Shown here in pieces: positions 1-47,231 of a DNA stretch of 47,231 nt (positions within the stretch are counted from its first letter, which is position 1; every line of letters starts with the position of its first letter). The stretch spans positions 1 through 47,231 of the forward strand of contig RDOE01000018.1 of NCBI GenBank assembly GCA_011364975.1, written 5' to 3'. A program made the position numbers and the translations under genes. This stretch comes from Promethearchaeota archaeon (GTDB taxonomy: Archaea > Asgardarchaeota > Lokiarchaeia > Sigyniarchaeales > SOKP01). The notes under the pieces were generated by a model. It did not search any database. It was not told the origin of the DNA and worked only from the letters and a program-made list of their open reading frames with translations.

Positions 1-1310
1 TCTTTTTCCCATTTTTCAAATTCTTTATCTAGTATTGTATAGGTTTTTTCTACTTCCTTTTTTCTCTTTTCTAGCTTTCTATATGGTAATTTTTTAATAA
101 AGATAATGCAAGCTTTTAGAGTAAACACTAATCCCGGGATGATATCAAGGCATAAAAAAATCCAAACTGAACCAAAAATCACATTTAAACTTAATTCACT
201 TTCTTTCAAAATCACCGGATCAAACCGATCAAATAAATAAAATTTATACCCTGTAGACGCAATAAAATAATTACCATTTGCGGATATTTTAACAGATGGA
301 ACCCTTCTATTAGGATTATAAGTTATAATTGGAGTCGAATTATTTCGATTAAAAAGATATATTGCATTAGATTCAACTCCAACACAATAATATTGCCCAT
401 CAGAACTCATATCTAAGGATATTACTTCTCCTAACATATTATTGGTTATAATAGGGTTAGAATTATCCATTACGAATAAATGTACACCTTGGGTAGTTCC
501 AGCAATACTATAATATCCATCTGAAGATATGGCAACCGTTCTGATATAATTTGATGACCTGTAACTCCACATCGGAGTTTTGGGGTTCATATCAGAATTA
601 TTAAAAAAATAGAAATAACGATCTTGTCCTCCAGCGCATAAATATTCTCCGTTAGAACTTATTGCTATTTTTAAAGTATAGTCTCCTTGAGCAAAAGACC
701 AGATTGGATCCGCGTTATTAATACTATAAAAATTTAGGTTCCGATCTGGGCCTACAGTACTAATATAGTTGCCTTCTTTTGAGATTACACTAAAAGAACC
801 GCCATAGTTATTTACCCATAATGGATTTGGGCTTGACTTATGGAATACATAAATACGCCCTGGGGAAGAAAGAATTATAGATCCATCTTGAGAAATTGAA
901 ACCGGACCTCCTCCTGCGGATTCATTAATCCAAATTGGAATAGGATAGTTTCGATTAAATAAATATAATTTTTCATTTCTTACTCCTGCAACGATGTAGT
1001 TACCATCAGATGAAATATCAACCCCAGAAATATCATATTGCATCTTATATGTCCAAACGGGAATAGCACTCCATTTGTTAAATAAATATAAAACATCATT
1101 TGCACTCCCAACAACTAAATAATTGCCATCATCAGAGATAGCAATAGATGATTCATATTCTTCTATGTCATCTGTTAAACTATAAACCCATGATTTATTT
1201 TGAAGAATATGATTTAAGAATAGAGATGGAATTATTAGATTTCCAACAATTAATAAAAAAAATAAAATTCTAACTGAGATTGTTTTTTTTTCTTTCCTAA
1301 TTAAAATCAC
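1..1310 (-). CDS. Membrane-anchored WD40/PQQ-like beta-propeller protein (3' end runs off the window); tandem paralog of 1311-2666
   Basis: Absent from the ORF track because there is no stop in the window. Manual spot translation from GTG at 1310 gives a hydrophobic N-terminus, repeats such as SSIAISDDGNYLVVGSANDVLYLF and NNADPIWSF, and a tail KEVEKTYTILDKEFEKWEK in the same frame. The exact start is uncertain. Confidence 0.8.
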   Translation of the reverse strand, partial: MILIRKEKKTISVRILFFLLIVGNLIIPSLFLNHILQNKSWVYSLTDDIEEYESSIAISDDGNYLVVGSANDVLYLFNKWSAIPVWTYKMQYDISGVDISSDGNYIVAGVRNEKLYLFNRNYPIPIWINESAGGGPVSISQDGSIILSSPGRIYVFHKSSPNPLWVNNYGGSFSVISKEGNYISTVGPDRNLNFYSINNADPIWSFAQGDYTLKIAISSNGEYLCAGGQDRYFYFFNNSDMNPKTPMWSYRSSNYIRTVAISSDGYYSIAGTTQGVHLFVMDNSNPIITNNMLGEVISLDMSSDGQYYCVGVESNAIYLFNRNNSTPIITYNPNRRVPSVKISANGNYFIASTGYKFYLFDRFDPVILKESELSLNVIFGSVWIFLCLDIIPGLVFTLKACIIFIKKLPYRKLEKRKKEVEKTYTILDKEFEKWEK

Positions 1311-2666
1311 CTAATCATTATTTTCATATTTTTTGTCTTTCTTTTTCTCCCATCTTTCAAATTGCTTGCTTAAATCGTCATAAAATCTTTTTCCTAATTT
1401 TTCCTCAGCATGAACAATTTGTTTAGCATAGCGCCTCTTTATTACTATGAAATCTAATAAAAATGAGATAGATATAAATGCAGTGCAAGGAATTCCTAAA
1501 AAGAATAGAATATATAAAAAACCTTCTATGTAATCCATACGAGGAAAGATTGACAAGAAATCGATTTTATAGATCATTTTATGAAAATCGGCATTAACCC
1601 CAACTACAATAAAATCCGCTTCATGTCCTAATTTTAATATATTTTCATACCCATTAAAATTTTTACTCCATATTGGTGTAGCTTGGTATTTTTTAAAGAT
1701 ATAGACAATGGATTTTGATTCTTCCCATGGAGACAAATCCATGGTAATAGTAAAAAATTCAGCACTAAAAGAAACATCACCATCTTTCGCGTATGTATTT
1801 TGCCCAATAACCTTATATGTCCATAATGGTGTTGAACTCTCTTTTTTAAATAGATATAATAATTTATTAGAAACAGTAATGATATAATTTCCATCTGGTG
1901 AGAGAATTACTGGATTTGGATAATTATAAAAATGATAATTCCATATTGGTGTGGCACTTTCTCTTCTAAATATGTAAAGACTAGCATCAAAATCATCTCC
2001 AATAATGATATAATCTCCACTATTAGATATTGAGATTGAAGCAGGAGAGCATCCAAGAGTCCAAATAGGATTAGAACCTAATCTAGAGAAAAGACTCAAA
2101 CCATAGGATCCGCCTATAATGAAATAATCTCCATTTGATGTAATCGACGTTTTTGTCACAGATATCGGAAGCTCCCATATTGGGATTGAATTATCTCTGG
2201 AAAAGAAAAATAATTTATCAACGGAACTAGGACTCCAAGAGTAATAACTTGAACCTGCGACAATAAATTCTCCATTATCTGAAAAACTAAATATACCACC
2301 GGTATTATAACTCACACTATATTCTCTTATGATATTTGAACTAGTTTGACTAAAAAGGAGCAATTTCTCTCTAATTCCTACAACTATATATTTACCATCA
2401 GCACATATATCAACTTTAAAAACTTCTTCATTAATATTGTAGATCTGGATAGGATTTGGATTATTTTTGTGAAATAAATAAACATAACCACCATAAGTTC
2501 CTGCAATTATATATTCATCATTACTGGAAATATCAATAGAATTGATATGTGAATCAACCTCATAAGTCCATGAATTGGAAATATTAGAACATATAATAAA
2601 TGCGGAATAGGGAAAACCTATACAAAATGTCAAAGTTAAAAGATATATCCTTAAATATCTATTCAA
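1311..2666 (-). CDS. Membrane-anchored WD40/PQQ-like beta-propeller protein
   Basis: N-terminal hydrophobic segment, about 8 repeats of (S/D)ISxxGxYIIxG...LYLF.....PIW, C-terminal TM helix and charged tail. Confidence 0.8.
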   Translation of the reverse strand: MNRYLRIYLLTLTFCIGFPYSAFIICSNISNSWTYEVDSHINSIDISSNDEYIIAGTYGGYVYLFHKNNPNPIQIYNINEEVFKVDICADGKYIVVGIREKLLLFSQTSSNIIREYSVSYNTGGIFSFSDNGEFIVAGSSYYSWSPSSVDKLFFFSRDNSIPIWELPISVTKTSITSNGDYFIIGGSYGLSLFSRLGSNPIWTLGCSPASISISNSGDYIIIGDDFDASLYIFRRESATPIWNYHFYNYPNPVILSPDGNYIITVSNKLLYLFKKESSTPLWTYKVIGQNTYAKDGDVSFSAEFFTITMDLSPWEESKSIVYIFKKYQATPIWSKNFNGYENILKLGHEADFIVVGVNADFHKMIYKIDFLSIFPRMDYIEGFLYILFFLGIPCTAFISISFLLDFIVIKRRYAKQIVHAEEKLGKRFYDDLSKQFERWEKKKDKKYENND

Positions 2667-2749
2667 GAGTTAATACTCTCAGCTATATTTTTATCTTTAT
2701 ATTCTTAATAGATCATTTGTTAATATAAAAGTTATTTTCGGATTTTTTG

Positions 2750-4591
2750 TTATTGAATTCCTTTTAAACCCAAATATTCCATTTTTTTTTCACTTGGTAA
2801 ACCCGTCTCGAAATTCCAATCTCGGTGTTCATAGAACAATCTCTTTAATTTATCGAAGTCAGGAGATTTCCCCGCAGAGCCTCCTTCTTGGAATTTACGT
2901 AATAATATAGCCGGTAGCTTATCATTAGCTGGTTTCAATCCCATTTTTACATTGAATAATCTTTTCATAGTAAGAATTCTCTCTCCATAGCGTTTAATCT
3001 CATCGATACCAAATTTTAATCCCGTCGCAGCTTCAACTATCGCAGCATTTTGCGAAGGTAATGGATTGCAGAACGAACACATTATCATAGAGCTATATAA
3101 CGCCCGATAATCCATATCTATACTGCAATATTTCGCCATATCTTTTCCATCACTATATTTATCTATGAGTTCCATTCCAATCTCTTCCAATGGAACTCCA
3201 ACTAAAGTAAAGTAGGGATCACAAGCATTATGAGATGGTCCCCTATATGCACCCCCAATCCCATAAGCAATCGCCATCCCATAATTTGAACGAAGATCAT
3301 GATAAGTGACCTCTAATCCTACAACCGTGGCAATTTCATCCGAATAAATATTAAATTTTTTACCGAGGGCATTTGATCCTTCTGCTAAAAGATCTCCAAT
3401 CCCTTTTCGATAACTTATTTTTTCTAGGAGTAGTTCAATTAATTCAACATCGCCCCATTCTGGGATTAATCCCTCGATATCTTCTGATGTAATTTTTCCC
3501 TGCTTAAAGTGGTGAATTAAGCATGATATCGTTCCTCCCGAGCTAATGGTATCGATCCCATAATCGAAGCATTTTCTATTTAAATGTACAATTGCTTCTA
3601 AATCGTCATTTAAGATAAGACTTCCAAAACTAACAATTGTTTCGTATTCGGGCCCTTCAATTTCATCAGTTTTATACTCACCTTCCTTGATTTCAACCCT
3701 TCGACCACAACCTATAACACATGAATGACAAAATCTATTCTTGACTAAAATTGTCTCTGCCATTGTAGCGCCTGAAATTTTATAAGCACGATCCCATTGA
3801 GGTTGGGAAAAATATTTTATTGACAACTCTCCCGTTGTGTTGTACATATCTAACGCTCCGGAAGTCCCAAGTGCGCTTAGAACCTGAGTCCCAAAAGAAG
3901 CTTTTACATTATCTCTAGCTATTGTAATTGCTTTTCTTAGTTGTTCTTTATCATGCACCTCCAACTGAACATGACTTCCTTTAACAATAATAGCTTTCAA
4001 CTTTTTCGAACCTAAGACAGCCCCCATACCGGTTCTTCCCGCGGCTCTCTCTTCGGAAATGATATTAGCATATTTAACTAAATTCTCTCCTGCTGGTCCG
4101 ATACATGCAACCATTGCCTTCTTATCTCCAAATACTTCTTTCAATTTTTCAGTAGAATATATAGTCCCCTTACCCCATAAAAACTCCGCATCCTCCAACT
4201 TCACTTCATCATCTTTTATACTTAAATAAACTGGTGTTTCAGAAGCTCCTTTAATGATAATCCCATCGTATCCCGCTTTCTTAATCTCGGCCCCAAACCA
4301 ACTTCCACAATTAGATTCACCCCAAATCCCTGTATAGGGTGATTTAGAGCATACAACCCACCTTCCTGTATTCGGTGCGAATGTCCCGTTCAAAGGACCC
4401 GTCATTATCATTATTATATTCTCTGGTGAAAGCGGTTGTGTATCTTTATCTAATTTATCATATAAATATCGACACGCATAACCCGCTCCTCCCAAAAAAT
4501 TCTCAGCAATAGCTTGATCTAAAGGTTCAGTTGAAATATGATGAGTTGATAAATCCACATTGAGTAATTGCCCTCTAAATGCTTTTAACAT
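2750..4591 (-). CDS. aor: Aldehyde:ferredoxin oxidoreductase family (tungstopterin, 4Fe-4S)
   Basis: 613 aa; motifs KSPYTG, GPAGEN, AGRTGMGAVLGSKKLKAI, CHSCVIGC, EYET, GIDTIS. Confidence 0.93.
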   Translation of the reverse strand: MLKAFRGQLLNVDLSTHHISTEPLDQAIAENFLGGAGYACRYLYDKLDKDTQPLSPENIIMIMTGPLNGTFAPNTGRWVVCSKSPYTGIWGESNCGSWFGAEIKKAGYDGIIIKGASETPVYLSIKDDEVKLEDAEFLWGKGTIYSTEKLKEVFGDKKAMVACIGPAGENLVKYANIISEERAAGRTGMGAVLGSKKLKAIIVKGSHVQLEVHDKEQLRKAITIARDNVKASFGTQVLSALGTSGALDMYNTTGELSIKYFSQPQWDRAYKISGATMAETILVKNRFCHSCVIGCGRRVEIKEGEYKTDEIEGPEYETIVSFGSLILNDDLEAIVHLNRKCFDYGIDTISSGGTISCLIHHFKQGKITSEDIEGLIPEWGDVELIELLLEKISYRKGIGDLLAEGSNALGKKFNIYSDEIATVVGLEVTYHDLRSNYGMAIAYGIGGAYRGPSHNACDPYFTLVGVPLEEIGMELIDKYSDGKDMAKYCSIDMDYRALYSSMIMCSFCNPLPSQNAAIVEAATGLKFGIDEIKRYGERILTMKRLFNVKMGLKPANDKLPAILLRKFQEGGSAGKSPDFDKLKRLFYEHRDWNFETGLPSEKKMEYLGLKGIQ

Positions 4592-4746
4592 CGTTATTTC
4601 ACACTTTTTTTTGTTTTATATTAGAATAAACGATTCAATTTTTATTTATTATTTTTACTCTTTAATTCTATTAGTCATACTATTTTGAGAATTATTTTAT
4701 GGATCATTAAAATAATTTTTTTATGGAAAATAATTATTAAGTAATT

Positions 4747-5247
4747 ATGGATGCGAACTATAATCTTCGATGGGATGATTTAGTCTCTCCTACGATGAGT
4801 CCTGATGATTATCTAGGAATGTACAAGGAAAAAATAGCTCCTAATTATGACACCTATGATCCTAAATCTGAAATATTAGAAAAAATCGAAAATTTACTTA
4901 TTAAAAGGAATGAGAAATTAAAGATTGTCGCATTAGGCGCTGATTGGTGTCCCGATTGTAATAGAAATGTCCCTCGAATGATAAAAATCGTTCAGATAAT
5001 GAAAAATGAACACGTTGATTTTCGGATATTGTATGGAATAATGAAAAATGCTTTACATAAACCGGGAGAAATCATATGGCATAAGACCCGGTCTCCACCA
5101 GAAGCCACAAATCCTAGGTTTAATTTAAAAAAGGTCCCTACATTCTATTTTTTCAACAAGGATCATGAACTTATAGGAATGATCCAAGAAAATCCAAAAA
5201 AATCGATGGAAGAAGATCTCTTAGAAATATTAGAATCTAATTATTAA
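4747..5247 (+). CDS. Thioredoxin-fold protein
   Basis: WCPDC active-site motif and cis-Pro motif VPTF. Confidence 0.85.
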   Translation: MDANYNLRWDDLVSPTMSPDDYLGMYKEKIAPNYDTYDPKSEILEKIENLLIKRNEKLKIVALGADWCPDCNRNVPRMIKIVQIMKNEHVDFRILYGIMKNALHKPGEIIWHKTRSPPEATNPRFNLKKVPTFYFFNKDHELIGMIQENPKKSMEEDLLEILESNY

Positions 5248-5327
5248 TCTGCAGAAACCCTTTTTCTCCTCTCTTACTCTTAATTAAATCCTTAAGATTT
5301 ATATTGGTAAATCTCCATAATATCTCT

Positions 5328-7376
5328 ATGTCCAAATTAAAAGTAAAAAAAGTCATTATTTTCAAACACGGAGTTTCTTATTACATTCTTGAAGGAAATG
5401 TGAAAGGTTCAGATATTCTTGAACTCGAATTTAAAATAGATGAAATGGATGATGTGTTGAAATCCTTATTTGTATTAGATACCAGTGAAAAAGGGTACAT
5501 CAGTTCTATCTCTTATGACGCTGCTCTTGATACTTCGCAACTTTTAAAATCTATTATGCTCGATATCCCCGATATGGATTCATTCTCCTCCTTTTTAACT
5601 CAGATTAAAGGTGCTAACGTTACTATGACCATTAAAGGTGGAAAAGTAATAACCGGTACCATAATGGGCATAGAACAAATAGAAAAACTAAGCAAAGATG
5701 AAAAAATAGCCGAAAAGCAATTAATCTTGCTTGAAGATGATAATGGCATTTCCAAAATCAATTTTGATGAAATTAAATCACTCGACATTTTAAACGAGGA
5801 TCTCAAAAAAGATTTAAAGTTCTTCCTTGATACAGTGGTTTCAGGTAAAAAAAAGGATGCCAAAAAAATCATGATTAATTGCGAATCAGGAGGAAATGAC
5901 ACAGTCGAAAGAGATATTTATGTATCTTATATACGTGAAAGTCCGATCTGGAAAACTTCTTATCGCCTAATTATGAGCAAAGAACAAGCACTCAAAGAAC
6001 AATCCTTGCTTTCTGGATGGGGATTAATTGAAAACACTACAAATCAAGATTGGGAAAAAATTGAATTATCCTTAGTAGCAGGAATGCCTGTTTCTTTTAA
6101 ATATGAGTTCTATCGTCCAATTTTTATGGATCGTCCAGTAGTACGCCCTCCGAAAACGTTAAGCGCACGTCCGACCGAAATTGAAGAAGGCTTAGAGATG
6201 GAGAAATTTGCTGATTTTGCTATGGCCGAAGCTGAACCTGTGGGTGCTGTTATGAAAGAAAAGGCTAAAAGGATGGCTTCAAGAGCACCACCTGCCCCAG
6301 GAGCTGCTACCGGAGGCCGTTATCAAGCTATAATGGGAGGAATGGCTGATGATGCGTTAATGGATAAAGTTAAGACCCAAACCCAAACTCAAACGAAAGA
6401 CTTAGGGGAACTATTTGAATATAACATATCTAACCCAGTTACTATAAAAAGAAAACAATCGGCCTTAGTTCCGATATTGGCAGAATCTATCAAAGCAAAG
6501 AGGGTATTACAATATAATAAAAATGAAAACGATAAAAATCCCAACGCTTGCTTGGAAATTACTAATAATACACAATTAACCCTTGAAAGAGGACCGGTAA
6601 CCATTATTTACGACGATAATCTTGCGGGAGAGGCCATCATCCCTTTCCTTAATAAAGGAGATACTCGCCTACTAAATTATGCGGTGGAACAAGCTGTTAT
6701 AATTAACCACGAAGCGAAATCCGAAAATCTTAGTGTTCACAAAGTCACATTTGGAAGTGGATACTCCTATGAATATTACTATACTAATCTTGAAACGATT
6801 TATAAAATAAAAAATAAAACTACTGAAGAAAAAGAGCTCTATTTAGATCATCCAAAGAATTATAACTATAAATTTATTGAAAAACCACTTGAACCTGAGG
6901 AGACCGCCAACTTCTGGCGCTTTAAGATTAAACTAAAACCAAATGATGCCATCAACTTTAAACTTAAAGAGCAAAAAGAAAATTATTCTAGCAATTATCT
7001 TTGGAATTGGTCCAAAGATGACATCCTCAAACGCGTAGGATTTTATATCAAACATAAATTTATAGACCAGACTATTGAAACGAAATTGAAAGAGATTGCC
7101 GAACTTATTCAGAATCTACAAGATACAACTACTTCGAGAAATAAATTAAATGAAGAAAGAAATTTGATGACAAATGAACAAGCTAGATTACGAGAAAATA
7201 TCTCTGTACTTGGTGATGATAATCAGTCTGTCACCCTTAAAGAACGCTATATTAAAAAATTAAGTGATCAGGAAAATCGATTTGAAGAAATCTCGATAAA
7301 TGTTAAAAAGTTAGAAAAGGAGATAGACGCTCTTAACAAGAAAATTCAAGATAAAATGGATCACCTTAAAGTATAA
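5328..7376 (+). CDS. DUF4139-family protein with C-terminal coiled coil
   Basis: Motifs KVIIFKHGV, DDVLKSL, WKTSYRL, ENTTNQDW..IELSLVAG.P and LGELFEY. ATG 5328 preferred over TTG 5304. Confidence 0.75.
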   Translation: MSKLKVKKVIIFKHGVSYYILEGNVKGSDILELEFKIDEMDDVLKSLFVLDTSEKGYISSISYDAALDTSQLLKSIMLDIPDMDSFSSFLTQIKGANVTMTIKGGKVITGTIMGIEQIEKLSKDEKIAEKQLILLEDDNGISKINFDEIKSLDILNEDLKKDLKFFLDTVVSGKKKDAKKIMINCESGGNDTVERDIYVSYIRESPIWKTSYRLIMSKEQALKEQSLLSGWGLIENTTNQDWEKIELSLVAGMPVSFKYEFYRPIFMDRPVVRPPKTLSARPTEIEEGLEMEKFADFAMAEAEPVGAVMKEKAKRMASRAPPAPGAATGGRYQAIMGGMADDALMDKVKTQTQTQTKDLGELFEYNISNPVTIKRKQSALVPILAESIKAKRVLQYNKNENDKNPNACLEITNNTQLTLERGPVTIIYDDNLAGEAIIPFLNKGDTRLLNYAVEQAVIINHEAKSENLSVHKVTFGSGYSYEYYYTNLETIYKIKNKTTEEKELYLDHPKNYNYKFIEKPLEPEETANFWRFKIKLKPNDAINFKLKEQKENYSSNYLWNWSKDDILKRVGFYIKHKFIDQTIETKLKEIAELIQNLQDTTTSRNKLNEERNLMTNEQARLRENISVLGDDNQSVTLKERYIKKLSDQENRFEEISINVKKLEKEIDALNKKIQDKMDHLKV

Positions 7377-7501
7377 TAATAAATTTTAATAACCTTCTTT
7401 TTTTCTATTCTTAATTAAGTAATCTAATTTTTTTCACTATTTTATAAAAAGCATAAATAGTAAGTTTGATTTATAATCACAAAAACAGAAAGGTGTATGA
7501 T

Positions 7502-7717
7502 ATGAGTATTGATGAACTTGAAGAACAAATCGAAAAGCTATTAGATCAAAGAGATCAGCTAGAGGAAAAGTGCGATACTTTACCAAAATGCGAAGAAGAT
7601 GACGGTTGTGAAACTTGTCAAGTGTACGAAAAAATATCAGCAATCGATGATAAGATCGAAGCGTTAGAAGATAAAATTGAAGCTTTGATGGGTGAAGAAG
7701 AGGAAGAAGAGGACTAA
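7502..7717 (+). CDS. Small acidic coiled-coil protein with four-Cys cluster
   Basis: ATG 7502 follows SD-like AAGGTG; heptad pattern flanks C-x5-C-x5-C-x2-C; poly-Glu tail. Confidence 0.75.
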   Translation: MSIDELEEQIEKLLDQRDQLEEKCDTLPKCEEDDGCETCQVYEKISAIDDKIEALEDKIEALMGEEEEEED

Positions 7718-7947
7718 AAAATATCATTCCGTTAGAAATCTCAAAATTATATTTTATTTTACTCTTTAGATTTTTCTTATTTTATTAAGCTATTTTAGAG
7801 GATATACTGTTTATTTTATTGTTTTCTTATAGTTCCTCTTTTATTTAAACTTTCTTTTGAAAAAAAGTTAAAAAATGAATTCCCACTATCCTTCTTGTTA
7901 TTTATAAATAGATAAAAATACAAAGTTAAATTAAAAAGCGAAATAAA

Positions 7948-9243
7948 ATGCCAGGTAAAAAGTTTGAAGTACAAGCCATAAATGATGAAATTCTCGAAAA
8001 ATTTAGCTTAAAAAATCGGTATAATTTCTTAAACAATAACTTAATGTCCATCTTAAGTCCCAATGAGTTCAACTTTTTAAAAGAAGTACAACGATTTTGT
8101 ATGCGTTTCGAAAAAAAAAATGAAATTACTCATGGCCCAGATGAAGATATTTATGATTGGGTTCCTGCGTTCGGAGAACAGGGGTATATCACTCGTCAGC
8201 ATAATTTTGAAATGTGCGATGTAAATTATGAACATTGGGGGCTTGCTCCTGATTTTATGAGAAATCTTGCTTTAGACATGTTCGATCCACAATTTGCGAT
8301 GGGCGGGGGGGCCACCGTTCTTGCTATAAATCCCGTATATGAACATCATGAACATGTACCCATTAGGCTAGAAGCGTTAAAAGATTTAATTACAGGAAAG
8401 TCTCCCGGGGCAATCTTAATTACCGAACCTGAACGTGGATCGGATGCGGTCCATCAATTAACCACCTGTACTGAGCAATCTGATGGTAGTTTTCTCTTGA
8501 ATGGAACTAAAATCTATAATACTAACGCACCTAAATCCAAATGGGTGGTATCTTATGCAACTGCAGAGCAGAACAACGGTAATATGATGGCTCAGTTCTT
8601 AGTTAACACGAATTGGGAAGGTTTTAAAGTAGAGCGAGTAAACATACCTTGGGTGCCGAAATTGTTTTTGGGAAAAGAAACCTTTACCAATATGCGTGTA
8701 CCAAAAGAATATATCCTCGGATCTGTCGGAAAAGGAAGAGAACATTTATTCGAAGGTTTGGTACCAGAGCGAATTTCAATTGCGATTATGGGTATGAGTG
8801 AATGCTGGGGCGCTCTTGCTCATGCTGTCATTTATGCGAACCTAAGAAAGCAATTTGACCAAGAGATCTTGAAGTTTCAAGGGGTAGGGTTCCTTTTATC
8901 AGACTTATGGGCACAAACTACTAATGTAACAATTGGTTTGCTTAAATTTTGCGAGGCATACGATGAAAAGTTTGAGAAATTTCAAGGAAACATACCGAAT
9001 AATATCAAACAAGCGATGGTTGCTTCCGCAAGTCAGTTCAAATACCATGCAGCAAAGCTTTCCAGAAAAGTGTGCTATGAATCTGCAAACCTTATGGGGG
9101 GTGCCGGTTTGTGTGATAACACACTTATGCACGACTACTTAAATATCTCAAGGATTCAGGAAATTGTAGGAGGCTCAAGGCAGATCCAGCAGTATATAAT
9201 GTCCCTTTCCCTTCGAACGTTGTATAAAATGTCCGTATCTTAA
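7948..9243 (+). CDS. Acyl-CoA dehydrogenase family protein
   Basis: ITEPERGSDA, LNGTKIYNTNA, RKQFDQEILKFQGV, MGGAG, EIVGGSRQIQ. Confidence 0.92.
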   Translation: MPGKKFEVQAINDEILEKFSLKNRYNFLNNNLMSILSPNEFNFLKEVQRFCMRFEKKNEITHGPDEDIYDWVPAFGEQGYITRQHNFEMCDVNYEHWGLAPDFMRNLALDMFDPQFAMGGGATVLAINPVYEHHEHVPIRLEALKDLITGKSPGAILITEPERGSDAVHQLTTCTEQSDGSFLLNGTKIYNTNAPKSKWVVSYATAEQNNGNMMAQFLVNTNWEGFKVERVNIPWVPKLFLGKETFTNMRVPKEYILGSVGKGREHLFEGLVPERISIAIMGMSECWGALAHAVIYANLRKQFDQEILKFQGVGFLLSDLWAQTTNVTIGLLKFCEAYDEKFEKFQGNIPNNIKQAMVASASQFKYHAAKLSRKVCYESANLMGGAGLCDNTLMHDYLNISRIQEIVGGSRQIQQYIMSLSLRTLYKMSVS

Positions 9244-9424
9244 CTTTTTTTTATTTTTTTTCTATAAAATGTGTATATTTTTTATCTGATTTATCCTCAA
9301 CGTCAAGATTTATATAATCAAAAGATATGTGGAACGAATTAATATTTCCAATCTTCATTGTTTTCCATATTTTTGAAAAATAAAAAAATTAGTTAAAAAG
9401 ATTTTTCAACTATTACTTTTTTTC

Positions 9425-9901
9425 TTATCTTTCTAACTTTATAGGATTCTTGATATGATTATTTGTTTTAATTCTACATTCCTTACAGAACTTTTCTCGA
9501 TTATCTTTCTTTTGATGAATTTCTACTATTGGGCTATCATGATAATTAGACAACCCCCCACTACTCGTAAATTGATTACAAGTATGAAAATGACTTTCCG
9601 CTACCTTTGATGATTTATGATAAGACCAATATTTTTTATATTTATATTGCCTTTCACAATTTTCACAAATTCCTATTGTGTCTGGTTTATTTCGCTTCCA
9701 TATAAGAAAAATTGGTACTAGAATAAAAGTAACTCCAATAACATTCATTATTATAAGAGGCAAATCTATTACATCACTATGATTTTGTGAGAGGAAAAAT
9801 ATTACCCATGGTATATAAATACCAATAGATCCAAAGATCCAATAAGTAAAATACCAAGCCCATCTTTTTGAATGGATTTTTAATTCTCTTTTAACAATCA
9901 T
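9425..9901 (-). CDS. Hypothetical membrane protein: 2 TM helices plus Cys/His cluster
   Basis: 158 aa ORF with two hydrophobic segments, then CENC, HFHTC and CKEC. Confidence 0.65.
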   Translation of the reverse strand: MIVKRELKIHSKRWAWYFTYWIFGSIGIYIPWVIFFLSQNHSDVIDLPLIIMNVIGVTFILVPIFLIWKRNKPDTIGICENCERQYKYKKYWSYHKSSKVAESHFHTCNQFTSSGGLSNYHDSPIVEIHQKKDNREKFCKECRIKTNNHIKNPIKLER

Positions 9902-10324
9902 TTTCTGAAGAATAAAAATAGTGAATTAGAATAACTTTTTTAATGATAAAATGAATGTCATCATTTTATAGTTACGACATCTTACTCTCTTCTTTATAAA
10001 ATCTTATCCTCATATTAATAACACATAATAAAGTTTACAACGAAATTACCATAAATTCACTCTAATTGGTATTATATCCCTTTATATAAAGCCAGCAATA
10101 AATTATCTCATTGATTCTACATACCTTATTTAAAATGACAATTTGTTAATTTTTTCTCTTTTTTCTTAGTTTTTAAAAAGTGTATTTTTAAAATCTATTT
10201 ATCTTCTTTAAGTAAAGAATTTATTTCTAAAAGAAAGATGGTATGATTTGATTGAAGATTTGGTTTTTCTTAATTAAAAATCAATTTCAAGCAGAATAAA
10301 TGAATAAAAATAAAAAAATTAGTT

Positions 10325-11626
10325 TTATATTCCAGTCATTTTGTAAAGCTGACGCATTGCCATACTTAAAATATAAAGCTGAATTTGGCGGGATCCACCT
10401 ACAATTTCCTGGATTCTCGATATATTTAAAAGATCATGCATTAAAGTATTATCACAGAGCCCAGCGCCTCCCATTAAGTTAGCTGCTTCATAACATATAT
10501 CTTTAGAGAGTGCGCATGTATGATATTTAAGTTGGCTTGCTGCTGCTACCATAGCCTGAGACATATTTTTTGGAAGTTCTCCACCAAACTTTTCAATCGC
10601 AGCATCATATTTTTCCGTGAACCTTAAAAGACCTTGTGTGACATTCATTAATTGAGCCCATAAATCAGTTAATAAGAATCCTACTCCTTGAAACTTCAAG
10701 ATCTCTTGGTCAAATTGCTTTCTATTATTAGCATAGATAGATGCGAATGCTAAAGCATTCCAACATTGAGATGTAGCATCAAGGGCGATCCCAATTCTCT
10801 CAGGAACTAAGCCTTCAAATAAATGCTCACGACCTTTACCGATTCCACCTAACACATAATCTTTAGGCACATGCATATTATTGAAATGCTCATGACCAAT
10901 CCATACTTTTGGAACCCAGGGGATTAGTACACGATCGCAACTCCATCCATCCCATGACGTATCCACAAGAAATTGAGCCATAGTATTTCCGTTATTTTGT
11001 TCTCCTGTGGCATACATTACTACATAATCGGATTTTGGAGCATTAGTATTATAAATTTTCTCCCCATTTATTATAAAACTACCATCATCGTTCTCTTTAC
11101 AAAGAGTTAGTTGGTGAACCGCATCTGAACCACGCTCAGGTTCAGTTATAAGGATTGCCCCAGGGGTAACACCAGTTACGAATTTCTTTAAAATTTCTAA
11201 CCTTAGTGGTATCCCTTCATGATGGAAGTATACCGGATTAATCGCGAGTATTGTAGCTCCACCTGCCATGGAGAATTGAGGATCAAAGAAACTGAGGGCT
11301 AAACACCTCATAAGCTCGATAGTTAAACCATAATCTTCAAAATTCATATCTATTTCGGAATAGGGATGAGCTCTTGAAATCAACCCTTCCTTTCCAAAAT
11401 CAGGAATCCAATGATAAAATTCTTCATTGGGAGCGTGAGTGATCTCATTTTTCTTTTCATATCTAACACAGAACTTCTGAGCTGATTTAAGAAAATTCAT
11501 TTGATTTTGCTCTAAAACCGTCATTAAGTTAGTATTTAAAAAAGCATACCGGTTTTTCAAGCTCATTTTTTCAAGAATTTCCTCATTTATTGCTCGATCC
11601 ATATATTTTGTTTTTTTCTCTTCCAT
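10325..11626 (-). CDS. Acyl-CoA dehydrogenase family protein (paralog of 7948-9243)
   Basis: Same motifs; long identical stretches such as GAILITEPERGSDAVHQLT and GKGREHLFEGLVPERI. Confidence 0.92.
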   Translation of the reverse strand: MEEKKTKYMDRAINEEILEKMSLKNRYAFLNTNLMTVLEQNQMNFLKSAQKFCVRYEKKNEITHAPNEEFYHWIPDFGKEGLISRAHPYSEIDMNFEDYGLTIELMRCLALSFFDPQFSMAGGATILAINPVYFHHEGIPLRLEILKKFVTGVTPGAILITEPERGSDAVHQLTLCKENDDGSFIINGEKIYNTNAPKSDYVVMYATGEQNNGNTMAQFLVDTSWDGWSCDRVLIPWVPKVWIGHEHFNNMHVPKDYVLGGIGKGREHLFEGLVPERIGIALDATSQCWNALAFASIYANNRKQFDQEILKFQGVGFLLTDLWAQLMNVTQGLLRFTEKYDAAIEKFGGELPKNMSQAMVAAASQLKYHTCALSKDICYEAANLMGGAGLCDNTLMHDLLNISRIQEIVGGSRQIQLYILSMAMRQLYKMTGI

Positions 11627-11887
11627 TTTTTACACCCTTTTTAAAATGAATACTTTATTATTAGAGAAATAGTATTACTTGAAAAAATATGAGTTAACTT
11701 TTTAATTTTTTTAATAATTATTGTAAAAATCAGAAATTTTAGTATTTATTTTAGAAATTTTAATAGAAATCGTACATATAAGAGTAGGTTTAAACCATCG
11801 ATATATCGTATATTTATAAAAGTTACTAATAAATTCAATAAAAAAATGCTACGAGTGGTGTATTTAATTAATGAATTAATTGATATT

Positions 11888-12634
11888 TTATAGAATTAAT
11901 TTCTTCATCCTATTTGAAAACTTTTTTGAAATAATAAGTGCAGTCTCAAAGGGGCATTTCTTTTTAAATTGGATTACCGAAATAAAATTATCAATTCCAA
12001 CTAAAGAAAGAATTCCATAATCCTCTAGTGAAATTAATTCATTTATGCGTGAATTACCTATTATGAACCTACTTTCTAATAGCCTAATAATATCTGAAAG
12101 TACATTTACGTTAAGATATGAAACAATGACTCTTCCTGTCTGAGTTAAAAGTGCAGAAGATATGACAAAAGGAGAAAAAGTGTGTAATTCCTGAATTACA
12201 TCCATTAGATCTTTTTGTATATCTTGCGAAACTAGTTGTTTACTTTTTTCCATTATTTCATCAACGTTTTTCTCAAACTCTTGGTATTTTGAGACTTCAC
12301 CATCAAATTTTTCAGTTAATTGACGGAGATCAAACTTTCTTAAGAATTCATCCTTAATTTCTTTTAATTGGTTTCTTAATTCCACTAAATTGTCTGTTCG
12401 ATCAGAAAATAATGCAAACATAAGTTCACTTGAATCTGCTTTTTCAACTTCAAAAATAAATCGATATAGTCCCACTTCAATTTCAGATAATTCTTTAGTT
12501 TTAAGGGTTTGTTTAACGAATGAAAAGATCGCACTCAAGAAACTGCTGGTTAATTTAATATTAAAAATATCTTCATAAGTCTTATAAAAAATCAATTCTC
12601 CGGTGGATTTCATTATGAAGATATTTTTTATCAT
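11888..12634 (-). CDS. Longin-like plus roadblock/LAMTOR-like two-domain protein
   Basis: N-terminal IKNIFIMKSTGELIFYKTY...SSFLSAIFSF (longin-type beta-beta-alpha); C-terminal VISSALLTQTGRVIVS (roadblock-type). Confidence 0.7.
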   Translation of the reverse strand: MIKNIFIMKSTGELIFYKTYEDIFNIKLTSSFLSAIFSFVKQTLKTKELSEIEVGLYRFIFEVEKADSSELMFALFSDRTDNLVELRNQLKEIKDEFLRKFDLRQLTEKFDGEVSKYQEFEKNVDEIMEKSKQLVSQDIQKDLMDVIQELHTFSPFVISSALLTQTGRVIVSYLNVNVLSDIIRLLESRFIIGNSRINELISLEDYGILSLVGIDNFISVIQFKKKCPFETALIISKKFSNRMKKLIL

Positions 12635-12864
12635 GATGATTCATAGTTCGGTTTTATAATAGGTTTATAATAGTTTTGGTTTAAAAATTCTTGTATAAAT
12701 ACAATTATGGATTGTAGCGCAACAAGGGTAAAATTTTGATCTAAAAAGTAAATCAAATTACTGCAAATAAGATAATATTATGGATTAAATCTCGGGACTT
12801 TTTGACTAGAACAATTTTAAAGAGTTCAATTAGAAAAATCGTTTAAAAAATAGGAATAAAAAAG

Positions 12865-13611
12865 TTAAAATCCATCAAATTTGGACCATTCATCGTCATC
12901 TTCAAATTCTTCTTCCTCTTCATCATAATCTTCTGATAAATCTTCTTTGCTGGTTTCTGTATATTCTTCTTCAAGCTCATCATAATCTTCATCAAAAGTA
13001 ATTGCTTTTTCAAGATCAGCAGATACTCGTCCTTCTGCAACTGTAATTTCAGGCATCTCTTCTCTCTCAAATTTCTTCTTTTCCACTAATTTCAAATAGT
13101 CTCCATGAATTTTGATCGTGATCGGGGTTTCTTCTTGGAGCAGCCTTACAACTACTTCTTCACTACTTGACGTGTCATGAGGCATTCTCATTACAATTGC
13201 CCTTGATCCTTCAAATACTCCACTAATTATCTCTACAGTATCACCTTCTTCAAGATATTCAGTCACGCTTCTTGGAAGGAGTACATGTTTCAATTCTGTT
13301 AATTTTATGTTCTGAACAATCCTTCCCTTGATATGAGGGATTCCTTGGACGGCTATCTGCACTTGCCTTTTGGTGGGCGCCTCGAAAAAGACATATCCTG
13401 GCAATAAAGGGCTTACGAGCATCGCTCGAATATCTGGTACAACATCCAAGATTTTAAACCGATAGAATATTTGTCTTAGGATGTTACTCTCTTGATTGAT
13501 GGTGGTACGTACTGCAAATAATGTCGTTAGATCCTCTTTTGTTTCATTATCATCTGCAATGATATTATTTTCTCCCAAATTTTGGTTTTCTCCATTATCT
13601 TGATCCACCAT
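12865..13611 (-). CDS. spt5: Transcription elongation factor Spt5 (NGN + KOW) with acidic extensions
   Basis: FAVRTTINQE, LPGYVFFEA, KOW motif EGDTVEIISGVFEG. Confidence 0.92.
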   Translation of the reverse strand: MVDQDNGENQNLGENNIIADDNETKEDLTTLFAVRTTINQESNILRQIFYRFKILDVVPDIRAMLVSPLLPGYVFFEAPTKRQVQIAVQGIPHIKGRIVQNIKLTELKHVLLPRSVTEYLEEGDTVEIISGVFEGSRAIVMRMPHDTSSSEEVVVRLLQEETPITIKIHGDYLKLVEKKKFEREEMPEITVAEGRVSADLEKAITFDEDYDELEEEYTETSKEDLSEDYDEEEEEFEDDDEWSKFDGF

Positions 13612-13793
13612 TATTTCACACCATTCCTTATTGAATTATCCTTAATTTAAATATTTATTAAAAATTTATTATAAAAAAAGTCTAAGATCTAAAGGAAATG
13701 CTAAATTATAAAATTTTGGGTTCTTAATAGTCTAATATTTAGTAAGCTATATATCAAATCATTTTTATTATCCAATTAAATTCAATGATTCAA

Positions 13794-14162
13794 TTATAAC
13801 GGAATTCGATTTATATCTAAAATTTCTGGAATTTTTCTGTTTCTTTCAAGCCACTGAATTTCTGCGCTGGTATAGCGCCAACTAATTTCGCACTTATCAT
13901 CTTCGAAATCCCAAGGATTAACAATTATAAGATCTCCTTGGCGAATCCATACACGTTTCTTTATCTTTCCTCGAATTCTGCCGATTCTACTTTTTCCATC
14001 CTCACAAAAAACTCTCATTCGATCATTTCCTAAGATATCAGTGACCCTACCAAACATTTCTCCCATTTTTCTAGAAGGAAACTTGACTCGAGTTATTACT
14101 GGTTCTTCAGTACTAGCTTTTCCTTTTCCTTTTTTACTTTGAGTTGGTTTTTTTTTTGCCAT
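13794..14162 (-). CDS. eif1a: Translation initiation factor aIF-1A
   Basis: GRVTDILGNDRMRVFCEDG, RIRGKIKKRVWIRQGDLIIVNPWDF, RYT. Confidence 0.95.
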   Translation of the reverse strand: MAKKKPTQSKKGKGKASTEEPVITRVKFPSRKMGEMFGRVTDILGNDRMRVFCEDGKSRIGRIRGKIKKRVWIRQGDLIIVNPWDFEDDKCEISWRYTSAEIQWLERNRKIPEILDINRIPL

Positions 14163-14195
14163 AGTTATCCATTTGTATTATTATTTAAATTTATA

Positions 14196-14531
14196 CTATA
14201 TTTTATCTTCTGGTTTATATTCTCCTTTGATAAAAATTATTTTAATAGATTTATTGGAATCATTTCGAATATTATGCATCTCTTTGGGCTCAACTAAAAA
14301 CACAGTACCCTGTGGAGCAGGAAATTCTTTATCATTGATAATCATTATACCATCCCCTTCTGTAAAATAAAATGTTTCGTCTACAAAGTTATGTCCATGA
14401 GAGTTTTCTGCCATTGATTCTCCGGGATTTAATAAAATAACACCCCAATCTATACTGGGACCTCTCATTAAATATTTAACTCCAGAATTTCCGCCTCTGT
14501 ATTCCAAATCATTTTCATTAATTTGCTTCAG
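14196..14531 (-). CDS. Cupin-domain protein
   Basis: HGH...DETFY..EG.G and EPKEMH cupin motifs. Start extended from TTG 14507 to CTG 14531, which follows SD AGGTGA. Confidence 0.82.
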   Translation of the reverse strand: MKQINENDLEYRGGNSGVKYLMRGPSIDWGVILLNPGESMAENSHGHNFVDETFYFTEGDGIMIINDKEFPAPQGTVFLVEPKEMHNIRNDSNKSIKIIFIKGEYKPEDKI

Positions 14532-14695
14532 TTTAGTTCACCTTTACTCTTATATAGTATATAACACAAAATATCTATTTTTCATTAAAAATCTTTTCAT
14601 ATAATCTACATTTACATACAATCCAAATAATTAATTACCGTTGTAAATTATTGAGGATTAACTAAATAAAAGTTAAAAAGGGTTACAAACTAATT

Positions 14696-15889
14696 TTGCA
14701 GATAATTCCATCATTCAATTTCGCCAGTATACCTAATATTATATTCGGACCGGGCAAAATAGCTGAGCTTTATCACATTATCCCCCGATTCGGGAATAAT
14801 ATCCTATTTGTTACTGGAACAAGGTCAATTAAAAATTCAGGAAAATGGGATAATATAATCTCTGAAATTGAGGAAAGGGGTTTTAATTTTTGGAATGTGT
14901 CTGTAAACCATGAACCCTCACCACAATTAATAGATGAAGTAGCTACCAAATTCAGAAATAAAAACATAGATTTAGTAGTAGGTATTGGTGGAGGTAGTGT
15001 GACTGACGCCGGAAAAGCTATTTCAGCAATGCTTCCAAAAAATGATTCAATAAAAAATTATCTTGAAGGAATAGGTTCTAAACTCCATGATGGACAAAAA
15101 ATTCCATACATTGCAATACCCACTACTTCAGGTACAGGAAGCGAAGCAACAAAGAACGCAGTGATAAGCGAAATTGGCCCTAATGGGTTCAAAAAGTCAC
15201 TTCGACATGACAAGTTAGTTCCAGATTATGCGATAATCGACCCTGAGTTTATGTTATCATGTCCACCCACAATTACAGCCGCTTGCGGAATGGATGCATT
15301 TACCCAACTATTAGAAGCTTATGTTTCTTCTAAGGCTAATGCAATGACTGATTCCTTAGCCTATAGTGGAATGCAACATATAAAGGATGCTATAATTCCT
15401 GCTTGCTCTACTAGTGCTTTAGATATAAATGTTAGAACTAATATGGCTTATGGCTCTCTTATGTCTGGAATAACGTTAGCTAATGCAGGACTTGGGATTG
15501 TCCATGGATTAGCTTCTCCCATTGGAGGATATTTCAATATTCCTCATGGAATTGTATGTGGAACACTTCTTGCGCAGAGTACTAAACAAAATATTCATAA
15601 ATTGGAAGAATTAGGGTCTCAAGGGAAAAATTTCTTACAAAAATATGCGAAAGTAGGTGCCTTATTGTATAATGAGGAAAGTATTAACGAGAAAGATATT
15701 ATGAAACAGTGTTCTAAACTAATTACAATTCTTGAAAAATGGACGGGTGATTTAAAAATACCCCGTCTTGGAACTTATGGGCTTTCAGAGAATGACATTG
15801 ATAAAATCATAGAAGGGACAGCTCTTAAAAATAATCCTGTCGTACTTAAAAAAAGTGAAATCAAGCATATAGTATTAAGCCGGCTTTAA
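14696..15889 (+). CDS. Iron-containing alcohol dehydrogenase
   Basis: GGGSVTDAGKA, PTTSGTGSEAT, DAFTQLLEAY, GIVHGLA, PHGIVC. Confidence 0.92.
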   Translation: MQIIPSFNFASIPNIIFGPGKIAELYHIIPRFGNNILFVTGTRSIKNSGKWDNIISEIEERGFNFWNVSVNHEPSPQLIDEVATKFRNKNIDLVVGIGGGSVTDAGKAISAMLPKNDSIKNYLEGIGSKLHDGQKIPYIAIPTTSGTGSEATKNAVISEIGPNGFKKSLRHDKLVPDYAIIDPEFMLSCPPTITAACGMDAFTQLLEAYVSSKANAMTDSLAYSGMQHIKDAIIPACSTSALDINVRTNMAYGSLMSGITLANAGLGIVHGLASPIGGYFNIPHGIVCGTLLAQSTKQNIHKLEELGSQGKNFLQKYAKVGALLYNEESINEKDIMKQCSKLITILEKWTGDLKIPRLGTYGLSENDIDKIIEGTALKNNPVVLKKSEIKHIVLSRL

Positions 15890-15901
15890 AGTAGAAAAAT
15901 T

Positions 15902-16423
15902 TTATCCATTTATTGTTTTTAATAATTTTCTTGCTAATAATTCAAATGCTAATTCTACATTCATACCAGTTTTACTTGAAACTTTGATATAATCAAATAA
16001 ATCATATTGTTCTTTAACTTGTAAAGCATATTCATCACGAAAATTAATCGAATTTACCAAATCTGATTTAGAACCAATAAATAGGATTGGTAATTTATAA
16101 TTTTCGGAACGACATATTTCAACCCACTCGCCTACATGTCCTAATGTTTGGATACGTGTCAGATCAAAAAGAAGCAAAGCCCCTTTTGCACCCATCGCAT
16201 AATTCTTTAATAGAAAACGAAACCGTTCCTGCCCTCCAAAATCCCAAATTTGTAATAATAATTCATTTCCATCGATTATTAATTCTTTTAGATGAAATTG
16301 GACTCCTATAGTCATTTTAGTATCTGCTATGAATTTTCCTTCCACATATCGATGGAGTAGCGTTGTTTTTCCCACTCCTCCCTCTCCAGCAATGATTGTT
16401 TTAAGCACGATGGGTTTTGGCAT
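15902..16423 (-). CDS. Rab-like small GTPase
   Basis: G1 GEGGVGKT, G2 MTIGV, G3 WDFGGQ, G4 variant SKSD, G5 SSK. Confidence 0.92.
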   Translation of the reverse strand: MPKPIVLKTIIAGEGGVGKTTLLHRYVEGKFIADTKMTIGVQFHLKELIIDGNELLLQIWDFGGQERFRFLLKNYAMGAKGALLLFDLTRIQTLGHVGEWVEICRSENYKLPILFIGSKSDLVNSINFRDEYALQVKEQYDLFDYIKVSSKTGMNVELAFELLARKLLKTING

Positions 16424-16540
16424 AACAACATCACAGATCTAATAGTTTATTAAGAAGAATTAATAGATAATATCTCTAACTTAGAACTAAGTTATTTGCT
16501 ATTATATTGAAATATTAAAATGTAATAAATTTTTTTAAAT

Positions 16541-16981
16541 TTAATCAAAAACTAGATATTTCTTTTGTTTTAGATAAATTGTGTGAATTCCTTGCTTGTA
16601 CGCCCTTTTTCGTAGATTAGAATCATTAGTTGCTAAATATACACTGCTTTCTTGTGCTTTATAATTTAAACATTCGTTTATTAAAAATTCGTCAGTTGTT
16701 TCATTGAAATTCTTTCTCTTTTCGATGTAATGGATGTTATATTTATCCTTATTCTTTTCTAGATATTTTTTACTTGCTAGTAGATCCTTTTCGAATTGTC
16801 TTGCATTAGGTTCGCGTTTACGTTTAGAATTTAATTCATCTATTATCTGTTGAAAAATAATAATTTTCGATTTTCCTCCTAAATTCATTTCAATATCGTT
16901 TAAATAATCAATTTTAAATTGAAAAGGAAGGAATAAAAAGTTCGAGTCAATTATCACATAATAATCATTCATTGTTAACAA
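16541..16981 (-). CDS. PIN-domain nuclease, Fcf1/Utp24-like
   Basis: IIDSNFL, IIDEL, TDEFLI and LATNDSNLRKRA acidic PIN motifs. The start may be ATG 16972. Confidence 0.85.
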   Translation of the reverse strand: MLTMNDYYVIIDSNFLFLPFQFKIDYLNDIEMNLGGKSKIIIFQQIIDELNSKRKREPNARQFEKDLLASKKYLEKNKDKYNIHYIEKRKNFNETTDEFLINECLNYKAQESSVYLATNDSNLRKRAYKQGIHTIYLKQKKYLVFD

Positions 16982-16999
16982 TATATTAAGAAATAGAAT

Positions 17000-17521
17000 T
17001 TAATAGGTTTGACCTTCTAAGATTTTTTTCGTTAACATATCAAAAGCTTTAGCAACATTTTCACCAGATTTACTTGATATTCGTAAATAGTCGAAAAATC
17101 CAAATTCGTCCTTGAATGAAAGCGCATATTCATCATTCACCATTAATTCATTCTCTAAATCATTTTTGGTTCCCAAAAATAAAATTGGTAAATTTGGGTC
17201 ATTCTTTCTCACGAGTTTAACCCATTGGTCTAAATTTTCTAAGGTTATAGGTCGAGTCAAGTCAAACATCAATAAAGCTCCCTTTGCGCCTAACACATAG
17301 CTTTCTAACAAAAATCTAAACCGTTCTTGACCACCAAAATCCCATAGTTGTAATGTGCAATGAAGGCTGTCAATGTTTACCTCTTTTAAAAAAAATTCAA
17401 CTCCTATCGTCATGCGTGTGTCAGCACTGAATCTTCCTTCCACATAACGATGGAGAAGGGTAGTCTTACCGACGCCTCCCTCTCCTGCTGTAAGGATTTT
17501 TAGTATAAATTTCTTGGGCAT
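17000..17521 (-). CDS. Rab-like small GTPase
   Basis: GEGGVGKT, MTIGVEF, WDFGGQERF, G4 variant TKND, SSKSG. Confidence 0.92.
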   Translation of the reverse strand: MPKKFILKILTAGEGGVGKTTLLHRYVEGRFSADTRMTIGVEFFLKEVNIDSLHCTLQLWDFGGQERFRFLLESYVLGAKGALLMFDLTRPITLENLDQWVKLVRKNDPNLPILFLGTKNDLENELMVNDEYALSFKDEFGFFDYLRISSKSGENVAKAFDMLTKKILEGQTY

Positions 17522-17892
17522 AATATCATTGATTGAATAGTTAATTTTACTTAATATTTGATAATATTGGGCGTCTTTTTGCTGCTTTTTTGCTATTTTG
17601 ATTAATAAAATAGTATTTCTTCTATTATTGAAATAAAATTCATAATAACAAATACTTATTTAATAATAATCTTCTTTTTTTATTCTTTTGATTTACTTAA
17701 ATTTAAATTCATATTATTTTAATATCTAAAAAAATCATAGATTCAATCTTTAAATATATTCATTTTTCGCTACAATCTAAGTATTTTAAATTTAATTTTT
17801 AGATTGGAAAAAAATTCCAAAGATTTAATTTTTATTTTAAAGATACTTATACTTAAACAAAATGAATAATAGAACTAAATCAAAAAGAATAA

Positions 17893-18180
17893 GTGGCAAA
17901 TATGAAGAAGAAAAAACCAACTGAAGATCTGTTAAATAATTTAGGTGTGAAATCTTGGGGAACTTGGGAAAAAGAAAAGAGTATTTTTGATTGGTCTTAT
18001 GATGAAACAGAAACGTGTTATATCTTAGATGGCGAAGTGGAAGTAACGGATTCGGAAACTGGTCAAAAATTAGAATTTAAAAAAGGCGACTTAGTTCAAT
18101 TTCCAAAAGGATTAAATTGTATTTGGAACGTTAAAAAACCAGTAAGAAAATATTATAAATTCGGGGATTTAGAAATATAA
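17893..18180 (+). CDS. Cupin_3 (DUF861-like) protein
   Basis: W..WEKE...FDWSY...ETCYILDGEV, GDLVQFPKG..C.W.V...VRKYY. Confidence 0.88.
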   Translation: MANMKKKKPTEDLLNNLGVKSWGTWEKEKSIFDWSYDETETCYILDGEVEVTDSETGQKLEFKKGDLVQFPKGLNCIWNVKKPVRKYYKFGDLEI

Positions 18181-18345
18181 CAAGGTAATGTTTTATTTTT
18201 TTTTATTCTCTTTAAATCTTCGAAAATTAAATAACTTCTTAAATAATTGATTGATTAGTTATATTCAAAAATAAAATCAATTAAAATATTAAGAAGAAAC
18301 TATCGATTTTACAACTAAAGACTTATTTTACATTCCAGGCTTAAA

Positions 18346-20451
18346 GTGAAAAATAAGATGGAAGGACTTAAGAGGGAAAATTTTTACTCTGAGAAATATA
18401 TTAAAAATCTTTTTGATAGTATACCTATTCCTTCTTATGTATGGCAGAAACGGGATAATGATTTCATTCTAATAGACTTCAACAAAGCAGCCAAAAACGC
18501 TACTCAAGAAAAAGCTGAAAATTTGTTATATGAAAAAGCATCTATTAGCTATAAAGACAGACCCGATATTATTGGTGCCCTTAATGAATGTTTTAATCAG
18601 AAAAAATCAATATCACTCCAAACTAAATACACTGTGAAAATCACTGGTGAGGAAGTATATCTCTCTATCAGGAATTATTATATTCCACCAGATTTAGTAG
18701 TAGTTCATGTAAAAGACTTAACCAAAAGGAAATTAGCAGAGAATCAATTATTAGAATCTGAACAAAAATACAAAATGCTTTTTGAAAATTCTCCAATCCC
18801 AATTGTGTTATTAAGTCTTAAAGGAAAAATACTTGATTTCAATCATGCTACCGAAAAAATATTCGGATATGATAAGGAAGAACTCATAAATAAGAATTAT
18901 TTAAGTTTGTGTTTTTATCCATCCGATAATTTACCCCGCTTTAAATCGAGACTTTCTAATTTAAATCAAGGAAAGTCTGTAGAACCAACTGAATTTCAAA
19001 TATTTAAGAAGGATGGAGAAAAAGTGTGGATTTATACCGAAATTTCATTAATCAGAATTAATGATGAATCACTAATTCAAGCTTTTATATTTAATATTAC
19101 AGAGCGTAAGAATTTTGAACAAAAAATTGAACGCATGCTTAGAATTGAGCGATTAATATCAACTATATCATCCAGATTCATTGGATCTGATAATATAGAT
19201 GATTCAATAAACAACTCTCTTATAGAGATGGGGTCTCTCATTCAAGCTGAAAGAGCCTATATTTTGCTTTACAACGAAGAAGACACTTTAGAGTTCTATA
19301 CGCAAGAATGGTGCCTTAAGGGGATTGCGCCACAAAAGATTAATCCAATCGTAATTCAACCAAATAATTTTCCATGGGCTCAAGAACAATATATGAAAAA
19401 TGGTTACATTTATATTGCAAATAAGTTAAACCTTCCAGAATCCGCGGATAATATAAAACAAGTGCTTAATGATTTGAATATTGACTCGCTCCTCTTATTT
19501 CCCATAATCATTAAAGGGGAATTATATGGATTTATAGGATTTGACAACGTTAAGAAATTTCAAGAATGGCATAAAGAAGAGATAGATTTATTTCGAACGT
19601 CATCGGAAGTAATTGGAAATGCTTTAGAGAGGAAATGGTCTGAAGAAACATTAAAAGGAAGTCACCAATTATTAGCGGGGATCATATCTTCATTAACAGA
19701 ATCAATTTGTCTTATTGATTTTAATTTTAATATTATTTGGACTAATAATGTATCCAACCAATTATTCGGACAGCATTTGGTTAATAAAAAATGTTACAAA
19801 ATATTTTTTCAACGAGGAAAACCTTGTGAAAATTGTATAGGGTTTAAAACCTTTACAGATGGAAGAATCCATGAAAAAGAGGTTGAATTAAAAAATTTAG
19901 ATGGTGAGAAGATAATTTGTTGGTACACCTCAAGCTCAGCAGGATTGAATATTGAAGGAGAAACAGAATTTGCAGTATTATTTTTTCGTGATATTACTAA
20001 AAGAAAAACGATCGAGGAATCATTAATTAAATCAGAGCAATCTTTACGCCAATTGAATGAATTCCTAAAAGAAAAAATTGAAGAACGAACTAAAGAATTA
20101 AAAGAATCAGAAGATAATTACAAACGTATTTTAAATGATCTTGACGTAGGATTTTATAAAGGCCAATTTAAAGGAGAATTGTTGATGCATAATTCAAAAT
20201 TAAATCAGATTTTGGGACTAGATGCTTCTATTTCGTTAGTAGGTCTTCAGGCAGTAAAATTTTTTGTGGATGATAACACTCAGGAAAATTATTACAACAT
20301 TCTTACGAGAAGTGATTATGTGAAAGATTTCGAGGCTAAAATTAGAAGACCAGATGGAACAATCATAAAAGTAAATCTAAACTCTCATTTAATTCGTGAT
20401 AATGATGGAAATCCAAAGGAAGTGGAAGGTACTGTTATTCTGATTGAATAA
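18346..20451 (+). CDS. Multi-PAS/GAF sensor protein with no recognisable output domain
   Basis: PAS/PAC repeats (LFENSPIPI...FNITERK; FRDITKRK), a GAF segment (LLLFPIIIKGELYGFIGFD), a coiled coil and a terminal PAS. No H-box or HATPase motifs. Confidence 0.85.
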   Translation: MKNKMEGLKRENFYSEKYIKNLFDSIPIPSYVWQKRDNDFILIDFNKAAKNATQEKAENLLYEKASISYKDRPDIIGALNECFNQKKSISLQTKYTVKITGEEVYLSIRNYYIPPDLVVVHVKDLTKRKLAENQLLESEQKYKMLFENSPIPIVLLSLKGKILDFNHATEKIFGYDKEELINKNYLSLCFYPSDNLPRFKSRLSNLNQGKSVEPTEFQIFKKDGEKVWIYTEISLIRINDESLIQAFIFNITERKNFEQKIERMLRIERLISTISSRFIGSDNIDDSINNSLIEMGSLIQAERAYILLYNEEDTLEFYTQEWCLKGIAPQKINPIVIQPNNFPWAQEQYMKNGYIYIANKLNLPESADNIKQVLNDLNIDSLLLFPIIIKGELYGFIGFDNVKKFQEWHKEEIDLFRTSSEVIGNALERKWSEETLKGSHQLLAGIISSLTESICLIDFNFNIIWTNNVSNQLFGQHLVNKKCYKIFFQRGKPCENCIGFKTFTDGRIHEKEVELKNLDGEKIICWYTSSSAGLNIEGETEFAVLFFRDITKRKTIEESLIKSEQSLRQLNEFLKEKIEERTKELKESEDNYKRILNDLDVGFYKGQFKGELLMHNSKLNQILGLDASISLVGLQAVKFFVDDNTQENYYNILTRSDYVKDFEAKIRRPDGTIIKVNLNSHLIRDNDGNPKEVEGTVILIE

Positions 20452-20492
20452 AACAATGCATTTAAAATCATTATAACTATATAATAAAGAAC

Positions 20493-21035
20493 TTACGCGA
20501 ATCTTTTTTTGTCTTGATATTCTTTAACTGAGACTTCTCTATTATTTAGTCTATTAAATTTTAGTAGAGCATCTTCAATTGCTTTAATTTCTGCTCTTGT
20601 GTTAATACCAATATTTTGTAGTTTTTCTAAGATTTCTTTCTCACCATATCCCTTATTAAATAAGGTTTTAAATGTTTCAATGATTTTTTGGTTGTAATAA
20701 AAGTATTGTTTATTAATGTATATAATTAGCCATGATTTTTTTGCTTGATTTTTAGATAAAATATGCATTTTTTTTTGAATCTTTGCTAAGGGCTGTTTAA
20801 GCCTTCGAGCAAGATTTTTATCATCTATAATCATCACATTATTTAATGTACTTCCTAGTTTCTTGTTAAAAATAATGGTGGGAATATATGATAAGATAAA
20901 GAACAAAAGAGTTATAACCGCCATAATCAACGCTGCAATTTGGTTAAAAATGAACACAATAATAATGATTATTACTAAAAAAACAAACCATTTCCTTCCA
21001 ATTGACCTCAAGTATTTAATAAATTTTGATGTCAT
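20493..21035 (-). CDS. Hypothetical membrane protein (N-terminal TM hairpin, basic cytoplasmic domain)
   Basis: 180 aa ORF with hydrophobic residues about 16-56. Confidence 0.7.
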   Translation of the reverse strand: MTSKFIKYLRSIGRKWFVFLVIIIIIVFIFNQIAALIMAVITLLFFILSYIPTIIFNKKLGSTLNNVMIIDDKNLARRLKQPLAKIQKKMHILSKNQAKKSWLIIYINKQYFYYNQKIIETFKTLFNKGYGEKEILEKLQNIGINTRAEIKAIEDALLKFNRLNNREVSVKEYQDKKRFA

Positions 21036-21120
21036 AATATTTCCTATTAAAAATTAAATGTACTACTACAAATATATGATATAATTGATGCTTTAAAAAC
21101 GTTTTTCAATAGGAATAATT

Positions 21121-21131
21121 AAAAGGTAAAA
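21121..21131 (-). terminator. Possible oligo-T terminator of the 5S precursor
   Basis: Minus-strand TTTTACCTTTT a few nt downstream of the outer processing stem. Confidence 0.35.
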
Positions 21132-21136
21132 TCACT

Positions 21137-21348
21137 TTAACCACATTACTAAAAAGCGATTCCGGGTTCGGATGGGACCGGGTACTATCCTGTATCGCCA
21201 TGACCGTAGCCGAAGCTACAGTTTACAAGTTCCCACAAATCGCAAATCTGCAGTGCGAAGATATAATAGCACTTTTGCAGTACTATTTGCAACGCAAAAC
21301 AGTTTAACTTCCGGCGCTTTAGCGTTTCGCTACAGTAAATGTGGTTAA
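21137..21348 (-). repeat. Inverted repeats forming a processing stem and BHB/BHL motif around the 5S gene
   Basis: Perfect 11-bp inverted repeat TTAACCACATT (21137-21147) / AATGTGGTTAA (21338-21348); AAGCG/CGCTT (21315-21319 / 21154-21158); CCGG/CCGG central helix (21311-21314 / 21162-21165). Confidence 0.85.
21160..21308 (-). rRNA. rrf: 5S rRNA gene, circularly permuted (3' half 21308-21215, UUCG linker 21214-21211, 5' half 21210-21160), with helix IV expansion
   Basis: The 5' half GCTACGGTCATGGCG...ACCCGGTCCCATCCGAACCCGGAA and the 3' half GTTAAACTG...AGTACTG...GGGAAC...ACTGTAGC match the 5S consensus. Helices I-V and loop E (AGUA/GAA) all fold by hand. Confidence 0.9.
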
Positions 21349-21365
21349 CATTTAATTACCAACCA

Positions 21366-21380
21366 TTTTATAAGCTCGGC
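21366..21380 (-). promoter_or_regulatory. BRE-TATA promoter of the 5S precursor
   Basis: Minus-strand GCCGAGC-TTATAAAA. Standard archaeal spacing places the start at about 21344-21349, the beginning of the outer stem. Confidence 0.65.
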
Positions 21381-21533
21381 TATTTTCTTCTGAAATGCTT
21401 TACTTATATGGTTATGAGTAATTAGAATAGTTAAAAGTACTAATTAAACTTTTTCATAATGATCAATTAAATTTAAAAAGCATGGTTTTAAATGGACTAA
21501 CATTATTACTATGAAATTAGAACCCTCAAATAA

Positions 21534-23693
21534 CTAATTTCTCTTAATTTCTGTTGACACGCGTTTACATTTTTTGATATTTATATAGAGAATTGACAAT
21601 GAGATGCTAGCTAATCCAATAATCATGATACTTGAGACGATAAGAGCATAATCACTGAAAGGCTTTGCAATAGTAAAATTAAATGAATCTTCATAGAGAA
21701 AAGTAGTTTTGTTGCTATAATCCCGGGCAACAAACATAAAGGAATACGCCCCAGGTACTAGTTTATTTAAGGTCAGATTAAAATCAAAATTATTTTCATC
21801 AAAATCATTAATTATTCTATGTATCGAAAAATCATGAGAATTATCCTTAAATAGTAATAAAATAATACTTTCAATTCCAGAATGATTATCATACGCCTTT
21901 ACTGAAAAATGTACATTATCTGATACGGTTGGTTCGTTTGGATATCGATAAGCATTAGAAATTACTGGTTGTTCCGAATCTGGAATAGTTATAAAATTAT
22001 AGGATGTTGGAATTAAATTATGCCCAGTTATAAGAACACTATAGTTTTCATTGACTTGAGCCGGTAATCTAAATTTTACATTGCCACTTTTATCCGCATA
22101 GATCGTTCTATTTTTTCCATCTTCTGTTCTGAAATTCAATCTAGCGTAGGGTACCGTGTTATTAAAAATGTCCTTTATTTGTAAAGCAACCAATTGGCCC
22201 TCATAATAAGTTCCTGTAAATGGATTTGAAGCACTTATAGGTATATTTGTATATATATCCACTTCAGGATCTCCTAATAAATTATATGCCAATAGATTTT
22301 TCCGTTCCCACTCTAGCTCCGTAGAAACACTTGGTTGGTTAAAATAATCGCTATTTAGATAAGAAACTTTTGACTCATATAACGCCATTCCCTGCTGAAA
22401 TTTCTTTTCTTCAAAAAATTCTTTCCAGAACAGTTTTGCATTTGCTCGATTCAGCTTCTCAAGATTCGTATCATTCTCAAAATACCAAGTTACTCTTATT
22501 CCACCTATATACCCTATTGCTCCAGAATTTGATTGCTTTATTAAGCGCTCACCTATACTATCATCACCTTTATCATAAGAGGCGGTAGTACACACGTCTG
22601 CATATACAAGTGAAGGCATATTTATGTTAGTACTTGATAAAGCATCGGTATTACTGTAAAAATTCTCACTAGTTGCATCTGTAAAACGTGTAGGATCTCC
22701 ATGACCTGCAAAAATTATTGTTGAATATCCTGAATTTAAATTATTACGAAAGCTTGTGTTGTTAAGACCCCCTAATTGGTTTAATAAAGGAGGTGCTGTT
22801 GGACTAAAAGAGCTAGTGGTTTTTGTTAAATGAGTAAAATTCATATCAGAAAGAACATAATTTTGCCAAATGTATTCCGTAAGACGAGCTTCATCTTCTG
22901 GAGGATTATAAGAAGAAATTCCTCCTGCTAAAAGCATTCTATTCATCCAATTTCCAATATTCATAGCTTTTTCATAATTTAATGTTTTATTTATCATCAA
23001 AGATAACTCTAATGGATTATTTGCAGGTAATCGTCCAACATAAACTTCAGGAATCCAAGAAATTTCATCAACACTCCCTGATTTTGCAGCAGACTCTCCA
23101 AATATGCCATTACCATTATCATCCCAAGTACCACTAAGGTCCGAATAATAGAAATCAGTAGGTTTATAATATTCATCCCAGTTTGAGTATTCCGATTCAC
23201 CCTCAATTTCAGCAGTATCAGGATTATAAACGTATCTAATTGGTATTAAATTTTCATCAGCATCCCCTGCTAAGAGAACCCATCTAATATTATGGGAGGA
23301 ATAAAACGATTTAATCATATTTCTTATCTTTTCTGCTTTATCCCTGCCTTCATAATCGGAATAATTATATAATGCTATGGTTTTAACCCCCTTATAATTT
23401 TTCCATTCCACTAATGGAGTTACCGCATCTAAATAACTCGTATCATTTATAATAACTAACATCTCAATCTTTTGTTCATACCATAATTCATTTAATTCTT
23501 TATAATTGATAGGAGGTAGTGAATTAAGATCTATTTCAGGTATAATTGAGCTTAAGTTTAAATTTAATTTGTTATTTATATCGTGATTATCATAAAGGGG
23601 TTCATATTTTGGAATAATTAAACTAAAGAGTGGCAGAAGAATTACTAGTATAACAAAAATAAATTTAAATTTCTTATATTGATTTAGAACCAT
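21534..23693 (-). CDS. Peptidase C25 (gingipain-like) cysteine protease, membrane anchored
   Basis: WVLLAGD, PTDFYYSDL, PEVYVGRLP, catalytic FAGHG and ADVCTT, GAIGYIG, YNLLGDP; N- and C-terminal hydrophobic helices. Confidence 0.9.
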   Translation of the reverse strand: MVLNQYKKFKFIFVILVILLPLFSLIIPKYEPLYDNHDINNKLNLNLSSIIPEIDLNSLPPINYKELNELWYEQKIEMLVIINDTSYLDAVTPLVEWKNYKGVKTIALYNYSDYEGRDKAEKIRNMIKSFYSSHNIRWVLLAGDADENLIPIRYVYNPDTAEIEGESEYSNWDEYYKPTDFYYSDLSGTWDDNGNGIFGESAAKSGSVDEISWIPEVYVGRLPANNPLELSLMINKTLNYEKAMNIGNWMNRMLLAGGISSYNPPEDEARLTEYIWQNYVLSDMNFTHLTKTTSSFSPTAPPLLNQLGGLNNTSFRNNLNSGYSTIIFAGHGDPTRFTDATSENFYSNTDALSSTNINMPSLVYADVCTTASYDKGDDSIGERLIKQSNSGAIGYIGGIRVTWYFENDTNLEKLNRANAKLFWKEFFEEKKFQQGMALYESKVSYLNSDYFNQPSVSTELEWERKNLLAYNLLGDPEVDIYTNIPISASNPFTGTYYEGQLVALQIKDIFNNTVPYARLNFRTEDGKNRTIYADKSGNVKFRLPAQVNENYSVLITGHNLIPTSYNFITIPDSEQPVISNAYRYPNEPTVSDNVHFSVKAYDNHSGIESIILLLFKDNSHDFSIHRIINDFDENNFDFNLTLNKLVPGAYSFMFVARDYSNKTTFLYEDSFNFTIAKPFSDYALIVSSIMIIGLASISLSILYINIKKCKRVSTEIKRN

Positions 23694-23808
23694 TTAAAAT
23701 CTATTATTTAATAAGTATCTTGATATATAATTATTTTTAGAGAATAAAATATATTTACCAATATTATAACCAATTAAAAATAAGTAACTTAATAATAAAC
23801 GATAGGAT

Positions 23809-24042
23809 GTGATTTGTTTGCCATTACGATTTAACAGCTGTCCCCATTGTGACCAAAGAATTGTGTTTAAAATTGAAAAAGATGATATAGATACGTCCCA
23901 ATATCCCGCTCCAGTATATGTCATTCATAAGATAGATTCTTGTGGTAAATTATCTACGTTTTATGTTGATAGTCTTTTAAGAGTTTCATATACTGAACTC
24001 GAGAAAAAACCGGGTGGAATAAAAATCTTAGAAGCAAAATAG
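23809..24042 (+). CDS. Small putative Zn-binding protein
   Basis: CPHC ... H-x4-C pattern; divergent from the C25 gene and upstream of aIF-2gamma. The start may be TTG 23818. Confidence 0.7.
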   Translation: MICLPLRFNSCPHCDQRIVFKIEKDDIDTSQYPAPVYVIHKIDSCGKLSTFYVDSLLRVSYTELEKKPGGIKILEAK

Positions 24043-24180
24043 AATGGATATTTATTAAAACTTATTGTAAACATTATATTCAAGGAATAATTTAATAAAA
24101 AATACATTCTATATTTTTCATACGGAATTTAGAAAAATGAAAATTATCTTTTAATTAAAATTTCTTAGACATAAAAAGTA

Positions 24181-25743
24181 ATGGCGCACAATTTAGAAGA
24201 TGTAGCAGGTATCGGAAAAGCAACTGCAGACAGATTAAGAGCAGCTGGAATTGACACTGTAGAAAAGTTGGCGAACTCAGATCCAGATATGTTAATCGAC
24301 CTTAAAATTAAGGGTGTCGGAGAATCAACTGCCCTTAAGTACATTAGTAATGCCAAAACACTTCTTGAAGATATACAAGACGCTATTCCATCTGATACCA
24401 AACAAGAAACAAAAATACCTAAGGAACCTGAGAAACAAAAAGTAGCTAAAAAACCAGATGAAGGGAAACTTAAATCCTTAAAGGAATTTCTTAAAAAACA
24501 AGCAGAATGCAATATTGGGTTAGTAGGGCACGTAGACCACGGCAAAACGACCCTGGTAAAAGCTTTGACTGGAGATTGGACAGATAGACATTCTGAAGAG
24601 CAAGAAAGAGGTATCTCAATAAAGCTTGGTTATTCAAATGCAACAATTCTTTATTGTTCTGTATGTGATGAATATTTAACTTCATATATGGCAGAGAAAG
24701 AAAAAGAACAAGGTAGACCTAAATTTACATGCCCAAAATGTTTAGAAACCTTAGAATTCAAAAGAAATATCTCATTTGTGGATGCTCCGGGACATGAAAT
24801 TTTAATGGCAACTATGCTTAGTGGTGCCTCATTAATGGACGGAGCTTGTTTGTTGATCGCAGCTGATGAAAAATGTCCTCAACCACAAACGAGAGAACAT
24901 TTGGCAGCATTAAACATCGCAGGAATTAAAAAAGTAATTATAATCCAAAATAAGATTGATGCGGTTTCTAAAGAACAAGCACAAGAGAATTATATGCAAA
25001 TAAAAAGATTCATAAAAGGAACTGTTGCTGAAAATGCTCCAATTATACCTGTTTCTGCTGTTTTTGGTGCAAACATAAACTTAGTAGTCCGAGCTTTTGA
25101 AGAGGTAATCCCAACTCCAGAATTAAAAGATAAGGAAGAATTTCAGTTTTTAGTAGCACGTTCTTTTGATATTAATCGTCCCGGTACAGAGATAGAGAAA
25201 TTGAAGGGGGGTGTTATTGGTGGTTCCGTATTAAAAGGGAAAATAAAAGTTGGTGAAGAGATAGAAATAAAACCTGGTTTAAGAACCAAAAATTTATACT
25301 CTCCAATCAAAACCAAAGTAATAAGCATCAGTCAGGGAAATAATTTACTTGAAGAAGCTAACCCTGGTGGTCTAATAGGCTTGGGAACAAAGCTAGACCC
25401 TGCGTTGACTAAAGGAGACTCTTTAATTGGTCATTTAGTTGGAAAACCTGATACTCTACCTCAAATTATATCTGAAGTTGAGCTTGAAGTTCATTTACTT
25501 GATAGAGTAATAGGAGCCGAGGTACAAATGAAAGTGCAACAATTAAAACATAATGAAAAATTATTGTTGGTCATAGGAACTGAAAAAACAGCTGGTACTG
25601 TAACTAAGATACTAAAAAATTCCTTTATCTTAAGTTTAAATCCTCCTATTTGCCCTCCAGAAAATTTTATATTTGCCATCTCTAGAATTATAAATCGGCG
25701 TTATCGATTAATCGGGTATGGTAAAATACTCAACCATAAATAG
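24181..25743 (+). CDS. eif2g: Translation initiation factor aIF-2 gamma with N-terminal helix-hairpin-helix domain
   Basis: NIGLVGHVDHGKTT, RGISIKLGY, DAPGHEILMATMLSGA, PQPQTREH, QNKID, ARSFDINRPG, RYRLIGYG; an extra ~105 N-terminal residues. Confidence 0.95.
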   Translation: MAHNLEDVAGIGKATADRLRAAGIDTVEKLANSDPDMLIDLKIKGVGESTALKYISNAKTLLEDIQDAIPSDTKQETKIPKEPEKQKVAKKPDEGKLKSLKEFLKKQAECNIGLVGHVDHGKTTLVKALTGDWTDRHSEEQERGISIKLGYSNATILYCSVCDEYLTSYMAEKEKEQGRPKFTCPKCLETLEFKRNISFVDAPGHEILMATMLSGASLMDGACLLIAADEKCPQPQTREHLAALNIAGIKKVIIIQNKIDAVSKEQAQENYMQIKRFIKGTVAENAPIIPVSAVFGANINLVVRAFEEVIPTPELKDKEEFQFLVARSFDINRPGTEIEKLKGGVIGGSVLKGKIKVGEEIEIKPGLRTKNLYSPIKTKVISISQGNNLLEEANPGGLIGLGTKLDPALTKGDSLIGHLVGKPDTLPQIISEVELEVHLLDRVIGAEVQMKVQQLKHNEKLLLVIGTEKTAGTVTKILKNSFILSLNPPICPPENFIFAISRIINRRYRLIGYGKILNHK

Positions 25744-25758
25744 CCCTTATTTTATACA

Positions 25759-26088
25759 TCAGTGAGAATAGGACAAGAAAATTTCTCTTATTTTGCCATT
25801 TATTAATTTTAGAGAAGGATCTACTTGGCTAAATATAGCTTGAATGGATTCAATTACCTCCTTATTTATATCTTCATTATTTGCTTTAGAAATAGTTTGC
25901 TTTGTTTCATATAGTATCAAAGTATCACCAGCTTTAGCAAGAAAATGTAAAATTACTTCCTTTTTTATATCCAAAGATAAATCTGATTGATTTTTAACAT
26001 CTTTAATCTCATAGAAAATTTCATCCATTATTCTTTTTGCTAAAAAACTCAAGAAATTCTCGATTTGATCAATAAAAATTACGATCAA
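25759..26088 (-). CDS. Hypothetical protein
   Basis: 109 aa ORF tightly packed downstream of 26095-27810. Confidence 0.65.
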   Translation of the reverse strand: MIVIFIDQIENFLSFLAKRIMDEIFYEIKDVKNQSDLSLDIKKEVILHFLAKAGDTLILYETKQTISKANNEDINKEVIESIQAIFSQVDPSLKLINGKIREIFLSYSH

Positions 26089-26094
26089 CGCAAT

Positions 26095-27810
26095 CTAGCT
26101 ACGTTTTTTATAATTAAAATAAAATATAAGCCCAATAAATGTTGATATAGCACTAATACTTCCAAAAATTATAATCCAAAGAGGAAAATGTATAACATTT
26201 GACCGTATGATATTAACAAGACTAAAAGTATTAATTAATTCTTCCCTAACCAATCGCTCATTTTGATAAACTTTCACGGTATAATTACCATTAGGCACGT
26301 TTTCAATTATTATTTCTCCATTTTCATTCGAATAAGCTGGAGCCATTGGTTGGTTCAAATCGTTTGAAATATAAGTTCCATATAATTTTTCATAATAATA
26401 TAATTCTATTCTATTTCCTACCAAAGGCATATTAATATTATCTGTTAAGATAATTCTAAGATCGTTTGTTGCGCTATATTTTAACACAAATGGATTAGTT
26501 TCTCCTGCAATCATATAAGGGATAAACAACCGTAAACCCTTTCTTTTTACAGCGTTTCGAGTAAAAATTAGGCTATATTCTACTGATTGTTGAGAAACTG
26601 AGACAATTACATCGAAATAATTGATATCTCTTTTAAAAACCGAATAATTACCTACAACTTGATCTATAGTAATGGTATTCTCGATAAAGGTCACATTTTC
26701 TAAATATATATATTGGGGTCCTGAAATAATAGAAGGAATATATATTCTTTCCCGTATACTACGACCTTCCACTAATCTATCGATAGCCCAAGTAAAATCA
26801 ACGGGATCTATAAACATCATAGTGAAATTGACTTTAAAACTTAATTGAAACATTTTGAACCCAGCTGACATCGTAAAATTTAACCTATTATCGGATTCCA
26901 AAAAATTATTTACTTCTTTATCATCAATCGAAAGGTGGTGGTCAAAAAATAAATCCTTATCAAGTGGGTCAAGAATCAACTCAACCTCTAGATTTGTAGC
27001 AGGTACAGGTATCAACGTTAGATTAGAATAATATTTAGTTCCAGATAATGCAAACTCATAAGTAAAACTTGGACTAAATGTGTGTTGAGAACTAGTCATC
27101 TGTAATATATTCCCTGAATCTTGAATGATATGCCAATTTTCAAGCTCTAAAGTATATTCAAAAATGATATACATTGAGAAATTGTGAGAATTAGCTTTAA
27201 AATAATTCTTATATCCAAATTTAATAAAACCATCCGAATCTAAGGAATAATCTTCACTATTAAGCTCTTCAATAATAGATGATGATTGATTCTGAACTAA
27301 AAGATGCTTCAATTCACGGGGGTAGAGCCTGAGATTGTATATCAAAAATCCTTCTGAATTTTGAATTGAATTATTGTATTCTACACTAATACTTTCGTTC
27401 ATAAGAATAATTATTTTATTAGATTCTCTTACAGTATCATCTAAATTATTAAATTGAGCAATTTGAACGGTTTCAATATAAGACGTTTCATAATAAATTA
27501 TATCTAATGCCCCCGAGAGCAAATCATCATCCAATTCTGGAAATTTTATAGAATAGTTTACAATTCCCATTTCATTAAAATTCAATCTTGTAAGATTAAT
27601 ATTACCTAAACCATGTTCTTGAGTTTCCAAAATAGGTTTATAATCTTCTTTAGAAAAACTATTTAGTTTGGGCTCAAATATATTATTATTATTATTTATT
27701 TCTAAAGGAAAATAATTAAAATTTGGGTATAAACTGAGGAAAATAGGAAGAACAAAAACAAATATTATAATTAGTAAGTTTAAAATTTTCCTATATTTTT
27801 TATACATCAT
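26095..27810 (-). CDS. Membrane-anchored extracellular protein with C-terminal carboxypeptidase-regulatory-like beta domain
   Basis: N- and C-terminal TM segments, many NxS/T sequons, SNENGEIIIENVPNGNYTVKV. Confidence 0.7.
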   Translation of the reverse strand: MMYKKYRKILNLLIIIFVFVLPIFLSLYPNFNYFPLEINNNNNIFEPKLNSFSKEDYKPILETQEHGLGNINLTRLNFNEMGIVNYSIKFPELDDDLLSGALDIIYYETSYIETVQIAQFNNLDDTVRESNKIIILMNESISVEYNNSIQNSEGFLIYNLRLYPRELKHLLVQNQSSSIIEELNSEDYSLDSDGFIKFGYKNYFKANSHNFSMYIIFEYTLELENWHIIQDSGNILQMTSSQHTFSPSFTYEFALSGTKYYSNLTLIPVPATNLEVELILDPLDKDLFFDHHLSIDDKEVNNFLESDNRLNFTMSAGFKMFQLSFKVNFTMMFIDPVDFTWAIDRLVEGRSIRERIYIPSIISGPQYIYLENVTFIENTITIDQVVGNYSVFKRDINYFDVIVSVSQQSVEYSLIFTRNAVKRKGLRLFIPYMIAGETNPFVLKYSATNDLRIILTDNINMPLVGNRIELYYYEKLYGTYISNDLNQPMAPAYSNENGEIIIENVPNGNYTVKVYQNERLVREELINTFSLVNIIRSNVIHFPLWIIIFGSISAISTFIGLIFYFNYKKRS

Positions 27811-28091
27811 CTATCTTTGAGAATCTCTTCTTTACAACACAAAATTAAATAAAATTAATTAATTTTACTTAATGTTTTAAATTTTTCTTTAGTATTGTGT
27901 AATGTTTTCACTTGATAGTAATATTTAAATTTATTGAATATATGTTTATTTTACTTAAAAGAGCTATTAAAACCGTACAAAAAGCTATAAAGTCACATTA
28001 TAATTAAGAAAGAAGTTGAATTCAGTGGGATTCCAACACCCTTGATCAATAGATTATGTAGCTGTTTTAAAATTAGTGATCTACGATAAAT

Positions 28092-29477
28092 ATGACTCAA
28101 AATCCTAGCGAAAAAAGATTTTTAGAAGCTCTTGATAATGCTGTTGACTTATTTTCGGATCATGCGAAAAATGTTTATTCAAAAGTAATTGCAATCTCCC
28201 ATAATGATGCTGATGGAATAAGTAGTTTACAACTTATTCAAAATTTACTCCATAAAATAAATATTGAATACGATTATTTTATATATAATAGATCCAGTTC
28301 CTGGACCAATTATCTTAATGGAATTCTACCTAAGGTACAAAATAATAAAACTGCTTTTATTTTTACTGATGTTGGCTCTACACTTTCTGAGCTTATTCCA
28401 ATAATTAATAAAAGGAAAGAACATTTCTTTATTCTTGACCATCATGAAGTAGATGTTAATATTAATACTCAAAAGCTCCCAGATAATCTTATTTTTGTGA
28501 ATCCTACTACTTATGGGTATGATGGATTAGAGCATATAGCAGGAGCTTGTTTAACCTATATGTTTTCAAAACGAATTAAAGCTTCAATAACCAAGCAAGG
28601 ATGGCTAACAATCATTGGAATCGCTGGTGACTCTTTAAAGTCAATGGACAAACTTCAATCTTTTAATAGAGAGATCTATCAAGAAATACTTAATGAACAA
28701 CTTATTGAAGAAAATGAAGGATTAGCGTTATTCGGAGGAATGCATGAGAATATTAAAGATGGATTGAAGCATAGTATCTTACCTTATATAAAAGGTTGTG
28801 GAGGTGAACCTGACATAAAAATAAAATCTACTTTAGATGAGTTAGGTATAAATCCTACTAAAAAGCTAATTGATTTAGAAAAATCTGAAATTGAAAGCAT
28901 TTCAAATCAACTAAAAATCCCTATTGGGACTTATGCGCTTCTACCTCAAAAACAAGGATTATTAAGATTTGTATTTGAACACGCTTTATTATTAAACATT
29001 CTCTCATTTAAAAATATTAGTGCTGCTCTTTCAATAATACAACAAAAATCGATTACTAGATATGCTAAAACGATATATAATGAGTATATTGCCGAATTAG
29101 TTAAGAATTTGAGGTTACTTTCACAGGATTTGCCTCGTTATGAAACTGAAAAAGCAGTATTTATTGATGCAGGAAATGGTAAAATTACACCTAGTAGTTG
29201 GTCTGATACTGCTAGTTTTTCTACAGTAAATAATCTTCTCCCCCCAAATAAAATGGTATTTTTGGGAGGTCTTGAGAAAAAGACGCAAATGATAAAACTG
29301 AGTATAAGATGTTCCCGTGAATATTTGCAAAATAATAAGATGGGAGTGAATGAAATAATAAATAGAATAAAAGAAGAATTAGGCGGAACTGGTGGAGGCC
29401 ATAAACTAGCGGGAGGATTAAGATTATCTAAACCATCATTTAATATATTGAGAGAAAAAGTGGATCACATAATTTAG
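28092..29477 (+). CDS. DHH-family phosphoesterase, RecJ/Cdc45(GAN)-like
   Basis: HNDADG, FTDVG, ILDHH, VNP, GGGHKLAGG (DHHA1). Confidence 0.88.
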   Translation: MTQNPSEKRFLEALDNAVDLFSDHAKNVYSKVIAISHNDADGISSLQLIQNLLHKINIEYDYFIYNRSSSWTNYLNGILPKVQNNKTAFIFTDVGSTLSELIPIINKRKEHFFILDHHEVDVNINTQKLPDNLIFVNPTTYGYDGLEHIAGACLTYMFSKRIKASITKQGWLTIIGIAGDSLKSMDKLQSFNREIYQEILNEQLIEENEGLALFGGMHENIKDGLKHSILPYIKGCGGEPDIKIKSTLDELGINPTKKLIDLEKSEIESISNQLKIPIGTYALLPQKQGLLRFVFEHALLLNILSFKNISAALSIIQQKSITRYAKTIYNEYIAELVKNLRLLSQDLPRYETEKAVFIDAGNGKITPSSWSDTASFSTVNNLLPPNKMVFLGGLEKKTQMIKLSIRCSREYLQNNKMGVNEIINRIKEELGGTGGGHKLAGGLRLSKPSFNILREKVDHII

Positions 29478-29498
29478 ATAATATTATAAGGGAATATC

Positions 29499-29804
29499 AT
29501 GAGTTTTTTCCAAAAAATCTCCAATAAGGATGTTATTCTAAAAATTCATGCTAAACCGAATTCAAAAGTCCAGAAAATACAAAAATTCACAGAGGAAGAT
29601 CCATTTCTTTCAGTAATGCTTTGTTCTAAAGCTAGTAAGAATAAAGCTAATAAGGAGTTAGTTGAGCTATTTAGAACAAAATTCAAGATTAACTCAAACC
29701 AAATTGAAATTATCTCTGGAATAAAAAGTCAAACAAAAATGATAAAAATATCTTTTCTGGAGGAAACTTCTTTAAGGGACTTGATAAATAAACTCAAGGA
29801 ATAA
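29499..29804 (+). CDS. DUF167 (YggU-like) protein
   Basis: LKIHAKPNSK, KANKELVELF, IEIISGIKSQTK. Confidence 0.85.
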   Translation: MSFFQKISNKDVILKIHAKPNSKVQKIQKFTEEDPFLSVMLCSKASKNKANKELVELFRTKFKINSNQIEIISGIKSQTKMIKISFLEETSLRDLINKLKE

Positions 29805-29813
29805 TGTAGACAT

Positions 29814-30170
29814 TTAACTACCAATCTTTTTCATTTTTCCACATTTTAGGCAAGTGATAAAATGAGTCATACCTTCATCTGCTCTTCTGGTTTGCCGTGT
29901 TTCTAAATGTGCTTTATCATAACCACATTTGGGACATCTAAAGTTTTTGATTGTAGTTCGCAAATTTTTTTCTTTCCAATCTAAAACTTTTTGAATATTA
30001 ATAACTTCATCTCGTATAGGATGTTCGATAGTTGTTTTAATTTTATAAGAATCAGAATAGGTTTCAGAAAATGGTTTAATTGCACCACACTTGCACTTAA
30101 ACACTTTTTTCCCGTTTAATTTAGATGGAAGCATCATACTTCCACAATCGTTACAAAATTCCATATTCAT
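29814..30170 (-). CDS. tfs: Transcription factor S (TFS/RpoM family)
   Basis: FCNDCGSMMLP...CKCG and CPKCG...QTRRADEGMT...CLKCG, with the acidic DE hairpin intact. Confidence 0.9.
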   Translation of the reverse strand: MNMEFCNDCGSMMLPSKLNGKKVFKCKCGAIKPFSETYSDSYKIKTTIEHPIRDEVINIQKVLDWKEKNLRTTIKNFRCPKCGYDKAHLETRQTRRADEGMTHFITCLKCGKMKKIGS

Positions 30171-30237
30171 TCAAGAAGATATTTTCATTTAATTTTTCAT
30201 ATATACATAATGCGAATTAAAATCAAATAGTTTTCTA

Positions 30238-31200
30238 TCATATTTTTAAGCCAAAAATTAACGCACAAAAAATGATACCTGCAATAAGATCTGCCGTAGT
30301 TCCTGGATTTAACCTGCCATTCTCTTTTTGTATTTTTTTATCATACTTTAATGCTAATTTTAGTCCTTTTTTAGTTAAAATACCATTATACTTTAGAATT
30401 TTTAAGGCTAAATTAGAAATATACATAGCAGATTTCTTATCGGCTTTTCTAATAATTAAAGTATCGGGGTGAACGCTAAGTAGCTTTAGATACGTATTTA
30501 CAATGGAGATATTCAAATCTTTAGTTTTATTAAACGTTTCGAAAAAGTATGGTAAACCTTCATTAATTATAATCTCAAATCCAGAAACATATTCTTGGCT
30601 AATTAAATCATAATGCATCGAAAATTGAAAAATTTCTTTCAGTCTTATATTGTCTTCTTTAAGTTGTTTGATGGATTGATTGTTATATACATCATACTTG
30701 GTAATATTGCCTAAACCCCCCGGGTTGCAAATTCGTATTGCCTCATATAAATTTATCGTATCTTCTAACGTAGCGTCATTTATTACTTTCTCAACTATCC
30801 TCTTGAACTCCTTAATAGAAGTAAACCCTAATTTAATACTAACTGCTGCAGCAGAGGCAAGAGGTGCTAAGATGAGAATATGCCCCAATATAACGTTTCC
30901 CCCTGATTGCCAATTCATCATATCCTCAGCAGCGTTCTTGAAGAATAACCCTAATCTGATAAAACTTAGGTCATCTTCTATATTCTTTACATTCTCGATT
31001 ACTCTGTCAATTAAAGATCTAAAATTCGGTTGAATTGCAACTATTCCTGCTAAGAAATGTTCATATTTTGTATTTTTAAAGTTTCTTGTTCTATGTACAT
31101 TTCCAATCTTCGGCCAACCGAATAGCTCCAAATGACTTGAAAGGTGTACACACCTAATTAAATCTTCAAAACTCTTAATATTAATTTGTATATGAGACAC
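30238..31200 (-). CDS. citG: Triphosphoribosyl-dephospho-CoA synthase (CitG) family
   Basis: PKIGNVHR, N..LG..ILAPL, PDTLIIRK, LNPGTTADL. Confidence 0.85.
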   Translation of the reverse strand: MSHIQINIKSFEDLIRCVHLSSHLELFGWPKIGNVHRTRNFKNTKYEHFLAGIVAIQPNFRSLIDRVIENVKNIEDDLSFIRLGLFFKNAAEDMMNWQSGGNVILGHILILAPLASAAAVSIKLGFTSIKEFKRIVEKVINDATLEDTINLYEAIRICNPGGLGNITKYDVYNNQSIKQLKEDNIRLKEIFQFSMHYDLISQEYVSGFEIIINEGLPYFFETFNKTKDLNISIVNTYLKLLSVHPDTLIIRKADKKSAMYISNLALKILKYNGILTKKGLKLALKYDKKIQKENGRLNPGTTADLIAGIIFCALIFGLKI

Positions 31201-31249
31201 TTTAGAACTAACATTATTTCATTCTACAATTATATAACTAAAAAAAGGA

Positions 31250-31561
31250 TTAATAATACGATAATTCCATAGCTTTTTTTTCCTTAATCATATAGCCCTC
31301 ATGATCTGCAGTTCTATAAGAAATTGGACGAAATTGATCCTTAATGTTTTTTTGATGAAGAAATTTTTTCAATCTTAGCTTTAGTGTTCTTTTAGACATA
31401 CTATGGGGGATTATAACCTCCACTTCGTTTGCTGTTCTGGATAACTCTATTTGAGGTAATTGTTCTGTTAAAAACCTTAATAAATCTTCCACGTGTTGTT
31501 CTTTTTCTAAACTTAAGTCTTTCACATTAATGATAAAACGTTTAGTTTCTGCATTACTCAT
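31250..31561 (-). CDS. rpl22e: Ribosomal protein eL22 (L22e) homolog
   Basis: KRFIIN...FL.E...SKRTLKLRLKKFLHQKNIKDQFR resembles the eL22 pattern SKRYLKYLTKKYLKK..LRDWLR. Confidence 0.75.
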   Translation of the reverse strand: MSNAETKRFIINVKDLSLEKEQHVEDLLRFLTEQLPQIELSRTANEVEVIIPHSMSKRTLKLRLKKFLHQKNIKDQFRPISYRTADHEGYMIKEKKAMELSYY

Positions 31562-31644
31562 AAAATAATCACTCTGTAGTTAAATTAAACGTATAATAAA
31601 ATTTTTTCCATTTTTAACTATAATTATTTAAAAATTAATCCTTA

Positions 31645-32919
31645 TCAAATAGGAGTTTCATCTCCCCATAACTTCAATGCTTGAGCTAATTCTTGATGGG
31701 TTTTTGCATAATCTTTTACAGTTATCTCTTTCATATATGCATCAATTGCTTGTCTTAATGCTTTAGCGCCGCTTTGCGTACCTCCCGGATGGCCTAAAAC
31801 TCCTCCTCCTGCTTGAATGACTATGTCCGTCGAAAGAAGATCCATTAATCTATGCATGATTCCGGGATGTAAACCTCCAGAACAAACACTAAATACAGGT
31901 TTTATTCCATACCAATCTTGTTCAAGCATTTCAAAATCGGTTACATTTGACCCCGAATAACATTTAATATAGTTATTTTTTACTTCGGTTCTTCCTCCCG
32001 CTAATTTCCCTAATCCTCCTATATGAAGTTGATCAACCCCTTGCATTCTAGCTATTTCAGCAAGTACCTTCATAGAAATGCCATGTTCAGGATTCCGATC
32101 GAATGCAGCATGAAATGCTCGATGAGCATGAATTGCCAATCCTAAGTCTTGGCAAATATCCCGTATTGTCTGCACAGATGACCAACCAGTGGTAAAGATA
32201 TCAATCATAATATACTCGTTGTTATAATCTTTTACCAATCGAGCCCGCTTTTTCATTTCTTCTACTTCAGCGGTTATATTTATTAAATAACTTTTTCTTT
32301 CTCCCGTTTCATTTTCAGCTTTATCTCTCATTTTCATGCTTAATTCAAGCCTCTCTTTGAATTTATTAAATTTCTGATTTGAGAGGTTCTCATCATCCTT
32401 AAGAAGATCTACCCCGCCTGACCATATTTCATATCCATGTTGAGCATGTTCTTCAGCGTAATAACCAACTTTAGGCTTTGGAACTGTGGCTGTAATCGGA
32501 CGTTTATCTATCTTTAAAATTTTTCTTATTCCATCTACACCAAATTGAGGACCTTTAAAAGATCTTATAATATTTAAGGGCCACTTCACATCAATGAGCC
32601 TTAAACCATCTAAAGCTTTCATCCCAAATACATTTCCTGCTATAGAACTTAAAATTTGTGGCATATTTCCTTCTTCAAATAAGTCATTAGGATATGCAAT
32701 TTTAACATATTCTCCATCAATGCTATATACCTTGGCACTTAATTCAATAATGTGGTCTGGAATTTTAAGGGCTGTCCATGTCCCATTACTACTTTCAGCA
32801 GCAACCCTAATAGCAACCTTCTCAACTGAGAATCCTTTTGCAGGTTTGATCTTAAACAAACATATAAGGTCCTCCTCGCTTGGATTATAATCTAAATCAA
32901 GAAAATCTTCATATTTCAA
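31645..32919 (-). CDS. rbcL: Form III RuBisCO large subunit
   Basis: AAESSNGTW, AGNVFGMK, VPKPKVG, GGVDLLKDDEN, HAHRAFH, loop-6 GKL, SGGLHPG, QAGGG..GHP. Confidence 0.95.
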   Translation of the reverse strand: MKYEDFLDLDYNPSEEDLICLFKIKPAKGFSVEKVAIRVAAESSNGTWTALKIPDHIIELSAKVYSIDGEYVKIAYPNDLFEEGNMPQILSSIAGNVFGMKALDGLRLIDVKWPLNIIRSFKGPQFGVDGIRKILKIDKRPITATVPKPKVGYYAEEHAQHGYEIWSGGVDLLKDDENLSNQKFNKFKERLELSMKMRDKAENETGERKSYLINITAEVEEMKKRARLVKDYNNEYIMIDIFTTGWSSVQTIRDICQDLGLAIHAHRAFHAAFDRNPEHGISMKVLAEIARMQGVDQLHIGGLGKLAGGRTEVKNNYIKCYSGSNVTDFEMLEQDWYGIKPVFSVCSGGLHPGIMHRLMDLLSTDIVIQAGGGVLGHPGGTQSGAKALRQAIDAYMKEITVKDYAKTHQELAQALKLWGDETPI

Positions 32920-32943
32920 TCAATATCACTTTTTTAATAGGTG

Positions 32944-33900
32944 CTAAGATTTATTTTCAACCAATTCAGGATATAATTTATAGAAATAAAAGTTTACAAA
33001 ACTTGGAGCAAATATCCCCGCTTCCGTTATTAATCCATCTATATACCTCCTACTAACGGTCTCAAAAGCGGGATTTAATACCGTTAATCGCTCCGGAGCA
33101 TCTTCCCATATCTCTTTTGGATCTCGCATTTCAATCTTTTCTAAAATACCAAAAGAGGTTTGAGGATTATATTTCAATAAGGTAGATGCAACATAAAACG
33201 GGACATGTTCTTCATGAGCTACTAAAGCTAACAATCTAGATCCAATCTTGTTAATAATTGTTCCTTCAGAAGTTATGGAATCTGCTCCTATAAGGATTAA
33301 ATCTACTTCATGATGATTTACTGCCCAACGCATAGCGCTGTCAACAACATGAATAACTTCTATCCCAGCATCTAATAACTTTTTAACAGTTTTTCTTCCT
33401 TGATAGAAAGGTCGGGTTTCGGTCGCTATAACTTTAAAATTATCTTTACCTTGCTGTTTTGCTTCTAAAAGAATCGCATTTACTACGCTAGAATGACAAT
33501 GAGTCATAATGCAAAATTCATTATCAGTTGTCACATCGGGGATTCTTCTTGCTCCAATTTCCGCTATTTTCTGTTTAGCATTCTTTATCACAAACTTAAA
33601 TTCTTCATTTCCTTTTGAAATTATTTCTAGTATTTCATTAATTGAATGTGTGCTTACATTTTTTTCCACTTTATTTAAAATAAAATTTAATCCATTTCTT
33701 AAAGCGGGTTCAGTCACTCGGGTTTGGACTAAAACTTCTCGTGCTTCAATTAATTTTTCATACAGTTCTTTGGGTGTGAGATTTTTACCAACTCTATGAG
33801 CATAATCACTCAGAAACTGAATTGCACTAGTGGCAACATTACTTGCCCCTTGTATCTCTAAGGACTTTATTTTCTTAGCTTCTTTCAATAATTCCTTCAT
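32944..33900 (-). CDS. Ribose-1,5-bisphosphate isomerase (eIF2B-like family)
   Basis: IQGA, R.TEP.LRN, THCHS, ETRPFYQG, VDSA, GADSIT..G..INKIGS, NPAFE; adjacent to RuBisCO. Confidence 0.9.
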   Translation of the reverse strand: MKELLKEAKKIKSLEIQGASNVATSAIQFLSDYAHRVGKNLTPKELYEKLIEAREVLVQTRVTEPALRNGLNFILNKVEKNVSTHSINEILEIISKGNEEFKFVIKNAKQKIAEIGARRIPDVTTDNEFCIMTHCHSSVVNAILLEAKQQGKDNFKVIATETRPFYQGRKTVKKLLDAGIEVIHVVDSAMRWAVNHHEVDLILIGADSITSEGTIINKIGSRLLALVAHEEHVPFYVASTLLKYNPQTSFGILEKIEMRDPKEIWEDAPERLTVLNPAFETVSRRYIDGLITEAGIFAPSFVNFYFYKLYPELVENKS

Positions 33901-33941
33901 AAAAAATCGTCTTGAATTCCTACTTTTTTTTATATAATAAG

Positions 33942-34145
33942 TTAATCTATTTTTTTAGAATCTTTAATGTTATTATTTGAATCTTGATCTAGTTCATAAT
34001 CTTCCGGATCTATTTCAAGATAGAAAGAACCAATATACTTACAAGAAGTGCATTCAAACATATTTGGTGCTAACCAGCCAGAAACATTAACCGCATTTTT
34101 TAAAGTTGGTTTTTTACATTGAGGGCATATTCTAATCCGTGTCAT
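33942..34145 (-). CDS. Small zinc-ribbon protein
   Basis: CPQC...SGWLAP...CTSCKY.G. Confidence 0.8.
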   Translation of the reverse strand: MTRIRICPQCKKPTLKNAVNVSGWLAPNMFECTSCKYIGSFYLEIDPEDYELDQDSNNNIKDSKKID

Positions 34146-34365
34146 CTTAATTAATAGGATCTAAGAATTATTTTTAAAGATAATTTAAATTTATTCAAAC
34201 TAAAGTAATTTTATGAAAAATTTTTTTTAACCTTTATTCTGCTTATATTCAATAATAGCAAATAACATTTACTCTCACAGTCTTTTAAATATTATAGAGA
34301 TTATAAAATCATACTTATAACTAATAAAATACAAAATTTAAAAATTCTAGATTTACCTTGAATTA

Positions 34366-36198
34366 ATGAATAATTTAGAGCTTACGAGAAAAAGTTTACC
34401 CAACGAACCAGGAGTTTACTTATTTTGGGATAATAATAATAAAATTATTTATGTAGGCAAAGCTCTGAATTTACGAAAGAGGGTTAATCAGTATTTTGTT
34501 AAAACTCATTATACTGATCCTTATTATGAGGAGAAAATAACTGAATTAGTAAAAAATATCGCCTCAATTGAGTATATCGTTACAGAAAATGAAAAAGAAG
34601 CATACTTATTAGAAAATATTCAAATTAAAAAGCATCAACCTCGCTTCAATGTCATTATGCGTGATTCAAAATCATATCCTTGGGTTGCGATATTTTATTC
34701 AGAAGAGTATCCTAGAATTCGAATTATTAGAGGCCCAGAAAAGTACTCTAAAGATAATATATATTTAGGTCCATATACTGATAAAAAGGAAATATCTCGC
34801 ATATTAAGGGATTTAAGGAAGATATTCCCTTATTGTTCATGTAAGAAAAAGATGAAAACGAAAACAAGGACTTGCCTTTATTTTCAATTAAAATTATGCC
34901 CTGGCCCTTGTATTCAAGCAGTAAGCAAAGAAGAATATTTAGAAAATATCAAGCAGATTGAATTATTCTTAAAAGGAGAAAATGAGAAACTTAAGGCACA
35001 AATTTTGGAGAAAATGAATAAAGCCTCGGAAAAACAAAATTATGAAGTTGCAGCATTTTGGAGAGACAAATTACAAGCAATAGATAATTCCACAACCTCC
35101 CAAAGTGTGTTATCGAATAATATTGAAAATAAAGATATAATTAGCTATTTTTTAGATAAAGATACTAAATATATAGCATTAATAATTATTCATATAAGAG
35201 AAGGTAGGATCTTCAACAAAAGTTCATTTGTTTTTGATCTAAAAGATAAAATTATTCGTAAAGATAAACTATTTCCTTCCATTATAGAACAATTTTATCA
35301 AAATACCTCAGAAAATTTACCCGATAACATCGTAGTTCCCAAATTATATAAAGGAATTAGTGTTTTTTCTGAAGTTCTTAAGGATTTTAAGGCAAACATT
35401 CTTATTCGGACTCCGTATAATAATGAATTTGGTTTAATGCGAATTGCAAATAAGAATGCTAAAGTTTTAGTCCAACAAGAAATAAAAATGGAAGAAATAA
35501 AAGAAAGAGAAAAAGATGAGGTTCTAGAAGCACTTGAAGAAGCTACCAAACTCCTTCACTTAAATAACATACCTCGAATTATAGAAGGATTTGATATTTC
35601 TAATATTGAAGGTACTAATGCTACAGGATCAATGGTCTTCTTCCTAGAAGGAAAGCCTTATAATAAATACTATCGACATTTTAATATAAAGTCAAAATCC
35701 ACCCCTGATGATGTGGCTATGATGAAAGAAGTTATTCGAAGAAGATATACTTATCTTTTGGAAAATAATCTGGAATTACCTGATCTCATACTTGTAGATG
35801 GCGGTAAAGGACAATTAAATGCAGGAGTAACTATTTTAAAGGATTTAGGGATAGATGGGATTCCAATAATTGGATTAGCGAAAAAATTTGAAGAAATATA
35901 CCTTCCAAACGAAAAAAATCCTCTTATTTTATCAAAAGATTCATCTCTCCTCAAACTTTTTCAGAGAGTAAGGGATGAGGCTCATAGATTTGCGGTAAGA
36001 CTCCATAAAAAACAACGTGAGAAACAAATTACCGGTTCTATATTAGATGATATTAAAGGAATCGGACCCTCAACCAGAAATAAACTTTTATCTCACTTTG
36101 GGAGCGTTAAAAATTTGAAAAAAGCTTCTATTGAAGAAATTGCTCAAATTGTGAAAAAAGAATTAGCTTACAAAATTAAGAAAATTCTGGAAGATTAA
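34366..36198 (+). CDS. uvrC: Excinuclease ABC subunit C
   Basis: GIY-YIG (PGVYLF...YVGKA.NLRKRV), Cys cluster, IEGFDISN, LILVDGGKGQL, RDEAHRFA, C-terminal HhH. Confidence 0.96.
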   Translation: MNNLELTRKSLPNEPGVYLFWDNNNKIIYVGKALNLRKRVNQYFVKTHYTDPYYEEKITELVKNIASIEYIVTENEKEAYLLENIQIKKHQPRFNVIMRDSKSYPWVAIFYSEEYPRIRIIRGPEKYSKDNIYLGPYTDKKEISRILRDLRKIFPYCSCKKKMKTKTRTCLYFQLKLCPGPCIQAVSKEEYLENIKQIELFLKGENEKLKAQILEKMNKASEKQNYEVAAFWRDKLQAIDNSTTSQSVLSNNIENKDIISYFLDKDTKYIALIIIHIREGRIFNKSSFVFDLKDKIIRKDKLFPSIIEQFYQNTSENLPDNIVVPKLYKGISVFSEVLKDFKANILIRTPYNNEFGLMRIANKNAKVLVQQEIKMEEIKEREKDEVLEALEEATKLLHLNNIPRIIEGFDISNIEGTNATGSMVFFLEGKPYNKYYRHFNIKSKSTPDDVAMMKEVIRRRYTYLLENNLELPDLILVDGGKGQLNAGVTILKDLGIDGIPIIGLAKKFEEIYLPNEKNPLILSKDSSLLKLFQRVRDEAHRFAVRLHKKQREKQITGSILDDIKGIGPSTRNKLLSHFGSVKNLKKASIEEIAQIVKKELAYKIKKILED

Positions 36199-36225
36199 TC
36201 TTTTTTTTTAAAAATAAAAAATTCT

Positions 36226-37665
36226 CTAAATTCGATTTATAATCAATTTAATTAACTCAGTTGTTGCTTCACAATACACTCTCGCTAAAGAATCACTTTT
36301 TGCTTCACTTATTACCCTAATTACTGGCTCTGTATTTGATGGATGAATAAGAATAAACCATTCTTTGTCATGACCAAATCTCAGATCGTTATTAATTCGC
36401 ACAACTTCCTCCCCCTCTTCATTTAAAGCTAGTTTAGTTTCAGAAATAACAAAACTTGTATCAATATTTTCAGTATTAATTAATCTTCTGTGAGAGTAAA
36501 ATTTTGGGAGCTTAGATACTAATTCTGAAACTTTTAGTTCCGTTTTTATTAATATTTCTATAATTTTCGCAGCTGCAAAGATTCCATCTCTTGTATTATT
36601 AAATAATGGGAATATAATACCCCCGCATGATCCTTCACCGCCAAATACTAAACTTTTCTTCTTTGCTTCTTTATTTTTGTTTAATATTTTGGTTATCTCA
36701 TTTGATAGGAAAACTTCTCCAATAGGGGTTCTTATAACTTGAGCATTATAAGTATCAGCAATAACTTCAAACATTAAAGATGAAGCTATATTAGTTACGA
36801 AAATTATCTTTTCATTATCTTGATTAATATTTTTTAAATAATAGTCCATGATGAGAGCTAAACCAATGTCTTCGGGATAGCAAGTTCCATCGTCACCAAC
36901 AATTGCTAGTCTATCGGCATCACTATCATGAGCAAATCCGATATCGTATTTTCCTTGCCAAACTTCCATGATTAAATCTTTTAAATTTTTTCGGACTGGT
37001 TCAATCTCTCTTGGAAAAGAACTTTTTAAAATGAATTCATTATTAATTAATTTAACCTTGCATCCAAGTTCTTGGAGTAGTTGGGGGGTAACTATTTTTC
37101 CAGCCCCTGCCCCGGTGTCAATTACAACTTTAAGCTTGTTCCGCTCTTTTAAGGTTTTAAAATCAATATAATTTTTTAAATCCTCTCTATAATGCGGAAC
37201 AGGATTGAAATAAGTCGTTCTTCGTTTTATCTCTGAGCTTTTAACTTTATAATCTTTTATCGAAATAGTCTTCATTAAATTAGAAATCTTCGATATATCC
37301 TCATTACTCAAATAACCTTCTGAATTAAGAAGTTTAATGCCATTCCATTTTTGTGAATTATGCGAACCTGTGATAATTATTCCTGCAGGTATATTGTTTA
37401 TGGTTTTTGCATGAAAGATAACTGGAGTAGGAATTATACCAACATTTACTACTTCAAAACCTGTAGTAATTAGTCCTTCAATTATACCTTTCTCGAGATA
37501 TTCTCCGCTTGGGCGAGTATCTCTCCCTAAAATGATCTTCCTTTCATTCTCTTTATAATATTGACCAAAAGCGATTGCTAATTTTTTTGCCACTTCATAA
37601 TTAAGATGTTTTCCTACAACCCCCCTAATTCCACTGAAAGTAAAAATTAAATTCTCCTTTATCAT
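36226..37665 (-). CDS. Phosphohexomutase (PGM/PMM/GlmM family)
   Basis: SGIRG, GRDTRPSG, TGSHN phosphoserine loop, DSDADR metal loop, PSNTEPVIRV. Confidence 0.92.
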   Translation of the reverse strand: MIKENLIFTFSGIRGVVGKHLNYEVAKKLAIAFGQYYKENERKIILGRDTRPSGEYLEKGIIEGLITTGFEVVNVGIIPTPVIFHAKTINNIPAGIIITGSHNSQKWNGIKLLNSEGYLSNEDISKISNLMKTISIKDYKVKSSEIKRRTTYFNPVPHYREDLKNYIDFKTLKERNKLKVVIDTGAGAGKIVTPQLLQELGCKVKLINNEFILKSSFPREIEPVRKNLKDLIMEVWQGKYDIGFAHDSDADRLAIVGDDGTCYPEDIGLALIMDYYLKNINQDNEKIIFVTNIASSLMFEVIADTYNAQVIRTPIGEVFLSNEITKILNKNKEAKKKSLVFGGEGSCGGIIFPLFNNTRDGIFAAAKIIEILIKTELKVSELVSKLPKFYSHRRLINTENIDTSFVISETKLALNEEGEEVVRINNDLRFGHDKEWFILIHPSNTEPVIRVISEAKSDSLARVYCEATTELIKLIINRI

Positions 37666-37685
37666 AATTTAATGCCAAATAAAAT

Positions 37686-38687
37686 TTAAGAAATAATTGG
37701 ATTTCCTTCTAATTTATATTTCACCAAAACTAGGGCACCTCTTAAACCAATATTTTCTAAATATTTAGTTTTCTTAATTTTAGGGGGGCGATTGATGGTA
37801 AACAAGAGAGGATCATTTTCAAATTGATCTATAATCGGCGGTAATATGAGATCATGATCTTTTAACATAGCTCCACCAAAATAAATAGCTTTACAATCAT
37901 AAAAGTTATTAATTAAACCTACTCCAACTTTTGTAAAATAGATGCATTGATCTACAATACTTTTAGAAAACTTATCTGCGCCACGAGCCGCTTGGAAAAT
38001 TTCCTTAGCGGTTAATTTCGTTAAATCATTATCAATCATGTACATCAATATTTTTGAACTTAAATTAGTTTTTTTTATAGCTTCAAGAGCGCGATTCCTT
38101 ACTCCCGTTCCTGAACTGTATACTTCCCAGCATCCAAATGCCCCACAATTGCATTGAAAACTACTTTGGGGATTTACTAATCCATGTCCAATTTCCGCAG
38201 CATTACCATCTTTTCCAAGTAAAAGATGTCCATTGCATATTACACCGCCACCAATTCCTGTTGACATGGTAACATAAACTAGATTATCCTTCTCTTCTTC
38301 TGTGGCTTCGAAATAATGAATTCCCAACGCTGAAGCGTTTGCATCATTTATTATATAAATAGGAATTTCTGTAAAGATTTTTTGCAATGGTTCTTTTAAA
38401 GGAATTACTTTAAAGCCCAAATTTGCATTATTAAAAATCTCTCCCTTTTTGATATCTATTGGTCCAGCAGTAGCGATTCCTATACCGATTAAATCTTCTT
38501 TATTTAAATCATTCTCATATAAGATGCTTGTGATTAATGAGGAAAGCGTTTTACTTATTGATAATTCATCAGCTTTGGGGGTGTTAAGCATTTTAATTTT
38601 GATATTTTGCTCTTTTAAATCTTTTGTGCAGAGCGCCACACGAATCCAAGTACCCCCAATATCTGCTCCTATAATATATTCATACAT
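37686..38687 (-). CDS. ROK-family sugar kinase
   Basis: DIGGT, NDANA, STGIGGG, AEIGH, CNCGAFGCWE; no N-terminal HTH. Confidence 0.92.
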   Translation of the reverse strand: MYEYIIGADIGGTWIRVALCTKDLKEQNIKIKMLNTPKADELSISKTLSSLITSILYENDLNKEDLIGIGIATAGPIDIKKGEIFNNANLGFKVIPLKEPLQKIFTEIPIYIINDANASALGIHYFEATEEEKDNLVYVTMSTGIGGGVICNGHLLLGKDGNAAEIGHGLVNPQSSFQCNCGAFGCWEVYSSGTGVRNRALEAIKKTNLSSKILMYMIDNDLTKLTAKEIFQAARGADKFSKSIVDQCIYFTKVGVGLINNFYDCKAIYFGGAMLKDHDLILPPIIDQFENDPLLFTINRPPKIKKTKYLENIGLRGALVLVKYKLEGNPIIS

Positions 38688-38730
38688 TTTAATCCTTTTT
38701 TTATTAGAATTGAGCTTTTTTCCTTCTTTA

Positions 38731-39519
38731 TTAATAATAATCTATTTTTATTAAATCGTTATTAATAGTTTTTTTAATTATTTTTACAATTTCTCTTTTT
38801 CTTTCTTCATCAATTGCAAATACAAATGGTTCTGATGGAATTCTTGCTATTGAATAAATTTGTATAATATCTGGATTTATTTTTTTTAAAGCATATGCTA
38901 ATTGATTAATATTCTCATTATTGTTATTAGAAATAAAATCTTTTCTATTTGAATTATAAATTAAGCACTGTATTGCTAATTTATTAGGTTTCATTTCTCT
39001 TTTTAGTTTTTCTAATGAGTTTATAATTACATCAAGACTAGGACATTCTTGGTGAGGTTGGTTTGTTTTTTGAAAATCAACATCGACGGCACTATCTAAT
39101 TTTGCTAAGACTAAATCAAAATATTTAACTCTTTCACGAATTTCATCAGAATATAAAGTACTTGAATTTGTAAACAAAGTTATTTGTGGAGGTTTTTTAT
39201 CCCATTTTAGTAAATCTCGTACGTTCTTCGTAATGGTATAAAAATCTAGCAGATTTTCGTTAAGAGTCGGTTCTCCATTATACCCAAGTGTAATTGAGTC
39301 TAGATGAGGTACATATTTCAGAATATCTTTTAACTCTCTTGAATAATTAAAAGATGGAGGGGCTTTTATCCTACATTTAGGAGAAACTACTTTATTTGTT
39401 GGTCCAATTTCGCAATATACACAATTATAAGTACAAAGTTTATTTTTTGGTAAAATATCTACCCCCAAAGAAAGACCAAGACGCCTTGATTTGAATGGAC
39501 CATAAGTATATTGACGCAT
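38731..39519 (-). CDS. Radical SAM protein
   Basis: YGPFKSRRLGLSLGVD, CTYNCVYC, GEPTL. Confidence 0.9.
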   Translation of the reverse strand: MRQYTYGPFKSRRLGLSLGVDILPKNKLCTYNCVYCEIGPTNKVVSPKCRIKAPPSFNYSRELKDILKYVPHLDSITLGYNGEPTLNENLLDFYTITKNVRDLLKWDKKPPQITLFTNSSTLYSDEIRERVKYFDLVLAKLDSAVDVDFQKTNQPHQECPSLDVIINSLEKLKREMKPNKLAIQCLIYNSNRKDFISNNNNENINQLAYALKKINPDIIQIYSIARIPSEPFVFAIDEERKREIVKIIKKTINNDLIKIDYY

Positions 39520-39535
39520 TTCAATATATAAATTT

Positions 39536-40300
39536 TTAATTATAATATTTGTTTATAAAATTCTTTATTGCACTATTTACTTCTTTAGGTTTTTCAATCA
39601 TAACCATATGTCCCGCATCTTGAATGACGCTTATCATTGACTGTTCTATTTTTTTATGAAAAAATTCAGAATATTTGACTGGTGTTAAATTATCTTCATT
39701 TCCAACAATAATTAAACAAGGAACTTCAATCATATGTACTTTATCTAGCATATCGAAATTATTGCAGATAGAAAAATCATTAAATGTGACTTCAGCACTA
39801 ACTTTAGATGCTTCAACCGTTGCCTTTTTAATAAGATCCTTGCTGGTAACGCGAGAAAAAGCTCCTACAAATAAGGTTTCTAAGTATTTTAAATGATTAC
39901 ATTTCAAAGTATCAAGAATATTAGGACTTACTCTTAATCTCCCTCCAGTACCAACTAGAATCAACCCTGTTATCTTATTAGGTGATTGATGATATAAGTT
40001 TTGAATGATTGCTCCTCCTAATGAATGACCTGCTAAAATTACTTCTCGTAACTTTAGTTCTTCCATTAATTTTTTAACAACATTGGTATACAAGTTCAAG
40101 TTGAGCTGTTCGAATTCATCTGATTTACCATGTGATGGTAAATCTAATGCGATTAATTTATAATTAATATCAATCTTAAATTGATCTTTCCAAACTTCGA
40201 AGTTTCCTCCAGAACCATGGATGAAGATTATTGCTTTGTCGATGTCTGGACCTTTTATTTGATAATATATTTTCTTTGTTAAATAATTTAGATAAGAAAT
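39536..40300 (-). CDS. Alpha/beta hydrolase
   Basis: GHSLGG nucleophile, GNEDNLTP, AGHMVMIE. The frame extends 67 codons upstream of the track start through IHGSGG and DLPSHGKS to an ATT at 40300 that follows GGGAGA. Confidence 0.88.
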   Translation of the reverse strand: MSYLNYLTKKIYYQIKGPDIDKAIIFIHGSGGNFEVWKDQFKIDINYKLIALDLPSHGKSDEFEQLNLNLYTNVVKKLMEELKLREVILAGHSLGGAIIQNLYHQSPNKITGLILVGTGGRLRVSPNILDTLKCNHLKYLETLFVGAFSRVTSKDLIKKATVEASKVSAEVTFNDFSICNNFDMLDKVHMIEVPCLIIVGNEDNLTPVKYSEFFHKKIEQSMISVIQDAGHMVMIEKPKEVNSAIKNFINKYYN

Positions 40301-40401
40301 CTTTTATCTCCCTAATTTAAGAATTCTTTAATATAATAATTAAAAGAAACTAAATTAATTTTCTTAATATATGAAATAGAATTACCATTAGTTATCAAAA
40401 T

Positions 40402-42912
40402 TTAATTTTGGGCTTCAATATCTCGATGTTGCATTTCTAAGAGGCGTTTATATTTTCCGTCTAGTTTTAGAAGCGAATCATGTGTTCCTTGTTCTACTAT
40501 CCCCTTTTTCTCGGAACTTAACACTATGATACGATCAGCATTCTTTATAGTTGAGAGTCTGTGAGCAATGATGATAGTCGTTCTTCCCTTTCTCGCTTTA
40601 TCCAAAGCATCTTGAATTAAGGTTTCAGTATAAGGATCTACAGAAGAAGTCGCTTCATCTAAAATTAGAATTTTAGGGTCAGTTATCAACGCCCTTGCAA
40701 ATGCAATAAGCTGTCGTTGTCCTATAGATATGTTGGATGCATTCTCTTTTAATTTTGTATCATATTTCTTATGCAAAGCTTCAATAAAATTATGTAATCC
40801 TAAAAATTTTGAAACTTCTAACATTTTTTTCTCTATTTCAGGTGTGATTTCATCAAACGCATAAAGTAAATTCTCTTTAATTGTGCCTGTAAAAAGAAAT
40901 GCATCTTGAGGCACCAAACCAATCAAATTTCGAAGCTGTTCTTTACTTATCTCTCGAATATTAACGCTATCTAACTTAATACTACCTTTATTAATATCGT
41001 AAAAGCGCGAGATTAATTTGATTATTGTTGTCTTGCCTGCTCCCGTTTCTCCAACAATAGCAATCGTTTTTCCATTAGGAATCTCTAAGGTAACATCGTT
41101 TAAAACAAAACCTGTTGAATGTTCACGTTGAACAATTTTCCTCTCTTCTTCAATAGCATCAATAACTATTTTTGGGATTTGAGCATAAATATCATCAGGA
41201 ATTTTAATTCTAGCTAGCATCTTTGTCATATTTTGTGGAGAAATTTGATTTATTCCCCCACTTACCATTCCTGACCCTTCACTTTGCAATCCACTAGCGG
41301 AATTTTGCTGAAATAAGCCTTTACGCCTTAAATTGCTCTCAAGCAACTTAGACATTTGTAAAATTGCTTCAGTAGGAATAATTGGTAACTTTATATCGAC
41401 TGAACGCTGATCCACAGATGGAAATGTTGTTTTGAGTTGTGGATTCTTTCTAGCACTCTCTGAATTTGGAATTGCATACCCAAATTCTGCTAAAATATGA
41501 TCAATGATTTCTGATACCTGTTCAGGTTTCTTTCCCATTAAATTAATGAATAACTTATCTCTTAAATTCTGAGGGAAGTTAATCGCATTTTTCAATATGA
41601 AAGATGAATATGGCTGAGGAAATAATTTTATAATCCCTATTAATTCTTGTAATATTGGATTGTCTGAATTAAGTTGTGATTTTTCCTTGATTGGCTTTCT
41701 CTCTTTAGATTTTGAACCAAGATTTATCAACTGATTCTCATCTATATTATATCCAAAACTAACAGAATCAAATTCAATTGTTCCCTCTACATTTTCTATT
41801 ATTTTTGGATTATCTATATCAGGGATTTCCACTTTTTCCTCCAATAAGGTATAAATTCTATCACTTGCCGCTAAAGCTGCCGCAGTGACTTCTTGGATTT
41901 GCATGAGTGTCATGAATGGTCTAAAAAATTGTCCTAATATTGAAATATATGCACTCAATACACCAACCGTAACCGGAATCCCTAAGATGGTAACATGTCC
42001 AAGAACCGTGAAACCACCCGCCAATAATACTCCTGCAGTTAAAATTGACGTGGATAAAGTAATTAGAGGGAAAATTGTAGCCATAAATTTTCGTATTTTA
42101 AGCATTGCGTTATAATTTGCTGTATTTGCTCTATCAAATTCACTAGAAGCTCTCTTCTGCTGACCATAAGCTTGAACTACTTTAGCTCCCGCAACATTCT
42201 CTTGAATTGAGGATGTAACACTCCCGATAGTCTTTCTTGATTCTTTAAATAAATTCATAGCGACTTTTCTAAATAAGTATGTGATAATAAAAAAGATTGG
42301 GAATACAATCATAGAAATTAATGCAAGATATACATTTAATAGATACATGATAAGGACTGTAAGACTTAAACTGACAATACTGGAAATAATTTGAACAAAT
42401 TGTCCCCCGACTAGCTGATTTAAAAGCGTAACGTCATTTGTAGTGATGGAAATAATATCACCAGAAGAACGTAGGTCAAAATAACTTAAGGACATATCCT
42501 GTAACTTAAAGAATAAATCATTTCTTATTTCGAAAGTAATTTTTTGAGATATTTTCCCCATTCCGTATTGGGAGTAATAAGTACCTATAGCCATGATAAC
42601 GAGCAGTGAAAAATAAAAAGTGCTCATAAAAACAATATAATAACTATTTTTAGCTATAATACCGTTATCTATAATACTTGCTGAAATTATAGGGGTTATG
42701 GAAGAAATTAGCGTACCAATAAGTAGTAATACTAAATATATCATAAATTTACTGCGAAAAGGCTTTATATAAGAAAATATCCATTTCCATAACTCTTTCC
42801 GTGGGTGTATTAATTTTGATTTCTCCCCTTCCATGAAGAATCGGGGCCGTGAACTTGCACTAGGTTGTATTATCTCTTTATCTTCTTCATTATTTAAATC
42901 CTTTTTACTCAA
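40402..42912 (-). CDS. ABC exporter half (TMD-NBD) with ~210-aa insertion in the NBD
   Basis: 6-TM domain, GETGAGKT, ISIGQRQ, LDEATS, IAHRLS. Confidence 0.9.
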   Translation of the reverse strand: MSKKDLNNEEDKEIIQPSASSRPRFFMEGEKSKLIHPRKELWKWIFSYIKPFRSKFMIYLVLLLIGTLISSITPIISASIIDNGIIAKNSYYIVFMSTFYFSLLVIMAIGTYYSQYGMGKISQKITFEIRNDLFFKLQDMSLSYFDLRSSGDIISITTNDVTLLNQLVGGQFVQIISSIVSLSLTVLIMYLLNVYLALISMIVFPIFFIITYLFRKVAMNLFKESRKTIGSVTSSIQENVAGAKVVQAYGQQKRASSEFDRANTANYNAMLKIRKFMATIFPLITLSTSILTAGVLLAGGFTVLGHVTILGIPVTVGVLSAYISILGQFFRPFMTLMQIQEVTAAALAASDRIYTLLEEKVEIPDIDNPKIIENVEGTIEFDSVSFGYNIDENQLINLGSKSKERKPIKEKSQLNSDNPILQELIGIIKLFPQPYSSFILKNAINFPQNLRDKLFINLMGKKPEQVSEIIDHILAEFGYAIPNSESARKNPQLKTTFPSVDQRSVDIKLPIIPTEAILQMSKLLESNLRRKGLFQQNSASGLQSEGSGMVSGGINQISPQNMTKMLARIKIPDDIYAQIPKIVIDAIEEERKIVQREHSTGFVLNDVTLEIPNGKTIAIVGETGAGKTTIIKLISRFYDINKGSIKLDSVNIREISKEQLRNLIGLVPQDAFLFTGTIKENLLYAFDEITPEIEKKMLEVSKFLGLHNFIEALHKKYDTKLKENASNISIGQRQLIAFARALITDPKILILDEATSSVDPYTETLIQDALDKARKGRTTIIIAHRLSTIKNADRIIVLSSEKKGIVEQGTHDSLLKLDGKYKRLLEMQHRDIEAQN

Positions 42913-44734
42913 TAGTTAACACCCCAGTTTGAATTTTGGATTTTTGTTTATAATATAAAGTTTCATAAATTTGCTTATATAACACATTTGAAGCAATTAA
43001 TTCATGATGATTCCCAAAACCTACCACACGCCCTCTATCTAATATTAATATTAAATCTGCATTTCGGATTGTAGAAATTCTCTGTGTAATAATGATGGTT
43101 GTAGTGTCTTTCATTATGCTCGCTAAAGCTTCTTGAATGTTGTATTCTGTCTCTACATCCACAGAACTAGTTGAATCGTCAAAAATTAAAATTTTAGGTT
43201 TTATTAACAAAGCTCTAGCAATGGATAAACGTTGTTTTTGACCTCCAGATAATCGAGTCCCACGTTCTCCTACTACAGAATCGTATCCTTTAGGTAAAGA
43301 CATTATAAAATCATGTAAGTCTGCTATTTTAGCTGCATTTATTACTTCTTCTAATTTTGCTCCTTCTTTTCCATAGGCGATATTTTCAAATATGGATTTA
43401 TTAAACAAAAAGGTTTCTTGAGATACGATTCCAATATTACGGCGTAAATCCTTTAAAAGATATCTTTTAATATCCATACGGTCTATTCTTATTCTTCCCT
43501 CATTAATATCATAAAAACGAGGAATAAGATTTATAATTGTAGACTTACCTGAACCAGTTGTACCTAAAATAGCCATAGTTTTGCCTGCAGGAAGTTTAAA
43601 CGAAATTTCCTTTAAAATCTTATTATCGGGGATATACCCAAATGAAACATTATCAAATTCAATATCACCATTTATAAATTTAATTGGCAAAGCATCAGGT
43701 AGGTCTTCTATTTCTGGAGAGGATTCAAGTACTTCCCTTACACGTGTTAATGCCGCATCTGCTTGAATATAAATTAACATTATCTGGCCTAACATCATTA
43801 AAGGAAAGCCCAGAGCTGCTATATAGGATTGCAAAGTTATAATTGTTTGCAAATCCATTGTTCCTTCAATAACCCAAATACCTCCAAGGAAAAAGGTGAT
43901 AATCGTCATAAAGCCTATTATCACATAGATCAAAGGCATATACATTGAATTAAATCTTACAGAATCTACACTTGCCTTATAAAATCTTTTATTATTTTTT
44001 GAAAATTTTAATCTCTCTTTTTGCTGAGTATTAAATATTCTCACAACCTCTGCTCCTATTATATTTTCTCTTATTGTATTAGTTAATTCACCAAAACTCT
44101 CTCTTGTTTCTAAAAAGATAGGTTTTAGTTTTTTAGCGATATAATAAGATATACTGAGTGAAATGATGAAAGTAATGATTAAGAATGCAGATAATTGTAG
44201 ATTGAAAAATAGAAATCCTATTAAGATTCCAATCAATTGAAGCGATGATTGTAAACCAACAGTTAAGCCGAAACCAAAAATCTGTTGTGTTTCTTCGATA
44301 TCACTGGTCGCTCTTGCGATTAATTGTCCCGTTTCAGTTTTATCAAAATATGAAAAAGATTGGCGCGAAATAGCATTACTTATATCATTTCGAAGATAAT
44401 AGATTGCTCGTGATGAAACCTCTGCTCCTCTTAATCTTGCAGCCCTATTTGAGATATAGGTTAAAAACGCAAACATGACTACTAAAAGAAAATTGATAAT
44501 TAACTGAAAGACAGTTGTATTTAATGAGTTATTAGGATCAAGACTACCGACAATTCTACCTATGAATACAGGAGTTAAAGTATAGAAAATAGTTGATAAT
44601 GTCAAAAAGCTAATTTCTAGAATAAAATCTTTTCTCGATTTTAACCAATATTTAAATATCATTCTTGCAGAATTCAATTTTATACCCTTGGTTTCATTTT
44701 TGATTCTAATTGCTAATCTTAAGCTCTCGTACAA
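42905..44734 (-). CDS. ABC exporter half (TMD-NBD), degenerate-site subunit of a heterodimer
   Basis: GTTGSGKS, LSGGQKQR, Walker B FDDSTS (catalytic E replaced by D), H-loop ITQR (H replaced by Q), a TM287-like pattern. Confidence 0.9.
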   Translation of the reverse strand: MYESLRLAIRIKNETKGIKLNSARMIFKYWLKSRKDFILEISFLTLSTIFYTLTPVFIGRIVGSLDPNNSLNTTVFQLIINFLLVVMFAFLTYISNRAARLRGAEVSSRAIYYLRNDISNAISRQSFSYFDKTETGQLIARATSDIEETQQIFGFGLTVGLQSSLQLIGILIGFLFFNLQLSAFLIITFIISLSISYYIAKKLKPIFLETRESFGELTNTIRENIIGAEVVRIFNTQQKERLKFSKNNKRFYKASVDSVRFNSMYMPLIYVIIGFMTIITFFLGGIWVIEGTMDLQTIITLQSYIAALGFPLMMLGQIMLIYIQADAALTRVREVLESSPEIEDLPDALPIKFINGDIEFDNVSFGYIPDNKILKEISFKLPAGKTMAILGTTGSGKSTIINLIPRFYDINEGRIRIDRMDIKRYLLKDLRRNIGIVSQETFLFNKSIFENIAYGKEGAKLEEVINAAKIADLHDFIMSLPKGYDSVVGERGTRLSGGQKQRLSIARALLIKPKILIFDDSTSSVDVETEYNIQEALASIMKDTTTIIITQRISTIRNADLILILDRGRVVGFGNHHELIASNVLYKQIYETLYYKQKSKIQTGVLTIE

Positions 44735-44745
44735 AAAATATTTAT

Positions 44746-45540
44746 CTATTGACTAACTTCCATCTTATTAAATGATCTTGCACCAATGAATATCAATAAT
44801 GCTCCAAAACCAACAGTTACAGTTAGATCAAGCCAAAATGGATAATATGAAACACCAAGCAAAGTTAATCTAAATAAATCAACGCTATAAGTAAAAGGAT
44901 TAAGCATCAATATAATTTGTAAGGAGGATGGAAATGCTATTAAAGCTCCCGATAACCAAAACATAGGCATAACAATAAATGTTTGGATTAAGCCAAAGGA
45001 CTGCATATCACTCAAGCGAGTACTAATAATTAATCCAATTCCAACCACACCTAGGCTGGCCAATAACGAAACGGGAATAATTAACATTATACGCCAAATT
45101 AAATTGAGATCATATCCAAAATATCCAATCGCAACACTTAAAATAATTATGGTAACTACTTGTATTACCGTTTGTAACGCTACTCCTAAAGTTCTTCCTA
45201 ACATTAACGTTCCTCGGCTAACTGGGGCAACTAATAATTCTTTCATAAAACCAAACATTTTATCTCTAAAAATTGACATGCCCCCAAATATACCTGTAAA
45301 TAATATTACAATAGCCGCCATTCCTGAAGCCACAAAAGCTCTAGGATTAACAATTATCCCTTGAATAGTAACTGGACTTGATGAAAAACCCGCCCCAAAC
45401 ACAAATAAAAACAATAAACCCTGTGCTAGTGATGAAATAATTCTTGATTTGCTTCTCCAATAACCTATTAATTCTCTTTTTGCTAAAATCCACACTACAC
45501 TATAATTCATTTTTGTTCTTAACACTTTTGATTCTAACAT
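44746..45540 (-). CDS. ABC-2 type permease
   Basis: GFMKELLVAPVSR, PMFWLSGA, NPFTYSVD; about 6 TM helices. Confidence 0.9.
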   Translation of the reverse strand: MLESKVLRTKMNYSVVWILAKRELIGYWRSKSRIISSLAQGLLFLFVFGAGFSSSPVTIQGIIVNPRAFVASGMAAIVILFTGIFGGMSIFRDKMFGFMKELLVAPVSRGTLMLGRTLGVALQTVIQVVTIIILSVAIGYFGYDLNLIWRIMLIIPVSLLASLGVVGIGLIISTRLSDMQSFGLIQTFIVMPMFWLSGALIAFPSSLQIILMLNPFTYSVDLFRLTLLGVSYYPFWLDLTVTVGFGALLIFIGARSFNKMEVSQ

Positions 45541-45546
45541 CTAATC

Positions 45547-46878
45547 TCACTTCCTCAATTGCCTCATTTGAATCATTTTTTTAACATCTTTTGATAGATT
45601 TGAAGATTCTTCTCGAATTGCAGTCCCAACATAATGAAGGAACACATCCTCCAAGGTAGGTTGATGCATATTTACAGTTTTGATAATTAAATTACTTTCA
45701 TTTACTTCATGGATAATGAGTGGTAATTGTTTACCACCATTCTCACATGAGATCGATATTGAAGGCTCATTATTATTTTCGTCCTCGATAAGCTCGCCCT
45801 TTTTTATTTTTATTAGTTCTTCCTTTATGTTATCTGGAACCTCTTCTATAAGTTTTTCATCAAACATGTTTGCAATCTGCTTTTTCATGGCTAAAGGAGC
45901 ATTAAGGAACATATTCGCAGCCATCGGCATTTTTTTCCAAGCCATAAGTAATTTGTTAGGGTCTGATAAGATGTCTCGCATTCTGGCTTTTATCATTTCG
46001 GGATCAATATTAGGCATCCCTTTAGGGAGTTGAATATCAGGTATCATTTCCTGTGTACTATCAGCAGTTCCAAACCTTACGTTTTTCACGCCAGATATTC
46101 CTTTAATTTTATTTATGAGCATAGGTACTTTAAATCTATCTTCTAATGACTCAAACTGGATGTCAATAACATCTCCAGATATTTGTTTCTTTAAATTTTC
46201 AGATGTGTCCATTGCAATTATTTTTCCATGATCCATAATACAAATTCTATCTGCAAGAATATCTGCCTCTTCCATGTAATGAGTCGTAATTAAAATAGTC
46301 ATTTTGGAATTACCTTCATTTAATTCCTTAATTTTATCCCAAATCTTTCTACGAGTTTGGGGATCCAAACCTAATGTGGGTTCATCAAGAAATAAGACCT
46401 TTGGTTCATGAATTAACCCTCTCGCAATTTCCAAGCGTCTTTTCATTCCTCCAGAATAATTCTTCACTAAGGTATTTGCTTTATCCTCAAGATCTACTAA
46501 TTTTAAAACTTCTTTGATCTTTAATTGTCGTTCCTTCTTTGGCATTCCGTATAAAACTGCATGTAATTCCAAATTTTCCCAACCTTTCATTTCACTATCT
46601 AATGATGGTTCTTGAAAGACAATACCAATACTTTTTCTAACCTTATCTGGGTCCTCATTAACATTAAAATTATTAACAATAACTTCCCCTTGTGTAGAAG
46701 ATAATAGAGTTGCAAGAACACTTATAGTAGTGGTTTTTCCTGCACCATTTGGGCCTAATAATGCAAATATCTCCCCTTCTTTAATGTTAAAGTTAATATT
46801 ATCTACAGCTTTCACATTTCCAACTTCATATATCTTAGTGAAATTTTTTACTTCAATTATATTTCCATTCAAATTCAA
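45547..46878 (-). CDS. ABC-2 (DrrA-like) ATP-binding protein with Met/Pro-rich insertion
   Basis: GPNGAGKT, YSGGMKRR, LDEPTLGLD, TTHYMEEA, C-terminal PTLEDVFL. Confidence 0.92.
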   Translation of the reverse strand: MNLNGNIIEVKNFTKIYEVGNVKAVDNINFNIKEGEIFALLGPNGAGKTTTISVLATLLSSTQGEVIVNNFNVNEDPDKVRKSIGIVFQEPSLDSEMKGWENLELHAVLYGMPKKERQLKIKEVLKLVDLEDKANTLVKNYSGGMKRRLEIARGLIHEPKVLFLDEPTLGLDPQTRRKIWDKIKELNEGNSKMTILITTHYMEEADILADRICIMDHGKIIAMDTSENLKKQISGDVIDIQFESLEDRFKVPMLINKIKGISGVKNVRFGTADSTQEMIPDIQLPKGMPNIDPEMIKARMRDILSDPNKLLMAWKKMPMAANMFLNAPLAMKKQIANMFDEKLIEEVPDNIKEELIKIKKGELIEDENNNEPSISISCENGGKQLPLIIHEVNESNLIIKTVNMHQPTLEDVFLHYVGTAIREESSNLSKDVKKMIQMRQLRK

Positions 46879-47231
46879 TTACCTGTAATTTTTCTTTTTA
46901 ATATATCAATTCTTTCATTTATTCTCTTAAGTTGTTCACTCAAATTTTTAATATCCCTTGAAGTTCTTACTCTTTGAAGTTCAAGAAATTCTAGTTGTTC
47001 TTGTCCTGATTTCTCATCAAATCTATTTAAAATTAGATTAACGGGGTGAAGCTTATGTATGTCCTTGGGTAAAGTAGCCTTCTCTTCACCTAACATTGCA
47101 ATTTTCAGGGTTTCGAATGAGTTTTCGATTAAGTTCTTCTTTTCTAACATAATTCTTAAGGTTGATTGACCTTTCGGAGTGATTTCATATATTTTCCGAT
47201 TTCTTCCTTCAACTTGTTCTTCTTGGTAGGC
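46875..47231 (-). CDS. PadR-family transcriptional regulator (5' part outside the window)
   Basis: The frame is open to the window edge and reads AYQEEQVEGRNRKIYEITPKGQSTLRIMLEKK; RKxYxITxKG is the PadR wing motif. Confidence 0.8.
   Translation of the reverse strand, partial: AYQEEQVEGRNRKIYEITPKGQSTLRIMLEKKNLIENSFETLKIAMLGEEKATLPKDIHKLHPVNLILNRFDEKSGQEQLEFLELQRVRTSRDIKNLSEQLKRINERIDILKRKITGN

What the first reader, a model, noticed from the sequence alone, without database searches (positions are those of the whole stretch)
21137..21348. Circularly permuted 5S rRNA gene predicted to be spliced into a circular RNA
Seen directly (minus strand): AAGCG-CCGG-AA|GTTAAACTG...[5S 3' half]...ACTGTAGC-TTCG-GCTACGGT...[5S 5' half]...GAAC-CCGG-AA|T-CGCTT. 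The two halves of 5S rRNA are in reverse order, and the normal 3' and 5' ends (helix I, ACUGUAGC/GCUACGGU) are joined by a cUUCGg tetraloop. Joining position 21160 to 21308 regenerates the conserved helix III/loop B sequence CCGAACCCGGAAGUUAA. All five helices and loop E still pair, and the unit has its own TATA box and an outer 11-bp stem, which argues for a functional gene. Established precedent: permuted tRNA genes (Cyanidioschyzon, Thermofilum), permuted circular SRP RNA (Thermoproteus) and BHB-dependent circular pre-16S/23S intermediates in archaea. I know of no described permuted 5S gene, but that needs a literature check. Inference: the mature 5S is a 149-nt covalently closed circle, or a circle reopened at the UUCG loop. 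Standard 5S models would find only fragments of such a gene.
Basis: partly seen in the sequence, partly recalled or inferred. Interest (0 to 1): 0.97.

Follow-up and report, generated by a model that had tools for sequence, protein, structure and literature searches.

The report
Permuted, intron-bearing 5S rRNA gene
The only 5S ribosomal RNA gene of this Asgard archaeon is written with its two halves in swapped order and carries a small intron, so the cell probably has to cut and rejoin the transcript into a closed ring, and the same layout turns up in many Asgard families.

Summary

**The gene.** Window 21308..21160 (minus strand) is the only 5S rRNA candidate in a 99%-complete Asgard (Promethearchaeota) genome. 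Its order is 3' half, UUCG cap on helix I, 5' half. Rfam's collinear model scores 21.7 bits (cut-off 38). A covariance model built in the permuted order scores 123 bits.

**The processing signal.** Leader and trailer form a bulge-helix-bulge (BHB) site. Cutting it and joining the ends restores the conserved helix III sequence.

The "long helix IV" is a 29-nt BHB intron (21274..21246). The predicted product is a 120-nt circle, not 149 nt.

**Comparative support.**
- 38 of 42 genomes of the genus carry one copy.
- 22 of 22 analysable genes, in four architectures (two break points, two intron sites), all reduce to circles of 120-121 nt.
- 96% of helix cells pair, and 9 of 36 pairs show compensatory changes.

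**Spread.** The layout occurs in the whole family, closed genomes included, and in many other Asgard families. Families with a canonical 5S gene lack it.

**Enzymes.** The genome encodes two EndA paralogues and RtcB.

**What is missing.** There are no RNA data, so joining and circularity are inferred. Eight literature searches found no archaeal permuted 5S gene.

The parts
21441..21454 (-). A/T-rich box (purine run plus TTTAATTA), candidate BRE/TATA promoter of the 5S transcript
   Evidence: Located. The TTTAATTA word is kept in most aligned genus members and in most of the 15 loci of other genera of the family. The promoter role is inferred, not tested.
21361..21413 (-). Conserved hairpin in the 5' leader, upstream of the 5S unit; function unknown
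   Evidence: Arms at 21413..21403 and 21374..21361. Both arms are conserved, with changes on both sides in some genomes (read by eye in the alignment; not counted formally).
21334..21348 (-). Outer processing stem, 5' arm
   Evidence: Pairs with 21150..21137. It forms in the precursor MFE and in the leader/trailer co-fold. The ACCAC/GUGGU core is conserved in the genus.
21320..21333 (-). Small leader hairpin between the outer stem and the BHB
   Evidence: Located. A hairpin at the same place, with different sequence, is seen in relatives.
21315..21320 (-). BHB outer helix, leader strand; pairs with 21158..21153
   Evidence: 6 bp in the window and 1-6 bp across 22 genes.
21311..21314 (-). BHB central 4-bp helix, leader strand (CCGG); pairs with trailer 21165..21162
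   Evidence: 4 of 4 pairs in 22 of 22 genes. It covaries: CCGG:CCGG in 11 genes, CUGG:CCAG in 9, CUGG:CCGG in 2. Other families use CGUG:CACG and CCGA:UCGG.
21308..21310 (-). Leader 3-nt bulge AAG; predicted cut between 21309 and 21308
   Evidence: The cut position is inferred from the usual BHB rule and from the product it gives.
21275..21308 (-). Exon piece 1: end of helix III, helix II 3' strand, helix V and loop E 5' strands, helix IV 5' strand
   Evidence: The intron-less orthologue aligns to RF00001 positions 52-117.
21246..21274 (-). 29-nt BHB intron in the loop of helix IV (loop D)
   Evidence: Geometry: 3 bp, 3-nt bulge, 4 bp, 3-nt bulge, 5 bp. Its removal gives the sequence of the intron-less G019 gene in this region. 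Splicing raises the profile score from 32.2 to 44.6 bits. Against: the BHB fold is not the MFE of the isolated region.
21215..21245 (-). Exon piece 2: helix IV 3' strand, loop E and helix V 3' strands, helix I 3' strand
21211..21214 (-). UUCG tetraloop capping helix I, where a normal 5S RNA has its two ends
   Evidence: The cap is 4 nt long in all 22 genus genes while its sequence varies: UUCG, UACG, UAUG, UUUG, UUAG, CUCG.
21160..21210 (-). 5S 5' half: helix I 5' strand, loop A, helix II 5' strand, loop B, helix III, loop C
   Evidence: RF00001 positions 1-51, 29.2 bits, E 5.5e-5.
21159..21161 (-). Trailer 3-nt bulge AAU; predicted cut between 21160 and 21159
   Evidence: Joining 21160 to 21308 restores the conserved helix III / loop B sequence.
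21153..21158 (-). BHB outer helix, trailer strand
21137..21150 (-). Outer processing stem, 3' arm
21114..21131 (-). T-rich stretch after the outer stem, possible archaeal terminator
   Evidence: Sequence only. The terminator role is inferred.

Best explanation
This is the working, and only, 5S rRNA gene of an Asgard archaeon, encoded in circularly permuted order and interrupted by a small intron.

Proposed pathway:
1. One transcript is made. It probably starts after the A/T box at 21454..21441.
2. The transcript holds a leader, the 5S 3' half (with a 29-nt intron in loop D), a UUCG loop that closes helix I, the 5S 5' half, and a trailer.
3. Leader and trailer pair into an outer stem plus a bulge-helix-bulge site. 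In that site a leader CCGG stands in for the 5' strand of helix III.
4. The tRNA-splicing endonuclease cuts both bulges (21309|21308 and 21160|21159) and the two bulges of the intron. Here it is a catalytic plus a degenerate paralogue, so probably the broad-specificity heterotetramer.
5. RtcB joins the ends.
6. The product is a 120-nt covalently closed 5S rRNA with all five helices and loop E. It is probably used as a circle in the 50S subunit.

Shown: gene order, conservation, covariation, BHB geometry, constant product size, and presence of the enzymes. Inferred: cutting, joining, and circularity of the mature form.
For: **Sole candidate.** RF00001 at E<=10 finds only this locus in the own genome, which is 3.74 Mb and 99.25% complete.

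**Both halves are 5S.**
- The 5' half matches model positions 1-51 at 29.2 bits.
- The intron-less orthologous 3' half matches positions 52-117, though only at 11.9 bits.
- In a relative with the other break point, the part upstream of the cap matches positions 35-118 at 30.5 bits.

**Re-ordered sequences look canonical.**
- All 22 re-ordered genus sequences give one full-length hit each (31-50 bits) to a profile of 9 canonical 5S genes of the sister family. The native order gives 12.1 bits, partial.
- They align collinearly with those genes and fold into the three-way junction.

**Covariation** on 20 genes and 36 pairs:
- 96.4% of cells pair, against 33-45% when the partners are slid.
- 9 pairs show changes on both sides.
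- 0 of 500 shuffles reach the observed values.

**BHB.**
- 22 of 22 junctions have 4 of 4 central pairs and 3-nt bulges, with compensatory changes.
- In other families the flanking helix is 10-15 bp.
- The leader/trailer co-fold is -30.4 kcal/mol, against -16.4 +/- 2.5 for 200 shuffled trailers.

**Constant product.** Four architectures all reduce to circles of 120-121 nt, 22 of 22: 11 plain, 3 with a loop D intron, 6 with a loop C intron, 2 with the break in loop C.

**Distribution.**
- 38 of 42 genomes of the genus have one copy.
- The permuted-order model R1 hits 15 of 15 loci of other genera of the family and 20 of 20 loci examined from other families, single-contig genomes included.
- R1 gives at most 21.3 bits on canonical loci.
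- In a phylum sample, R1 hits 27 of 29 genomes of family f1 (excluding G000) and 0 of 32 (f9) and 0 of 14 (f14), the families where RF00001 finds canonical genes.

**Enzymes.** The genome has two EndA paralogues and one RtcB. The paralogues are 31% identical, and the second lacks the Tyr and His aligned to the first.
Against: - There is no RNA evidence at all. No RNA run holds the locus, and the contigs laid show no joints.
- The 3' half of the window gives no Rfam hit on its own. That of an intron-less relative scores only 11.9 bits, E 2.4.
- In the genus, the helix next to the leader bulge on the 5S side is absent, or 3 bp if that bulge is read as 2 nt. The leader/trailer helix is only 1-6 bp. 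The site is therefore a relaxed BHB.
- BHB-like geometry with short flanks is common by chance: 68-98 candidates per locus. The motif alone proves little.
- The leader/trailer co-fold MFE keeps the CCGG:CCGG helix but uses another register for the flanking helix and leaves a 2-nt trailer bulge.
- The intron's BHB fold (-9.6 kcal/mol) is not the MFE (-15.9) of the isolated region. Its central helix has 0.22 ensemble probability.
- 4 of 42 genomes of the genus show no copy. Two of them are 95% complete.
- Nothing tested here tells a circle from a circle that is later reopened.
Confidence: 0.8

Rival explanations
1. The transcript is cut and circularised as above, but the circle is only an intermediate. 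It is reopened in or next to the helix I cap to give an ordinary linear 5S rRNA, as happens with permuted tRNA genes.
For: Permuted tRNA genes work this way (recalled; cited in passages of PMC4267664). Circular pre-16S and pre-23S RNAs are classically held to be reopened (passages of PMC12918454).
Against: The cap is only 4 nt in 22 of 22 genus genes. Its sequence varies while its length is constant, and several versions belong to the stable UNCG type. There is no conserved cleavage signal, and no known enzyme trims a tetraloop. Engineered E. coli 5S with its native ends tied by a tetraloop works in ribosomes (passages of PMC7283268). The permuted SRP RNA of Thermoproteus stays circular (abstract of PMC4731332).
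Confidence: 0.12
2. The endonuclease site serves only to trim leader and trailer. The ends are never joined, and the ribosome uses a linear, permuted 5S RNA with its ends in helix III (or in loop C in relatives), like the permuted mitochondrial 5S RNA of brown algae.
For: Organellar permuted 5S RNAs are permuted in the final product (passages of PMC4267664). Openings at loops C and D are tolerated in engineered 5S (passages of PMC7283268). No junction-spanning RNA has been seen here (an absence of data, not a negative result).
Against: The same genes carry BHB introns, whose exons must be ligated for helix IV or loop C to exist. RtcB is present. All BHB-excised archaeal RNAs named in the papers seen are joined (abstract of PMC4731332; passages of PMC12918454). 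Two break points give the same circle but would give different linear molecules.
Confidence: 0.06
3. The 29-nt segment in helix IV is not an intron but a retained expansion of loop D, so the product is the 149-nt circle the first reader proposed.
For: The BHB fold is not the thermodynamically preferred fold of the isolated region. The segment occurs in only 3 of 22 genus genes, which fits a lineage-specific expansion equally well.
Against: The BHB geometry is exact in all 3 genes (3 bp, 3 nt, 4 bp, 3 nt, 5 bp). Excision at the standard bulge positions reproduces the intron-less orthologue's sequence and the 120-nt size. The score against canonical 5S rises from 32.2 to 44.6 bits on removal. 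Other inserts in loop D in other genera of the family are also flanked by BHB-like sites; this was read by eye, and G109 was resolved by script.
Confidence: 0.1
4. The locus is a dead or mis-assembled 5S relic, and the true 5S gene is simply missing from the draft assembly.
For: The assembly has 200 contigs and 6% contamination. rRNA genes often fail to be binned.
Against: The same layout is a single copy in 38 of 42 genomes of the genus. It occurs in single-contig genomes of this and other families. Compensatory changes are present in all five helices, and synteny next to a Peptidase_C25 gene is conserved in 10 of 11 related loci. No canonical 5S was found in 129 of 131 genomes of the family sampled, and the 2 canonical hits were not examined further.
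Confidence: 0.02

Closest known systems
Permuted SRP RNA gene of Thermoproteus tenax (Plagens et al. 2015, PMC4731332; abstract read)
   Same: A universal structured RNA is encoded with its parts in swapped order. [quoted passage not shown] This is the closest mechanistic precedent.
   Different: The RNA is different (5S rRNA, a ribosome component). The spread here is over many families of a phylum rather than a few species. The break point differs between lineages, and extra BHB introns sit inside the same gene. Circularity was shown there by RNA-seq and cleavage assays; here it is only inferred.
Circularly permuted tRNA genes (Cyanidioschyzon merolae; also Thermofilum), recalled and cited in passages of PMC4267664
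   Same: The 3' half lies upstream of the 5' half, a BHB is formed by leader and trailer, and there is a circular intermediate.
   Different: In tRNAs the circle is reopened by RNase P and tRNase Z at the normal ends. Here the normal ends are joined by a 4-nt loop with no known processing signal.
Circular pre-16S/23S rRNA, circular 23S rRNA in ribosomes (PMC12918454; passages read) and permuted 23S rRNA of Pyrococcus/Thermococcus (PMC7758197, listing only; bioRxiv 10.64898/2026.03.23.713588, passages read)
   Same: BHB-dependent excision and ligation of an rRNA, with circular or permuted rRNA kept in the ribosome.
   Different: In those cases the genes are collinear and the permutation arises at the RNA level. 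PMC12918454 states that 5S rRNA is not part of this pathway. Here the gene itself is permuted, and circularisation is needed to restore a helix.
Permuted mitochondrial 5S rRNA of brown algae and other stramenopiles (Valach et al. 2014, PMC4267664; passages read)
   Same: A natural 5S rRNA whose helix I is a closed hairpin and whose ends lie elsewhere.
   Different: It is organellar, with ends at the junction of domains alpha and gamma. There is no BHB and no ligation, and the final RNA stays permuted and linear. No Rfam family other than RF00001 was reported at the locus.
Engineered circularly permuted 5S rRNA in E. coli (Huang et al. 2020, PMC7283268; passages read)
   Same: The native ends are tied by a tetraloop and new openings are placed at loop C or loop D. 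These are the same places where these natural genes have a break point or introns.
   Different: It is man-made and fused into 23S rRNA, not a free circle.
Archaeal BHB introns in tRNA and rRNA genes
   Same: The 29-nt insert has the standard helix-bulge-helix-bulge-helix geometry.
   Different: The host gene is 5S rRNA. One search for 5S introns listed no paper describing one.

Membership tests
5S rRNA (Rfam RF00001) | Collinear match to the covariance model at or above the gathering score (38 bits) | tested here: not met
   Native order scores 21.7 bits, and only the 5' part is truly aligned. There is no match at gathering level in the window. The failure is expected for a permuted gene.
5S rRNA (Rfam RF00001) | Each half matches the corresponding part of the model | tested here: met
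   5' half: positions 1-51, 29.2 bits, E 5.5e-5. 3' half of an intron-less orthologue: positions 52-117, but only 11.9 bits, E 2.4. Relative with the other break: positions 35-118, 30.5 bits. The window's own 3' half gives no hit because of the intron.
5S rRNA (Rfam RF00001) | Three-way junction with helices I-V, supported by covariation | tested here: met
   96.4% of 714 cells pair. 9 of 36 pairs have changes on both sides. 0 of 500 shuffles reach this, and slid controls give 33-45%. The MFE of a re-ordered orthologue is the canonical fold.
5S rRNA (Rfam RF00001) | Full-length similarity to canonical 5S once re-ordered | tested here: met
   nhmmer profile of 9 canonical genes of the sister family: 44.6 bits, profile positions 4-114, E 2.2e-14. 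All 22 of 22 genus genes score 31-50 bits. Infernal could not be run on re-ordered sequence.
5S rRNA (Rfam RF00001) | Incorporated in the 50S subunit | not testable with these tools
   Needs ribosome purification or cryo-EM.
BHB-processed permuted RNA genes (permuted tRNA, Thermoproteus SRP RNA) | The 3' part is encoded upstream of the 5' part, and the normal ends are linked by a short intervening sequence | tested here: met
BHB-processed permuted RNA genes (permuted tRNA, Thermoproteus SRP RNA) | Leader and trailer form a bulge-helix-bulge site whose cleavage and ligation restore the conserved sequence | tested here: met
   22 of 22 genes have a 4-bp central helix and 3-nt bulges with covariation. 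The strict motif with a 10-15 bp flank and the right junction was found in 10 of 19 loci of other families. Caveat: the site is relaxed on the 5S side, and the motif is common by chance with short flanks.
BHB-processed permuted RNA genes (permuted tRNA, Thermoproteus SRP RNA) | Splicing endonuclease and RNA ligase encoded in the genome | tested here: met
   Two PF01974 genes (102.9 and 66 bits) and one RtcB (553.7 bits).
BHB-processed permuted RNA genes (permuted tRNA, Thermoproteus SRP RNA) | Junction-spanning (circular) RNA observed | not testable with these tools
   No RNA holder was listed and the contigs laid show no joints.
Archaeal BHB intron | Helix, 3-nt bulge, 4-bp helix, 3-nt bulge, helix | tested here: met
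   3 bp / AAA / 4 bp / AUU / 5 bp in the window, and the same geometry in G013 and G022. It is not the MFE of the isolated region.
Archaeal BHB intron | Removal restores the uninterrupted conserved sequence | tested here: met
   The spliced window sequence equals the intron-less G019 gene in this region, and the product is 120 nt. The score gain is 12.4 bits.
Permuted organellar 5S rRNA (mtPerm-5S type) | Ends at the junction of domains alpha and gamma; linear permuted final product; no ligation site | tested here: not met
   Break points lie in helix III or loop C and are flanked by a BHB. No other Rfam family was reported at the locus. Family features are taken from passages of PMC4267664.

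The most novel reading that the evidence does not exclude
A covalently circular 5S rRNA, made by the tRNA-splicing machinery from permuted and sometimes intron-bearing genes, is the working form in the ribosomes of most Asgard lineages. Collinear genes survive in only a few families. Because the circle erases the break point, the gene's start can drift: at least three break points are seen. Such shifts may arise by re-insertion of copies of the circular RNA.
Probability: 0.5. Interest if true: 0.92.

Novelty: new variant of a known kind. Interest (0 to 1): 0.88.

Why it matters
- 5S rRNA is universal, and its gene is regarded as easy to find in archaea. Here it fails the standard model in a whole family. 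In the samples searched it also fails in many other Asgard families, the closest known archaeal relatives of eukaryotes.
- This would explain "missing 5S" calls in Asgard genome quality checks.
- It would add 5S rRNA to the substrates of the tRNA-splicing endonuclease.
- It would give the first natural case in which ribosome function depends on joining a permuted rRNA, and probably the first ribosomes with a circular 5S RNA.
- It would provide introns in a 5S gene.
- The shifting break points offer a natural experiment on how permuted RNA genes arise.
- The claim is directly testable with one RT-PCR on any culture or enrichment of these organisms.

Tried and rejected
**RNA evidence.** The look-up of sequencing runs listed no RNA holder. 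Read laying on X1, X3, X2 and X6 placed only three short contigs of X1 (kind unknown, 90-95% alike) and showed no joints. The three RNA runs laid nothing. This says nothing about expression.

**Rfam on the window's 3' half alone:** no hit, explained by the intron.

**Alignment A2** was dropped because the helix III 3' strand of the six genes with a loop C intron was misaligned. A1 was used instead. In A1, four rows (G021, G017, G009, G005) are off by one column at that strand, which lowers helix III to 87.5% paired.

**Automatic BHB search.**
- With strict geometry it picked the right junction as top candidate in 10 of 19 loci of other families.
- In the family's other genera it did so in only 5 of 15 loci.
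- With flanks of 3 bp or more there are 68-98 chance candidates per locus, so I do not use the motif count as evidence.

**Thermodynamic folding** did not by itself recover the BHB of the intron, nor the exact register of the leader/trailer helix.

**Rows left out.**
- G020 (L045) was left out because a contig end removes its leader.
- The two loop C break genes (L052, L053) were left out of A1, which therefore holds 20 of 22 genes.
- Model R1 used 8 of the 11 plain genes; three near-identical rows were not given.

**Not followed.** Two canonical 5S hits in family genomes (G015:C263 at 51.9 bits, G084:C68 at 80.8 bits). I suspect contaminant contigs, but this is untested.

**Whole-genome scans with R1** use stricter filters. 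They missed genomes whose loci do match when searched directly, for example G151, G157, G159 and G161. Family tallies are therefore lower bounds.

**Tools and files not available.** Supplementary files of papers were not opened. Those of PMC12918454 and PMC12558985 might list 5S junctions that I could not see.

**Literature.** Eight searches found no archaeal permuted 5S gene and no 5S intron. The library lacks most subscription journals, so this is not proof of absence.
Full report
**What is in the sequence.**
On the minus strand (coordinates) the region reads, in order:
- outer stem arm, 21348..21334
- small hairpin, 21333..21320
- 6-nt helix strand, 21320..21315
- CCGG, 21314..21311
- bulge AAG, 21310..21308
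- 94 nt that resemble the 3' part of 5S rRNA, 21308..21215
- UUCG, 21214..21211
- 51 nt that are the 5' part of 5S rRNA, 21210..21160; their last bases are CCGG (21165..21162) followed by AA
- the final U of the AAU bulge (21161..21159), then the partner helix strand, 21158..21153
- second outer stem arm, 21150..21137
- a T-rich stretch

**Is it 5S, and is the order really swapped?**
- Rfam at gathering level finds nothing in the 47-kb window.
- At E-value level it reports one forced full-length RF00001 alignment of 21.7 bits, in which only the 5' part is truly aligned.
- Given the 5' half alone, Infernal reports a 3'-truncated match to model positions 1-51 at 29.2 bits, E 5.5e-5.
- The window's 3' half alone gives no hit.
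- The orthologous 3' half of a relative without the helix IV insert aligns to positions 52-117 with the expected landmarks, but at only 11.9 bits, E 2.4.
- In a relative with another break point, the segment upstream of the cap matches positions 35-118 at 30.5 bits, E 3.7e-5.
- I could not give re-ordered sequence to Infernal. Instead I built a sequence profile from nine canonical 5S genes of the sister family and ran nhmmer in a script:
  - the re-ordered, spliced window sequence gives one hit over profile positions 4-114 (44.6 bits, E 2.2e-14);
  - the re-ordered but unspliced sequence gives 32.2 bits;
  - the native order gives a partial 12.1-bit hit;
  - all 22 re-ordered genes of the genus give full-length hits of 31-50 bits.
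- A covariance model in the permuted order (R1) was built from 8 intron-less relatives, without the window. It hits exactly 21160..21308 at 123.1 bits, E 3.2e-29.

**It is the only 5S candidate.**
The own assembly has 3.74 Mb in 200 contigs, is 99.25% complete and has 6.09% contamination. It contains no other RF00001 match at E<=10 and one copy of this unit.

**Comparative anatomy in the genus.**
- A DNA search found homologues in 22 of 24 genus genomes first sampled, and then in 38 of 42, the window's genome included.
- The four misses are 71, 81, 95 and 95% complete.
- I aligned 23 copies and processed 22 in silico. One was dropped because a contig end removes its leader.
- Four gene architectures appear:
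  - 11 plain genes, with the break in the AA bulge of helix III;
  - 3 genes with the same break plus a 29-30-nt insert in loop D (the window, G013, G022);
  - 6 genes with the same break plus a 30-31-nt insert in loop C;
  - 2 genes in which the break lies in loop C instead (G016, G024).
- I cut after the second base of each 3-nt bulge and joined the ends. Every one of the 22 then gives a circle of 120 or 121 nt: a 116-117-nt 5S sequence plus a 4-nt cap.
- The re-ordered sequences align collinearly with the canonical 5S genes of the sister family. The window's is 48-60% identical to them. The consensus fold is the usual three-way junction.
- The MFE of one re-ordered gene is the canonical fold at -31.3 kcal/mol.

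**Covariation.**
The test used an alignment of 20 genes in native order and 36 pairs covering helices I-V.
- 96.4% of 714 cells are standard pairs, against 33-45% when the partners are slid by 1-3 columns.
- 9 pairs have changes on both sides (39 cells).
- None of 500 shuffles reaches the observed paired fraction, double changes or covariation score.
- The helix I pairs next to the cap flip from C-G to G-C and from G-C to A-U in two genomes.
- Four rows are misaligned by one column at the helix III 3' strand, so that helix is under-scored.

**The processing site.**
- In all 22 genes the four bases before the leader bulge pair 4 of 4 with the four bases before the trailer bulge.
- The trailer bases are the helix III 3' strand, so the leader copies the helix III 5' strand.
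- The leader changes with it: CCGG:CCGG in 11 genes, CUGG:CCAG in 9, CUGG:CCGG in 2.
- The leader/trailer helix beside the site is 1-6 bp.
- The helix on the 5S side is missing, or 3 bp if the leader bulge is read as 2 nt. In this genus the site is therefore a relaxed BHB.
- Leader and trailer co-fold at -30.4 kcal/mol, against -16.4 +/- 2.5 for 200 shuffled trailers. The MFE keeps the CCGG:CCGG helix but uses another register next to it.
- Because both bulges begin with AA, a symmetrical shift of the cuts by one base gives the same product.

**The insert in helix IV is an intron.**
- The segment 21274..21246 is flanked by an exact BHB in all three genes that have it: a 3-bp helix, bulge AAA, the 4-bp helix CUGC:GCAG, bulge AUU (AAU in relatives) and a 5-bp helix.
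- Removing it at the standard positions gives the same sequence as the intron-less gene of G019 in this region. It brings the product to 120 nt and raises the profile score by 12.4 bits.
- Against this, the BHB fold (-9.6 kcal/mol) is not the MFE (-15.9) of the isolated 59 nt, and its central helix has 0.22 probability.
- The loop C inserts of six relatives have a 4-bp central helix, two 3-nt bulges and a 3-4-bp inner helix. Their removal restores loop C.

**Enzymes.**
- The genome has two genes with both endonuclease domains, of 200 and 205 aa and 31% identical.
- The second has Phe and Ser where the first has the Tyr and His that I recall as catalytic.
- This points to the heterotetrameric type. 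The abstract of PMC5829648, seen in the listing, says this type accepts non-canonical sites.
- One RtcB ligase gene is present.

**Spread beyond the genus.**
- *Order sample.* In a sample of 151 genomes of the order, RF00001 passes its cut-off in 12 of 14 genomes of the sister family f2. In the window's family f1 it passes in only 2 of 132 genomes (131 sampled plus G000). Both hits look foreign and were not followed.
- *Other genera of the family.* I read 15 loci from four other genera of the family. All are permuted, most with the loop C break and some with loop D inserts. One comes from a single-contig genome. R1 hits 15 of 15.
- *Phylum sample.* The sample held 151 genomes at least 80% complete.
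  - Canonical 5S at E<=1e-7 is found in f9 (30 of 32), f14 (14 of 14), f18 (2 of 2), f2 (2 of 3), f12 and f26.
  - None is found in 19 other families, including f1 (0 of 29) and f7 (0 of 17).
  - At E<=0.05 those families show weak hits, often adjacent double hits.
- *Fetched regions.* I fetched 20 such regions.
  - 18 regions from 12 families show the order 3' half, cap, 5' half. R1 hits 18 of 18 at 26.9-69.6 bits.
  - R1 also hits the loci of families f3 and f4 (45.0 and 55.5 bits).
  - On the nine canonical f2 loci R1 gives at most 21.3 bits. It gives nothing on the two f9 loci that are collinear with an insert.
  - The f3 gene appears by eye to have a third break point, between helix II and loop B. 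The strict BHB search did not resolve its junction.
- *BHB in other families.* In 10 of 19 loci a strict BHB search finds, as top candidate, a site with a 10-15-bp flanking helix. Its junction restores the conserved sequence and gives circles of 121-129 nt. The central helices are CGUG:CACG or CCGA:UCGG. The other 9 were not resolved by the strict rule.
- *Whole-genome scan with R1.* It hits f1 in 27 of 29 genomes (excluding G000) and none in f9 (0 of 32), f14 (0 of 14), f2, f12, f18 or f26. It misses some genomes that match when searched locally, so these are lower bounds.

**Context and organism.**
- The gene lies between a Peptidase_C25 gene (21534..23693, minus strand) and an unassigned 180-aa ORF.
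- Nearby genes encode a Ras-family GTPase, a PAS/GAF protein and an aIF2-gamma-like protein.
- Relatives of the peptidase are found on records titled Promethearchaeota, Hermodarchaeota or Hodarchaeota archaeon.
- In 10 of 11 of these loci R1 finds the permuted 5S 200-800 nt downstream on the same strand. The eleventh locus ends at a contig end.

**Mechanism and what is not shown.**
- Shown: gene order, uniqueness, conservation, covariation, site geometry with covariation, constant product size, and the presence of the enzymes.
- Inferred: that the endonuclease cuts these sites, that RtcB joins the ends, and that the circle is the mature form.
- For the last point I rely on three things:
  - the 4-nt cap has constant length and variable sequence;
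  - the permuted SRP RNA of Thermoproteus stays circular (abstract);
  - engineered 5S with its native ends tied by a tetraloop works in ribosomes (passages).
- No RNA data could be obtained.

**Literature.**
- Eight searches found permuted 5S only in organelles (PMC4267664; passages).
- For archaea, PMC12918454 (passages) states that circularisation concerns 16S and 23S but not 5S.
- A 2026 preprint (passages) notes that rare circular 5S forms were reported in Sulfolobus and Pyrococcus without BHB motifs.
- I found no description of a permuted archaeal 5S gene or of a 5S intron.
- The library lacks most subscription journals, and supplements were closed.

**Verdict.**
This is a real and functional feature. 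It is a new variant of the known class of BHB-processed permuted RNA genes, now in a ribosomal RNA and spread through a phylum.

Confidence:
- 0.8 for the full pathway as stated;
- above 0.95 that this is the organism's 5S gene in permuted order;
- about 0.85-0.9 that the 29-nt segment is spliced out;
- about 0.65 that the mature ribosomal form is a circle.

Noticed in passing
window 21361-21413 (minus strand): A conserved hairpin sits in the leader upstream of the 5S unit, and its arms change together in some genus members. Its function is unknown: it could be a processing element or a separate small RNA.
   Followed up: partly
window 21441-21454 (minus strand): An A/T box with TTTAATTA is kept in most aligned genus members and in most of the 15 loci of other genera of the family. 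It is the likelier promoter and would put the transcript start just before the upstream hairpin.
   Followed up: partly
window 21320-21333 (minus strand): The small leader hairpin repeats the word of the helix I 3' strand. It could be a remnant of a duplicated 5S unit and a hint at how the permuted gene arose.
   Followed up: no
L012 (G026:C63, family f3): A permuted 5S gene appears to have a third break point, between the helix II 5' strand and loop B, and a 7-nt cap on helix I. R1 scores 45 bits. Its BHB was not resolved by the strict search.
   Followed up: partly
L133 (G246:C2) and L134 (G268:C55), family f9: These are collinear 5S genes with an insert of a few tens of bases in the 3' domain. 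They score below the RF00001 cut-off (32.4 and 32.0 bits) and get no R1 hit. The insert may be an intron in an otherwise canonical gene.
   Followed up: no
L127 (G161:C1, family f15, single-contig genome): About 30 extra bases lie between the leader site and the start of the 5S sequence, with the word before the cut repeated. This could be a second processing site or an intron next to the junction.
   Followed up: no
G015:C263 (L011) and G084:C68 (L101): Two canonical 5S hits (51.9 and 80.8 bits) occur in genomes of the permuted family. The first reads like a bacterial 5S to my eye. They are probably contaminant contigs.
   Followed up: no
G233 contigs C77, C90, C106, C132 (family f25): R1 and RF00001 hits overlap at contig ends in four short contigs. 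This could be a tandem 5S array, in which permuted and collinear readings cannot be told apart.
   Followed up: no
L061-L071, downstream of the Peptidase_C25 homologue: The permuted 5S gene keeps its place 200-800 nt downstream of a Peptidase_C25 gene in 10 of 11 related loci.
   Followed up: yes
window 24181-25743 (plus strand): An aIF2-gamma-like protein (GTP_EFTU, domain 2, eIF2_C) carries an N-terminal helix-hairpin-helix domain.
   Followed up: no
window 21160-21264, run X1: One 105-base contig of a run of unknown kind begins exactly at 21160, the predicted trailer cut. This may be coincidence and is not used as evidence.
   Followed up: no

What the first reader, a model, noticed from the sequence alone, without database searches (positions are those of the whole stretch)
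21154..21319. Bulge-helix-bulge/loop splice motif built from a duplicated CCGGAA of 5S helix III
Seen: CCGGAA occurs at both gene boundaries (21314-21309 and 21165-21160). Because CCGG is palindromic, the two copies form a 4-bp central helix, each followed by a 3-nt bulge (AAG and AAU). The motif is closed outside by AAGCG/CGCUU and inside by UU/AA with one unpaired C, so it is a relaxed BHL-type site. Established: the archaeal splicing endonuclease EndA cuts after the second bulge nucleotide and RtcB ligates. Applying that rule gives AA|G and AA|U, exactly the cuts that restore the canonical sequence. Inference: after ligation the retained CCGG switches partner to form mature helix III, which removes the splice site and makes the reaction one-way.
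Basis: partly seen in the sequence, partly recalled or inferred. Interest (0 to 1): 0.85.

Follow-up and report, generated by a model that had tools for sequence, protein, structure and literature searches.

The report
Splice motif un-permutes Asgard 5S rRNA
The 5S ribosomal RNA gene of this Asgard archaeon is written back to front, and its flanks fold into the archaeal RNA-splicing signal that would cut and rejoin the transcript into a normal, probably circular, 5S RNA.

Summary
On the minus strand, CCGGAA stands at 21314-21309 and 21165-21160. The flanks AAGCG and CGCUU pair, and the two CCGG pair.

The locus is the genome's only 5S rRNA gene and it is circularly permuted: 3' part, UUCG cap on helix I, then 5' part. 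Cutting after the second bulge nucleotide on each side and joining the ends restores the canonical 5S sequence.

- In 63 of 63 distinct homologous precursors the 4-bp helix, an exactly 3-nt bulge and the outer helix are kept, with compensatory changes.
- 28 of the 63 break the gene 16 nt away, in loop C, and the same cut rule still restores the sequence.
- All 20 inserts of about 30 nt obey the rule, including a 29-nt intron in this gene.
- A two-subunit EndA with the broad-specificity loop lysine and RtcB are encoded.

A model of the permuted gene hits 98 of 151 sampled Asgard genomes, in the families that lack a canonical 5S.

Corrections: the upstream element is a complement, not a duplicate, and the inner UU/AA closure is not conserved, so the motif is a relaxed type.

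No RNA data were available. Cleavage, ligation and the final (probably circular) form are inferred. I found no published description.

The parts
21366..21374 (-). TATA-like box CUUAUAAAA, about 20 nt upstream of the distal stem; putative promoter of a dedicated pre-5S transcript
   Evidence: Read. The CTTAT core (two invariant T) is largely conserved in alignments A1 and A2. The promoter role is inferred and was not tested.
21338..21348 (-). Distal processing-stem 5' strand, UUAACCACAUU
   Evidence: Pairs with 21137-21147. Helix 1: 92% of cells paired, 6 of 11 pairs with changes on both sides. Helix 1: 89% paired.
21320..21332 (-). Leader hairpin UAGCG-AAA-CGCUA between the distal stem and the outer helix
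   Evidence: Present in the MFE fold. The equivalent hairpin in loop-C-type genes is 95.6% paired (helix 2).
21315..21319 (-). Outer helix 5' strand, AAGCG (leader, discarded)
   Evidence: Pairs with 21154-21158. The first three outer positions are paired in 35/35, 32/35 and 35/35 precursors of this break type, with G-C/C-G, C-G/G-C/U-A and G-C/A-U/C-G exchanges.
21311..21314 (-). Leader CCGG, the 5' strand of the 4-bp central helix (discarded)
   Evidence: Paired 4/4 with 21162-21165. 63 of 63 precursors have 4/4. Position 2 is C-G in 19, U-A in 14 and U-G in 2.
21308..21310 (-). 5' cleavage triplet AAG; predicted cut 21309|21308; G21308 is the first retained nucleotide
   Evidence: AAG in 35 of 35 precursors of this type. 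It is not closed by an inner helix, which makes this the loop side of a bulge-helix-loop motif. Cleavage itself is inferred.
21215..21308 (-). 3' part of the 5S rRNA: 3' strand of helix II, helix V, loop E, helix IV and 3' strand of helix I; contains the intron
   Evidence: After in-silico cutting and rotation it is colinear with canonical 5S of the sister family. The profile-HMM score rises from 16.3 to 37.3 bits. Helices II, IV, V and I covary.
21246..21274 (-). 29-nt intron in helix IV with a canonical hBHBh' motif: CUGC 21280-21277, AA|A, inner AGUGC/GCACU, GCAG 21251-21248, AU|U, outer GUA/UGC
   Evidence: Removing it gives the sequence of insert-free relatives at the junction. It is the one alignment-equivalent cut choice in BHB register: central 4/4, inner 5, outer 3. 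MFE folding of the local region does not predict this fold.
21211..21214 (-). UUCG tetraloop joining the native 3' and 5' ends (cap of helix I)
   Evidence: Read. Helix I (21215-21222 with 21203-21210) is 100% paired with 2 compensatory pairs (helix 8). The loop sequence varies among relatives: UUCG, UACG, UAUG, UUAG, UUUG, CUCG.
21160..21210 (-). 5' part of the 5S rRNA: 5' strand of helix I, loop A, 5' strand of helix II, helix III and loop C; ends with CCGGAA
   Evidence: Rfam 5S_rRNA partial match of 21.7 bits over this part. Colinear alignment.
21178..21181 (-). Helix III 5' strand CCGG, the partner of 21162-21165 in the mature RNA and competitor of the leader CCGG in the precursor
   Evidence: Read. 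In loop-C-type relatives the leader pairs with this strand instead.
21162..21165 (-). CCGG with two roles: 3' strand of the central splice helix in the precursor and 3' strand of helix III in the mature RNA
   Evidence: columns 290-293.
21159..21161 (-). 3-nt bulge AAU between the central and outer helices; predicted cut 21160|21159; A21160 is the last retained nucleotide
   Evidence: The bulge is exactly 3 nt in 63 of 63 precursors. The first two letters are AA in 35 of 35; the third is U 24, A 10, G 1.
21154..21158 (-). Outer helix 3' strand, CGCUU (trailer, discarded)
21137..21147 (-). Distal processing-stem 3' strand, AAUGUGGUUAA
   Evidence: helix 1.
21121..21131 (-). Two U-runs after the stem; possible transcription stop
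   Evidence: Read. Inference only.

Best explanation
The locus is the organism's only 5S rRNA gene, encoded in circularly permuted order on the minus strand.

A dedicated transcript of roughly 21345 to 21125 carries, in this order:
- a leader
- the 3' two-thirds of 5S (21308-21215, interrupted by a 29-nt intron)
- a UUCG tetraloop that closes helix I
- the 5' third of 5S (21210-21160)
- a trailer

Leader and trailer pair in a long processing stem. Its inner end is a relaxed bulge-helix-bulge motif (hBH / bulge-helix-loop):
- outer helix AAGCG/CGCUU
- a 3-nt bulge AAU
- a 4-bp helix between the leader CCGG and the CCGG of helix III
- an unclosed AAG on the other strand

Proposed steps:
1. The two-subunit splicing endonuclease EndA cuts after the second nucleotide of each triplet (21309|21308 and 21160|21159).
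2. It also excises the helix IV intron at its own canonical BHB.
3. RtcB joins the 2',3'-cyclic phosphate and 5'-OH ends.
4. The result is a covalently closed RNA of 120 nt in which the CCCGGAA-GUUAAAC junction is continuous, and the retained CCGG pairs with 21181-21178 as mature helix III.
5. I think it most likely (about 0.55) that this circle, with helix I permanently capped by the tetraloop, is the mature 5S rRNA.

Shown here: the gene order, the motif and its conservation and covariation, and the presence of the enzymes. Inferred: transcription limits, cleavage, ligation and the final form.
For: **Only 5S gene, and it is permuted**
- No canonical 5S in the 3.74-Mb, 99%-complete genome. 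The best RF00001 match is this locus at 21.7 bits. No second copy appears by blastn.
- After in-silico cutting and rotation the sequence aligns end to end with canonical 5S of the sister family.
- A profile HMM of 27 canonical Asgard 5S scores the rotated form higher in 63 of 63 (mean 40.1 vs 21.3 bits).
- DNA contigs of three studies span both junctions without joints or indels.

**Motif**
- Central helix 4/4 in 63 of 63 distinct precursors.
- The bulge is exactly 3 nt in 63 of 63.
- Outer-helix positions 1-3 are paired in 35/35, 32/35 and 35/35 (this break type) and 28/28 three times (loop-C type), with compensatory exchanges.
- 99.3% of cells are paired, against at most 45% in shifted registers.
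- The tool count on alignment A1 gives 92.8% paired against at most 42% when slid, and 22 pairs with changes on both sides. 0 of 500 shuffles reach the observed percentage paired, the number of pairs and of cells changed on both sides, or the covariation score. For further pair types 208 of 500 do. A2 was counted.

**The cut rule is general**
- It restores the canonical junction at this site (35 of 35), at a loop-C site (28 of 28) and at a loop-B site in family f3.
- It does so in 13 of 20 loci of 16 further families, with outer helices of 6-12 bp.
- All 20 of 20 inserts of about 30 nt have an alignment-equivalent cut choice in exact BHB register.

**Enzymes**
- Two EndA paralogs (Pfam).
- One aligns over its full length with the A. 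pernix catalytic subunit (3p1z_B, 1.6e-35) and keeps K and R at the positions of K44/R46 of the Crenarchaea-specific loop (role of K44 from passages of PMC3241643).
- The other has F and S where M. jannaschii EndA has the Y and H that I recall as catalytic.
- RtcB matches at 553.7 bits.

**Distribution**
- 0 of 135 genomes of the family have an archaeal canonical 5S.
- The permuted-gene model R1 hits 98 of 151 sampled genomes of the phylum, in families complementary to those with RF00001 hits.
Against: - **No RNA evidence.** No RNA run holding the locus was listed, so neither ends nor the junction were seen.
- **Folding energy alone does not favour the splice fold.** With a trimmed precursor the central helix is in the MFE structure in 12 of 35 (this break type) and 3 of 28 (loop-C type). 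Mean pair probabilities are 0.30 and 0.12, and 0.11 for this locus. Helix III competes for the same strand. The local MFE does not predict the intron BHB either.
- **Strict hBHBh' is not met.** There is no inner helix (0 contiguous inner pairs in the 22 loci), so cleavage depends on a broad-specificity enzyme, and that specificity is inferred from homology only.
- **The central-helix covariation is partly confounded.** Its 3' strand is also constrained by helix III, and the leader could be read as a copy of the opposite strand. The outer helix is free of this problem.
- **Exceptions exist.** 3 of 35 have a mispair at outer position 2. L135 has a mismatch in the central helix. L171, L207 and L213 have 3/4. 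L203, L211 and L219 are imperfect.
- **EndA copy number does not discriminate.** Two EndA genes are found in 145 of 151 sampled genomes, including families with canonical 5S, so the enzyme type is permissive rather than specifically correlated.
- **A loose BHB scan is unspecific.** 193 of 400 shuffled sequences hit.
Confidence: 0.8

Rival explanations
1. Same cut and ligation, but the circle is only an intermediate. The helix I cap is then opened to give conventional 5' and 3' ends, as happens to the intervening sequence of permuted tRNAs.
For: This is the documented pathway for circularly permuted tRNA genes (abstract and passages of PMC3978253). Circular pre-16S/23S rRNAs are usually thought to be re-linearised (passages of PMC12918454).
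Against: - The linker is only a 4-nt loop, mostly of the UUCG type, on a fully paired helix of 8 bp or more. Its sequence varies and no conserved processing signal is seen.
- 5S has no RNase P or tRNase Z handles.
- Circular 23S rRNA is reported inside archaeal ribosomes (PMC12918454, title and Discussion passage), so a circular rRNA is not without precedent.
Confidence: 0.25
2. EndA (or another nuclease) trims leader and trailer, but the ends are not joined. The mature 5S is a linear, permuted molecule with a capped helix I and a nick at the helix III boundary.
For: Permuted mitochondrial 5S rRNAs of brown algae are permuted in the final product too (passages of PMC4267664). The helices could hold a nicked molecule together.
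Against: - Without ligation nothing selects for exact restoration of the sequence. Yet no nucleotide is gained or lost at three different break points and in different registers (AA|G, GA|A, UC|A).
- RtcB is present.
- Internal introns in the same RNA (20 of 20 in BHB register) need ligation anyway.
Confidence: 0.08
3. The leader-trailer stem is a processing stem for other nucleases, and its likeness to a BHB/BHL motif is incidental.
For: - The splice fold is often not the predicted MFE.
- The motif lacks the inner helix.
- Other archaeal nucleases act on pre-5S rRNA (FAU-1 is mentioned in a passage of PMC7758197).
Against: - An incidental likeness would not keep a 4-bp helix plus an exactly 3-nt bulge in 63 of 63.
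- It would not place the canonical 5S boundary exactly two nucleotides into each triplet at several independent break points.
- It would not recur at all 20 internal inserts.
Confidence: 0.05
4. The permuted order is an assembly artefact or a dead gene copy.
For: The window comes from a metagenome-assembled genome with 6% estimated contamination.
Against: - The same order stands in single DNA contigs from three studies.
- It is found in 66 of 154 species genomes of the order by exact pattern, one copy each.
- It is found in 98 of 151 genomes of the phylum sample by covariance model.
- The helices covary.
- No other archaeal 5S gene exists in 135 genomes of the family.
Confidence: 0.01

Closest known systems
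Circularly permuted tRNA genes (Cyanidioschyzon merolae and other algae; Thermofilum pendens). Sources: PMC3978253 (abstract and passages); PMC3218864 (abstract start in listing)
   Same: - The 3' half is encoded upstream of the 5' half.
- The native ends are joined by a short intervening sequence.
- Leader and trailer form a BHB motif.
- Splicing endonuclease plus ligase make a circular RNA.
- Extra introns can sit in the same gene.
- Origin is proposed by tandem duplication of an intron-containing gene.
   Different: - The RNA here is 5S rRNA, not tRNA.
- It is the only copy of an essential gene in a whole family and in most sampled Asgard families, not a minority of genes.
- The intervening sequence is a stable tetraloop with no known opening enzyme, so the circle may be the end product.
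- The splice helix borrows one strand of a mature helix (helix III).
[quoted passage not shown] Source: PMC12918454 (passages)
   Same: - A long leader-trailer processing stem carries a BHB.
- EndA cuts and RtcB circularises the excised rRNA.
- A circular rRNA can be the functional form.
   Different: - Those genes are colinear with the mature RNA, and ligation joins the natural ends.
- Here ligation joins an internal position and is needed to create the sequence.
- That paper's Background states that circularisation applies to 16S and 23S 'but not 5S rRNAs'.
Circularly permuted 23S rRNA of Pyrococcus furiosus. Source: PMC7758197 (abstract start in listing and passages)
   Same: The order of an archaeal rRNA is rearranged through circularisation.
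   Different: There the gene is normal and the RNA becomes permuted after transcription by excision of helix 98. Here the gene is permuted and processing restores the normal order.
Permuted mitochondrial 5S rRNA of brown algae. Source: PMC4267664 (passages)
   Same: A 5S rRNA whose helix I is replaced or closed by a hairpin, missed by standard models.
   Different: It is organellar, permuted in the final product, and has no BHB and no ligation. In Rfam release 15 no family reached its gathering score anywhere in the window.
Minor circular forms of 5S rRNA in Halobacterium salinarum and Sulfolobus. Source: PMC12558985 (passages)
   Same: Covalently closed 5S-derived RNAs exist in archaea, including whole-5S circles.
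   Different: They arise from normal genes, have variable ends, and are interpreted there as linked to degradation. They are not obligatory.

Membership tests
5S rRNA (Rfam RF00001) | Match to the covariance model at or above the gathering score (38 bits) in genomic order | tested here: not met
   21.7 bits, and only the 5' part aligns credibly. This is expected for a permuted gene.
5S rRNA (Rfam RF00001) | Colinear sequence and helices I-V with the conserved loop C and loop E motifs once the predicted processing is applied | tested here: met
   - End-to-end alignment with 8 distinct canonical 5S of the sister family f2.
- HMM score higher after rotation in 63 of 63, with insert-free forms covering model positions 5-116 of 120.
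- Helices I, II, IV and V covary.
- Infernal itself could not be run on the rotated sequence.
5S rRNA (Rfam RF00001) | Presence in the large ribosomal subunit | not testable with these tools
   No RNA or structural data. Indirect support: no other archaeal 5S gene in 135 genomes of the family.
Archaeal bulge-helix-bulge splice motif, strict form hBHBh' | 4-bp central helix | tested here: met
   CCGG/CCGG here. 4/4 in 63 of 63, with C-G, U-A and U-G at position 2.
Archaeal bulge-helix-bulge splice motif, strict form hBHBh' | Two 3-nt bulges, each closed by a flanking helix (outer h and inner h') | tested here: not met
   The 3' bulge AAU is closed by the outer helix in 63 of 63. The 5' triplet AAG is followed by an open loop, with 0 contiguous inner pairs in the 22 loci. 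The boundary motif is the relaxed hBH / bulge-helix-loop form described in passages of PMC6379350. The internal intron at 21274-21246 does meet the strict form.
Archaeal bulge-helix-bulge splice motif, strict form hBHBh' | Cleavage at symmetric positions in the bulges, giving ends that ligate to a functional sequence | tested here: inconclusive
   In silico the rule (recalled: after the second bulge nucleotide) restores the canonical sequence at all junctions and inserts examined. Actual cleavage was not observable.
Substrate of a broad-specificity EndA, (alpha-beta)2 type | Genome encodes a catalytic and a structural subunit, the catalytic one carrying the specific loop with its lysine | tested here: met
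   - Two PF01974 genes.
- The 200-aa ORF aligns with 3p1z_B without a gap through the loop region and keeps K and R at K44/R46 (PMC3241643).
- The 205-aa ORF lacks the Y and H (the identity of the catalytic residues is recalled).
- Heterotetramer assembly and specificity were not tested.
Circularly permuted RNA genes matured through a circular RNA (permuted tRNA type) | 3' part upstream of 5' part, native ends linked, BHB formed by leader and trailer | tested here: met
Circularly permuted RNA genes matured through a circular RNA (permuted tRNA type) | A circular RNA is detected, and the intervening sequence is removed afterwards | not testable with these tools
   No RNA run was available.

The most novel reading that the evidence does not exclude
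In most Asgard archaeal lineages the 5S rRNA is made obligatorily by the tRNA-splicing machinery from a back-to-front gene, and it functions in the ribosome as a covalently closed circle with no ends.

The splice cassette (outer helix, 4-bp helix, purine-rich triplets) has moved among at least three positions of the molecule. It has seeded introns of about 30 nt inside it. The arrangement may go back to an early Asgard ancestor, with reversion to a colinear gene in a few families.
Probability: 0.45. Interest if true: 0.93.

Novelty: new variant of a known kind. Interest (0 to 1): 0.87.

Why it matters
5S rRNA is universal and its gene was thought to be trivially recognisable in archaea.

**It explains a missing gene.** Standard tools find no 5S gene in this genome, nor an archaeal one in any of the 135 genomes of its family. 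A Methods passage of PMC8813620 states that 5S genes could not be predicted in closed Asgard genomes. The present reading explains this and gives a model that recovers the gene in 98 of 151 sampled genomes.

**It extends the splicing pathway to a new substrate.** The BHB/EndA/RtcB pathway would now act on a third rRNA, in a form where splicing is needed to create the sequence.

**It predicts a circular 5S rRNA in ribosomes.** These would be the ribosomes of the closest archaeal relatives of eukaryotes.

**It offers a natural series for evolutionary study.** There are three break points and at least three intron sites, which can show how BHB elements move and how permuted genes arise.

**It matters for annotation.** rRNA completeness criteria for Asgard genomes currently fail for the wrong reason.

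Tried and rejected
**Scans that found nothing**
- The Rfam gathering scan of the window and ARAGORN found nothing.

**RNA evidence**
- No RNA holder was listed for the locus. Expression, RNA ends and the junction could therefore not be examined.
- Reads were laid on DNA contigs instead.

**Infernal on the processed sequence**
A profile HMM in the script box was used instead.

**Motif scans and folding**
- A loose BHB scan of the cores proved unspecific (193 of 400 shuffles hit). It was replaced by the test tied to alignment-defined insert boundaries.
- MFE folding of the intron region did not give the BHB fold.
- MFE and partition-function folding of trimmed precursors supports the boundary motif in only a minority. 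I report this as evidence against, not as a refutation.

**Column-based counts**
- The column-based count of the outer helix in A1 (78.5% paired) is lowered because MAFFT placed a gap in the trailer of 7 rows. The anchor-based count is the one to read.
- My regular expression for the 5' strand of helix III failed on part of the rows, so the three-way table for this break type is incomplete and not used.

**Readings rejected**
- The two RF00001 hits over the cut-off in the family (G015:C263, G076:C68) could have been ordinary second 5S genes. They were rejected because both lie beside bacterial LSU rRNA.
- The inner UU/AA closure was rejected as not conserved.
- EndA copy number might have tracked the permuted gene. 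It does not.

**Not run**
- Structure prediction, complex prediction and the protein database searches were not run, because no claim here depends on them.

**Literature**
- Searches for prior description were. None listed a paper on a permuted or obligatorily spliced archaeal 5S gene.
Full report
**Observation**

Read on the minus strand, the window has these elements in order:
- AAGCG at 21319-21315
- CCGG at 21314-21311
- AA at 21310-21309
- G at 21308
- about 150 nt further on, CCGG at 21165-21162, AA at 21161-21160, U at 21159 and CGCUU at 21158-21154

The unconstrained minimum-energy fold of 21335-21140 pairs AAGCGCCGG with CCGG..AAU..CGCUU.

**What the locus is**

Between the two CCGGAA copies the sequence reads as follows:
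- the 3' two-thirds of a 5S rRNA (21308-21215)
- a UUCG tetraloop (21214-21211)
- the 5' third (21210-21160)

Helix I is closed by the tetraloop instead of carrying the ends.

Rfam sees only a 21.7-bit partial match (gathering score 38). The whole 3.74-Mb, 99%-complete genome has no other 5S match and no second copy by blastn.

When the predicted cuts are applied in a script and the circle is opened at the tetraloop, the sequence aligns end to end with canonical 5S rRNAs of the sister family. A profile HMM built from 27 canonical 5S rRNAs of the same phylum scores the rotated form higher than the genomic order in 63 of 63 homologs. The mean rises from 21.3 to 40.1 bits, and for this locus from 16.3 to 37.3.

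DNA contigs from three studies run across both junctions without joints or indels, so the order is not an assembly artefact.

Record titles of related contigs name the organisms as Promethearchaeota or Promethearchaeia MAGs. These belong to the Asgard group in NCBI taxonomy.

**Comparative test of the splice motif**

Source of the data set:
- I collected 88 loci: 23 from blastn of relatives and 65 from an exact pattern scan of 185,579 species genomes.
- 4 are cut by a contig end and 20 are exact duplicates.
- 64 are distinct precursors, and 63 of these have a complete leader.

Results counted from the cut sites, without an alignment:
- The central helix is 4/4 paired in 63 of 63.
- The bulge between the central and outer helix is exactly 3 nt in 63 of 63.
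- The first three outer-helix positions are paired in 35/35, 32/35 and 35/35 of the genes broken at this site, and in 28/28 at each of the three positions in the others.
- Exchanges include G-C to C-G (28 vs 7), C-G to G-C or U-A, and G-C, A-U and C-G (15, 13, 7).
- At central position 2 the leader is C when the partner is G (19) and U when it is A (14) or G (2), never C opposite A. The leader element is therefore a complement of the helix III strand. It is a 'duplicate' only here, where CCGG is a palindrome.
- Paired cells: 99.3%, against at most 45% when the partner is shifted by 1-4 nt, and at most 92% when trailers are swapped among species.

The tool count on MAFFT alignments agrees:
- A1: 92.8% paired against at most 42% when slid, and 22 pairs with changes on both sides. 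0 of 500 shuffles reach the observed percentage paired, the number of pairs and of cells changed on both sides, or the covariation score. For further pair types 208 of 500 do.
- A2: 93.4% against at most 45%.
- A distal stem (21348-21338 with 21147-21137) and a leader hairpin are also conserved.

**Independent break points**

Three break points were found:

| Break point | Where found | Motif | Result of the cut rule |
|---|---|---|---|
| Helix III boundary (this locus) | 35 of 63 precursors | leader ..GCG CYGG AA\|G ; trailer ..CCRG AA\|N CGC | restores the canonical junction in 35 of 35 |
| Loop C, 16 nt away | 28 of 63 precursors | leader ..GCG CYGG AA\|C; trailer ..CCGG UC\|A CGC | gives GGUC-CCAUCC, the canonical loop C, in 28 of 28 |
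| Loop B | one genome of sister family f3 | CCGA/UCGG, AA\|A twice, CGC/GCG | restores the canonical sequence |

In the loop-C genes the leader pairs with the other strand of helix III. Both the helix III and the loop-C types occur within the same genus, so the break point has moved between close relatives.

**Introns in the same RNA**

Twenty of the 63 cores carry an insert of about 30 nt. This locus is one of them: 29 nt at 21274-21246 in helix IV.

For each insert I listed the cut choices that give the sequence closest to an insert-free relative (mean 3.6 equivalent choices). I then asked whether one lies in BHB register. One does in 20 of 20:
- helix IV: 3 sequences, central CUGC/GCAG, inner 5 bp, outer 3 bp, a strict hBHBh'
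- loop C: 11 sequences
- the helix IV loop: 6 sequences

A single 4-bp match in a fixed register is expected in about 2% of random cases, from base-pair odds and not from a call. The sequences are related, so the 20 are not independent events. By eye, roughly eight sequence-distinct insert types at three sites are involved.

**Enzymes**

- The genome has two EndA genes (both Pfam domains).
- The 200-aa product aligns over its length with the catalytic subunit of the heterotetrameric A. pernix enzyme (3p1z_B, E = 1.6e-35). The alignment has no gap through the loop region and keeps K and R where that enzyme has K44 and R46.
- The 205-aa product is closest to M. jannaschii EndA. It has F and S at the positions of the tyrosine and histidine that I recall as catalytic, which fits a structural subunit.
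- RtcB is present at 553.7 bits.
- Two EndA matches occur in 145 of 151 sampled genomes of the phylum, with or without a canonical 5S. The enzyme is a permissive background, not a specific correlate.

**Distribution**

- The helix I cap pattern is found once each in 66 of 154 species genomes of the order, in two genera.
- RF00001 exceeds its cut-off in only 2 of 135 genomes of the family. Both hits lie beside bacterial LSU rRNA, so they are contaminant contigs.
- Weak hits in five other genera of the family are permuted genes too.
- I built a covariance model (R1) from 17 permuted genes using helices I, II, IV and V only, without the splice helix.
- R1 hits 98 of 151 genomes (at least 85% complete) sampled across the phylum: f1 32/34, f5 4/4, f7 18/18, f21 9/9, f16 5/5, f19 5/6, f13 4/4 and eleven more families.
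- R1 gives nothing or a weak hit in f2 (0/3), f9 (1/37 at 33 bits), f12 (0/2), f14 (0/7) and f24 (0/1).
- Those are the families where RF00001 finds canonical genes: f9 37/37, f14 7/7, f12 2/2, f2 2/3, f24 1/1.
- In 20 loci from 16 further families, a scan for leader-trailer motifs was run (central 4/4, outer at least 3). Its top candidate restores the canonical junction in 13, with a retained length of 115-129 nt and an outer helix of 6-12 bp.
- Of the other seven, two have the helix about 30 nt upstream with a second element next to the 5S start, two have 3/4 central pairs, and three are imperfect.

**Mechanism**

Shown: gene order, motif geometry, covariation, generality of the cut rule, and presence of EndA (two subunits) and RtcB.

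Inferred:
1. A dedicated transcript starts after a TATA-like box (21374-21366) and ends in U-runs (21131-21121).
2. EndA cleaves at 21309|21308 and 21160|21159 and at the intron.
3. RtcB ligates the ends.
4. The retained CCGG then pairs with 21181-21178 as helix III.

The final state is open. The cap is a short, mostly UUCG-type loop of variable sequence on a fully paired helix, and 5S lacks the handles that open permuted tRNA circles. I therefore favour a mature circular 5S of 120 nt, at about 0.55.

**Caveats**

- No RNA run holding the locus was available.
- Energy-based folding favours the splice fold in only 15 of 63 trimmed precursors, because helix III competes for the same strand.
- The strict hBHBh' definition is not met at the gene boundary.
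- The central-helix covariation is partly confounded by helix III. The outer helix is not.
- The rule 'after the second bulge nucleotide' is recalled, not read in a paper here. Its fit to 20 of 20 inserts is the empirical check.

**Comparison and novelty**

The closest known system is the circularly permuted tRNA gene (PMC3978253). It has the same logic and the same enzymes.

The differences here:
- the substrate is a ribosomal RNA
- it is the only copy of an essential gene
- the linker is a tetraloop
- the feature spans most sampled families of a phylum

What the literature says:
- Archaeal 16S and 23S rRNAs are circularised at BHB motifs. The Background of PMC12918454 says this does not apply to 5S.
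- Minor 5S circles from normal genes are known (PMC12558985).
- A permuted organellar 5S without splicing is known (PMC4267664).
- Six full-text searches found no description of a permuted or spliced archaeal 5S gene.
- A Methods passage of PMC8813620 records that 5S genes could not be predicted in closed Asgard genomes.
- Supplements were closed, and journals outside the library were not searched, so prior description cannot be excluded.

I class it as a new variant of a known kind.

Noticed in passing
window 21246-21274 (minus strand): A 29-nt intron with a strict hBHBh' motif sits in helix IV of the same 5S gene. The two closest relatives (L003, L004) have a 30-nt version and the next relative (L013) has none.
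   Followed up: yes
L023, L024, L047-L110 (28 distinct loci; genera g1 and g22): A second permutation point lies in loop C (GGUC|CCAUCC), with the same leader/trailer cassette GCG-CYGG-AA ... CGC. The leader pairs with the other strand of helix III. Both types occur within one genus, so the break point has moved recently.
   Followed up: yes
L044 (G026:C63, family f3): A third permutation point lies in loop B, with central CCGA/UCGG, AA|A on both sides and CGC/GCG outside. Helix I is closed by a 7-nt loop.
   Followed up: partly
Phylum sample; loci L164-L171, L202-L221: The permuted 5S gene is not a local oddity. Model R1 hits 98 of 151 sampled genomes in 18 of 23 families (counting only those with at least half of their sampled genomes hit), complementary to canonical RF00001 hits. 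Outer helices of 8-12 bp are common outside this family.
   Followed up: partly
L204 (f7), L209 (f15), also L165, L203, L211: In some families the outer helix and a first 4-nt element lie about 30 nt upstream of the 5S start, and a second matching element sits next to GUUAAG. This suggests a leader hairpin that behaves like an extra intron, or two-step processing.
   Followed up: no
L017-L022, L052, L068, L069, L095, L104 (loop C of the 5S): Introns of 30-31 nt follow CCGAA in loop C. The central helix is UCCG/CGGG, the triplets are AA|N and AA|C, there is an inner helix of 3-5 bp and no outer helix. At least four unrelated intron sequences occupy the same site.
   Followed up: partly
L168 (G256), L169 (G234), family f9: These 5S genes are in normal order but carry an insert of roughly 30 nt after GUUAAAAG, lowering the RF00001 score to 32-37 bits. 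They may be introns in colinear 5S genes.
   Followed up: no
L043 (G015:C263), L112 (G076:C68): The only canonical 5S hits in the family sit directly after bacterial LSU rRNA, one with a group I intron. These are contaminant contigs in two MAGs.
   Followed up: yes
L086 (DATKTW010000142.1, labelled Nanopelagicaceae bacterium): A contig filed under a bacterial MAG carries a permuted archaeal 5S precursor identical to that of L008. It is probably a mis-binned archaeal contig.
   Followed up: no
window 21534-23693 (-), 18346-20451 (+), 20493-21035 (-): Neighbours of the 5S gene are a Peptidase_C25 protein (719 aa), a PAS/GAF sensor protein (701 aa) and a 180-aa ORF without a Pfam match. The 5S gene is not linked to other rRNA genes. 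The 58-aa ORF at 21172-21348 (+) overlaps the 5S gene and is probably spurious.
   Followed up: partly
run X2, loose end at window 21191: One contig switches at 21191 to a different helix I/cap sequence of the CUUAC type. A related species with its own permuted 5S is in the same sample.
   Followed up: no
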